Below, in pieces: positions 1 to 64,000 of a stretch of DNA of 64,000 nt (position 1 is the stretch's first letter; each line of letters opens with the position of its first letter). The stretch spans positions 20,026,001-20,090,000 of the forward strand of contig JAQFVV010000004.1 of the NCBI GenBank assembly GCA_028023455.1, in the 5' to 3' direction. Made by a program: the position numbers and the translations under genes. This stretch comes from Epiperipatus broadwayi. Lineage: Eukaryota; Animalia; Onychophora. The notes below the pieces were generated by a model that was not told where the DNA came from, ran no database searches, and saw nothing but the letters and a program-made list of their open reading frames with translations.

Positions 1-761
1 TTTCCTTTCAATGCTCTAGGATTTTCTGTCTGATAAATTAGCATTGGCTAAAATTTAAAATTACCTCCAAGAAGGAATGTTAATCTGTTTTTAGAAGGTT
101 TATGCCCAGGTATAACTGATTCTTCCTTTGCTAAATATATATGTGCAGGCATCTTTTTCCAAAATAATCCTGTCTCATCTACATTGAAAACTAGGCATGG
201 AAAATAAGCTCCATCTTTAATGATATTAGAGAAAGTGGAAATAAATTCACTGGCAGCTTTCTTATCTGCACTGGCACCTTCCCCAGTACATTTAATATTA
301 TGTAAAGAATATCTCATTTTAAATTTGTGAAACCAGCCATTGCTTGCTACAAATTCAACAGCAGAGTCTTCTTTTAATTCTTTCTTCCAATCTTCATGCA
401 AACTAAGAGCCTTAGCTTGAATAATTGATAAACTCACTGGGATGCCTTTTTGATGTTGATCTTCAATCCATAAAGCCAAAGATTTCTCCATTTCATCCAT
501 TACTCTGCCATGTCTTTTTGAAACAATCTTTGAAGAAATATTTCCACAATTTTTAACATATTCCTTAATTTTGTTCTTGTTTTTCACAATTGTATATATT
601 GTTGATCAGTTTAAATTACCTGAACATGCAATTGAAGCAAAAGATTCACCATTTTCAGAATGTCTAATTATATCCATTTTTGTCTCGATTGTTTGGGGTT
701 TATGAGACCTTGATTTCTTTTTAGTTGTATCAACACTGCTGTTTTTTCATTTCTCACTCAT
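1..761 (-). pseudogene. Tigger/pogo (CENP-B-like) DNA transposase relic, runs off the window start
   Basis: ORF 48..587 has a CENP-B HTH (MEKSLALWIEDQ...FVASNGWFHKFKMR) and the start of a DDE_1 domain (VFNVDETGLFWK). The frame extends upstream to ATG 761 through two stops (KKKSRSHKPQTIETKMDIIRH, HTH_psq-like) and downstream past a TAG into PMLIYQTENPRALKG. Confidence 0.9.
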
Positions 762-1825
762 GTTTTTAATTAATAAGAATGAAAAAAATTCACCAAAACA
801 GAAATATATGCAGTGAATGTGTAGCGTAATCATGCACAAACTACTTTTAAAAATAAACACTAATCAAGACAGTCTGTGACGATGCTAAAAATAAAAGTAA
901 TCAATGTCAGAGAGATGGGAAGATTTACTGTATTTTAAATAGGTTTTTATTGTTCTCTAAAATATACTTTTAATTATTTTTCTAAATTCCAAAGTTTATC
1001 TTTCTTTAGAAAAAAATCAATTACGAATGTAAGTAAATAGTTTTTTTATATGCGCATAGATAAAGATCTAAAATCCAAAGTGATTACGTAACAGTGAAAT
1101 GTTCTGGCAGCTTCCAGTTCATATGGTGAACAATGTGTATACTGTCATTCAGCTCTGACAAAATTTGTTACATGACTATACCTTAAAATGGACTGATTAT
1201 TTACAACCAACTCCCCTTCCATAATGAAATCAACTGGATTTATTGAGTATCATTACTTATTGACCTATTTCTAATATTGGAAGATATATCTATTCACATT
1301 GATCTGTGATGCTGAATAATCAATCAAATCAAGATAAGATGGAATTTGGCTAGTCCATTAGTTGAAGATAAGTTGAAGCATAATATAAATATTATGGATT
1401 ATTATTGTAATTTGAGTAATGCATTTAATTGCTACTGTCACATGAGCAGGTTATTTAATTGTTCTTCTTTTTATTTTTTTTCTTTTCTGCCCAATATTTC
1501 AAATTAATATATGTGTCATTATTGACAGTTGAATGTATTTGGAATATTTAAATAAAGTTAAAGTTTTCTAAAGACATTCAATATTTATCATAGATAGATG
1601 GAAATAGTCCAATATATAAATACAAGAATAAATAAAGTTTAAATTTTTATAAAAACATTTAGCAATTTCAATTTGATGATAAAAATAATAATTAAAACTT
1701 ATTTAAAATGTATATCCGAGTTCGAAAATTATAGAAGAATTAATAAAAGAAGTAATAAAAATAAAGTAAAACTTATCTTTCAAAAGTAACCTTTATGGGA
1801 AAGTTACAACTGTTCTTATGATTCT

Positions 1826-2312
1826 AAATGGGCAGGGACTACATACTGTCTACCTGCCCATGTGTATCACAGAGAATACAGTGCTTTACATATTAAGAAG
1901 TCAACAATGAGTATTATATAGCATTCAAAAATTCTGAATTCCAAGACTCCGATACAATGCAACTAAGGCACCATGTTGTTTGCATTAGTGGAACATCCAG
2001 CGAGAGCCAATCCACACCTTCAAGCTTTAAAGCCCCAAAATCTAAAATGATTGAAGACCATACCTTATGTCTGATGTCAATTGAATATTGTTTTTAAAAA
2101 CAATCAGGATAACACAAAAAGGAATAAAATTAAAACAAATCATGTATGCAGCAGAACCATCTTCCTCCTATGATTACCCATTTTCATTCAAGGATTTAAA
2201 ATTCAGAAATGATGCCAATAGGGCAGACCAAATGGGCAGTGACCACATTCTGTCTATCTGCCCATGCGGATCACAGGGAATACAATGCTTTACATATTAA
2301 TTTGTCAACAAT
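1826..2312. repeat. Diverged 83-bp direct repeat (1826-1908 and 2230-2312)
   Basis: aaatgggcagggactacatactgtctacctgcccatg...gtcaacaat recurs 404 bp later at roughly 80% identity. Each copy contains an atgggcag/ctgcccat inverted pair. Confidence 0.8.
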
Positions 2313-3243
2313 TTTAGATTACATTCAACACATTTGTTTGAGGTGCTAAAACAAAAAAAAAATATATCATTAAAAACTTAAACATTGTGATTTAACCATA
2401 AAGGAAAAACAGAAGATGCAAGGAGAGAAATTAAGTATATATATACAATAAATAATTATTAAAGATTGAAAAAATTGATCAAAAATAAGTATTTCTAGAA
2501 ATTTTATTTCCATTTTTTTTTTTTTTTTAAAATAAAAACAAATAATTTAAGGACCAGAAGTGACTGACCAGAAACTATAATCCATACACTCTGAGCTCCA
2601 GAATCCCATTATTCTATCATTCCACTAAATTTTGCATATGTAATAATATAATATCCATTTAATTTCAAATAAATGCAATTAAAATGGCACAGAATATATT
2701 TTTAAGTATAATATTACACATAAAGGGATTAAAAAGATAGGCTTTATCTTATTTGTCAACGCCCCCCCCCCCCATCATTACTGATTTATTATAAAAATTT
2801 CAAAAACTGAAATGAAAATGGCTGAGACTATGACAAGATTTAGTCATTTCTCTGCTAATATTAAAAGTTTTTTTTTTTAATTAAAAATGATTTGAAGTAT
2901 TTGCTCAGCATTCAAACACCCAAATAGCAGATTGAGCACAAGAATTCCATTAAATTGACCAAATTGATTTTTTTTTACTTTACTCAATTGAGAATCAATT
3001 CAAGAATACTTAGCTCTTTATTCTCTCTCTCTCTCTGTGTGCTCAATCACACGGACTAAAAGCATCTTCAGAAAAGACCTAACAGATAGAATTTTGTAGA
3101 AAGTAATGGAGAAAAAAACCCTTTACCTATAATGGATTAGTTCTGTTTGAAGGTGATGAATTTCAGAATTATTTCCAGAAATATAAGTATTAATAATTTG
3201 TATTATTCAAATAATTTTTTATATATTTTCATACTAAACTTAC

Positions 3244-3394
3244 CTGTGGACATACTTAAGTTCTGCTAAATAGCTAAGACCCCGAGCAACATCTAAGGCC
3301 ATGGATGTGAGCCTCTGAGGACTTACTTCCTCAGCTTCTTTACTAATTTGATTAGTAAGCTGCCTTCGTGCCAAAAGATATGTTTTAAGATCAC
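3244..3394 (-). CDS. VKR: Receptor tyrosine kinase internal exon (151 nt), Venus kinase receptor-like
   Basis: Translates (G)DLKTYLLARRQLTNQISKEAEEVSPQRLTSMALDVARGLSYLAELKYVHR, leading into the catalytic HRD loop. Acceptor tttcag and donor CAG|gtaagt. Its phase 1 start matches the end of exon 36726-36846. The VKR assignment is from recalled similarity to insect VKRs (EFMLYGDLKTYLLARR), not from a database search. Confidence 0.85.
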
Positions 3395-5024
3395 CTGAAA
3401 CAGAAATACAATAATCTTTATTAATATATATTTTCAAGTTTTTTGTTTTTTATCAATAAATCTTTCACCTTAGTTCCAAGATACCACAACCATTCATCAG
3501 CACAGAAATCAGACCAATCTCTCTCACTACAGATGCATTGTGAAACATCTTACTCACTTTTCAAATAAGTAAAACATACATATCACATGATATAATTTAA
3601 CTTCACACTTACATTTTTAGATAAGCATATATATGTATAGTAACTATATTGTCACCTGATAGCATTGAGTACAGTTGATTACTAGAATTTAATTATTTTC
3701 ATCTCAGTTTATTTATTTATTTGGCAAATAATTATATGATGAGAATTAGCACAAATTTTGGTTTTTCAGGGTAACTTTCATTATTCATGTAGCACATCAA
3801 CATTAAAAAAATAAATCAGATGGTTTATTATGCAAAGTCATGGTCCATGGATTTGATCTATAAATTCTGCACCAATCTATATATGACATCACCATTTAAT
3901 GTCCTAAAATCCTTTCATTCACAAATTCCTTTGTTACCCATCTGGCTAACAAGGATCTGACGCCCACATAATAACAAGAATAGGATAGAGCAAGCATGTT
4001 TGAAAACAAAGAATTGCACTAGCACACAAAAATTAAATAATATATTTTAAAATAAGAATAGTTCAATGCTATATTAATGATATTAAAATTAAGGAAAACT
4101 TTACATAAGTATATAAACATGTTTAGAAATATGAATCACACCCTATCATTAATTAATTTTAGCAGTACTACCTGTGTCACTTGCAAAGTGCAAATAAAGC
4201 AAGTAAGAAAAGTCAGTTTTTTTCCATGCCATTGCAAAGATCTTAAGTATTGAAATTCACAACAATGTAAACAACAGGCATGAATATAAATATGTTAGAT
4301 TAACAGCTCTTAAATGAATAGTTTAGATCTACATGTATTTCTAGCCTGCTTTATTATGCAAAAAAAAATATTTCACTATTCAATACTTGACTAATAAAGA
4401 ATGACTTTGAGATATATGTGGAATACATAATGTTTTTTTACATAAATGTATGTCAATCATTAATGAAGAATGAATTTTAACATAAATTACCCCCCCCCCC
4501 CCCCAAAGATACATATCCCAATATCAAATACTTTAGCGATTAGAGCTAATTATATATGAAAATTAGATAAAAATTTTATATAAGTAAATGATTAAAATCT
4601 GTCACAATTTATTTAAGTTATATTGTTCAGTTTGAAGAGCTCATGACAAATATCTGAACTAGTTTTATTTTATTAAAATTATTTTGGAATAAGTCCAAAT
4701 TCAAGTTTTATTAGGCCCTAGAGCTTCCATAGTGCTTTCAGTAGGTTTTTGCATTCAGTGCACTAATAGATCAACCGACATTGTGCCATAAATGGTCAGC
4801 AATTATTGAAGTTTGAAAAGTCTTTGGAAGGGTGTCATTTTCCCATTGCCATAAATCATATGGTTGTACACAATGTCATTTTTAATAAGTAAACAGTATA
4901 GTATATTTAACAGTCAAGCTGAAAACTGAATAAAGTCTGGATATATCTATTACTTTTTAATTTTAAAATAATAATTTAATGAATTAACAAATTCTGACAA
5001 TAATTTTAAAAAGTCATCAAAATA

Positions 5025-5205
5025 TATACAAATCACAAAATAAGAGTCATAGATCACATGATCCTATTCTCTTAAGCTTGTAAGTTATAAACAATGAGGA
5101 ATGCCAATTCCTCAACAAGCTTTGTGATAAATGCTGTCTCTGGCTAAGCATTTATCATAAAGATTGTTGAGGAATTGGCAATCCTCATAGTTTATACAAA
5201 TCACA
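5025..5205. mobile_element. Fold-back mini-element with 13-bp TSD
   Basis: TSD tatacaaatcaca at 5025-5037 and 5193-5205. Motif gatcacatgatc at 5052-5063. 50-bp inverted arms 5086-5135 and 5147-5196. Body is similar to the HHR-downstream spacer at 9790-9870. Confidence 0.8.
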
Positions 5206-6442
5206 TTTCATTATGTACCAAATGCATTAAGTTATTCTTATACGATGGGTGCATCTAAAAATAAATCCATTATTCCAAAACAATCTGCTTATTTGTATAT
5301 ATATCTGGCTGGGTTTGATACTTTATTCAGCCTCCTTTAGTAAACACTTCAAAATTTATAGGCACACACTGCATGGAATAATTTATTAAAGCACAATTTA
5401 TGAGATATCTTCAAAAAAGAAAACAAAAAAAAAATATATGAAAAGTTTAAAAAATTAATCAATTTACTATTAATTAAATGTTAGCATCTTGAAATAGTAA
5501 GGATACAATGAAAGTTAAGACTTTACATATTTCCAGTGAAACTAATTTGCTATTATCCCATTTCTTTTTTTACTTGAGTTTTATTTTACCATTTTTATAC
5601 TGTACTATATTTTTATGGCATCATGTTATGGTTTACTTAATAAAATACAATTTTGACAAAGCACTTAAAAAGGATCACTTTAGAAGGTTAATTTTTGTAG
5701 GTAGAAAACCTCTTTTCAAATCTTCAATTTCTTAGATATCCTTCAATATCAGGAGTTTGCAAAAATTTTATTTCCTTAAAACTTAATTTTTATCACCATA
5801 TTATTTTTGTTTTAGTTTGTGGCTGATATTTATCTTTCCTCAGCTCTAATTGGTGAACAGACTATTGATTTAGAAACACATTTTATCTTTCAGAATAACA
5901 GTAGGAAATTATAAAATATTTTTATGGTTATAAATTTTTCTTCTCCAGTGATAACATTTCCATATAGTGATGACAACTCAGCAAAAGATAGTACTTAGAA
6001 AACATCTTATAAATTTAAATCAGTGATGAATAACTTTCTTATGACTGTAATTGAAAAATGAGAAGATAATCTCTCAATTCTGATTTAATCTGTTTCTTCA
6101 GTAATATTGATGGTAAAGATTTTTTTTTGGGGACTTTGACTGGTTCTTTGGGTAATTTATACTTTTGATGTCTTCAAATACTGGTAACTTGCAATTGAAC
6201 CTCATTTCCAGCTAGCTTTTTTGGAAACAAACTGAAGAAAACTTAAAAAAAGACTAAAAACCAACCAACTAGTGTTCCTTTTCATTTCTTATTTTATCTT
6301 TCTTTGTCCTTCCACAATTCTTACACATGACAAATTTGTTCCTAGTTAATGACATATTTGTCTTTCAACCAGTCTCTGATTACTGTCTCATTTAATTAAT
6401 ATTTAAAAAAATAATTGAAAGTATATTCTCTTTTTATCTTTG

Positions 6443-6665
6443 AACAATGTGTTTAACCACTAAATATCACATGATCAAAATTCCAAGGCTCCTCACTGAC
6501 AAAGGCCACAAGCCAGAAACTAGTCTGGGGATATTGGATGAGTAGGCACTAGATGGGGATTTTATGCACAAGCCTTCTGGCATCCATTGATTACTCTGGC
6601 TGGCACTGAGCTGAGTGGCACTACTATATGGAGAGTTTTGCCTGTTTTAAATAACAATGTGTTTA
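6443..6665. mobile_element. HHR-bearing mini-element with 13-bp TSD
   Basis: TSD aacaatgtgttta at 6443-6455 and 6653-6665. Begins accactaaatatcacatgatc, contains an HHR at 6491-6530, and 6550-6652 is homologous (opposite strand) to 32950-33030 and 33955-34140. Confidence 0.85.
6491..6530 (+). ncRNA. Minimal type I hammerhead ribozyme (G8 mutated to A)
   Basis: CCTCA CTGACAA A GGC CACAA GCC A GAAA CTAG T C TGGGG: stem I CCTCA/TGGGG, stem II GGC/GCC, palindromic stem III ACTAGT, GUC cleavage triplet. Confidence 0.75.
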
Positions 6666-7461
6666 GTTTTATAAAAACTGAAATTTAAGTTTAAACTTTA
6701 AAATGTAAATATAACTTTACATAATTTTTAAAATATAAAAAAAATTCTTCTCTTTTCAAACAAAATTTACTTCACAACACCCAATTCCAAATTTATAGAT
6801 TAATTTTAATGATGTGTGTAATTTCTTCCAACAATATGTGAAAAGTGGCAGACAATTTTAACTCACTATTAAAAATACAGTATAATTAATTTTTTTTGTT
6901 CATATCACAATAAATATAAATTTTAATCTATTTTGCTTTACAGAATTTTTTAATTCCTCTTATTTAACTTTAACTATAACAGAAAATAGTGTTTAAATTC
7001 TTAGAACTGTTCAAACAATTCAAAATTTTGGAAAAAATATCTTCCAATAGTAAATTTTCTTAGTAAAATTTTTTTATTTTTTTTTAAATATATGTACACA
7101 CATTTCTATTGAAACACTATATAATTGTTAATATACTAAAGTTTTAATTTTACAATAACCACATTTCACAATTTGAATTATTGTACAAAATTAGCAATAA
7201 TTTTTGATGCACCCATAGACATTTAATATTTTTTTACCTTACGGAATACACAATTTTTAATATCTCAGTCTCCAAAGCTTTTCTTTTATAGCTAGACTGA
7301 ATAACTTAACTGTTTTATTATTTCTCTAAGTATTAGTAAATACAATACTACCATTATATATATATATATATATATTATGTCTGTATTTTTAAAGCAATAT
7401 ATGTAATTATATAACTGAATATTTATAAATACAGTAACTAAATAATTAAAATTTTTATCCA

Positions 7462-7505
7462 CTTAGGAACGCTTTCGATTATCCCAGTAATCTTTGTCAA
7501 CTAAA
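7462..7505 (-). ncRNA. Minimal type I hammerhead ribozyme, U3-A8 core
   Basis: TTTAG TTGACAA A GATTA CTGGGA TAATC GAAA GCGT T C CTAAG: 5-bp stem I, 5-bp stem II, intact GAAA, NUH = UUC. Confidence 0.75.
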
Positions 7506-7555
7506 GCTTTGAACATTAAGATCACGGAATTGTGGGAAAATTAGCATTTCAAAGC

Positions 7556-7599
7556 TTTAGTTGACAAAGATTACTGGGATAATCAAAAGCTCTCCTAAA
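7556..7599 (+). ncRNA. Mirror copy of the U3-A8 hammerhead (G12 mutated to A)
   Basis: TTTAG TTGACAA A GATTA CTGGGA TAATC AAAA GCTC T C CTAAA. Confidence 0.65.
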
Positions 7600-7914
7600 T
7601 GGATAAAAAATTTAATTATTTAGTTATTGTATTTATAAATATTCAGTTATATAATTACATATATATATAAGTTTAATGTTAAACATCAAAAGATGGCATA
7701 ATACAAAGCTTTTCTTTCACGGCTAGATTGATAATTTTGTTACTCTGATTATTAGTAAATGCAATGCCACCATTATGTATAAGATTAATGTTAAACTCCC
7801 AAAGATAGCATATTAGATGTAGATATATTTGTCTGTGCATGTGTGTATTTGTACTATTTTTAAATATCAGTTAAATTTGTAAAATTTAAAAAAACAAATT
7901 AATTAGAGATATAC

Positions 7915-8052
7915 AATATCACATGACTTTCCCATTTGATAAAGGCAAAAAGCTGGAAACTGGTCTGAGAGAGGGATATTATAGCATTATATTATCTAGT
8001 GCCCATTGATTATTTAATACTTACATATTAGACCTGTTGTGAAATATCACAT
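7915..8052 (+). mobile_element. Degenerate HHR mini-element, candidate 10-bp TSD
   Basis: aatatcacat at 7915-7924 and 8043-8052. Contains ttgataa a ggc aaaa gct g gaaa ctgg t c tgaga (about 7930-7969), homologous to the 6491 and 9390 HHRs. Confidence 0.55.
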
Positions 8053-9322
8053 ACGTATTAGTCCTGTGATAACTTTCTAATCTTGTAAAATAACATCTGC
8101 ATGGGATATTCTGACATACTTAATCCATCAATTTTGATAAATGATGACAAATAATTTTATTTTGCACAAAATGGTGACCAATAATTTTATTGAGTGGAAA
8201 TAAACAAACACATATTTATGTTTTGAAATGAATTGAGTTATTTGCAAAAATGACAAGAACTAACTTTATTTCATACAAAATGGCAACCTATAACTTTATT
8301 TACTGGAAAAAAATGAACACATATTAAAATAGATGTCTCTAGAATAGATTTAATAGAACTGCTCTTTAATTCTATTTGGTGTAGGGTTTTTTATTTAAAT
8401 ATTTAGATACATAAAAAAATAATAATTAGAAGGCAAATTTTTGTTTAGAAATATTATTTCTTAAATACAAATGTAATAATCAAATCTTATATATATATTT
8501 TAGTGGAATAACAAATTCAAAGTATCCCACTACTTTCTCTACTTACTTTCCAATAACTGTATTAGAAGCAATAATTCAAATTGTTTACTCTTCTTTAAAA
8601 CCTGTTTATTGCAAACTTGAGTAATTAATGGACATGAATGCCACATTAAAATCATTGATTAGTTTTTAGCCATAAACCTTCAATAATGAGAAACTGAATT
8701 TGCATAAAATTCTAAACCCGAGGTCCACAGTTTAAGCAACTTCATTTAATGGCAAATGCAAAGACTTTTGATTCTTTATAAGAAAGTATCAATATCTGCA
8801 TTAAAAGTAATAAATTACTAATTTTTCATTCAAGGTTACAATAGATGGCTCTCTAATAAACTAAACATTGAATTTATGCTGTTAATTTAATGTTTCATTG
8901 ATTAATAAAAATGTTCTTTAATCAATCAAAATACATGCAAGGCAATTGTAAGTATGTGATTAATCACAATAGAACATCAGTTTGGTTTCTAGTGCTATTA
9001 GGAATGTGAGAAACTTGAATTACAGAATATTTATAACTTTTTGTTAAGAGGAATTCCAAAGATTATTTTCCTGATAGTAAGATCAACTTTTAAACTCAAG
9101 TTGAGTATAAAATATAAATTAATAATCTTGTAAAAAAAATACTTTACGTATCTATTAACAATTCTTATTATCTAAAATATTTTTGGTTCTTAATTTTTGC
9201 ATTAAAAAAAACAACAAAAATGTATGTTTGAAAAAATACTGCATTTTAAGCTTACCTTGAATACACTTCAGTGTTACATATCCATGTTCATGTAAATGTG
9301 AAATTTTCTATTAAGATAAGCC

Positions 9323-9895
9323 CAACTATAAAAGTATTATATAATGAGCATGCCAATAGCTCTTAACAAGCTTTTCAGAATATCCCTATCCTCAAATCAG
9401 TGTCTAGCTTTGGCTTTCATCAGTGAGGCACTGGAATATTCAAGCATTAGATTTAAAACACCAGGTCAAGCCCAGCACTTTATTTAATGGTTAATTATTA
9501 GATAGGAAATCTGAAAATTCAGACATCCATATATGTCTACAAATCCAGCTATGTAACTTAAATAGCCATATGAGATGAAACCAAGTTCAGATACACCATA
9601 TATTAATAGTTAGCAATATAAAATCACTGAAGCCTTAAGAGCAATAACAATAATTGCAAGGAAATCAAGTCATATATCACGTGACTTAATTTAATAAGCT
9701 TGTATTACAAATGTTAGATAATGAGCATACCAATAAATCTTAACAAGCCAGAGCTAGAAACTGATCTGAGGATAAGGATATTCTGAAAAGCTTGTTAAGA
9801 GCTATTGGCACGCTCATTATATAACATTTGTAATACAAGCTTATTAAATTAAGTCATATGATATATGACTTGATTTCCTTACAACTATAAAAGTA
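9323..9895. mobile_element. Composite HHR/fold-back element with 14-bp TSD
   Basis: TSD caactataaaagta at 9323-9336 and 9882-9895. Minus-strand HHR at 9390-9428. Hairpin arms 9651-9748 and 9790-9889, whose loop holds the 3' half of a second HHR (agc caga gct a gaaa ctga t c tgagg, 9746-9771). atcacgtgac motif near 9676. Confidence 0.85.
9390..9428 (-). ncRNA. Minimal type I hammerhead ribozyme, canonical CUGAUGA core (GAAA decayed to GACA)
   Basis: CCTCA CTGATGA A AGC CAAA GCT A GACA CTGA T T TGAGG, with a perfect 5-bp stem I. Confidence 0.75.
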
Positions 9896-11483
9896 GAATC
9901 AATATTTGAATGTGTTCATATATATAGTATATGACAGATTAAAATTTATTTAATATGCAAATGATCATTAACCAAAAAAAAAACAGTTACTTGTAATAGT
10001 GTAAAAATAGAACATCCATATTTTCATTACTTTCGATGATTAAATAAAATATTTTATTTTATGGTCCATCAATACATAATTACATAAATAATTATTATTA
10101 AATGCCATCAAACTGATATTGACACCTAGCAATTACATAAAAATTTCTTTAGAATGATTTATTATCAATTTGATTTTTTAAGCTAAGCCGAGAGATACTC
10201 ATTATTGTAACAACATGCTCCAATCATCCTGCAGCTGTTTGCAGTATAGTGAATAAATATTTTTTGTTACAATCATTTTTTTTTATGAATTAGATTGCCT
10301 CACGATATGATATATATAATTTAATTTAGTCAATGTATTTGAGCAAGAATCCTGCTCTCATTGGATCAAGAACTCATTTGTTTTTCTTATTGGCCACAAA
10401 ATTCTCAAAAGTCTTGTGCCTACTCTTATCAATACCTTTCTTTCATTCTTTTTCAGTGTCAATTTTCATATCCATTAGAAATTCACCGGATATATCATAA
10501 TGTGAACAATTTTAAATTCGTTTTTAAGGATACAAGAATGTGTGCATTAATGCTACACTCAGTATTAATATTATTTTTTTCCTCATTTTACTACAGACTT
10601 ATTAGTGGTAAAAACAAACTCTTTAGAAACTAAAAACAAAAATAAAACATAACCAAACAGTTTATTTATTTACTTCAGTTGAACTTAAAATTTATGACAT
10701 TATTATTTTATTTTTGAGTTTTTATTATTATTACAATTTAGATGTCTTACAAATAACATTACTTATAATATTTTATATTTACATATTGTTTTTTATAACC
10801 ATTTGTAAAGTTGATTATATCTTAATTTATTTAAATATAAAATGAACCTAAAAATAATGTATGTCTTAAATTTCATATATAATCTTCAAATAGTTAAAAT
10901 CTCTCATAAATCACTATAAAACATAACAATTTGTATGATTCTTAATGAATTAAATTATAATATTTTTCCAACTAATAAAGATTTTAAAACTAAAAAATTG
11001 CAAAGTTTATGAGTGGTATTTCTAATGATTTCTATGATAATCAATACAAATTTTAAAAATATTTAAATTTTTAATAATTTAAAATCCATCTAAATAATAA
11101 ATATAAAAAATAAATATGATTTGAATATTTGATGGTGACATTATACAATATATATATAGTAAACATAATACAGTCAAATAATTATCTACTAGTTAATTGA
11201 ATCCCATTTTATTAAAAGTACTTTAAGTATGCATCTATGTTAAATGATTTAAAGGATTAAAAAATACTGACATATTTTTGATTAAGATAATTAAATGTTA
11301 AATGAAACCTCTTCTATTTTTAATTTAAACATAATGAAAACCACAATATCAAAATAGACAAATAATTACATTTAATTTGAATCTATAATGTTCTATTACA
11401 ACAAATGAAAATGTGCATTATGATATGGCACATATAAATAAATAATCAAGCAAGGTATTTATTTAACAAATTTATATATATAT

Positions 11484-11641
11484 TGTAAACACTTAATCAA
11501 TTGAATTAAACAACTCAAAATAATAGACAACTGTTTTGTATGCAATTTAATTTAATATCATTAAATTAAATTGCATAATATTGCATACACAACAGTTGTC
11601 TATTATTTTGAGTTATATATAATTCAATTTATTAAGTGTTT
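11484..11641. repeat. AT-rich fold-back inverted repeat
   Basis: taaacacttaatcaattgaatt...acaactgttttgtatgcaat pairs with attgcatacacaacagttgt...aattcaatttattaagtgttta, with a smaller hairpin inside. No HHR found. Confidence 0.85.
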
Positions 11642-11814
11642 ATAAGTTTTTGACAACATTATGGTCATATCAGTTACTGAAAAATGACTATAAAAAACAA
11701 AATATATATTGTAATATGTGACAGTCTTTCTAAAGTGTAATTATAATGATAATCAGCTAATTATAAAAATAAAATTATTTAAAATTATGTCATTTATGAT
11801 GTTGTCCAGTGTAT

Positions 11815-11999
11815 TATAATAGTTTTTAATTATAAATTTATTTAAATGCGCACACATTGATTACGTAAGTAATATTCATTAAGGCTGTAGCCTCAAGCAC
11901 ATGTGTATAAAATGCGATAGTAGGGACGTCCACGTCCCTACTATCACATTTTATACACATGTGCTTGAGGCTACAGCCTTAATGAGTATAATAGTTTTT
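11815..11999. mobile_element. Fold-back element with 13-bp TSD
   Basis: TSD tataatagttttt at 11815-11827 and 11987-11999. Near-perfect ~55-bp arms centred on gggacgt-cc-acgtccc. Confidence 0.8.
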
Positions 12000-12077
12000 G
12001 AAAATTTTGTATCAAATTTTGAAGGTGTAGCAGAATAATCTAACAGTGATTTTATTTAAACACGTACTAAATTAAAC

Positions 12078-12315
12078 TTAAAGTAATATATATTAAGGCT
12101 ACAACCTTAAAACTATGCACCTGAAAAAACGATAGTAAGAACCTCTGCTCTTGTCTTTTAAATAAATCTTGTGTTAAAGATTTGCAGAGGTCCTTACTGT
12201 CGTGGCCACTCTTGTCTTTTAAATAAATCTTGTTTTAAAGATTTGCAGAGGTCCCTACTGTCGTTTTTTCAGGTGCATAGTTTTAAGGTTGTAGCTTTAA
12301 TATATATTACTTTAA
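12078..12315. repeat. Inverted repeat (~70-bp arms) with an internal 56-bp tandem duplication
   Basis: Arms 12078-12148 and 12245-12315; tandem units 12148-12203 and 12209-12264. The arm start ttaaggctacaacctt resembles that of the 11815 element. Confidence 0.85.
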
Positions 12316-12670
12316 AGTAACGAGTATGCATTTTATAAATATAATTATTACAACTTTATAAATTAAACTTAATAAAGGACAAAACACAGTAAAAATCCAT
12401 CATATTTTTGACATGTAGATGAATAATTTAGTGTAAAGTTAATAAAGCTATATTTATGTTAATTTATGAGTATTATTAAAACTATTTACAGTATTGACAT
12501 AACTTTAATATAATGTTTAAACATGAATGTTTGTACACATGATTATTCTGGGCTTATTTTATCTCTGTTAAATTTAAAAAGGATTATTTTAAAGAATTTA
12601 AATATTAAATTATTATTTTAATTTAAAAATAAAAGATTGTTTATTATGGGGGATGAATCTACAAATAAAT

Positions 12671-12858
12671 AAAGAAAGAAAGAAAGAAAAAAAGAAAAGA
12701 AAAGAAAAGAAAGGAAGAAGGAAAAGAAAGAAAGAAAGAAAGAAAGAAGGAAAAAAAGAAAGAAAGAAGCAAAAGAAAAAAGAAGGAAAAGAAAGAAAGA
12801 AAGAAGGAAAAGAAAGAAAGAAAAGAAAAGAAAGAAAAAAGAAAAAAGAAAGAAAAAA
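12671..12858 (+). repeat. Polypurine (GAAA/GAAAA)n simple repeat
   Basis: About 190 nt almost exclusively A and G. Confidence 0.95.
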
Positions 12859-13142
12859 TTTATTTTAATGTTTGTAACTTAAATATTTATTGAAATATAA
12901 TATTTTATTTTAAAATATTTGCTAAATGTTATTTGTGATTTTATATTTTCTGCAAAGAATGCTACATCTTTATGAGGATATCCTTGCAAGCCAAAATGTG
13001 TGTGCTCATCTAAACAATGGAAAGATTATGTATAATGGACAAGAATTATTTATTAGTGTTAAATTAAGACTTTTATTTGCATTACCAAAGCGATGATGAT
13101 AAAATTGATAATTTTTTGGATTGTGATAAGAATATATATATA

Positions 13143-13234
13143 TTTTCCATATGTCAAATGTGTTGACCGGGAAGCAAACCTGGGCCAGCTGCTTGGAAGA
13201 CAGCTATGCTAACTGCTAGGCCACCAATGCTTGA
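13143..13234 (-). mobile_element. tRNA-Gly(TCC)-derived SINE / retro-pseudogene
   Basis: TCAA + GCATTGGTGGCCTAGCAGTTAGCATAGCTGTCTTCCAAGCAGCTGGCCCAGGTTTGCTTCCCGGTCAACACA (72 nt, TCC anticodon) + TTTGACATATG + A-rich tail. Confidence 0.85.
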
Positions 13235-16200
13235 CAAGAAGAATATTATTGTAAATGATTAAAAAAAAAAAACATAGACAAGATATTTACAATAAAATCT
13301 ATTAAAAGTTTAGCTCGGTATCCCATAGCTAATTAAGAATTATTTATAAGAGTTGATTACATATTTTTGAATTGTAAGAAACAAATAGTTATCTATGAAA
13401 TTAATTATAGACAAGAAAAATATTATAAATTTAGTGAAATAAATGAGAATTGTAAGAAAATAATGTTGCCAACTTTATTGTTTGACATTTAAAGATATTA
13501 TAAACTATAGACAAAAAGATTATTATAATAAAGGATATAATATGTGAAAAATAAAGACAGCAAAGCATAAAGAGCAAGTTTGGTCATTCTCATTCTATAA
13601 GTAATGATGATGTTATTTCAAGAGTGATTATTCACAAAAATATTTATAATACTGATTTTGTTGATTTTAGAAGTATCAAACATTTATATAGATAGATGAA
13701 TAATTATGAATTTGATAGTAGTACTTATGTTAATGATTTCTTGTGGTATAAAAATTCCATATTTATATGGAATAAAAGAATTAGACCTACTATTTATGAT
13801 ATAAGAGATTATTTTGAGGTGACAACTGAGTTGTTTTATAAATAGCAGATCAGATTCAAATCTTATAAACTAAATAAATGTGATTTTTATATAGTATTCA
13901 TTTTGTTAATAATAGTTAGTTTGTTTACCTAAAATGCATGTTATCTAAAAAGGTATCTAAATATGAACCATATTTTTATATAAATAAAATATTCCCTGTT
14001 CCTAGGCATAAATTTGAAATGTGACAAAAAAAATAGATATGCATTGCATAAGCATATCAGACTTAATATAAGCCTCTCTGATAGAGATATAATATTTTCA
14101 GTATTCTTTGGTTTATCATCCACTATACAGTTGTCCCTATGCATTTTTCTCTTTTGCGTTGAGGTTTAAATATATACTGTGTGATGTTCTTAAATTATTT
14201 CTACTATTCAAAAATAATTTGTAAAATCCTGTCTGTTAATTTTAATAAGAGCATGTAAACATGGACAATTCTGAAATATGCATTTATATATTTTACCATA
14301 AAAACTCATTTTAATATATATTGATTTGTTTTTGTTTTGTTTTTATCAATGCATTCTTTATCTCAAATCCACTATATGACAAACATACATCAATATTTCA
14401 GGCACACACATATAATAATGAAGCACCATTATAATTAAAACTTTATAAATCATAAATTAGCTATTTTATTTGTTAAGTAACATTTCATTATTATGTATTA
14501 CAACTTCTTTATTTAAATATTATATATGTTGGCAGTAGTAAACTTGAATTGATATTTACTAACAGTAATCTCTCATTATATATTAAATTCACAGCCCACA
14601 GGCAGATAGAATAACAGTTAAACTGTTCTTGACATTTGTCTTTTAATAATATGTGTATAATAATTGGTTATAAAACTGTAATTTTTTATTAATGATGGGG
14701 AGAGCATTACAATGTTGAAATTAAAAAAAAGTATTAAAAGAACAAGAATAGCAAATTCAAGAATTAAAAAAAAATTTATACATATTACAAAAGTATAGGC
14801 AATATTAAATAATATCTGATTTTGATTAATTGTAACTATATAAGGGAGGAGAATGCTATGAATACAATTAAAATAACCCCAAAGTACTTTAATGAAGATA
14901 TAAATCTACAAAGACATTCACAAATATCAAAACATTTGGCTTAAATTCTGAATAAATTAGGAAAGTAAATATTCGTTTAAAGTAAGCATGGGCTTAGAGC
15001 TCAGAGTAGAATTACAACAGCCTCATTAGTGGTGAAGACATCATGGTTTTTATTTTATATTAGTTTCTAACTAATAAATGCTAGATATACATTAACTGAC
15101 TGCATTTGGATGTCTAATTAGATTGACTAGGCACAGACTATTTAAAAAAAATCCTAAACTTATTTATGATATAAAAAAAGAAGTAATAATTTAATAGAAT
15201 TTGAATCTCAAGTTTGTGGGTGTGGTAGGCAAATACTCTACCACTATATAATAATAATGTCTCCAGACAATACAAAACACTGAAAAGAAAATAAGAACAC
15301 TTCTCTATTTTATAAATGATTCTGAGATCAGGATTAGGAAAATGAGAATTTATAAAGAGAACAATATCATATGGTAAATTAAAATGCTAATCAAATACAA
15401 AACTCAAAGAAAACAAATTAATTTAATCTCTATAAAGTCATTTAACATCTACTGGTAGCACATTTTTGATATATCACTTATTGGCAATTTTCTAGATTGC
15501 CTTTTCTTTTTGCACTCAGCTAATTGTTAAAAATTTTACCCAATGTATTTAAATTGCATGTTACAACAAATTTAACTTAAAAGATACCATATCCTAATAA
15601 ATAAAAAAAAGTTCTTAATATTAAACTGGGAATTAATTGACTTAGTACTTGTCTTTGACTTTCACTATCAAAATAGTAGTGAAATATTATAATCTTATCT
15701 TTCTTATTGCATTGCTAAATTCATATAATATTAATACTATCTATATTCTTTATTACTTTTTACAATGCTTTTTTACAATCCACTATTGACAGTTTCGATT
15801 GCCCCAGCAATCTTCTTCAGAATTTCTTATTATATTTCCAAATCTCAAAGTCAGCAATGTACTATACAAATATAATGTCTTGCTTTGTTTTGAGAATTTC
15901 TAACAATTTTTTTTTTTTTAATTTCCTGGTAATGATAAGAAGATTGAATTATTATCAGTTAAATTCTTTTTTATTTGACAAATTAAAACATATATATCTG
16001 CACTAAACCATACTTGGTAGGTCACATGCAATAGTTCTCCCATAGTGACTGTATTTAATTCTAAGCCTTTCCATGATCACCTGAAACTGTGGATAACAGG
16101 AAACTATATTATATGTGTACTTAACTTATATGCACACACTTATAATACAATTCAGTTATTAAAATATTAATATTATTAAGATATTAATAAAAATAATTAA

Positions 16201-17149
16201 CAACAAAATTATAATAATGCAGTTATAAAAAAGACATTGTAATAATCAATTTATATAGAGAGAAACCATATGACAAACAACGTCCTAGACAAGGCAATCA
16301 CATAGATGAGTGTGTAAATGATATTTATGAATTTTTAGTTTAGAACTTTTCCAAGACCATGGAATTATTTAAGCTGTAAATGATAGGTCTATTAATGGGA
16401 TTCATATATGCAATCATAAATGATTTTTTATAAATCATTTTTGAAAAGTATTTAAATGATAAAATTTTAAATATATATATAATTTATATTTATCTGTAAA
16501 AAAAAAAACAACTTTTATTATAAAAGTTTATAAACCTTATAAACTTTTTCATTGTATTTGTAGCTTTTTTTTTTAGCTACAGAACTTTTGATTACTTTCA
16601 CTCATCTGTTTGAACTGTGTTTCTTTGATCTTTATTAAATATATTTCTCTATTCTTAACAAGCTCATTAAATCACTTCCGTTTTTTGATTTTATATGCGA
16701 TCGCCCAAAGCAGTCCTTGATCACGTGATATTTATATTATTTTGATTCATTATTTTTGTCAATATGTTTGAAGAGAATTGAAAAAACGAAATAAAAAATA
16801 ATCAATGCTGAGTTTATTTTTCTTTAATGTAATGAGTTTCAGTTTCATTTCTTTTAAAAAAGTTTGATTTATATTGAAGGCACACTTAGAGAAATAATTA
16901 TTATTACAAATAATGAATATATGAGCGCATGTCTCATAAAATTATTTACTCTTTAAATTCTTTAATAAGAGATACTATATATAAAATTATTATGATTTCA
17001 AGAAGTTACGATTTCAGAGTTATATAGCTAATATTGATTGCAATTTGCTTGGCAAAAATTAGTTTTTGGTAAATTTCTGGATGGAAGAGGATACAAAGTA
17101 AATTACTGTTTCTTTAGAACGACAAAAAAAAGAAAAAGAAAACAATAAT

Positions 17150-17230
17150 GTTTTTTTCTTTTCTCATGTGTCATACATAGCATCGGCTTGTAAAGCAGCC
17201 GTTGCTGACCTCTCGACCACCAATGCTTGA
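17150..17230 (-). mobile_element. Internally deleted member of the same tRNA-Gly SINE family
   Basis: TCAAGCATTGGTGG start and TGACACATG + A-rich end are shared with the 13.1 and 43.0 kb copies; the T arm is missing. Confidence 0.65.
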
Positions 17231-18205
17231 CGAAAGTTTTTTGTAAACATTTTTTTTAAAAAAAAAAAACAAATACATCAAAAGAAGTTAATTACAATTT
17301 TAAATATTCACAGCTTTAGTCCATTTTTTCTAATTCATTTTTCATCATAGAATGTTAATTATTCTTGAACTATTGATTATTATTCTCAATTATGAATTTT
17401 TAATATTTTCATCTGTATTGATAATCAGATTTAGCATATTAATAGTTGTAAATTTTTAATTCATTACTATTAATTTTTTTTTTTTTTTTGCCTTTTGTGA
17501 AAAGCCGTTGAACATTATTTTAGTTTTTTTTTTGGTATTTATGTTAAAATTCTATATATTTTTTGCTTTTATCAAATAGAACTAATTTTAATAACAGTAA
17601 GCAGGTGTCGGGAGGGGGGGGGAGAATAGAATAAATAGTGAGACTAAAGAAAAATAAATAATGGTAATGATATCAATAATACAAAATCACATTATGTGTC
17701 TAATGTAATTAACCTTAAAGAAGAAATAGAGTTTGGAAATAAATAAATAAATATTTCATTTCTTCTATATCCAAAATGTGATGGAATTAAAATATGAGAT
17801 GCACATTCTTTCCAAAAAATTCCACAAGTTACCATGGTGGAGCAGTTAAAGCTTGATAAATGATGATGATCACTATATTTTTAACTACATCTTTATATGA
17901 AAATGAATACATTTTACTTTTCAATTAGATGTTTCTGAAAAGTGAAGTCATTAAACAATCTTTTTATTAATCTGTCATAGGATAATGTGATGACATCATA
18001 TGATCCGCCACCTATAAACTTGGTCACAGAAATGCAAACATCTCAAAATGAATCTACTCTATCCTCAGACTTATCATTAAATCCCATAATGTTAATCCAT
18101 GGTAACTAATTGGCATACACTAAACTTAAGTATACATGAAATTAATGACTTTGTAAATTAATAGCAAATTTTTTTCTTTACAATAGTGCCATCCTTCGTT
18201 AATAT

Positions 18206-20843
18206 TAAAGTGACCAATCATTCTCCTTTAGGAAGGACAGTCCTTTTGTAAGTTCTGTCCTCCCTCGAAAAGTGTCCTCCTACATGTCCTTTTCGATATT
18301 TGAAGACTAATCTGTTGCACGTTATGTGACATATTTGTATTTGACATGATGATTCATCAAGGCTCATTACAGTGTAGTATAAGATGTGATCATGAAACAC
18401 ATGCGCTCCACATGGAAGACCTTGATAGAGCATGCCACATGGCACATACGCATGCAGTAGACTCACAGCATGTCAGCAATTGAATGACTCATGGTAATTA
18501 TTTCTTTCTCAGTGAATATTCAATTATACAGAAGTAAGTACAATTCATATTTTATTAATTCATTATCTATTTAATAATTTCTAAATATGTATAATTTTAT
18601 TTACAAGTTTATACAATGCTGTTGCCAACAGAAGTGTAAAATAATTTAAATTTTAGTGAAGTTTATTCGCTTATGTTATTGAAGTTTCAGTTGTAATAAT
18701 TAATTTTATTTATTCATAATGTGCTTGCAGCGTTCGTGTAGCTTTATATTTTATTTTTAATTTTAAATTTCATTTAAGGGATGGAAAAATCAAAAAAGAG
18801 GAAATGCCATTTCAACGATCAATTGAAAAAGGAATTTCCATTCCTCATATCAAAGAAAGATGCCATTGTTTTCAGCAATATTTGCAGAGGAGAATTTTGT
18901 ATTGCAGTTGGGGACAGAGCAGCTATAATGAAACACTTGTCCACCAAAAAACACAAGCAATCATTAGATGTATCAGCTTCCAGTTGTAAAGTAACTGGTT
19001 TTTTTAAAACTTCAAATTATTCTGAAGATGAAAAACAGTTAGCTGCAATGGAGGGAACATTTGCATTTCATACCATAATTCACAATCAAAGTTTTCATAG
19101 TATGGATTGTACAACTAAATTATTGAAAAAGTTTCACAATGCTAAATTTTCATGCGGCAGGACAAAATGCGAGGCTATTATTAAATCAGTATTTAAAAAT
19201 TACTGTGATAAATACTTACAGCAGACTTGAAAATTGCAGCATTTGTAATGGTTTTATCTGATGCATCAAATCATAATGAAACCAAATTGTATCCAATACT
19301 AGTAAGATATTTTAATGTTACCAAGGGGATTCAAGTAAAAATTTTAAATTTAGAATCCATTGAGGGTGAAACTGCTGAAATTTTGTCAAACCATCTATAC
19401 AGAGTAATAAATGAAAACAATTTGAAATCCAAAGTTGTTGCACTAACAGCTGATAATACAAACACAAATTTTGGTGGGTGAAGATGCAAAGGGGTGAATA
19501 ATGTGTATGTAAAATTACAAGATTTACTCCAAAAGAAAATACTAGGAATAGGTTGTAATGCACATATTTTGTCAAATGCAATCAACACGGCATCATGTGC
19601 CATGCCAATTGATGTAGAAGTAATAATAACTACAATTTATTTGTATTTTAGTCATTTTACCATTTGTGTGGCTACTTTAAAACAATTTTGTAAAGAAGCG
19701 AATGTTGAATACAAAAAACTTTTAGGATATTCAAAAGTTAGATGGCTTGCTCTAACACCTGCTGTAGAGCATGTTCTACAATTATTTGAGCCTCTCCATT
19801 CATATTTTTTAAGTTTAGACAAATGTCCTAAAATCCTGGAATCATTTTTCAATAATGAAATATCTGAGATATTAATGTATTTTGTACATAATCAAGCATC
19901 TATTTTTCACAAAATGATTCAAAAGATTGAAGGTGAACACATTTCAGCTACAGAAGTTAGTCTTATTTTGAATGACTTTATCCTTCAATATAAATCTCGA
20001 TTTGAAGAAAAATTTCTTCCTTTAATTATAAAAAAGAAAATTGTCAGACTTAGAAGAATCAAATCCGGGTACAATGGAAAAGTTTATCAAAGAAGTGCAG
20101 AATTTTTACCAAATATGTTTTCAATATATTGAAGAATGGTCTGAAACAAACGTCATGGGAAATAACAGTTTTCAATGGTGTTTTTTGACTTCATCGCAAC
20201 AATATTGGACAGATATTGAATCTTGTGTTGAGTTTTTATCTAAAGAAATACCAGATATTAAAATAGATGACAATTGTCTTTTTGAAGAAATTAGAAGACC
20301 GAATGTATATTTAAATTCTGAAAAATTAATACAATGGGAAAATCAACACGTTGAAATTGATAAAAGATGGGTAGATATTTTCAGCCATTTCAAAAATGAA
20401 CGTATTCCATGTGAAAATTTATTTATACTTGTTCAATTTATGTTATGCTGTCCTGGAACTAATGCAGCAGTTGAAAGAGTTTTTTCAATTGCCAATGATT
20501 TTTGGCCAAGTGAGAAATTGAGATTGAATGTTGATACTCTAGCTGCAGCCCTTGCCGTAAAATTCAATATGAAGGATATTTCTTGTTCAGACATTTCAAT
20601 ATATTGTTAGAAGATGCTACATTGACAAAAAATATTAATTCAATGGAAAAGTACTCATTTAAATAATAATTAACAGGCATATAAGCATAATTACAATATA
20701 AAATGTTACAAATGTTTTTATTATGCATATATCATATTATAGTGTATTATTGTTGCAATGAATAAAATGTTTCTTTTATTTATGATTTTTTTTTTTTCAG
20801 TTTATTTGTCCTCCTTTTCATTGTAAAAAAGTTGGTCACCTTA
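18206..20843 (+). mobile_element. hAT DNA transposon (Blackjack-like), complete ends, decayed
   Basis: TIRs TAAAGTGACCAA (18206) and TTGGTCACCTTA (ends 20843), resembling the TAGGGTGACCA consensus. Subterminal GTCCT repeats. Flanking duplication ttaatat (7 bp match; 8 bp is expected for hAT). Confidence 0.85.
18781..20670 (+). pseudogene. hAT transposase, frameshifted
   Basis: BED-like zinc finger (CRGEF...KHLSTKKH), VLSDASN and ADNTN catalytic region, CxxH-like GCNAH, SKVRW, and C-terminal dimerisation motif CPGTNAAVERVFS, spread over four ORFs. Confidence 0.9.
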
Positions 20844-23800
20844 TTAATATGAACAAATATTATGAGGATAGAGAAAGAAGGAATAAAGTATTACAATTTC
20901 AAATATGCTTAAAACGGTAAATATCATATAAATGGGTAATATAACAATAACAATAAAAAAAATCATAATTTTAAATATAACTAAAATTAACAATAAAAAA
21001 AGTGCAAAAACTTTATTAAATTTTTAGAGTTTAAATTTCAGTTTCTCTTAGATTTTCATGCACAACTTTTGAATTGGCAAGTTTTTTTTGAACTTATGTT
21101 GTCATACAGACTGTTTCTAAAAATTCACTTCTTTCCGATTCTTGTTTTCTGCTGAGTACTATATTTACATTGACAAATTTCTGCTTATTCTGGTTTTAAA
21201 GTTATTTTTATTTTCAACAGCTAAAATTGCATCTATCTGTCACAACTGGTACAACTGATTTTGTCAGGGATTGCAGTTAAGTAATGAAATTATTCCATGC
21301 TGTAAGACAATTTTCTATTTCTATGTAAAATACAGAAATTTTTTATTTCATTCCAGCTATTTGCTAATCTGCAGAATGGAACTATTTGGTATGAAGTTTG
21401 TTTGTGAATATGATCTATGTGAATTAAGAACTAAATATTGTAGTATTGACCACTGAATGTTCAAAACCAGACATTAATTCTAATGAAACATGAGAGACCA
21501 ACCAAACATCAAAACCTTTGTTTTTTAATTTAAATCTAATTAATTAAGTACTGAAGTGGTCCATAGCTGCATGCAGATATACTTGCTTAATGTTTACTTA
21601 AATTAACCTATTTCCTATTGCATATATATAATTTATTTATTAATATCTGCACACATTAGGAATATGTGCACGTGTGTGTGTGTACAATCTTGAATCATTT
21701 TCTAAAGTTAAAGGCTGATTATTTAAAACATGCAATTTTATTTTTTTTAAAAAAGTATATCCTATTTAAAAGTAGAATCAATTATGAAAAAATGTTAAAA
21801 TATTATATACAATGGGAGAGAGGTAGGTAGCCATTAAGGAAGGGAGCGTAAGTGCTATATTTCTCTATCTGTACATACAGTCGGCTGTAATAGTTACAGT
21901 TGAACACCTTTGGAAGCTTTAAGGTATTAAATGAAAGTAAGAACAAAGATCAGAAAATCTATGTGGCAGCACAAAGGGCTGCAGAAGCAAAGCAAGATGG
22001 AACAGCAATTAGAGAAATTAGATTGAAATCCATTAAAAAAACTCACAAGATACAACCCCAGGCATAAAAATATATATATAAACATGGAATGGGGCATTGC
22101 TCAATATATATATATATATATATATAATGTTGAAGAAATAGAGAGGCATATAACATTGAAGAAATAAATAAATAAAGACATTTTTTAAAGAAAAAATAAA
22201 ATGTGTACAATACCTAAAATGATGCGTGAGTAGATGAGCATTGGCTTCTTCACGTCATCAGTGGAATTGGCATCCTGTAAAGTTCAATCAGAAATGTAGA
22301 AGATCCATCCATGTTTTACTATGTCCATGCTAGTCCAAAGATCTTAAACCCATCTACCTATCTGTGCAGAAGAAGTCCAGAAGTCATCATTTTATTGCTG
22401 GTAAAAATGCTTTGATTTTATCCCAAGTTTTAACTATAACTCCATTTTCTTTAACATATCTTATTAACTAGTCTTAACCTTGTAAATTATCTATATCATA
22501 TTTATTAATATATCTGCTGGCTTAATTAATTAAATAAATTAGAAATCTATATATTTGCAGTTTATTTATGTATATTAATTTGAATGATGGAGGGAGTTAA
22601 ATTTCCATTGATTATGTGTGTTTACGCTTCTCTGCTCTCAAAATCCCTGGGGATGTAGTAAGCCAAGAAAATGCCAAACTGAAAACTCTTAAATTTTAAC
22701 AGTAATAATAAGATGTACATAAATTGTTCTTAGTTTTTGTCTTATTCGTCTGTCCGTCCCCCCATTATGTCAAGGAAGGTTATGTATCAAAATTCTTAGA
22801 ATTGTATATAGAATTAAGGAAGGATGGTGAGCATATTTCTATTCAATTAATTTATAAATTCATCATGTTGCTCTCTATAAACATAAGCATATATGTGTTA
22901 GAAAATAATTTTATTAAGGATATTCGTAATAAAATAATATATTCTGTATAAAGTGTTACTTCGAGCGCCACTTAAAATAATAAGACTCTTTGATGAAATG
23001 ATTCTCTGTAATGAAAACCCCTGTAAATGTAGCAATATTATTTATAATACAAGATTTTATTCTGTAAGAAGTAATATTCATAAAGTTGTCTAAATGTATA
23101 TTGCATTGATTCTTGATGCAATATATCTTTGTAAATTAAAACTGCAATCCATGCATAAGTTACATAAGGAATAATGGATTGCGCTATCAGCTTAGTTCAG
23201 GAGTAAAATAATTTCCCCAAAACTTAAATGTTGTTTGATTAGATTTTCAAATTTAAGATTATTAAAATAGTTATTGTGAATGGATTTTATCATAAATTAA
23301 TCATATGTTATTAACTGGGGATGCTTATGGTTTATATATAAAATAAATTTCATAAGGTTTATTCAGGTGGGTGGAAGGCTTAATAATTTGTTTATCTTTC
23401 TAAATATTTGTATTCCTACCTTCATATATGTATGGCAATGGTCGTATCATTATTATTCAACTTCATCATATATTCTTTGTATGGCTCATGCATCATACAG
23501 TCAAACTGCATGAGAGCAGACCAGACCTCACGTGCCTATGTTCCTAATCCATCGATTAGCACCGGTCTACATTCCGCAGGAGCCAGAACTCCTTGTGACC
23601 CCAAATCCTAGATTTAGCACATCCTCACTCTCTCCACTAGAATGTGCTCATGGTTAGAAGCAGATGCACTCTGCGGCCAGAGACATCCACTCTTCAATGG
23701 TGAACCATATCATCAGTTTGCTAAGTGATCATCCTCATTTTACATATCATTGTCATTATTCACATATGTAGTTACCACAATTTCCAAGTAATGTTTACCT

Positions 23801-26800
23801 TTAGACTTCGCCTGTGCTCATCAGCAGTCCTGGGTGACCTAAACTCAAACCCATACACAAGTTACCCCATTAAATAAATAAAGATGTTAACTGTATGTTC
23901 AAACCTAGAATGGGGTGATAGCTTATAATATTTCCAATCAAATTAAATAGAGCCTGCATCAGTGTTGTAAGCCGCCACCACCTTCTGTAATGCTATGTAA
24001 AGCCAGTAGATCATCCCAATCTAATACCTTGTAAACTACTCTCCCTATTATTTTAATTTTATAATAAAACTTATATTATTCTTTTTAACTAAGTGTACAT
24101 CTTTATTGTGAGTCAGAACTATTAATTAACTATTATATATATCACTAAGTCAGTCAGTTAATTGCAGAACAAGCACGTCCATGGTTTTGTAGCTTATAGA
24201 TATAATACTAGCTCTGTAACATTATAGACCTGATTAAACTCCAAAATTCTACCAACAATAATAATATAAATAGATTAATGTAAGGCTCAAAAGTGCTAGC
24301 ATAGTGTAATGTCATAAGTTATAAAGAACCCTGAGAGAGAGAGAGAGTCCGTGTTCGAAGCCTGAACTGCACCACGCTGTATGAAGAAGGGAAGGTGTGT
24401 GACATTAATGATGTTAATTAGGTGACTGAGGCTAGGAAGCCTAGGTAGGTCTTTAAACTTATGGGGGTAAACCTTTGACTGCTGGTTGGGAGTCTCTGCT
24501 TAGTTTTTCAGTCATACTAACTGATTATACAATCTTCACTGTGCAGTACATATTTTTGATATATCTATAAGCAAGCTTAATTGCCTTCTTTAAACTTATT
24601 ACTTAAACTGTTTAGTCAATTAAAAAAATAATTAAGTTTTTACATTTCTCTTTTAAATCAAAACCAATCTTTAAACATTACACATTTTCATTTTACCACA
24701 TTATTGTACCAAAAATGACTATAAATTTCAAATGGAATCATTTACACACAAGAAAATTAAGCTTTTATAAATGTTGTAATATATGAGGGGGGCAAAAAAA
24801 TAACTGTAATTTTATAATGAAAAATTGTTTATTTATTATTAAATGCTATAAATTTAATCTCTTTCAAATTACTATCTATTTAATGCTTTTAAAGTAGTCT
24901 GGAAATATTTGCAAAGTGATGCCTTTTAACACCTACAGCATTTCCCCCTATCATTTCCAAGTCCACACACACAAAAAAAAATAGATTTTTTTCATTCGAG
25001 AAATTAAAAAAAATGCATGAAGCAAGATCAAGAAATATGGCTGATAGATAAGCTGGGTCACACTGCATTTCACACTTAAGGCTTTGAGATATGACACTGT
25101 TACAATAGAGTTTGCACTCTTTTCCTTGCCACAAAATGGGATGTTTACATTCTACCGCAGCAAGTAAATGTTTCAGAACTTAAAATAAAATGCCTGACCA
25201 CTATGAACTAAATCTGACAGAAAAATAGTTTGCATAAAAAAGGCAGCATTAATTGTTTGAACATTTCAGTCATTATAAAAAAAAATTGACAAGTATATGA
25301 AACACACTTTGTAAGGCACCAATGTCATTTTGCACATGATGCAGAAGGGCTCCTTCAAGAAGCATGTAGCATCAAAAGTATATACTGCTTATTTTTAGGT
25401 CTCCCTTCAAATTCTAAATTTATAATATTTTTACCCACTTAGATTTTACAGATAAATACTAATTATCAACTCTAGATACTATTTTATATTATGCCAAATT
25501 ATTCAGTGTTTATAACATATATAGAGATTAATAAAACAATTGTTTATTTAATTATTTTTTAACTTTTTTTTCTTAAAACAAATAAATCATTTTTGAGTAG
25601 TCCTGATTAATATTTTTACTTATCAGTGGATTGCATAAATCTACAATTTGGTTTTATTAACTCTTATATGTACACCAATTTGTAATTTTTAATATTTTAT
25701 AGATTTTTAATAAGAAAATGCTCATTTATTATACAAAAGCTAGAAATTCAGCAATTAATTTTACTTATATGTGATAAGTATTGTCTGTACCATCACAATA
25801 TATTTATATATTAAATAAAATATTTTCATAGATTTAATTATGATGTAAACAATGGAAATTAAGAGATTATAAAGATGTAAACAACCAGAGAGAAGTTTAC
25901 TTATAATATTGTTAGAATACTAATTAATAGCCATGAAGCTAAACAAGTTTTTCTATTAACATACAATAGCTCCTTTGTCTTGAATTAGAGCTGTTATATG
26001 ATAATTGATGATATCCTAACAACATGAAAGATAATTATTTCTGATTGATTACATGGATATAGTTCCTAAATTTTTATTATTTACATATATATAATAGCTC
26101 TATTTTCCAATATTATATGTAATTTCCAATCTTGATTAATGAACCAAATGCTGTTAATAAGCATTTCAACATCCTTTAATAGCATGTAGTTCATTATACA
26201 AAAATGGAAATTACATATAATGATGAAAATAACATAATATTACAAAGATTTGACTTAAAATTCTTCTCTTGGATACATTTGGAAATGAATAAGAAATGGA
26301 CTGTCCCAATAAAGTTAGTATTAGGCAATATATAAATGAGACTGCATTTTTATCTGGATTGTAATGGCATTCATCCTTATTTAGAAAGACAGCTAATTAA
26401 TACAAATAGACATTTTTCATTGACTGAATAATCTAGTATATAAAAAGATGGTGAAATGTTTATTCCAGTCTTTGATTCATTAGTCAAAAACAGATGCAAA
26501 TATAACTTATTCTGCTAAACTTACTATATGAAAGAAAGACATTGATTCTCTGTCATCATAATATTAATATGAAATTATTGAAATTTTTTTGTTAAGAAAT
26601 CCTGTACAATGTTATGAAAATATGATAGCCACATCAAAAGTCCACTTGATATGCTTTTTAATTTTCTACACGTGATGATAATAATTCTATAAGAGAACAT
26701 CTTCAGTGGATTGACTATATAAATTGAATGATTAGTAACAGACTTTCTAAAATAGTATTTTATGATAAACTGCAGCATGGTTTTGATATGGAAGGAGAGA

Positions 26801-29800
26801 TATTCTCCACTGATATTATAAACATTATCTCAAAATTACTCCAAAGAAAGTGCAACATTAATCGGCTTTATTGGCAAAAATATTTTAAATTAGATTTATG
26901 AGATATTTAAATTGTGATTTATTTAAAGCAACTATAATAAAATTACTGGATAGTACTATGTGTGTGTGTTTTTATGAATTTAACATGTTAAAATTCAGCT
27001 TTTAAAATTAGATGTTCTCTCTTAGCTTTATACTCTGTCTGAAAATAAATAATTAACTCATTTACTAATTGGCAGAAGAGAATCTGGCTAAGACATGGAT
27101 ATTTTTTAAGGTTGCAAACAGTCATAGAATTTTATTTTCCAGGTAATCAGCTCATAGCCAACTATTCAAAACTGATCGGTAAATGAGTATCTAACTATTC
27201 TTAATTAAAGAGCAAAACAAGTGGAAAAGCATTAAAATCAGAACCGTCTACCATTTGAACAAATTTGTCAATAATGCCATCTCCCATACTCTTCTTTTTT
27301 AAAATTGTTATTGGGAGGTATCTTTGCCCTGAAGTGGCTATTTGAAAGCTGTTTTACTTTTTTACCTACTAAATGTCAAATTATTTGGCTACAAGGTTCT
27401 TATTTATTCGAGAAAAAACTTCTCAGTTTCACACCAAGTATGAATATTTCTAAATTATGGCTGTGTATTTTGAGCTTTTTTTGACAACTATAATATTATT
27501 GGATAACAATGCATAATACATTTTCTTTTATTGGAAACATTTTTTTATTTATCTGTTTCTAAATAATTTTTATTTAAAATAATTTCTAGATAAGAATATT
27601 AACCATAGAATAGCTCAATGATAAAATAGCTGCGCAGAAATCATTCGAGCACTGGAAATATGTTGAGTCAAATACCATATCTGCACATACAACCTAAAGC
27701 ACTATCTAATAGTGATTCATACTAGTAGAGAAAAAAAAAACACCATTCCAATATATAGAAATGCTTATGCATGCATATACTTTGTTTTTGCATTTTTAAA
27801 AATGGAATTTAACAAGCGATTTTTTTTTGCAGAAAAAATCCACCATAAAGAGTTTTATTGATTCTTTTTTCCCCCCATCTCTGAAATCAATCTTTTGTCA
27901 TATGATATCTTTCTATTTTAAAAATAATGGTTTGAAGAAAGAGTGTTAAGTTAGATAATCTTTGTATTCTTTTTTTTACGTGATAAATATAAATGGCAAA
28001 TTTCAAGATCATGAAAAAAAGGTGAAGGGTGAGGGGGATGCTAAGTGTTAACGTTTGCTTGATTATTGACAGAAAGAAAGAGAAAAAAGATTTAATTATG
28101 TAAATAAAGTTTAAATAAATTAATGACGTGTTTTTCATTTTTTATGCATCAGCATCCTCATCAATAAAAATTACATTTCAGAAATTGCACACATACACAC
28201 AACATGTATTAAAGACTTAGTAGTATATGCATTGGGGTATCTATACCTAAAATTTGAAATCAGATGAAACTTAAAGCTTTAAACAAGCTTATAATTTTTT
28301 CCTCCAAGCAGTCTTCTTTAGTCAATTTTGTCATCCATTCGATTAATGGTTGAGAAATAGGTATCTAGCTATTCTTAACTAAAAAATAAAACAAGGAAAA
28401 TGGTAAGTGGGGAGTAATTATCCCTTCTTCCATCTTTCTTAATAGATTGATGATGCTAAAAGAGATTTTTAAATGAGAAAACTTTTAAAAGTGGTTTACA
28501 TTTTAATTTTTACATTTAAAAATGTAAATATTTAATCTTAAGAAAAATCTGGATCCCAAGATTCATGTATCTGGTCTAATTCTGTCATTGATGGTGCAAT
28601 GAACTTTTAGCTCCCAAGCAATAAATCATTCAATTATTTTTGATTTAATGTGCCCTATTAAATAACTATTAAAACAGGAGAAAATCACTTGCTGTCCATA
28701 TTTACATAATGAAATATGAAAATTTCTCATACTATTAATGTAAAACGTATATGAGATATCTAAGGAAATGATATTTCTTAGTGAACATATTTTGACATTT
28801 ATCCTATGGGTTTAAGCAACAGACAAAATGAGATGAAAAGATTGACATTTCTAAATAGATTTCAATTGAGGTTTAAAAAATCTCTAATAGTTATATACAG
28901 TCCATTACCGCACTGGCTTCATTTCTCATCCTTAGATATCAATATAATTAATATACTATAACTTTATGGTATTTAAATATCACATTATTTCCAAAAACAC
29001 TGATTGCTTAATTTATTTACTACCAATGTGGAAGAAGTAAGATTTTTTTTGGAATTTATCATAGCTTAGAACAAATCATTAAAATACAACATAGACTCAG
29101 ATATTCAGGATGACCGACTGACTCTTAACATATATATATATAAATTTTTATTAGTGTTTCTTTATATGATATTTTTAAATACTCTGCATCATTGATATTT
29201 TGCACAACATATGAATTGACTATCAAACCATTAGAAGTAAATAAAGATGCATGCATATTCAAAACAATGTAGACTACATTATAGTTATGAACTAGAATAC
29301 AAAGTAAATTCATATTAATTACAAATTGTTAGGTGGATGATAGATTAATAAGTTTTAAATTTAAAATAATTACTTTATTTAAAAATGACTTATTCCAATA
29401 ATATTAATAAGAAATGTGATTTTCATTTTTTAGAAGTTTCAATTACTCTTGCTAAGTTTAAACACTAAAAATGCTAATTTTGACTTTCAGGATTGTTATG
29501 TTACTGATGAATGGAATTTTTTTTAAAAGAATGTATTATGAATATAAATAAATCTATTGTGAGTTATCTAAAAAGAAAAAATCATAACTGGTTCTCTGAC
29601 AATGACCCTGTTATTAGTAACTTGATTAAAAGAAAACATGCACCCTAATAAAAAAATGAATGTAAAAACATCAAAGCCAATAAAGAGATTTAGTCAGAAG
29701 TTGAATAACTGATAAAAAAGCTTCAAAATGATTGGTGAATTAAAACTGCAAAATGGATACATATATCAACTGATCATCACCATTTTAGATTTTGTTCAGA

Positions 29801-29899
29801 TATCCTGAAAGTAACATATGAACCTGAAAAATGGTATTACAATTCTGTCAAATCCATTAATAGCACTTTCTTATATAATGGCAATGATTATTTTGATTA

Positions 29900-30560
29900 T
29901 CTTTTGAATAAAGATGCAAGAATTAATATAACAAAGTTCAATGATACCTATCATTCCTACTTATTTAGATTTGGAGAAAAATATCTCTTTTAGTAAAGTT
30001 AAGATATTCTTTGCAATTTTAAAATGGTAAAGTCATTCATCCTGATGAAATACCTGGAAAAGTTTTAAAATATAATAGTGATATGTTAGGGTCAAATCTA
30101 ATGTAATTTTTTTTAGACATATATGGACTCATGCAGCTATGCTGCCTAATTTTAGGGATACTTCTATTCTTTAATTTTTAAAAATTAAAAAAATATCAAA
30201 GACTGCAATGATTATTACAGGATACATCGAAGGTACCATTAAAGATTTTATTGAATAGGCTTGCTTCCAGTCATATGCATAATTACCAAAGATTCGGTGT
30301 AATCTTAGACTCTCCTCCTTCACTAATATAGGGAACAATACAGTGATTTTTATATTACTTTTATTGATTTAGTCAAAGGATTTGAATCATACTGTTTGAA
30401 ATTAATTGATTGTTTATCAATATTTCGAATGACAGAAAGTGTTTTTAAAACAATAAACAAAATCGAAAGAATTTGAAATTTAAACTGAGATTAAACAAGG
30501 ATGAGCAATAGTTTTATTCTGCCTTTTTGGGATTTTTATAGGTAGTTTAATAAAACAGAA
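29900..30560 (+). pseudogene. Highly decayed non-LTR retrotransposon RT fragment
   Basis: Fragments read GKVIHPDEIPGKVLK and EFEI*TEIKQG, resembling LINE RT motifs (GxDxIP; FxIxxGvxQG). Many stops. Confidence 0.35.
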
Positions 30561-32891
30561 ATCAAAATGCAATACAAGTTAGTGTGAAATCTTTAATTTC
30601 AATTAATTAAAAACAAGAAGTTCAACTTTTTGGCTTTTAGTTTACAATATTTCAATAATTACACTAATTTTGTCAATTCAAAAGATAATCTACAGAATGT
30701 GACTTAAGGTTTTGAGTACATGTAAAGACTTTAGTTTAATAGCTAATATTCAAAAACTTGAGTTTTTTTATCACCTGTGATGAAAAAAAATCTTCAGCAT
30801 ATTATTTAGATTGGATGGTTTTTAATTTGAGAATGAGAAAGTAGTTTTTTAAATAGAAATGTGGATGTAGATGTTGAGGTATAACACAGAGTCTAATATG
30901 CTGCATTAAACAAGTTAAAAGATAGGGAAATTCATCAGGATAATATAACTAATGAATTAAATTAGTTGTATGTATATTGTTGAGGTACAACATGATCTTT
31001 AATGCTTTGCTCTTTCTTTCAAAAAGTTAAAATATTTATTGAGATTATTTTCCCTAATTTATTATTTGAAAGTGAGAGGTTGGTCCCTATATTCAAGTAA
31101 CATAAAAATATTAAAAATTTCATTTAAATTTTTTTCTTAAACTTCTAAAAATAAAAAAAGATCATAAGATTAATCATTATATGCTATAAGGTCTACTGTT
31201 GCAAAATTATATCTTCATTAAATTGGATATGTGAACCAAATAAATAATTCACGACTTCATAAAAATATTTTATGGTAAACTATGCCATGGTTTTCTAGGA
31301 ATGGTGAAATTCTCTAAAAAAGAAAAATAATTCATTGCTTTCATTCAAAAATATAGTTAAAGAAAGAATACAATGGAGAGCTATAATTAGATATATTGTT
31401 GAAGTCTGTCAGAAAGAAAAGTTTGCTGCAAAAAGAAGTTAAAATAAATCATCACAATGTATTAAACAAACAGAATATTGAAAAGCATATACTAGACATG
31501 GATGTATTTATGTTTTGTGCATTGATTTGTATAATCACTGCAAAATTAATCTCTACTATTGTCTTTCTATTTTTTATTTATTTTTTGGAATTGAAAGAAC
31601 CATGCATATTTGTGAGTAAATGTTATTAATTTATTTAGTGTACGTTTTTTTTAATGCATATAAACTATTAATAAAATACTATGAACACAGAGAGATTCGG
31701 GACTAAAGTGAATAAAGTTCCTATAGTTAATGAACAACTACAATATTCAAAAGGGTAGATTGTTTTGAATTTCATGCTTTTAATTTGACACATAAAATGG
31801 AGTTAAAAGTGGTTGCAGAATGCATTCTTTCCAATTTTGAATCCTAAGTGTCTTATTGACAAAGACAAGAGTCAAAAACTAGTCTAAGAAGGGAAGCAAA
31901 AATATTAAGGATAGGGATTTTAAATGCATCTAGTAATCAATGATTATTTAAGCTGACTAATTGCTGTTATCAAAATTTAACTAATATAAAATATGAATTT
32001 TAAAACTTTTACAGGGCATAATCACTGAAAAATGAGATATAAATAAGGGCTATTAAGAAAGACAATACTAACAATTAATATCACTGATTTTCAAAAAATA
32101 CTCCAATGAACTCATAATTCATTTTGAAATATTAAGTCTTTAAAGACGACTCAGACCTGAATAAGAGCAGTAAGAGAATGAGATATATTATTTTAAAAAG
32201 AAAAACAAACAAAAAACAATAATCCCAAAGTAAAATCACTATTAAGAAAAGACAATGAATGCAGAAAAAAAGAAATATAAAGATAATTTTAAATGACCTA
32301 TTCTGAAAAGTTGATTAAGTCAATTTTTGTAAAGTAATATAGAAAAGATTTAAAGATATCATAAAAAATACAATAGGAAAGTGGCAAGAAAAACTATCAA
32401 AGAAAATAAAAATATCAATAAATAAAATGGTATTGGAAAAAAATTATTTCAATAATAATAAAAAAACAAACAATGAGTAAAATCAAGAATTACATCATTA
32501 AGTGAAGAGGAATTCTGTAAGAGCAAGATATCAAAGTTCATGCAATGACAACATCAATTGAAATGCCTCATATTCTAAATGAAGAAGTATGTCATGCAAT
32601 TCAACCCATAAACAATGAAAAAGATTCAAAAAATGATAGAACCATTTCAACTAAAGAATGAAAAAAATTGTGGCAAAGTTATATATAAAATACCACAAGC
32701 ATAAGATTAGAACAATTGACCAGAGAAATTACAGATCTTTAAGCCTTTTATTAATTTTATACAATATTTACTAAAATGTTTACATCTGAAAATCTGTTAA
32801 ATATTATATTATAATATTCACTATGAGTGAACAACCTATTAATTTTGTTGAAAATTTTATTTAGCTTATTTAAAAGTTAATATGTTGACAG

Positions 32892-33039
32892 AAATTCTTA
32901 TTAAACCACTAAACATCACATGATCACCATTTCTTATGCTAGCACATAACTATTATTAAAACAGGCAAAACTCTCCATACAGCAGTGCCATCCAGAGTAA
33001 TCAATGGATGCCAGAAGGCTTGTGCATAAAAATTCTTAT
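32892..33039 (-). mobile_element. Truncated copy of the HHR mini-element family with 10-bp TSD
   Basis: TSD aaattcttat at 32892-32901 and 33030-33039. Begins taaaccactaaacatcacatgatc; the body is the reverse complement of 6550-6652. Confidence 0.8.
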
Positions 33040-33154
33040 CTTAAGAAAAAATATATATGTAGTTATTATAGAAGCTTTATTATAAATGAATATTAGATAT
33101 CTCTATTATGAATAATTTTATCTTCATGTTGAATGGGGATCTAAAATATTAATA

Positions 33155-34529
33155 CTATATTTCCCCCAAAATAAGACCTGGTCCTATATTAATTTTTTGC
33201 TCAAAAAGACACTGTAGAGTTTATTTTCAGGGGATGTCTTATTTTTTCATGTACAACAATCTACATTTATTCAAGTACAAAAATGTACATTTATTCAAAT
33301 ACTTCTTCTATTTACAAAAAAAGCTGTAAGATTCTTACTCCAAGAGCCCTCACAATTTTTTTCTGGTACTTGCTAGAATAGCTCTTTCTTTTTGCATTTA
33401 TATTATTTGGTGATCAGAATATTATCCCATTTAAATTTACCATTAAATCAAGTGATAATTGAAGACTTTCAAGAAGGAATGAACAAAATTATTACAGTTA
33501 AGAATAGTTTTGTCCACACAAAAGCAACAAAAAAATTTAAGCATAAAAATTCAGAAAATGTTTCTGTACTTCACATACACACATTAAGTATGCCCATTAT
33601 ATAATATATTATGTATTGAATAATGATTCATATATTACACAACCACATCCATCCATTATCAACTGCTCACATTGTAAACATTTTCCAAATTATTCGTAAT
33701 AACCTTACTTGGGTATTCTTTTTTAAATTTTTTCTTTAGGAGAAAGATTGATGATTTAACTTAAGCTAAACTTTGATTATTAAAATCACTATTTTAATAA
33801 CATCTTTTAGAAGCAAAAAAAAACATATTTAAGAGATCAACGTAATTTTTCTTTTACCTTGAATATTTAAAAGCTAACATGATAAAACTCTAAAACAATC
33901 AAGAATTCTAAATCTAAACATCACATGATCATCTCTTATACTAGCACATAATTGTTATTAAACAAGGCAAAACTCTCCATACAGTAGCGCCATCCTGTGC
34001 CAACCAGAGTAATCAATAGATGCCAGAAGGGTTGTGCATAAAATCCCTATCTAGAATTTTATGCACAAGCCTTCTGGAATCCATTGATTACTCTGGTTGG
34101 CACAGGATGGCATTACTGTATGGAGAGTTTTACCTTATTTAATTCTAAATCTAAATATTAAATAAAATAAGTACCTAAAATATATATAAATAAATTGTCC
34201 AATATACTGACTTGTGATAAATTGTTTTTCTATACAGGTAGAATTATATTTGACAAAAATGGCCAATGGGAAAATACAAAAGAACCAAGTAATTTATATT
34301 ACCATTTATTTTAAAGCATTAATGCCAATAATACTGCTTATTTATACACTCATTACTTTATGATTCAATATGTTTATTGTGTGTTTCAATATGGGCAAAC
34401 AAAAGTCATCTATCTAGCTGACAATCTTAACTAGTGCTTATATTTGGGGTAGGGAATATATTACAAGCATCTTGAAAAATCATGCTAGGGCTTATTTTCT
34501 GGTTAGATCTTATTTTTAAGGAAACACAG
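33155..34529. mobile_element. Non-autonomous Tc1/mariner-superfamily (pogo/Tc2-like) DNA element
   Basis: ta|ctatatttcccccaaaataagacc at the left end and gatcttatttttaaggaaacacag|ca at the right end are decayed inverted termini with a TA-like target. Subterminal cttatttt repeats at both ends. Confidence 0.6.
33904..34155. mobile_element. Fold-back copy of the HHR mini-element family with 15-bp TSD
   Basis: TSD aattctaaatctaaa at 33904-33918 and 34141-34155. Begins catcacatgatc; ~90-bp inverted arms turn at tctaga (~34051). Confidence 0.9.
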
Positions 34530-36725
34530 CATTTATCTTGTTAAATACATTTTTTATTTATTTAAGTTCATTATAAACATATACCTATCTGTGTGAGTAT
34601 ATACAAATAGTCAAGCATTAACAAATGCATATAATTTAGAACAGAATTCAAAGAATTACACTAGAGATAATAAATTAGTTATATTGAAATAATGATAACA
34701 AAAGGACTGTGTGTAGATATTTATTTCACTTTATAATCATTTTAAACTTTGTTTTAAAATATATTTTGTTAAAATAAATAAATGAATAGTTGAATAATGA
34801 TATTGTTTAGTAGAAGAAGAGAAAAGGAAGGGAAATATATTATTTAAATATATATATATTTATTTGTTTATAATGTAAATTATATTATTAAAAGGAAATT
34901 ATTATTTTTATTTATTTTTAAAATTTTTATACAATTATTATTATGGACAATTTTTAGAATGATTGATTAGGCGGAGGACATATCAAACAGTTTTGTATTA
35001 TGACCTGAAAGATGTTGGATAGTTATAAAAGATACTTCCAATTTCTTGGAAATGACTTTTTTTTTTTTTTTCTTGCACATTTTTATCTCATATCATAATC
35101 AACAAACAGCCATGGAATAGTGAAATCCAAACTCTCCAAAATGTCATAAAATTTTACAAAAAGCATTTCCAGAAGAATATTGATAAACAAAAAAAATTAA
35201 AAATACTATAGTAATTAGAGCTGGTGTCTAATTATTTTAGGCTCTATGGAAGATTAGATATCCAATGTCCTACCCCTTTTTCAAGTGCCAACTTTGAGCT
35301 TTAAGCACAGATGTTTCTAAGAGCAATTGGTTATCTACTGTTGGTTTGGAAAACTCATGACCCTATTTTTTGGCTTTTTTAATCAGTAAAACTTAAGATT
35401 TAAAATGAAACTAATGCACTTTTGCAATATAAGAACCATTTTTAATTTATTTATACTATTCAAAGTAACTTTAGATCTCTTCTACCCTTTAGGAAGAAAA
35501 ATCAATATCAGCAAAATATCAATAATACTCTCAGTATATTCAAATGCTTTCAAAAATTATTCTTTCATTATTGGCCATCTACTGTAATTTTGAATAATGA
35601 ATGTATACCAAATTATAGTGATATATATCTCACATCCTTAGACTCAATTTTCAGTTTTTAGTTTCATCAATAAGGATTCATGATTTGTAATCCAAAGTTA
35701 TTTTTTTAAATTTCACAATTGTATTTATTAGAATAAAAGTAAAAAAAAAAGCCTATTTTTTATAAGACTATTTACAACTGACAAAATGTGGTATTTAATA
35801 ATTTAAAAAATTTATTGGGTTTATAAATTAATGAAACTATGGTATTTAAAATTTTTAAATGATAGTTTTTTATTTACAAAATCCAAGCTTTTAACAATTA
35901 TACTAAATATACATGAGGAATAGAAACTCTTATGAACAACAAGCCAACAAAAATATTTTCCAGAAGTAAACTTAATATATATAAGAAGAGAGTGTGTGAA
36001 TCTATGTGAATAATGGTATATATAAAAAAGATTATTTTACTTAATTTAAATTAGCTAAATAAGAACAATATGTGTTTTGATTAGAGACTTGTAATAATAA
36101 ATCAGACTTATCAAGAATAAACATTTAAATGACAAAAACTATGCTTTATTGCTTTTGAAAATCAAATCTTCTGATTTTAAATGTAATTTCCTGATCTCTA
36201 ATGCAACTTCTAAATATATGCAATCTTTGTTTTCTTAAAGAATGCTTAAAATAACATACTAATTATTTGTGCAAATTTATTATATAAATGTTAAATATGA
36301 ACAAATTTTAGAAATATAAAATTGCAATTATAATACAAAATGATACCAAGGTTGATTAATGCAATAATTATATGTACATATTCTTATAACTTTTTATTAA
36401 AATTTATAGGAAAATGAGAAAAAGTGGAGGGAGAGTGTTAAGTTTTAATGGTTTTTTTTTTTTTTTTAAAGTTTTTGTTTTTCTAACAATAATTGAAAGA
36501 CAAAAGTATCAAAAACAATTAAATCACAATTTTATTAATTAATTAATTGAGAGGATTATGTATTTTTAAAAAAATTGATAGTGGCAATAATTTTTTAGAT
36601 ACATATATAATTATTGCATTAATATGATCATATATATATAATGGATTTTATTGTCCACAATTATCTGGTGTTCGGTTAATCTGTGCCTAAAAACTATATT
36701 GATGGACAGTCAAATGTATATTTAC

Positions 36726-36846
36726 CATAAAGCATAAACTCCATGATTGTATACGCTGGTTCTCCTCTTGTACATACTCCTAGCAACCTCACTATGTTTG
36801 TGTGATCAAATCTTTTCATCATTTCAGCCTCACTGAGAAAGTCAAG
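36726..36846 (-). CDS. VKR: Receptor tyrosine kinase internal exon (121 nt), Venus kinase receptor-like
   Basis: ttcatag|CTTGAC...TTATG|gtaaat translates LDFLSEAEMMKRFDHTNIVRLLGVCTRGEPAYTIMEFMLY+G (kinase subdomains III-V) and joins exon 3244-3394 in frame. Not called by the ORF track. Confidence 0.9.
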
Positions 36847-37475
36847 CTATGAAATAAATTATTTAATATAAATAATAATGTATATATACAATAACACAAA
36901 CTATTAGTAAACTAAAATTCCTAATTTTGATAGTTTTGAATTTGTACATTTTTTGCACTTCATCAATAAATATTCTTCTAACTCAAAACCCAAACTGCTG
37001 AAAGTTTAAGTTAACCTTAATTTTACTATCAATATGTTTTCACACTTATATATATATATATTGTATATTGTGTTAATTTATTTTATTAATAACAATATAA
37101 CATTTTAAAATATAAAATATGCTTATATTTATATTAGTGCAAAATTTTTATACAAAAAAAATTAAAATAACCATAACAATATTTTGTAAATATTTCCAGA
37201 TAATATAAGTTTTTGGATTACAGATATTTGGGTTAATACTAATCTATCTATAATGTTAAAATGAAAATATTAAAAACAATTAATTTAAAAGATAAAAAAA
37301 GTCTTCTTATGGTCACATTCAAAATTATTAAAATCAAACAATTTATTTTCAAACTTTTGCAGGCCATACTTTTATTGCCTGATTATTTAGATTTGACATC
37401 AGTATGTCTTTGGGAATAGTAACTCCTTCTATTTATATTAATTAATCAATAAACACTAAATGGCATAAGAGTTAC

Positions 37476-37520
37476 ATCCAAATCCCCAGACTAATTTCTG
37501 GTTAATGGCTATTTTCAATT
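37476..37520 (-). ncRNA. Heavily decayed HHR of the 6491 family
   Basis: ...gaaa ttag t c tggggatttggatg matches the 3' half and downstream flank of the 6491 HHR; core and stem II are degenerate. Confidence 0.4.
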
Positions 37521-37679
37521 TGTAGCAGGGTTTAATTCATATTTCTAGCTGATGTATTCCAGGAGTATTCTTTCAATACCAGCCAAGTAGTGACAATAAC
37601 TTTATTAAAAGAGAAACCTAAGTTTAAACTTAACAGCATAAGTTTATTGACTTGCAGATATATAAATAAAAAAATAAAA

Positions 37680-38423
37680 TAAATAATGAAAATACACTAA
37701 TCTGGAAAGATTATAATTTTTTAGAAAAATTTATAGTTTAGCACTACTTTATTCATAGAACAAATATAAATTTATATAAATAGAATTTATAAATTGAATA
37801 ATTTAAATATACCATTACATGATAATGCAATACATAAGTCTTTCTTGTTTATTGTGTTGATGTTATTTGCAGTAAACCATGCCTCTTTATATACACATCG
37901 ATCATTTTACTCAGTGCAAACAATTTTAAATTGTGGTCAGACTCGATTTCATGTTCTAAAAATATGACTTAATATTGGGATCTGTTTTAGTGTGTTTGAA
38001 TATATATATTTGTGTTGCACTAATCTTCTAGCGCAGTTGGCACAAGACTTACGATAGTAAATTGCATTACGTGTTAGTTCATTGCATTTAATTTTATAAA
38101 CTATTTGGAGACTTCAATCTGGAAATAATTAGTTAGTGTTATTCATTGTTTGATTAAGATTATGATGGGTTCTAAAATTGATATTGAATTTATTTGAGCT
38201 GATTGTTTTCATTTTTATAGATACATGTGGTGCAAAAGAAGGGCTGATCCATGCATTAATATTGTTATTAATGTTCCTGATATTTAAAGATACATAGAAT
38301 TTTTTAATATTATATACTAAATTGACTAAGTCTTTTATATAGTTTTCAATGTTCTCTTTTCTGTCAGCTTTAAACTTGGATATTTTATAGTTTCTGCACA
38401 AAAAACATTTGAAGCCACATGTA
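37680..38423 (-). mobile_element. Penelope-like element family Z, minus arm, 3' part (RT thumb, GIY-YIG, HHR relic)
   Basis: ORF 38129..38401 (CRNYKISKFKADRK...), then VYKIKCN...IYY...RLVQHKY. Reverse complement of 43125-43915. Confidence 0.8.
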
Positions 38424-41400
38424 TGTAGAAACTTTTAGGGAGAAAAAAGTTATAAGTAAAATATTAAAGAGACATTATTTTAAAGTAAAAAAAATAAAAT
38501 TATAATTAAATCAGATAAAAAAGATTAAATGCTAAAGTAAACAATGGTCTAATTAGTGCAGCCAAAATGTCATTGAAAGGAATGCAAGTAGATTCTTTTT
38601 AGATGAACGACGATTTATAAAAAAACTAATTAATTAAAAAAGCAAAGATAATAAGTAATTGCCTGTATGAAGCATAAGGAAATAATCACCTGAGCTGATG
38701 TGCAGTGTACCAGCCAATCATTGCTGGGATTTGAAAACAATGAACTGCCTCAGTACTAAGCAATGAAGAAAGAGTTCAGTTGATTCTTGAGATGTATCTG
38801 TGTAGATGGATATATATATATTTGAGCAGAATGTTTCTCTTTCCACAGTGACTTCAAGTATGGAGAACTGGCCTCCAAACATGTCAAGAGTCAGTTATTT
38901 GATCTTTATTATTTTTTATGCCTTCGAGCCCATTGATATAATAATTGTATGTATGTAACTAGCTAAACATTTAAGGGATCGTATAATTAAAGTTTACTTT
39001 AAACTTAACCATTAGTCATTATTAACACATTTGTGGAAGTGTGATATTTATATATTTGCACTCGTGGGAATACATTCTCTAACAGATAGACATAACAATT
39101 GACACAGTCACAGTCTTAATTCGGACCATTAAGTAAAGAAACAGTAAAGTTGGATAAAAGTCAAAACAATGTAAGTAACAATCGGGGAATTTGATGTCAG
39201 TGGCAAGTAGTTGGCCACTATATGTTCAACGTGTAAAGAAATACTTATTTATCAATAGTTAGAGATGATAAGTATAACATTGTGTCATTACTGTGCTTTG
39301 TGGGTAAAGGAGTTATTGAGATTAGCCAACAGTCTCACTGAATTGCTAACTCCTGAAGAATGTACATACGATCATGTTAAAGAGCATTTAGCTAACCATT
39401 TTAACCCCCATTCTCAAGGCATGTCACTAGACTGCAATTTTGGTCCAGAAATCAAGGTTGGAATGAAAGCATAAAAGATTATGACAGCACTCTACATAAA
39501 TTAGCAAAGAATTGCATCTACAGATCTTTTCTAGATGAAGCCCTGCTGGAACAATTACTTACTGGTAAGTACAATGATAATTTATAGCAATAATTGTTGG
39601 CCATGAGCAATTTAGATTATAGTGAAGCTATAAAACATGGTATAGCTTAGGAACTCATGCTGGAACAATCTTGGCTTGCCAAGTTCAAAAGTCACTGCAA
39701 ATAGCAAACAGAGATCTGTAAAACCATGAGCAAAGAATTGTCAGAAATCAATGAAAATACAGTTAACAGTGAAACCAAGTTTATATGTTTCTGCTATGGA
39801 AAAAAGGATCACAAGCCAGCAATTGCTATCATAAAAGAGAGCATTGTAGTAAGTGTAAGAAAAGAAGCATTTGAAAAAAATGGACAAAAAAAGACTTCAG
39901 TGTAGACAGAAATGATACTAATAGTAATCATACAACAAAGAGTTGAGAAAAGCACTTGACTAATATTGAAAAGATGGCAACAACTAAGAAGGATAGTGTT
40001 AATGGTCAAAATTAAGGTATGTGACCAGCCCATATTCATGGAAGTTGACAGTGGCAGCAGTATATCATTGATGTTAGTCCATGATTGGTATACTGCAACT
40101 TCCAAGACTAAGAAAAGACCCAGTATAAATAAAAGTGGCCTAAAGGTGTGAGATATAAATGGTAAGGCCATTAGAATAAAGGAAGTTGTTCAAGCGCAGA
40201 TATGTAACAGTCAGGGCAAAATCATCATACTATCAATAAATGTAGTACATGCCCCCATCAACCCTATATTAGATCGAGACTGCTTCAGAAAAATGGGAAT
40301 TAAAATAATGTTAACTAAAAAAATAAATAGCCCCAAGAGAAAAAAAATTTCTGAGAGGATAAAGACAAGTTTGAGTAAAATAGAGTTACTCAAAGAGAAA
40401 AAACCTTTCCAGCAGCCAAAGCAAGTCAGAGAAGAACCAGAATGACCAGGAAAAGAAGCTAACAAAGTACAAAGCCATACTAAAAGCAAGAGTAAAAAAC
40501 AAAGTGGTAGCTCATTGGACAGCTGAAGACAGCAGCTACAAATGGATTGTGAAGAAGTTTTGTGAAGGCTGGCCAAATCAATGTCCCACTTTCCTTCACA
40601 AAGAATTATGGAATGCCTGGGATCAACTGTCATTACACAAAGGCTGCATTATGAAAGGTGATTGTACACTGATTCCAGTCAAAAGTAGTCAGCACATAGT
40701 AAAATGGCTGCAGAATAGTCAACAAAACATCAGCAGAGCTAAAGCTCTAGAGTTTAGTTATGTCTGGTGGCCAGATATTAGAGTAGACCTGCGGAAACAT
40801 AAAAATAATTATGGTGATTTTCAAATAGCTACATCTCCCAGAACACATCTTGTGAGTTGAAACATAATTCACAACAGCATGCTAAAAGAAAGTTTTAAAA
40901 ACCCTACATTTTTCTAATAACTCGTATTAAGTTCAGAAATTAAAAACTGATCTCTGAACTTGGGGGAAGTAATATTATGTATGTATATGTTTATATTTTC
41001 TTACATACACATATATCCATGTAGAAACTTTTAGAGAGAGAAAAGTTATAAGTAAAATATTAAAGAGACAGTCTTTTAAATTTAGAAAAAAGTTATAGTA
41101 GATAAAAAAGATTAAATGCTAAAAATGAACAATGGTCTAATTAGTGCAGCCGAAATGTTATTGAAAGTAATGCAAGTAGATTCTTTTTAGATAAATGACG
41201 ATCTATAAAAATAACTAATTAATTAAAAATGCAAAGATAATAATTAATTGCCTGTACCGAAGCATATGGAAATAATCACCTGAGAGGATGTGCAATATAC
41301 CAGACAATCATGGCTGGGATTTGAAAACAATGAACTGCTTCAGTACTAAGCGATTGAGAAAGAGTTCCCGTTGATTCTTGGAGACTTTCCACAGTGACTT

Positions 41401-41626
41401 CAAGTGTGAAGAACTGGCCTCCAAAAGTGTCAAGAGTCAGTTAGGACTTTTTAAAGATCCTACTGATCTTTATTATTATTTATTTGCCTTCAGGACCATT
41501 GATGTAATAATTGTATATATGTAAATAGCTAAATCTTTAAGGGATCATATAATTAAAGTTTACTTTAAAATTAACCATTAGTCATTATTAACACACTCAT
41601 GGAAGCCTGTTATATATGAATTTGCA
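38424..41626 (+). mobile_element. Internally deleted Ty3/gypsy LTR retrotransposon with truncated outer ends
   Basis: LTRs 38424-39097 and 40973-~41626, visibly diverged. PBS-like attgacacagtc at 39098; PPT gggggaag at 40962. Remnants of gag, protease (MEVDSGS) and integrase zinc-binding domain (SRAKAL..SYVWWP); RT, RNase H and integrase core absent. Confidence 0.85.
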
Positions 41627-42145
41627 TACCATTTGATTTATCTTCATTTTGTATAGTTCAAACCAAAGAAAATAAGTGACATAACATCCTATGTATCAAT
41701 AATTGTTTTTTCTTCAGCATAGATAAGGACATCATCTACTAGCACATATAAAAAGATGATATTGTTGTAGCAAACTTTTTTGGAATGACTGCTAATTCAA
41801 ATTGATTCAGTATTATACTACAAATTATTCCACTTAATGGTGGTCCCATAGACCAGCCATGTTGTATTGTATAAAATCCTCCATTGAAAAAGGTCACAAT
41901 GTCGTCATCCATACATTTAAGAGCATCAACAATAAAATTTATTTTGTGCTTATTAAATTTTAAATTAATTAAAGTATCACGAATTATACTATGAGATAGT
42001 GGGTGTGATACTGAACCATAAAGTTTCATTATATCTAATGAGGCAAGTTTATTGTTAGAGTTATACATTTGTGAATTAAAAATTTGTATGCATACAAATG
42101 AAGATTTTATAGTAAATTTTCCAAAACCAGCTTAATCAAATTAAA
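41627..42145 (-). mobile_element. PLE family Z, minus arm, RT part
   Basis: ORF 41739..42068 contains RT motifs 3-4 (LASLDIMKLY; HGWSMGPPLSG). Reverse complement of ~42375-42900. Confidence 0.85.
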
Positions 42146-43030
42146 TTAAAATTTAAACATGTGAAGAATATAATTTAAAAAGAGAAAAATATAAATTTAT
42201 TGTTTTAATATTAAGATATTATCAAAACAAAGCAACGAATAAATTTGCCTATAAAAGGTTTATCCAACAGCAGCTATTCCTCAAGAATTTTTGCAAAAGT
42301 AAAAATACATTAAAAAAATCAATCTCTTCAACTTTTAATTGTAGACAGCAAAATTAATAGCCATATTGATAATTGGTCAAGTTGGTTTTGGAAAACTTAA
42401 TACAAAATCTTCATTTGAAGGTACATTAATTTTAAATTCACAAACATATAACTCTAACAATAAACTTGTCTCATTAGATGTAACGGGAACTTTATGATTC
42501 AGTATCAGCCTCACTATCTATAAGTATAATTCATGATATTTCAGTTAATTTAAATTTTAATAAGCACAAATTAAATTTTATTGCCGGTGCTCTTAAATGA
42601 ATGGATGGAGTCATTATAGCCCTTATTAATGGAAGATTTTATACAGTAGAACATGGCTGGTTTACGAGGCTACTATTAAATGGAATAATTTGTAGTACGT
42701 TATTGAATCAATCTGAATTAGCAGTCATTCCAAAAAAAGTTTGCTACAGCAATATTATCTTTATATATGTGCTACAAAGGTGATATCATTATCTATGCTG
42801 AAGAAAAAAATTATTGATACATAGGATGAGTTATATCAAGTACCTTCTTTGGTTTGGACTATAGAAAATGAAGATAAATCAAATGGTATAAAAATTTTAA
42901 ATATATATATATATCCAACATTCAAATACTGTACACATATAAATTATAAAACCTATCAGTATTTGTGGTGTAATTTATCTGCATTCATATATTCCAATTT
43001 CACATAAATGGGCTGGCTTCAAATGTTTTT

Positions 43031-43123
43031 TTTTTCATATGTCAAATGCGTTGACCAGGAAGTGAACCTGGGCCAGCTGCTTGGAATGCAGCTATGCTAA
43101 CCACTAGGCCACCAACGCTTGAG
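43031..43123 (-). mobile_element. tRNA-Gly(TCC)-derived SINE with poly(A) and 16-bp TSD
   Basis: tRNA-like part 43047-43118 GCGTTGGTGGCCTAGTGGTTAGCATAGCTGCATTCCAAGCAGCTGGCCCAGGTTCACTTCCTGGTCAACGCA. TSD ggcttcaaatgttttt at 43015-43030 and 43124-43139. Confidence 0.92.
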
Positions 43124-43816
43124 GGCTTCAAATGTTTTTGTACAGAAAATGTAAATTATGCAAGTATGAAGCAGATAGAAAAGACAGCATTGAAAACTAT
43201 ATAAAAGACTTAGTCAATTCAGGGTATAATATTAATATATTAAATAAAACTCTTTAATAATTCTATTCATCTTTAAATAACAGGAACATTAATAACAATC
43301 TTAATGCATATATCAGCCCTCCTTTTGCTCTGCATATATCTAAAAAGATGAAAATAATTTGCTCAATCAAATAAATTCAATATTAGTTTTAGAATCCTTC
43401 ATAATCTTAATCAAATAATGAATAACATTAACAATAAATTATCTCCAGATTAAAATCTCCAAATCTATAAAATTAAATGCAATAAACCAACATGTAATGC
43501 AATTTATTATGGTGAGCCTCGTGCCAACAGCACTATAAGATTAGCACAACACAAATATGTATACAAACACACCAACAGGTATCATTATTAAATCTACATT
43601 TTTAGAACATGAAATCTAGTCTGGCCATAATTTTAATCTACTTAATACTAAAGTTGTTAATGCTGAGCACAATGATCAAAAAAAATATAAAGAGGTGTGG
43701 CTTATTGGAAATAACATCAACACAATAAACAAGAAAGACACATGAATTGCATTATCATGTAAATGTTATATATTTAAATTATTTAATTTATATAATCTAT
43801 TTAAATAACTTATATT

Positions 43817-43855
43817 TGTTCTACGAATATTATTGTCAGGTCGAAAGCTAAGCTA
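43817..43855 (+). ncRNA. Decayed A3-U8 hammerhead of PLE family Z
   Basis: gttct ACGAATA T tattgtcaggtc GAAA gc t a agcta, located just 3' of the GIY-YIG region. The mirror arm has ATGAATA...gtgctaaact with stem II deleted (37727-37765). Confidence 0.5.
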
Positions 43856-44219
43856 TAAATTTTTCTAATAAATTTCAATCTTTCCAGATTAGTGTACCTA
43901 CTTTATTTATTTTATATTCAAATTAATGAAAAAAGTAATCTTATTGAGTTATAAAAGAATAAATAATATTTAGAAATTAATTCGTAATCTCTATAAAGTC
44001 CAGTGCAATCTATAGATGCAAGAATATACTTTAGTCTAACCCAATCAAAAGTTTCAATGCTGCTGAAGAAACTCCTAGGAATTTCTCTAAAGGTATCGCA
44101 GATGATTTAAGAGACCCAAAACAGGAGAAACATTATGCCATATTTTTGAATTAACTGGCTTGGGAAGTTATACTAAAGTAATAATGGAAGAACAAGATGT
44201 TTCTATGGGTACTGACCAC

Positions 44220-44808
44220 GAAAGCACTGGAACAAAATGTGGACAAAAATGTGCAAAAAGGACTGAAGACAAAAGAAAGTGCAGCTGTTAAAGCACATGT
44301 GGAAGAGAAAGAAAAAAATATAGCTATTATGATAATTAAAAAAGATTGTCCACACATTGTATATGAATGCATGCAGAATATATTAAAATCAGTAGACACT
44401 CTAACTGTTATTCTTGTCCAGTGAGGCAGTTCACAAAATGAACAGGAACATGTACAAGAAGAAAAAGATAAAGTAGAAGAAAATGCAACTATTAATATGG
44501 ACAAAAAAGCATAGATGAAAGCACTGGAACAAAATGTGGACAAAAATGTGCAAAAAGGACTGAAGACAAAAGAAAGTGCAGCTGTTAAAGCACATGTGGA
44601 AGAGAAAGAAAAAAATATAGCTATTATGATAATTAAAAAAGATTGTCTACACATTGTATATGAATGCATGCAGAATATTTAAAATCAATAGACACTCTAA
44701 CTTATTCTTGTCCAGTGAGGAAATTCACAAAATGAACAGGAACATGTACAAGAAGAAAAAGATAAAGTAGAAGAAAATGCAACTATTAATATGGACAAAA
44801 AAGCATAG
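44220..44808 (+). repeat. Near-identical 297-bp tandem duplication
   Basis: Units 44220-44516 and 44517-44808 differ by only a few substitutions and small deletions. Confidence 0.95.
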
Positions 44809-45157
44809 TTTACAAAGTCCATAGCAAATGTAAAAGAAAATGAGTATACATACATAACAATTAAATATAGTCTATAAATCTCTGTCTTAATTAATTGCAG
44901 TTGCTTACATAGATATTGTATATCTTGTCTATAAACTATTCCATAATGAATGCTTTTTATTCAACCAACACTCTGCTGATGACTACATATACATTTAATA
45001 CAGCAGCTCATTGCAGGTTTTTTTACATGTCTTTCCTGCATAATCTCAGCTTACTTGCATATACTTTTATTATCATTTGAAGATAATCAAATTGTATGTA
45101 AATATTTTTTACAGTGAATACTAATAATGAAAGGTGCAAATTATATATGTACTGTCT

Positions 45158-45844
45158 TGTTATGTTGTAGTACGATTAATATTAAGAAAAAATACGTTTG
45201 AAACTGTGTGTACTCCAGAAGTTAAAAGTGCTAAATAATTACATGTGAAAGTAAACGAGTAGATTTAATAAAAATGAAAATTAGAAATTGCAAATGGTTT
45301 TTCATATAGATATTTTATAAAAAGCAAGGTGTAAAACAAGATGGAAGATCCGAATAAATAATTAATTAAAAGAAGGATTAAAAATGTAAAGAACAATTTA
45401 ATTAATTAGTTCAGAAATAAGTCCAGAATAATTTGGTGATTAAAATTGATAAGGAATAAACAATAGAAAAAAAAAGTAGATATAATCTAACAGAGAAAGG
45501 ACAGATTAGTGTGAGTCCTGATTTTCTGAGAGACTAAAGTGTAGCGCAAATTTAGAACAGGACCAACGATGGGAGGAGAACCAGATATTCAGGTCTGAAG
45601 GTACCAAAGACCGACCTAGGGTAATTATACAGACTATACCTGTCTTATTATTATTTTTGTAAGCCTTACAGGTGCTAGTACAACTAATAATAATTCTGTT
45701 TATAAATGTTTGTTATTTTTCATACTAATAAAATCTTGTATCTGTTAAGTGGGATATCTTAATTTTATGCAAGAGAGTAATCGTTACTTGGATTAGGTGT
45801 ATTTGGTTGTTTCTCGTAAGTCACATTAAATCAAGAACATCACA
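45158..45844 (+). repeat. 5' LTR
   Basis: About 96-97% identical to 49781-50472 by manual comparison. Confidence 0.95.
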
Positions 45845-45940
45845 ATTTTGGTGCAGTCGGGAGAAAACCTGTTTTTCAAGCTTATGAAAGAAATACACCG
45901 AACAGTAATTTAGAAGTCGGTGAGTTGTTAAAGAATTAAA

Positions 45941-46742
45941 ATGTCGATAGGACAAACTAATATATCAGAATTTGGGATAGATAATCCACATGAATGACCC
46001 TTTTATGTGCTCCAATTACAAAATTATTTTAAGTTAAATACTATTATTGAAAATGACAGGAAAGTAGCAGCGTTATTATGTTTGTCAGGTAAAAAAGTTA
46101 TTGAAATAGTAAACAAATTGTATAATGGACAAGTTACATATAGTAGTAACTACGATGACCTGGTTCAAAGACTACAGATTATTTTAGCCCAAGACCATTG
46201 AAGTATTTAGCTAGATTAAAATTGAGGAACCGCAAACAAGACAACTCGAATCGATAAAAGAATATATTGTTCTACGCCAATTAGCAAAGAATTGTGAGTA
46301 CGGCAACTTTGTGGAACAAATTCTTATTGACCAGTTGTTATGGGGAATGAAGGACAATAAATTGTGTCAATCATTATTAATTCAAACTCAGATGACTTAT
46401 GAAGGTGCTATTCAAAAGGGAATAGTATATGAATTAGTGGTAGAACAAGCTTTAGCTTTTTCAAATAGAATGGAGGAAAACTCTAGGAATACTATTTTTA
46501 AAATAGAGAGAAAGGATAAGGATTGTACTAAAGAAGGGAAAAGTTTCAAAATAAAATGTTTTTGTTGTGGCAAAGTAGGTCATTTGTCTAAAAGCTGTAA
46601 ATGGAGGAACGAAAAATGTTACAACTGTGGGGGCAACGGCCATTTAGCAGCAGGGTGCAAAAACCCTAAACAAAAATCTGAATACGGTAAAGACCAGAAA
46701 CAGTGGAAATCAGTAATTAAAAAAAAATATCTTAAAAAATGA
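45941..46742 (+). pseudogene. gag with two CCHC zinc knuckles, disrupted
   Basis: ATG at 45941; CFCCGKVGHLSKSC and CYNCGGNGHLAAGC; internal stops and a frameshift. Confidence 0.9.
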
Positions 46743-46755
46743 GCAGGATCAATTC

Positions 46756-49548
46756 ATGCTAGAGATTAAGTTAAGTAACAAAAAAGTAGAAATGGAAATA
46801 GATAGTGGCTCAGGAATTTCGTTAATATCTATGAAAAAGTGGAAGGAAATATCCACAGAGAGCACTCAGATTAAAATACAGAAAGCTAACATTAATGTTA
46901 GAGATGTCAATGGGAACCTGATCAAGTTAATTGGGAAATCCGAAGTAATAGTTGGTTTTAAAAATAAAAACTACAAATTACCTATATATAGTAGATAAAG
47001 AGATTAGTCTGTTAACAGGAAGAAACTGGTTTAAAGACCTAGGCATTAAATTTAATATAGTTAAAAAGGTCTCGGTGAAAAAGAAATGATAGAGTTATAT
47101 CCAAATTTATTTATGGAAGATTTAGGTTTGATAAAATCAAAGCCCGTTGACTTGCACTTAAATGAAAATGCTAAACCGGTTATTTGTAAACTGAGAAAAA
47201 TACCTTTTGCACAAAGGCAGTTAGTAGAGGAAAAAATAGAAGCATTAGTTAAAAAAGATGTGTTATCCCCAGTCGAGGAGGCGGAATGGGCCATGCCGAT
47301 TGTTGTGTAGCAAAACCAGACGGAAAAATTAGGCTGTGTGGAGATTATAGAACAACAGTAAATAAGTATCATAATAAGGGAGCTTACCCGGTACCGAATG
47401 CACGTGAGATTCTCAGTAATCTAGCTAAAGCAAAAAATTTTGCGAATTTGGATTTAAATTCGGCATATCACCAACTAAAAGTTACAGATGTTACAGCTCG
47501 GTTATTAACAATTAGGACCCCTTTTGGATTATTCAAATGTGCATCTCCCTTTTGGAATTACATCAGCTCCAAACATATTTTAAGCAAAAATAAATTCAAG
47601 ATTACAAGGTTTGGAAGGAGCGATGCCATATTATGATGATATTTTGATTGCTGCAACTTCACCAGAAAAATTAAGAAGTAAAATTCAGGAAGTATGCGAG
47701 AAACTAAATAACGCAGGGGTAAAATTAAATGTTAAAAAATGTGTTTGGGAAATGGAAGAATTAAAGTTTTTAGGCCATCTTATTTCGGAAAAAGGAAAAG
47801 TCCATTAACTGATAAAATTAGGGCAGTCAAAGATGTTCCAAGCCCAATAAATGTCAAGCAACTTCAAGCTTTTCTAGGTTTGATTAATTTTTTTGAACCT
47901 TTTCTAAAGAACAAAGCGATGGTCGCAACTCCTCTATATGAACTGCTATAAAAAGATCAGAAATGGATTTGGAATACCAAACATGAAAAAGCATTTAAAG
48001 AAGTTAAGGAATTGTTAACCTCTAGTAGCTTATTAGTGCATTTTGATAGCGACAAAGACGTCACTATTACTACGGATGCATCACAATATGGAATCAGAGC
48101 AGTTTTAGCACATCAAATAGATGGGCATGAATGTCCTGTAGCTTAGGCTTCTCGGACTTTGTCTAAAGCTGAAAAAAAATTATAGTCAGCTGGACAAAGA
48201 AGCTTTGGCAGTCATGTTTGCTGTGAAAAAATTTCAGCAGTTTATATATGGATGGAAATTTGAATTAGTAACAGATCATAAACCTTTGTTAGGGATTATA
48301 GGAAAAGATCGTCCGATGCCAGAGCATTTAAGTCCATGCATGCTCAGATGGGCTAATACACTTACTGCTTACAATTTCAATCTAAAATATCAAAAAGGAA
48401 AGATAATTTCTCATGCGGATGCTCTATCTAGAGTGCCCAGAAATAATGACAACTATGAAACTGATGTGGAAGTTAATCACATTGACAATATGAAATCACA
48501 AGTCATAAATAGTAAAGTAGTTCAGACATGGACAAATAAAAATGATGGGTATGCGTTACTTAGGAAATGGATAAGCAAAGGTTGGCCTAATAAAAAACCT
48601 GAAAATGTAGCAATGGGGTTTTGGGTCAATAGAGACAAATTGTCAGTCTGTAAAGGGTGTATTAATATGGGAGACAGGGTAGTTATACCTCCTATAGGGA
48701 GAATGAAAGTTCTAGAACTTTTGTATCAGGGGCACCCAGGCATCATGCGAGCTAAAGCTCTAGCTCGGAATTATGTTTGGTGGCCGCAGATAAGTAATGA
48801 TATTGAAAAGTATATTAAGAAATGTGATAAATGTAAGTCTGAAATAGCTCTGCCGAATAGGGAATATTCTTCTTGGCCTAAACCAATATATCCATAGCAA
48901 AGACTTCATATAAACCATGCGGGTCCAATAGAAGGAAGAAATTATTTAATTTTAATCGATGCTTTCTCTAAATGGATAGAATGTCATGAGGTTAAAAATA
49001 CTAGTGCGAACGAAACAATAAAATGTTTAACAGACATATTTTATATACATGGATTTCCACAAGCAATCATTGACAACGGAACTGGATTTGCGAGTGAAGA
49101 ATTAAAAATACAATTTGGAAAATGGGACATCAAACATGTATTTACACCCCCTTATCACCCTGAATCAAATGATTTGGCGGAAAATGTGGTAGGGCAAGTG
49201 AAGAAATATTTAAGAAAAAACAAAAATATGGATATGAAAAACATCTTACAGGAATTCATGATGTATCAACATATAACTCCATCAACAATGACTGGAAAAT
49301 CAGCAGCTGAAATGTTATTCAGTCGGAAAATACGAACTAATTTAGATTTTTTGCGACCTGATACACACATATATAAATATAACCAAGACCCAGTGAAAAA
49401 CTTTAACATTGGAGATGTGGTAATATTCAGAGATATACTACGTAAAAATGGGTTAATGGAAAAATTGAACGGGTGCAATCAAAGCAATTTTATGATATTA
49501 AAGGCGAAAATGGAAACATATAAGCGTCACAAAAATCATATTCGATAA
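46756..49548 (+). pseudogene. pol (protease, RT, RNase H, integrase), disrupted
   Basis: EIDSGSG; IRLCGDYR; LDLNSAYHQ; YYDDILI; TDAS; VTDHKPL; HPGIMRAKALARNYVWWP; PPYHPESN. Several stops and frameshifts. Confidence 0.95.
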
Positions 49549-49780
49549 AGTGAAGATGACATTCAACTAGATATATTCCAGCAGTTCCAACATGTAAATG
49601 AAAAGAATTCAGATAAACAAATGATACTGACCGACATCGAAGAAGATGTGGTTGAAGAGGATAAAATACAGATTGAAAAGAGGAAATCACCTAGACCAAT
49701 ATGATGTAAAAGAAGCCCTTTGTACCTAAAAGAATATGTATAAGACAGATAAACCATAACTTCTGGAGTGGGGGAGGAAT

Positions 49781-50472
49781 TGTTATGTTGTAGTATGATT
49801 AATATTAAGAAATAATACGTTTGAAACTGTGTGTACTCCAGAAGTTAAAAGTGTTAAATAATTACATGTGAAAGTAAACGAATAGATTTAATAAAAATGA
49901 AAATTAGAAATTACAAATGGTTTTTCATATAGATATTTTATTAAAATCAAGGTGTAAAACAAGATGGAAGATCCGAATAAATAATTAATTAAATGAAGGA
50001 TTAAAAATGTAAAGAACAATTTAATTAATTAGATCAGAAATAAGCCCAGAATAATTTGGTGATTAAAATTGATAAGGAATAAACAATAGAAAAAAAAGTA
50101 GATATAATCTAGCAGAGAAAGGACAGATTAGTGTGAGTCCTGATTTTCTGAGAGACTAAAGTGTAGCATGAATTCAGAACAGGACTAACGATGAGAGGAG
50201 AACCAGATATTCGGGTCTGAAGGTACCAAAGACCGACCTAGGGTAATTATACAGACTATACCTGTCTTATTATTATTTTTGTAAGCCTTACAGCCTTATA
50301 GGCGCTAGTAGAACTAATGATAATTCTGTTTATAAATGTTTGTTATTTTTCATACTAATAAAATCTTGTATCTGTTGTGGGATATCTTAATTTTATGCAA
50401 GAGAGTAATCGTTACTTGAATTAGGTGTATTTGGTTGTTTCTCGTAAGTCACATTAAATCAAGTACATCACA
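49781..50472 (+). repeat. 3' LTR
   Basis: Follows the PPT; ends catcaca before the TSD. Confidence 0.95.
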
Positions 50473-50543
50473 TGTCTACATGCCATAAATATATACTCTG
50501 ACATGTTCTCATAAAAAAAGCTATAACTGCATGAAAATTATTG

Positions 50544-50590
50544 AAGCTTAGCACTTTCAAGGGCATTGAATGTCCTCATAGTCATAGCCT
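50544..50590 (-). ncRNA. Minimal type I hammerhead, A3-U8 core (PLE-X)
   Basis: AGGCT ATGACTA T GAGGAC ATTCAAT GCCCTT GAAA GTGC T A AGCTT. Confidence 0.75.
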
Positions 50591-51936
50591 TAAAATGTGT
50601 CAGATTCCTTCATATTTATGACATTAGGATTGTTAGCTATATGCTACATCTCTTTAATCTTCCTTTTAGGGTCATTTAGCTCAATGCATGTTATGTTGGT
50701 GGTTATGGGGTCAAATGTATGGCTCATTACGTTTTAGTGCCTGAGAAAGATTGATTTCATCTCTGGATTATCTGTGGCTTGTTTGTAAAGGTATTACGAA
50801 ATCTGAGTAGAGATGCCTGCATAGGATTTGCTCTGGTTGTAGACAGCAAAGCTGATTTTTATTCTGCAACAATTAGGAATAATTCTGTATTTCACACATG
50901 ATTGGAGATATTTGACTCATTGCGAAAGGATGATTGTTGTTCAGAATCAGTTTGTATTGATGATAATTATCCATAGTGTATGTCCTCATAGTCATAGCCT
51001 TGAAATGTACATAATTTAGGAGTGTATATATAGGTAATAGTTTATTCAAAGTATATGTAAATCATATTGTCCATTTGTTCAAAAGGGAGGGAGAGGCAGA
51101 TTCCTTCTTATTTATGACATTAGGGTTGTTAGCTAAATGCCATATCTCTTTAACCTTCTTTTTAGAATCAATTCACTTGATGCTTGCTATGTTGGCAGCT
51201 ATGGGTTCAAATATATGGCTCATTATGTTTTGATGTTCAAGGAATATTGATTTATGCTCTGGATTAACTATGGCTTGTCTGTAAAGATATGTGTTGAGAA
51301 ATCCATGCGCATGATAGGCCATAATTTATAGCACTGCCTCCTGCTTGAGGGCATGTGATTTTCAATATGGTGTGCAAAGTTTTCTCTGTGTAGAGTTTGC
51401 CCTTAGTACTATTTATTAATCTATTGTGGGAGGAATATGATAGCTTACTTAATGTGTTTGTGAATGAGCTTTATTCATGTTTTTGAATATCTGTGGTATG
51501 TAGGGGAGCAGTATCCAGGATTTGTCATCTTTAGTTGTATTTGATTTCATTTTGTATAAAATTGTTTGACTCTCCCTATGAGGTCAGTAGATAACTCAAT
51601 GTTGGCTTTTCAAGCAACTTCAAATTTGCATAGGTGGTAGTTCCTGTAGAGAAACAATGACAAACCAGTGTATTTATGTGAATAGGGGAGATGGATTTGG
51701 GGTGTGTGAAATCTCTTTTAAGATTTGAGATGCATCTTGTAATTTAGCTAGAGAATATTTCCGTTTGATAGCCCATGATGATGTAGATTTTGCCTCAAAA
51801 TTTGTTTTGATTTACTTTACTTGATTAAAGAATTCAGGACACATATGTCATCTACATATCAGTGTAAATAAGATTGGTACTATTTGTGATATATTTAAAA
51901 AGGAACAGGTTTTCAATGTCATTAAGATAAATACTT

Positions 51937-53553
51937 AATATATATCCGTCAACCTCTTCTTTTTCTAGAATCTTCGCTAATATTAAGCTCCACGAGCCTG
52001 ATAAACCTTTAAGACTGATGATCAATTTTGGAAGGGCACACTATTTTAGCATGGAAGCTTTGGTTAATTGCTGGCTTATTGACACATTAGGCTTTGGTGA
52101 TTATACCATCAAATCATCTTTCAAGTTTGTAGAAAAAATTAAACACGCATTTATACCAGCTGGGTTCAAAATCACATCATTTGATGTGGCTGAGCTATAA
52201 GGCTCCATAGACCATAAAAAATCAATTGAAATAGTCAATGAGACATTAATTGCAAGAAACTGCCCACCTACATGAGCCAAATTCATCATTGATTTTTTAA
52301 AATGGCTTGATCTAAATATAGTTGCTATTTTCAGGGATAAGTGGTTTAGTATGAATAATAGATGGCCAATGGGTCTCCCATTAAGTGGTATAATGGCAAG
52401 TGTTGTACTTGACCATTACGAGAAGCAAATACTACCTGCATTCTTCATGTCAACCCCACATATGATATACACACATTACATTGATGATACATTTATTGCA
52501 GCCCCAGAAGACATCATTATTAATCTCCACAACAGCCTCCAGAATAAAACTAAGCTTACTTTTACTACAATTTGGGAAAACCAAGACAAACAGATCAAAT
52601 ATCTTGACATATGTTAGTAAAAATATAGATAAGCTGGACTACCAAATGGTAGTCAAACCTTTGGAAGTACGGGGTCTGAAAAACCCTAATTCTTACATGC
52701 CTCGCTCCCACAAACTTGCAGCCCTCTCTTCATTCATGTTTAGGAACCATAACTTGTGCAAATACAAGGCAGATAAAAGAAAAAATCTTATCAATTATAT
52801 AGCTGATTTAAGAAAAATAGGACACATTCATCCATCAAGAGAAAAGTCAACAAATTTTTCTATAAAATAAACCACAATGACAAAGAAAGAAAACAAACCG
52901 AGAATCCTAATCCCATACAATCACTCAACAGCCAAAAGCCTCATTAATAAACTATCAAGTGACTTTGAAGTCACTTTCCGTTCACCTCCCAACACCAATA
53001 GACTGATAAATAACACCAAAGACAGGATCAAACCTGAACTCACCCCTCAAGTTGTGTACAAAATCACCTGCTCCCAAAGAAATTGTATGGCAACATATTA
53101 TGGAGAGACCAAAACTAACATTGCCACCAGAGTAGCTCAACACAGATACCTTTATAACAGAACCAAAACAAAGCTTAAAGGTAATTCGGTTTTTGTCGAG
53201 CATGAAAGAGCCACTGGACACGCTTTTCTACCCACCACAGCCAGTGTCATTTGCTCTGAAACAAATGACACCAAACGTAAAGTTAGGGAAGCTTACTACA
53301 TCGTAAGTGACCCATCAGCAATCAACAGAAGAGAGGCCTACTTTTCCCTATCTCGAAAATGGTCCACGTAACATCTGCATATAAATTTGCATAAAATTTG
53401 CATTAATATTATAGTTAGTAATCAAATACAAGTCACCATGAATATGGGACTATAAACTGTCCCGAAAGTGCTTGGCGGTAAATTTTAATAATTTCACAGA
53501 CAATTAATAGCTTCATTATCTGTGCGCAGAGCACATATATATATTAATTTATT
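51937..53553 (+). mobile_element. 5'-truncated Penelope-like element family Y with 15-bp TSD
   Basis: RT (SFDVAEL; WPMGLPLSG; YIDD) and GIY-YIG (VYKITC..YYGET..RVAQH..EH...GH..EAYYI) ending at stop 53371. TSD ttaagataaatactt at 51922-51936 and 53554-53568. Confidence 0.92.
53432..53479 (+). ncRNA. Minimal type I hammerhead, A3-U8 core (PLE-Y)
   Basis: GTCACC ATGAATA T GGGAC TATAAACT GTCCC GAAA GTGC T T GGCGGT, 60 nt after the GIY-YIG stop codon. Confidence 0.78.
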
Positions 53554-54952
53554 TTAAGATAAATACTTGAAAAACTTGAGATAATCGCACTTATGAGTAG
53601 ACCCATTGGTCATCCATCCATCATGTAATAATAGTTGTCTATCAAATGTGGAGTTAATGTTGTTGAGTAATTGATTTTCAGGAGTTCTGATTTTACTATG
53701 CTAGTAGGCTGTTTTCTGTTGATGAAGCCATATAGCTCTGTTATATTGGGGTAAGTTATTTTGTGATAAGTTCCTAATTTTGAACTTTTATTTATATTTA
53801 GAGACTCAAAGGAAGAGTTAATGGCATAAGCACCATAAACTATCTGGCCTGTGATCCATTGGTTAATCATTTTAATAGTGCTGCAGTAGTGCAAGCCTCG
53901 AAATCTAACATCAATCTAAGTGGTGTAATTGGTTTGTGCAATTTGGCATTGGCAAACATTCATAGTGATGTTGTAGCTGATGGGTAAATTTTGTAGTATT
54001 CACCTTTAGAAAAATCCTTATTGCAGTGTTTGCCCAATATGTCACTTATAAATTTATCTTTGTTCCTCTTTATATTGTAATTCGGAAAAGATTAAATTTC
54101 AATTTATTTATCTGAAGAATCATTTTCTCTATGAAGTCAGCTTTATTCATTAAGACAAATCTATTTTCTTTATCTTCCTTCAAATATATTGTGCTATTTT
54201 TGGAAAGGAACTCCTGGGTAGCATCTATGTGCATCCTCCAATTGTCATTGGTGACTTTGATAAACTTGCATTAAATCGATTTTGCAATTTGTGTAATTAT
54301 TTTTTTATCTTTATTTGGGTTGTCTGAGAGACCAGCCTCAACATCAGGAATTAACCCTATGATTGGCTCATTTCATTTGTCCCTGATGAATCTTGGTCTA
54401 TGTTCTATCTCTGCCTTCATATTAGGAGGAGGAGCCTTAAATCTATATTTGTCCTTAGGGGGGGAGGGTTGATGCCTTGTTTAGCTGCTAGAAAGATGAT
54501 TTTATATTTGAATTTAACATTGAACTTTGAGGTCAGATTGCTTCATTTATTTATAGTGTGTTCTGGGGCTACTATGATACAGTGTGAGATTTTATTCAAG
54601 TGTTTTTTTGTCCTTTTTGTGAGCCATTTTACATAAAGTTATAATTCTTTTTAAGTAGATATAGCTGTAGCTGCAAAATGATTCTGTCCCAGTTGTAGAT
54701 AGCAAAGTTGATTTTTATTCTGCAGCAATTAGGAATAATTTTGTATTTTACCCATGTTTGGGGAAATTCCATTTATTAAGCAAAGATGGTTGTTGTTTGG
54801 CTGAGTTTTAAAATCAGTTTATATTGACGATAATGGTCCATAGTGTATTGTAATTTATAAAATTAAGAAACTTTTCTTAGACCATTATAAGTCATAAATA
54901 TATGCACTGACATATTCTCCTAAGTAAAGTTATAAGTGTATGAAAATTATTG

Positions 54953-54999
54953 AAACTTAGCACTTTAGAGGGCATTAAAAGTCCTCATGGTCTTAGTCT
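54953..54999 (-). ncRNA. Decayed hammerhead in the PLE-X upstream pseudo-LTR
   Basis: AGACT AAGACCA T GAGGAC TTTTAAT GCCCTC TAAA GTGC T A AGTTT. Stem I shows a G-C to A-T covariation relative to the 50544 copy. Confidence 0.6.
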
Positions 55000-55429
55000 T
55001 GAAATATGCATAATTGTAAGAGTAGATATAGGCAATAGTTTATTCAATGTAAATCATATTGCCCATTTCTTCAAAAAGGGAAGCAGGATTCCTTCCTATT
55101 TATGGTATCAGGATTGTTAGCTGTATGCTATGCTTCTTTAACCTTCCATTTAAAGTAATTTCACTCAATATATGCTATGTTGACAGCTATGGACTTCAAT
55201 GTATGACCGGTTATGTTTCGGTGGATTAGCTTATGCTCTGGATTATCTGTGGTTCATCTGTAAAGGTATCTGTGTTGGTAAATCAGAGTAAAGAGGCATG
55301 ATCATGATTCTCCATAATATATAGCATTGTAATTTGCTTAAGGGCATGCAATTTTATATAAAGTGTTGTAGTTTGCTCTGTATGGAGTCTGTCCTTAGAA
55401 TTATTTATTAATCTATTTCTTGTTGGAGT

Positions 55430-55920
55430 ATTCCCCAATGCCAAATGGCACAAACCAACATCCCATTTAAGTTAATGTTAGACTTAGGAAGCATGTACTA
55501 TATATACTACAGCACCATTAAAATGATCAATCAATGGTTGACTGACCAACTACATTATGGTGCTTACACGCCTTCACATAATTGAGCTACATGACTCCAT
55601 TAACAGAAAACAGCCTATTAACATAGTAAAATCAGAACTCCTAAAAATCAATTACTCACCAACATGGATCAATTTTATAACAGACTGTCATTTTTGGCTC
55701 TATAACACATTTATCATCACAATCGACAGATAACATTATTACATGACAATGGATGGTTAATGGGTCTACCCATAAGCAGGAGCTCCTTCCTAAATATATC
55801 AAAAATACTCCCAACCTTATTTACACATGACATATGGATGACATATTTATATGTAGCCCAGAGTCTTTAATCAAGGAAATCAAAACAAACCTTGAGACAA
55901 AATCTGCATTATTATGGACA
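55430..55920 (+). mobile_element. Inverted RT segment of PLE family X
   Basis: Roughly 80% similar to the reverse complement of 53570-53960, and continues to MDDIFICSPE. Confidence 0.75.
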
Positions 55921-56899
55921 ATAAGATGAGAAGATCACCAAACAAAGGGAGTTAACCATATTTATATTTTGTCCGAAGATATGTAATCATGACAATTTAC
56001 TTGCAGTTATATGATGGACTTCTTAACAACATCTAGTTAAATTGTTAAATATTTTTAGAAATATTCAAACTTTATTTATATTTTTTCCAATATTTTAATC
56101 TGATAATAATAGCACACAGGATAATAATAAATACAATAATTTTGGGTGGTATTACTTTGCTTTGCTTTTTAACTGTTGTTCTAACGAGTGACAGTCTATT
56201 GGAATAAACCAGAAACCTTTATATTTGCAGAAACCAAATTTAAAGTGATGCTATAATAACTAGAGAGTTAACCTCACATATATAAAGAATACTGGCTTAA
56301 TTCCCAAGCTAGATGGCATTGATTTAAGCTAACAATAGCTGAAGAAAGAAAAAGGATAATATCTCTCAAAACATTGTGTATCTGTGTCTTTATAAGTCTG
56401 AATTTTTCTAAAAACATTTAATAAATGATGGAAATAGTCCAATATAGAATTACCACTATTGCAAGAGTAGACACTCAGACTCAATATCAATAGGTTTCAA
56501 CCCAATTCTGCCACTTCTGGTGCTCAGATTTCTTATGAATCCTTAGCAATAAATCATTCATTTTTTAATACCATACAAATATTTATCTTGCTCAATTTTT
56601 ATAGCTGTTAATAATGAGAGAGTTGATAATCTTATCTTTGCATTAAATATTTACAAGCATTTATTAAATATCTTGACAGTCTATAAGATGGATTAAAAGT
56701 CCTGTAATAATTCAAGGCGTTAAAGATTCATTAAAAATTTAATAATAATAATAATTTTATTTATTTATTTAATACAATAATATATAAGCAATACAAAATT
56801 AATATAATTCCAAACAAGGAAATACTTGTGTGAGGAGTCATATATTAACAATAACAGTAATAATTTATATTTAATTACAAAATCACAATATAAACAATA

Positions 56900-59820
56900 A
56901 AATAAATTATAAAACATTAATCAAAATAACTATATAGAATATAATCAACATCAGCAAATATTTTTAAAACATAGCAAGTGATATTTGGTCAGTATCTAAT
57001 GAATAAGCACAGACAAAAGAATTAAACAACCTAATATCATTATAATTGATCTGCCTATGACTACCTTCCAAATTAAAAGCAGGCAATGTCAATAGAAAGT
57101 TTTTAGCTAATCAAGTATTTATTTTAAAAATTCTAACACATTAAAAAAAGAATGATGAAATATATCATAATTACCTTATATTTATAAAGATTAATCTCAG
57201 ATAAAACACAGCCACTACCATAGATATTCTAAACTGAAGTTGATTTAGACTTTTCAAAATAATAGATATAGTGTAATTTTGTAATTTTTGCTCAAAAAGA
57301 CTATATGAAACAACACCAAAGATAGAGCAATATCACCAGCAAAACTATAAATCACTGAATTCAAAGACACTGAAAAAATTCATTAATATAAATCAAAAAT
57401 AACATAGGATCAAATACAGAACCCCTGTGGAACTCCATGATTTATCAATTTAAAATCACTAATAATGCCATAAATTTTGATTGCCTGTTTTTTGTCTTTT
57501 AAATAACTTTGTAACTAACAAACAAAATGACCTCTATAGCCATATAAATCTAATCACTGAAGAAGAATTTTATGATGAACAGGATCAAATGCTTTAGAAA
57601 GATATGGATGCAGTCTTAAAATCAGAATCTAACAGAGATGATTAAGAACATCTAAAGTACTTTTTTTAAGCAATGAAACCTAACTGATACATAGAAATTA
57701 CTCTATGCCCACTTAAGAAAGATATTTAATCCTCGACTGCCATCTCAAATAGCTTAGAAATAATTGAAATGCTGAAAATAGGTGTGTAGTTGCTGATAAG
57801 TAATAGATCCTTTTTATAGATTGCCATAATAATATCAATCTTCAGATACTCTTGAAATAGATCAGCATTCAATGAAATATTAAACAAATAAACCAAAACT
57901 TGTATAAATATAAGCTTATCTTTTAAAATTTTTGAAGTTAAATTATCCAAACCAGAAGAACTAACATTTTTAAATAATCAATCGAGACAACAGAGTACCA
58001 AAAACTTCAAAACAGAAAAAAAAAATCAACAACAGAATCAATAGCCAAATCATTAATACAAGCTTCTGCCCGCATTTTATAAAATATAAAACTATTAAAA
58101 AGATCAACAATTTATTTTTCATCATCTTTAACTTTTAATAAATGACCATTAATTTTAACAAAATCAACTTGATTAGGATATTTTTTAATCAAGGAATTAA
58201 TTATTTTCCATTTCAAAAAGGTATTTTTATCCCAGAGGAATTCCCTAAAATGATGCAATTTCATCCTTTTAATATCAGATTTTAATTCCTTATTTAACCC
58301 TTTTCACATCACCACCACAATGCTTAATATTCTTTCTCAAATTAATTTTTTAAATTAATTGATCAGTTATCCATAATGACCATTTTCTATTCTTACTAAC
58401 CAATTTGATATGATCAGTCACCTTAGCAATTAAAAAAACAAATATTTTGAAAATGTGCAAAAGCACAATTGACATTAGAGAGTACAAAAATACTATCCCA
58501 ATTTTGATTAGACAATAAATTAGCTAATTTAGCACGTGACAGTTTATCAACACAAGAATGAGTATCTGATTTATTATGAGAGAAAAACAATTTCAAAAGA
58601 ATTGCACAATGATCTGTAATGGCTACATCAAATACACTTGATTCATAATTAAAATATTTACTAGCTCTAACAAATATATGATCAATCAAAGATTTGCACA
58701 TCTTGGTCATATGTATAGTCAAAAAATTTGCCTCATAACTATATAACAAATTCAAATATCTACCAGAATCATTTTTCTCTTTAAATAGCAAATCAATATT
58801 TAAATCGCAAATAAATACTACTGAAGATGAATCCGTCTTAGATAGAAAAGATTCAAATTCATTTATAAAAAATATAACAGAGCTAATATCAAAGCAATTA
58901 ATGACAAAAATGCCACAAGGAAAAGTAAATGTAACCAATACAGATTCAGCAGTATCAAATGCTGGAATATAATATGTATAACTCAAGACAATTTTTATAA
59001 AAAACAAAATGAAAAATCACTTAATATAGACTTCACATGAACATAAATTTCATTAAGACAATAATGTCATTTCTCATATAAACAAAACCATTGTAAATAA
59101 ATACTATTCCCTTACCATCATTCATGCATTTTTTGCTTTGCCAACCAAAGAAATTACTGAGTAGATGAAGAAATACGTTGATATAATACAAATAAGCTGA
59201 TTGTTATTTTCTAATGAGAAAATATCAAATACAAATCTTGCCAAATTATGAAAAGCAAAATGAGTAACAACAAGTCTTGGTTTATCACAATTACTTTTGG
59301 TATGAAATATTTTTTCTATATCATTGCTGAAAAATGGTCGATCTCAAGTTTTCCCTTTATTTTTAAAATGATTTGGGGCAAATTTTCACTATCTTGTGAA
59401 TGAATATCTTGTAATTTGATTTCATTATCCATTTGAGCCCTTTCCAAAGCTTCAATACTATTCTTCAAACAAGATATATCCTGTTCACCTCAGACTTACA
59501 TATAAACTCTTGATTATTTCTGTCAACATTTTGTTATATCGATATCAGCCTGTATTTTCATAAACATTTGTGCAAGCTCTGATAAAATATTATGAATTAC
59601 AGGAAACAATTTCAACTTTTCCATAATTTCTTGTAAAATTGAATTTGACAAATCAACCAAAGAAGAAGAATTTAAATCCATATTATTAAAAGAGTTGATA
59701 TTAAAACCTCTACAAAAAAGAATATCTCCATGCTTGCTTTTTTTTCAATGACATATACCTATAAGTATTTTCTGATAACGTTGAGCACGTGTAATGCATA
59801 TCGCCATTATACCCATAGCA
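56900..59820 (-). mobile_element. Decayed non-LTR retrotransposon (CR1/L2/Jockey-like): ORF1 remnant, APE endonuclease, RT
   Basis: APE motifs DLNIDLL, IDHIF and TDH in 58423..59007; RT start (IYKK...SNYTPI..IS..SKLFE) in 57726..57950; coiled-coil-like ORF1 remnant near 59350-59650. Confidence 0.75.
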
Positions 59821-59998
59821 AGAAATAAAATTACCATTAGCAGGTAATGAATTATTACAAATACTACAAATAGCCATTAGAAGTTATGCATTTAATCCAA
59901 TATAAAAAAAATATAATTGATTGAAAACAATAAAAAGATTGATAAACTATTTAATAATAGAGACAGCAAAAATACACAAAAAATACATTAGAACAGCA

Positions 59999-60190
59999 GC
60001 AAATAATAATAATAATGATGATGATGATAATAATAATAATAGTAGTAGTAGTAGTAGTAGTAATAATAGTTTCACAGCAAATAGTCTCTCAGAAAAAAAT
60101 AGTCTTGTGGCAAATTTTAGCTTAACTAATAGTTTCACAGCAAATAGTCTCTCAGAAAAAAATAGTCTTGTGGCAAATTTTAGCTTAACT
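59999..60190 (+). repeat. Compound trinucleotide microsatellite followed by a perfect 63-bp tandem duplication
   Basis: (AAT)(GAT)(AAT)(AGT) runs, then identical units at 60065-60127 and 60128-60190. Confidence 0.95.
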
Positions 60191-63100
60191 ACATGACAGC
60201 AAAAGTGTTTCCAGTTTTAAACATTCAAACTTCAATCAAAATCAACATTTCTAAAAGTAATTTTTACATCTCTAAAAAGGAAAATAAAAATATAATTTTT
60301 TGTTATCTTTACCATTATCTATAAAAACTCTTAATAACCGATTTCAACAATCTTTAAAAAGCAATTAAAGATGGCTTCCAATGTCTGACTTGCAAGACAA
60401 ACTGGAGCCAAAACCAACTCATTGGGAAATTTCATCAAGGTACAAACAAAGCATTTATTCCAGCATAGTTAAAACTAACCTGGAAGTTCTAACTGTAAAA
60501 CCTAATTCAAGATTCAGAAAATCCACTCTTAATAATTTGAAAAACCTAAACTTAGCAAATCAAGATAAAGATGAAAAACAACTCTCTCTGCCCTACTACA
60601 TGAATGACTGAAATGCTAAACAATATCAATGTGAAGTTCAATGACACCATTCCCAGGGGAACTTTATACCACATTCTGTCATTTTTTCTCTGACCATTCC
60701 ATTATTCTATTTGCTATGGATACCTATTGTTCCTTGTATCATCTCCCAAGGGCATGCCCACCAATATCACAATTCAAATCATTGACCAAGAGACCACACT
60801 TCACATCTACATAAGAGGCATAAAACCGTGGCAGCAGAGTTATTTAAATCATCAACTATACCATTGGACAGTGCCTGCAGTGCAACTAAATAATAGAACA
60901 TATGCCAAGATGCATTCACAATAAAAAATCAAACTCCACTAAAAATAACTCACACCAACAAATATATAATGGCAATCATCATGCAGATGATGACATGGAA
61001 CTCACACTTTTAACAAGTCTACTAATCACAATTATCAAACTACCATTCATAATACTAAACAGGCACTTGGACCCAAAAATGAACAATACACTGAAATCAA
61101 TTTGACTGCTGCAATTGAAAAGCAGAAAACAAACACTCTTTATGCTAACATAGCACACAGCTTTCAAACTTATGTAACCAATAAAACATTCCCTAGAAAT
61201 CATGGATATTATAAGACTGAGTTCTCCAACCATTGAAAATCTCATCTCAGATGCCTCTGTTAAGAGAAAACCTAGGCATACTCAAAAAAAGCCATTGTAA
61301 CGATATATAAATATGTCGTTACATTAATTTAAAATAAAAACTTAAAAGTTCGCAAATAAAAGTAAAAAACTAAATGCTAAAATTAAAATGTTTGTTAAAC
61401 ATATATACATTCGCACAGATGCCAAACTTTAAAAATATTTTTAAAAAAAAAAAACAAATAAGTATTTGAACGTACTTTTTTATAAAAAAGTACAAGATTT
61501 AAAAATAAAAACAGGTATTAATTAATGTAATCTGTAAATGGAAATGATTGTTTTATAAATTATCGAAAACCAAACTGACCCTTGGGCTCTTATATAATTA
61601 AAATGATCTGATGAAAGATAGATAAGAAAATAAAGAGAAATTAGCTTGACCAATGGAAGCACTAAGCTTTGGCTCGGACCCTAACAAAAGTGATGGATTA
61701 GTGGCGTTTTGTTGATTGAATCAGTGTGGATAATATAAAAAGGGAAATACAGTTTTTTCTGACAGTTCCAGCGTTTTGTGTTTGAGAGATGTGGTAGGAC
61801 GCACATACCACACTCTCTATAAAAAAAAAAAATGAAAAGACTGTGATACCTTCAACCAGCTATTGCTATCTCCAGAACATTATCTTCCAATGGAGGCGTC
61901 ACAGGAATTAAAAGCAGAAACCTGGACTCTTCTACCATAAGCTATATGGACATGAACTCTAAATTTAAAAATAATTAAGAACTTTCATTCAAGCTTATGA
62001 ACTTCTATCTGACTTTTTTAAGTTTAAAATCAAATTAATAATGTTTAATTTTATATGTTTTCCGATTGATAAAAATCATTTCCATTTTTTTTTTCTTATT
62101 GTATAAATTATTTATTGTTTAAATTTTAAATGATGAAATTTAGGTTGGGTATAGATGTTGCATAGATTCGTTAGTGGTTGATTATGTTGAAGTTTTCACA
62201 TTTGATTAGAATATATAGATCAACGATGTTAATGCGGGCATCTTACGATGAATGCCATGGGGCCTTGTGTATTCCCTTTTGCAATTGACGTTATCGATGA
62301 TTTTGTATTTTAATCGATTGTGTTTAATTTGCAGCCGATCTATACTCAACATTTTAAAAACAAATTTATAAAAATAATCTGTGCGAACGTATTTAAATGT
62401 TAAATTTAAGTCGGGCATGAATGGCTATATAGTTTTGTAAAGTTATATTAAGGGAGGGTAATCTTAGGTTATTCATTTCATAGTTGAATTGGTTCAATGG
62501 ATTGGATATATTTGTGTAATTGTAGATGTAGTATGAGATCCGCTACAGGCAGGATTATATATATGCCACACACCTTCTGTTTGCCTATGGATGGGTTTGT
62601 AAGACGCCAAAGGACCGCAGTCCATTCCTATGGAGTTTTATGTTTATTGTTCTACTCACCAACAGATGTAACATTCCTGTTGGTGGAGAGTCAATGTCTT
62701 CTCTAATTCTACTTACTGATCAGATGTACATTCCTGACAGTATAGTATTTTGTGTTGCCGTATTTTCATGCTACATTGAATACATAAATGTATCAGATGG
62801 ATTGGCGCCGGTTTGATTGCGAAATTTGTTGCCTAAGGTTAAATCAGGGAAGAATATTTTCTTTTCAAATGCAGATCTATGTAGTCTATTCATCCTCGAC
62901 TCACTAAATAAATATTAAACTCATGGTTGTAATTTACTTAAATGTAAAACTAAAGATTAATAGAAAAATCTAAAATGGTGAATTTATTCCTCAAAATTTA
63001 AATGTTATTTTATATGTGCGTAAATAAATATTTTTATGTGTTAATTTCTGGCAGTGGCTTTTATTTATTTATATTTAAGATATAAATTAAGATATAGATT

Positions 63101-64000
63101 TTTATCTCTGTGTCTCCACTGAGCTAGTGACTTGGGCTAACGATCTGAATATTTAAATAAAGTGGAATCTTAACAGCGCGTATCTGCCTACTCTATAAAT
63201 TTTTCTAGGTTTAAATGCCTAGATGGCGCCTTGTAGAGCAGATATCGTAGTTTGCGGTTAGATTCGATCTTCACTTGCATTTTGATCGTTATACCATGAA
63301 CCCACAAAAGTAAAAACAGTCAATACAGAATTCATACCAACTTGTGGATCATCGAGTCAATCCCCACTGATCATATCTATGAATGCAACCCTACTCAATC
63401 ACTAACCAACAATCCAAATTTTGGACTCAAATAAGCTAACACCTCATCAAGAGAGTGAATACTTATTAACTACAACCCTGAAAGTGATCACATTCAATCA
63501 ATAAACACCAAATACCACAATAATCCAAATAGTAACACAGATAACGCCAAAAAACAACAGCAGACAGAGTGATACCCCTCAACTATCACATGCAGAAATT
63601 AATATCGAAAAGAAACATCAGTCAAATATCACTGATGACATTTCCAAAAACTTGCAATTTAATCTTGAATTTGAACACATCTTCAATTCCTAAGACATAA
63701 GTCTCCAATAAAGACCATTTTACAAATCCACCCTCCCCTCCAGATCTATCATCTATACCATCAAACAAAAATATCATCATTCAACATCTGAGGCTTAAAC
63801 TCAGTCAGAAAAAATTACCAAATAAATAAATGAATACAATTCTTGTCACCACATATCCTTGGCATCCTGGGGACAAAGATCTATAGTGGATCTCAAATTG
63901 ACCCACCCATTTATCTAAGTGCACAAGGTTTTTGTGCTTTCTCCAAAAGCTCATCACCAGCAGCCAGTTCTGGGTTCATTATAAAGTGAGATTGTGCTTT

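Follow-up and report, generated by a model that had tools for sequence, protein, structure and literature searches.

Candidate hammerhead motifs with an A3-U8 core pair behind Penelope-like endonuclease remnants in Epiperipatus broadwayi

Two families of Penelope-like elements (PLEs), X and Y, in a 64,000-nucleotide stretch of the Epiperipatus broadwayi genome (hereafter the window, in whose numbering all positions are given) carry motifs that are probably genuine PLE minimal hammerheads of the dimer-type type I, in which an A3-U8 core pair has been retained and whose predicted dimeric cleavage would trim the element RNA. We assign this reading a probability of about 0.6.

Results

The initial annotation had described six hammerhead-like stretches, each 3′ of a PLE GIY-YIG remnant, and both their positions and this placement were confirmed by sequence reading and tblastn. 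With the family Y endonuclease (EN) ORF as the query, a GIY-YIG remnant was found 50-70 nt upstream of all six stretches and on the same strand. The architecture of the stretches and this spacing mark them, as had been claimed, as homologous to the minimal hammerheads of PLEs and as lying where these are expected. The host elements are as follows:

51939-53554, plus strand: family Y PLE remnant, comprising RT fragments, EN, a hammerhead-bearing 3′ UTR and a tail
52877-53371, plus strand: GIY-YIG endonuclease ORF of family Y (164 aa), in which the GIY and YIG motifs flank CCHH cysteines and the conserved R, H, E and N are present
50602-51759, minus strand: family X endonuclease/RT remnants, X1 (51068-51759) and the 5′-truncated X2 (50602-50841), by tblastn
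55068-55426, minus strand: X3 endonuclease remnant, by tblastn
42487-43763, plus strand: Z1 RT/EN remnant, by tblastn
37820-38419, minus strand: Z2 EN remnant, by tblastn

The Pfam matches to RVT_1 and GIY-YIG were both weak. The Y EN ORF had no match in a word-indexed protein search, and an exhaustive one returned 1,195 relatives, all at 39% identity or below. In the EN alignment (A2), Y61, C65, C70, Y74, G76, R85, H89, H109, H115 and E138 are invariant and N150 is near-invariant. Lack of a CX2-5CxxC linker upstream of the EN separates Penelope/Poseidon from Neptune/Nematis (PMC8557442); the Y ORF has no cysteine among the 64 residues before its GIY motif, and the frame is broken further upstream.

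The structure of the copies is also PLE-like, in that X1 is followed by the 5′-truncated X2, while family Y shows a depth gradient together with family ends, placed by read-depth layout and loose ends in TA-rich sequence at about 53544-53554. The summed word depth of family Y exceeds 200,000 over 52965-53648, compared with about 30 for single-copy contigs, and climbs from 5′ to 3′, as expected for 5′-truncated retrocopies. Exact words of the Y motif and tail were found in RNA-labelled runs carrying two species labels, and the exact pattern of the Y motif had no match in the metagenome, prokaryote-genome and viral collections. Among the alternative letters listed for family Y, none with strong support falls within 53432-53479; for the family as a whole, the state of positions 3 and 8 and their linkage are inferred.

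Two of the six stretches, Y and X2, present every trait of the published PLE minimal type I hammerhead by sequence reading, namely a helix I of 5-6 bp, a 7-nt core, a bulged base, a helix II of 5-6 bp, GAAA, a short near-palindromic helix III and a U-H cut site. Their features are:

53432-53479, plus strand: family Y minimal type I hammerhead motif, by sequence reading and structural descriptor
53432-53437 and 53474-53479, plus strand: Y helix I
53438-53444, plus strand: Y core, A3 to A9, with the bulged U at 53445
53446-53450 and 53459-53463, plus strand: Y helix II
53464-53467, plus strand: Y G12 to A15.1, followed by the helix III insert GUGC (53468-53471), U16.1 (53472) and U17 (53473)
between 53473 and 53474, plus strand: Y predicted cut site
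50543-50590, minus strand: full hammerhead motif of family X copy X2, by sequence reading and structural descriptor
50585-50579, minus strand: X2 core AUGACUA, with the predicted cut between 50549 and 50548

With a slash at the predicted cut, the Y motif reads GUCACC AUGAAUA U GGGAC (8 nt) GUCCC GAAA GUGC UU / GGCGGU on the plus strand, and X2 reads AAGGCU AUGACUA U GAGGAC (7 nt) GCCCUU GAAA GUGC UA / AGCUUC from 50590 to 50543 on the minus strand. The core of both is AUGANUA, in which the C3-G8 pair is replaced by A3-U8. The CUGANGA identities C3 and G8 are thus absent, and A3 and U8, which keep the Watson-Crick pair, occur in Y, X1, X2 and Z2. The remaining core (U4, G5, A6, N7, A9, G12, A13, A14, the A15.1-U16.1 pair and H17) is complete in Y and X2 and incomplete in X3, Z1 and Z2. 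A bulged U follows A9 in Y, X1, X2 and X3; where helix II is long, PLE minimal hammerheads usually have a bulged base before it, after A9 (PMC4209133).

Helix I comprises 5 bp in X2 and five of six pairs in Y, the Y copy of the window carrying an A×C mismatch. Loose ends revealed another helix I 5′ strand of Y, UCGCC, in a subfamily of two organisms (A and B), which pairs perfectly with GGCGG. The 10.1-11.1 pair of X2 is a G.U. With a loop of just 2 nt, helix III cannot form a hairpin within one monomer; the self-complementarity of AGUGCU (A-U, G-C, U.G, G.U, C-G, U-A), which had been taken to imply dimeric action, corresponds with its two G.U pairs to the published dimer-type design. Minimum-free-energy folding, which gives no information on motifs this small, returned the complete hammerhead fold for neither monomers nor dimers.

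The weaker copies are:

50981-51000, minus strand: X1, the 5′ half of the family X motif (helix I 5′ strand, AUGACUA, bulged U, GAGGAC)
54953-54999, minus strand: X3, a decayed family X motif with core AAGACCA and UAAA in place of GAAA
43817-43855, plus strand: Z1, a family Z remnant with ACGAAUA at 43823-43829, followed by GAAAGCUAAG
37727-37765, minus strand: Z2, a family Z remnant with AUGAAUA at 37756-37750, followed by AGUGCUAA

The X1 motif is broken at the junction with the 5′-truncated X2 copy. The core and UAAA of X3 mean that U4, U8 and G12 are mutated; this copy retains G10.1-C11.1, and its helix I pair 2.3-1.3 is A-U as against G-C in X2. Helix II and GAAA are deleted in Z2, and both Z copies keep only pieces of the core and of helix III. 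Of the three families initially proposed to share the fold, X and Y are foldable, and Z was rejected as a third since neither helix I nor helix II could be drawn in either copy. The foldable motif in the window is therefore limited to two families, and a state common to three is only partly shown.

Comparison of X2 with Y revealed that all single-stranded core positions are identical apart from the free N7 (C in X2, A in Y) and H17 (A in X2, U in Y). Three of the five helix I pairs (2.1-1.1, 2.4-1.4 and 2.5-1.5) have both partners changed yet still pair, helix II is similar in the two families, and their loop II sequences bear no relation to each other. The earlier statement that stems I and II differ between the families thus holds for helix I, which covaries, and fails for helix II. 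These sequences support A3 and U8 as a state common to X and Y and not the private decay of one copy. However, the X and Y 3′ UTRs can be aligned over their whole length, beyond the motif, which makes the two families only partly independent as evidence, and A3-U8 probably reflects one ancestral, retained event rather than repeated independent covariation; the initial claim of selected covariation is weakened to that extent.

A structural descriptor was run over the window with all 16 combinations of N3 and N8. It yielded matches only for A-U and for U-A/U-G, and the A-U matches were exactly Y and X2. The Rfam hammerhead covariance models gave no match in 36000-57000 even at E ≤ 10, which bears out the prediction that searches based on CUGANGA would miss the motif: such tools and the standard models overlook A3-U8 motifs.

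For comparison, 80 metagenomic PLE loci were surveyed, of which 22 carry a hammerhead 80-600 nt 3′ of the EN. The 3-8 pair is C3-G8 in 18 of these and U3-A8 in four (L001, L009, L011 and L030); A3-U8 occurred in none of the 80 loci, and only Watson-Crick 3-8 combinations were enriched. The layout of Y and X2 recurs in this sample, and all 22 hammerheads have the bulged base after A9. Their helix III palindromes are perfect (ACGU, AGCU or ACGCGU), whereas the AGUGCU of X and Y forms two G.U pairs in the dimer. U3-A8 is also present within the window, at 7397-7513 and 7548-7664.

Discussion

The X and Y motifs resemble the metazoan PLE minimal hammerheads (Cervera and de la Pena 2014, PMC4209133) in being of type I and located in the 3′ UTR or pseudo-LTR behind the RT-EN ORF, with a short helix I, a bulged base preceding a helix II of 5-6 bp, GAAA, a U-H cut site and a palindromic helix III so short as to imply action as a dimer; they differ in the core, AUGANUA instead of CUGANGA. 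The C3-G8 pair is of the Watson-Crick type, and covarying variants are reported to be active in vitro (PMC3088659). Natural U3-A8 hammerheads have been published by Perreault et al. 2011 (PMC3088659) and in the Cercyon PLE of Schistosoma mansoni, with about 1,300 hits (PMC4209133). Like these variants, X and Y have another Watson-Crick pair at 3-8 and keep the remaining core, and Cercyon is likewise PLE-borne. U3-A8, however, keeps pyrimidine-3 and purine-8 and can be reached by two transitions via a U.G wobble, whereas A3-U8 flips purine and pyrimidine and takes two transversions with no paired intermediate.

The same two positions have been exchanged for other Watson-Crick pairs in engineered mutants (Przybilski and Hammann 2007; Nelson and Uhlenbeck 2008, to judge from their citation in PMC3884650). 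In the pairwise mutagenesis of a type III hammerhead by Roberts et al. 2023 (PMC9901934), strong rescue was obtained only with G3-C8, the other doubles having low activity. The engineered swaps are laboratory mutants of tertiary-stabilised hammerheads, while the swap in X and Y is natural, high-copy and set in a minimal dimer-type motif.

Could the motifs be products of chance or decay? The heptamer AUGANUA is frequent in DNA of 27% GC, so that mutated canonical motifs or AT-rich look-alikes might be mistaken for an altered core; X3, Z1 and Z2 are clearly decayed, and the A-U descriptor finds a match in 18% of the shuffled sequences. After dinucleotide shuffling, however, the window gave a mean of 0.2 matches (P of two or more, 0.015), against the two full matches observed on the right strand and within 70 nt of an EN remnant; in view of this location, a chance origin is much less probable than the P value indicates. 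Copies of at least two families have both transversions (C to A and G to U) in common, helix I has changed in a compensatory manner, and the motif is present at very high depth in family Y, all of which leaves chance or decay very improbable.

A less likely alternative is that the motifs derive from hammerheads and are catalytically dead, their shape being kept for another use, for instance to let the PLE RT recognise the 3′ UTR or to define the 3′ end, or the motif simply riding along in elements whose transposition does not need cleavage. This would agree with the poor activity of A-U and U-A doubles at 3-8 in another hammerhead (PMC9901934), with the weak cutting in vitro of even canonical PLE minimal hammerheads (PMC4209133), with the suggestion that hammerheads may simply parasitise PLEs (PMC8557442), and with the great abundance of family Y despite its altered core. 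Yet the positions unchanged between X and Y are exactly those of the catalytic core (U4, G5, A6, A9, G12, A13, A14, A15.1, U16.1 and H17), and 3-8 has changed on both sides to another Watson-Crick pair, for which a role in structure alone gives no obvious reason; the exclusive enrichment of Watson-Crick 3-8 combinations in the 80 other PLE loci also speaks against it.

We therefore prefer to regard X and Y as genuine minimal hammerheads. In the lineage ancestral to X and Y, and probably Z, C3-G8 would have been replaced by the isosteric A3-U8, which was then retained while the elements multiplied. Where two copies lie on one transcript, in tandem or as pseudo-LTRs, or on two transcripts, their A15.1-GUGC-U16.1 segments may pair into helix III; each core would then cut after H17 (53473/53474 in Y, 50549/50548 in X2), and cleavage would trim the element RNA to unit length. 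That the A3-U8 motif is a catalytically competent, dimer-active natural hammerhead in a retrotransposon family of thousands of copies, and the first natural purine-3/pyrimidine-8 case, is a tentative proposal from sequence comparison, whose odds we place somewhat below even.

Positions 3 and 8 lie in the hammerhead active site, and the 2′-OH of nucleotide 8 is taken as the general acid. A high-copy natural A3-U8 family is a ready-made test of how far the bases matter beyond their pairing, and also of whether PLEs retain their hammerheads for the cleavage or for the shape. A3-U8 extends a published kind of core covariation; the novelty initially claimed stands insofar as no report of an A3-U8 hammerhead was found in the searchable literature, and is reduced to an incremental advance because U3-A8 covariation in PLE hammerheads was already published in 2014. 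Since searches built on CUGANGA and the Rfam models miss these motifs, censuses of hammerheads and of PLEs and retrozymes in such genomes undercount. If A3-U8 is catalytically competent, the base of the general-acid nucleotide 8 would be dispensable provided that it pairs with position 3, and current hammerhead descriptors would systematically overlook whole PLE lineages.

Penelope-like element remnants in the window

The window is AT-rich (GC content about 22-35%), and its region at 36-57 kb holds nested retroelements. [quoted passage not shown]

PLE endonuclease remnants (tblastn) and associated hammerhead motifs
52018-53368, + strand, Y EN remnant; motif 53432-53479
51759-51068, - strand, X1 EN remnant; motif 50981-51000
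50841-50602, - strand, X2 EN remnant; motif 50543-50590
55426-55068, - strand, X3 EN remnant; motif 54953-54999
42487-43763, + strand, Z1 EN remnant; motif 43817-43855
38419-37820, - strand, Z2 EN remnant; motif 37727-37765

The Y ORF carries the PLE endonuclease signature, namely two cysteines between GIY and YIG followed by R, H, E and N, and these columns were invariant or near-invariant in an alignment with 20 relatives. An exhaustive profile search recovered 1,195 relatives, none of them above 39% identity, and reverse transcriptase (RT) fragments lie upstream of the Y EN ORF. Head-to-head contacts between minus-strand X copies and plus-strand PLE RT fragments, at 51760-51940 (X1 against Y) and 55426-55475 (X3 against fragments at 55475-55920), reflect a complex nesting or inversion of PLEs.

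Gypsy-like LTR retrotransposon ORFs occupy 46000-49700 (+) and 39265-40860, with CCHC gag, protease, RT, RNase H and integrase-like pieces interrupted by stops and frameshifts. A direct duplication at 44151-44669 has a period of 297 nt, with identical 48-mers at 44263 and 44560, and gives rise to a minus-strand ORF of 172 aa that is itself repetitive. Within the Z1 remnant, on the opposite strand, a tRNA-Gly(UCC)-like sequence at 43047-43118 (-; Rfam 41.4 bits, also called by ARAGORN) is possibly a tRNA-derived SINE insertion.

Hammerhead motifs with an A3-U8 core

The initial annotation had described hammerhead motifs with the core AUGANUA, in which the C3-G8 pair of CUGANGA is replaced by A3-U8, in all three families. 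Each of its six stretches was found as described, on the same strand as an EN remnant and 50-70 nt 3' of it. Two copies are complete:

Y, + strand: GUCACC-AUGAAUA-U-GGGAC(8 nt)GUCCC-GAAA-GUGC-UU/GGCGGU
X2, - strand: AAGGCU-AUGACUA-U-GAGGAC(7 nt)GCCCUU-GAAA-GUGC-UA/AGCUUC

The X1 motif breaks off past the helix II 5' strand, at its junction with the 5'-truncated copy X2, and X3 has lost U4, U8 and G12. Z1 keeps ACGAAUA and GAAAGCUAAG, Z2 keeps AUGAAUA and AGUGCUAA; their deletions differ, and neither helix I nor helix II could be drawn in either copy. The three-family claim thus holds in full for X and Y, while Z contributes a homologous remnant. Stem III of X2 and Y (AGUGCU) is indeed self-complementary with two central G.U pairs; closure within a monomer is precluded by the 2-nt loop that would result.

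A descriptor search of the window (helix I with at least 4/5 pairs, core, bulge of 0-1 nt, helix II of at least 4 bp, GAAA, insert of up to 8 nt, U-H) with all 16 N3/N8 combinations returned exactly Y and X2 for A-U, two matches for U-A, one for U-G and none for the rest. Dinucleotide shuffles gave 0.2 expected A-U matches per window and a probability of 0.015 for at least two. Since Y and X2 both lie on the correct strand and <70 nt behind an EN remnant, a target of ~0.5% of the two strands, chance is ruled out as a serious explanation.

Comparison with other PLE hammerheads

PLE minimal hammerheads are type I motifs sited in pseudo-LTRs (Cervera and de la Pena, PMC4209133). We scanned the 3' flanks of 80 metagenomic PLE endonuclease loci, 22 of which displayed a layout of bulged base, helix II of 4-7 bp and GAAA-CG/GC/CGCG-UH. 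Y and X2 share this layout, apart from their core pair and from AGUGCU as the helix III segment. The strict scan gave 18 C3-G8 and four U3-A8 motifs, with one A-A match on the control strand; the looser scan gave 27 and eight, respectively, with no other combination rising above background and A-U absent from the sense strand. The U3-A8 cores (UUGAAAA or UUGAGAA) occur in 3' UTR hammerheads of loci L001 (1395-1460), L009, L011 and L030, where the bulge and a palindromic helix III are likewise present.

A U3-A8 motif is also present in the window itself, where two inverted arms (7397-7513 / 7548-7664; 117 nt, 95% complementary) stand head to head as a typical inverted PLE insertion, each arm carrying UUGACAA, a bulged A, helix II GAUUAC/GAUAAUC and GAAA-GCGU-UC. 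A canonical CUGAAGA minimal hammerhead at 15793-15820 (-; helix II GAUUGC/GCAAUC) matches the U3-A8 motif at 7500 in bulged A and helix II, with unrelated flanks; given the lack of an EN remnant in its vicinity, it may be part of a non-autonomous element.

U3-A8 covariation in nature has been published (PMC3088659; PMC4209133), and full-text literature searches found no natural A3-U8 hammerhead. Two transitions, with a U.G wobble in between, suffice for U3-A8. A3-U8 requires two transversions without a paired intermediate and would therefore be the less expected swap.

Abundance of families X and Y

Logan contigs from four runs were aligned to 50400-55500 at 80% likeness. Single-copy pieces had a depth of about 30, and the summed depth over Y, which does not equal copy number, rose from about 5,600 (51939-52109) to 225,000-275,000 (52965-53648) and fell to about 350 past 53649. 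Such a profile is that of a 5'-truncated retroelement family with very high abundance, whose end lies at 53544-53554. Family X likewise occurs in multiple copies, its 3' end reaching depths of 1,700-23,000. In the Y tail (53504-53554), many contig matches start or stop at 53503/53504 and 53544/53554; its inverted repeat UGUGC...GCACA (53521-53535) and TA-rich end are in line with PLE tails and a TA-repeat target bias.

No strongly supported alternative letters inside the Y motif were among those listed for the four runs. In a subfamily recovered from loose contig ends (organism A and organism B), ...CUCG is the end of the sequence preceding 53436; the resulting helix I 5' strand, UCGCC, pairs perfectly with GGCGG, and the A x C mismatch in helix I of the window's Y copy is therefore private decay. 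Exact words of the Y motif and tail occur in RNA-labelled runs of both species labels, which is not proof of transcription.

Conservation, self-cleavage and origin of the A3-U8 core

Conservation was compared across Y, X2 and X3. The single-stranded cores of Y and X2 differ at two positions only, both of which tolerate the change: N7 (A versus C), the sole free position of the core, and H17 (U versus A). Helix I has changed nearly throughout while retaining its pairing (2.1-1.1, C-G in Y versus U-A in X2; 2.4-1.4, C-G versus G.U; 2.5-1.5, U.G versus A-U), and within family X pair 2.3-1.3 is G-C in X2 and A-U in X3. We regard the motif as a genuine hammerhead homologue that is conserved and carries A3-U8 (probability about 0.9).

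We place meaningful self-cleavage at somewhat under even odds. In favour, the conserved nucleotides are the catalytic ones, and A3-U8 is isosteric with C3-G8. Variants covarying at 3-8 are active in vitro according to accounts in citing papers (PMC3088659). Against this, when a type III hammerhead was mutated comprehensively in pairs, the G:C swap alone gave strong rescue (PMC9901934), canonical PLE minimal hammerheads cleave weakly, dimers included (PMC4209133), and certain PLE clades flourish without hammerheads (PMC8557442).

The initial interpretation is supported in part, its observation being confirmed. Its proposal of selected covariation gains from the pairing kept in differing helices I and is weakened by helix II, which is similar in Y and X2 (loop II is unrelated), and by shared ancestry: the X and Y 3' UTRs align past the motif, including a block with AAUAAU, and are therefore of common descent in this region. 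The A3-U8 pair of families X and Y is best read as a single old change, retained since.
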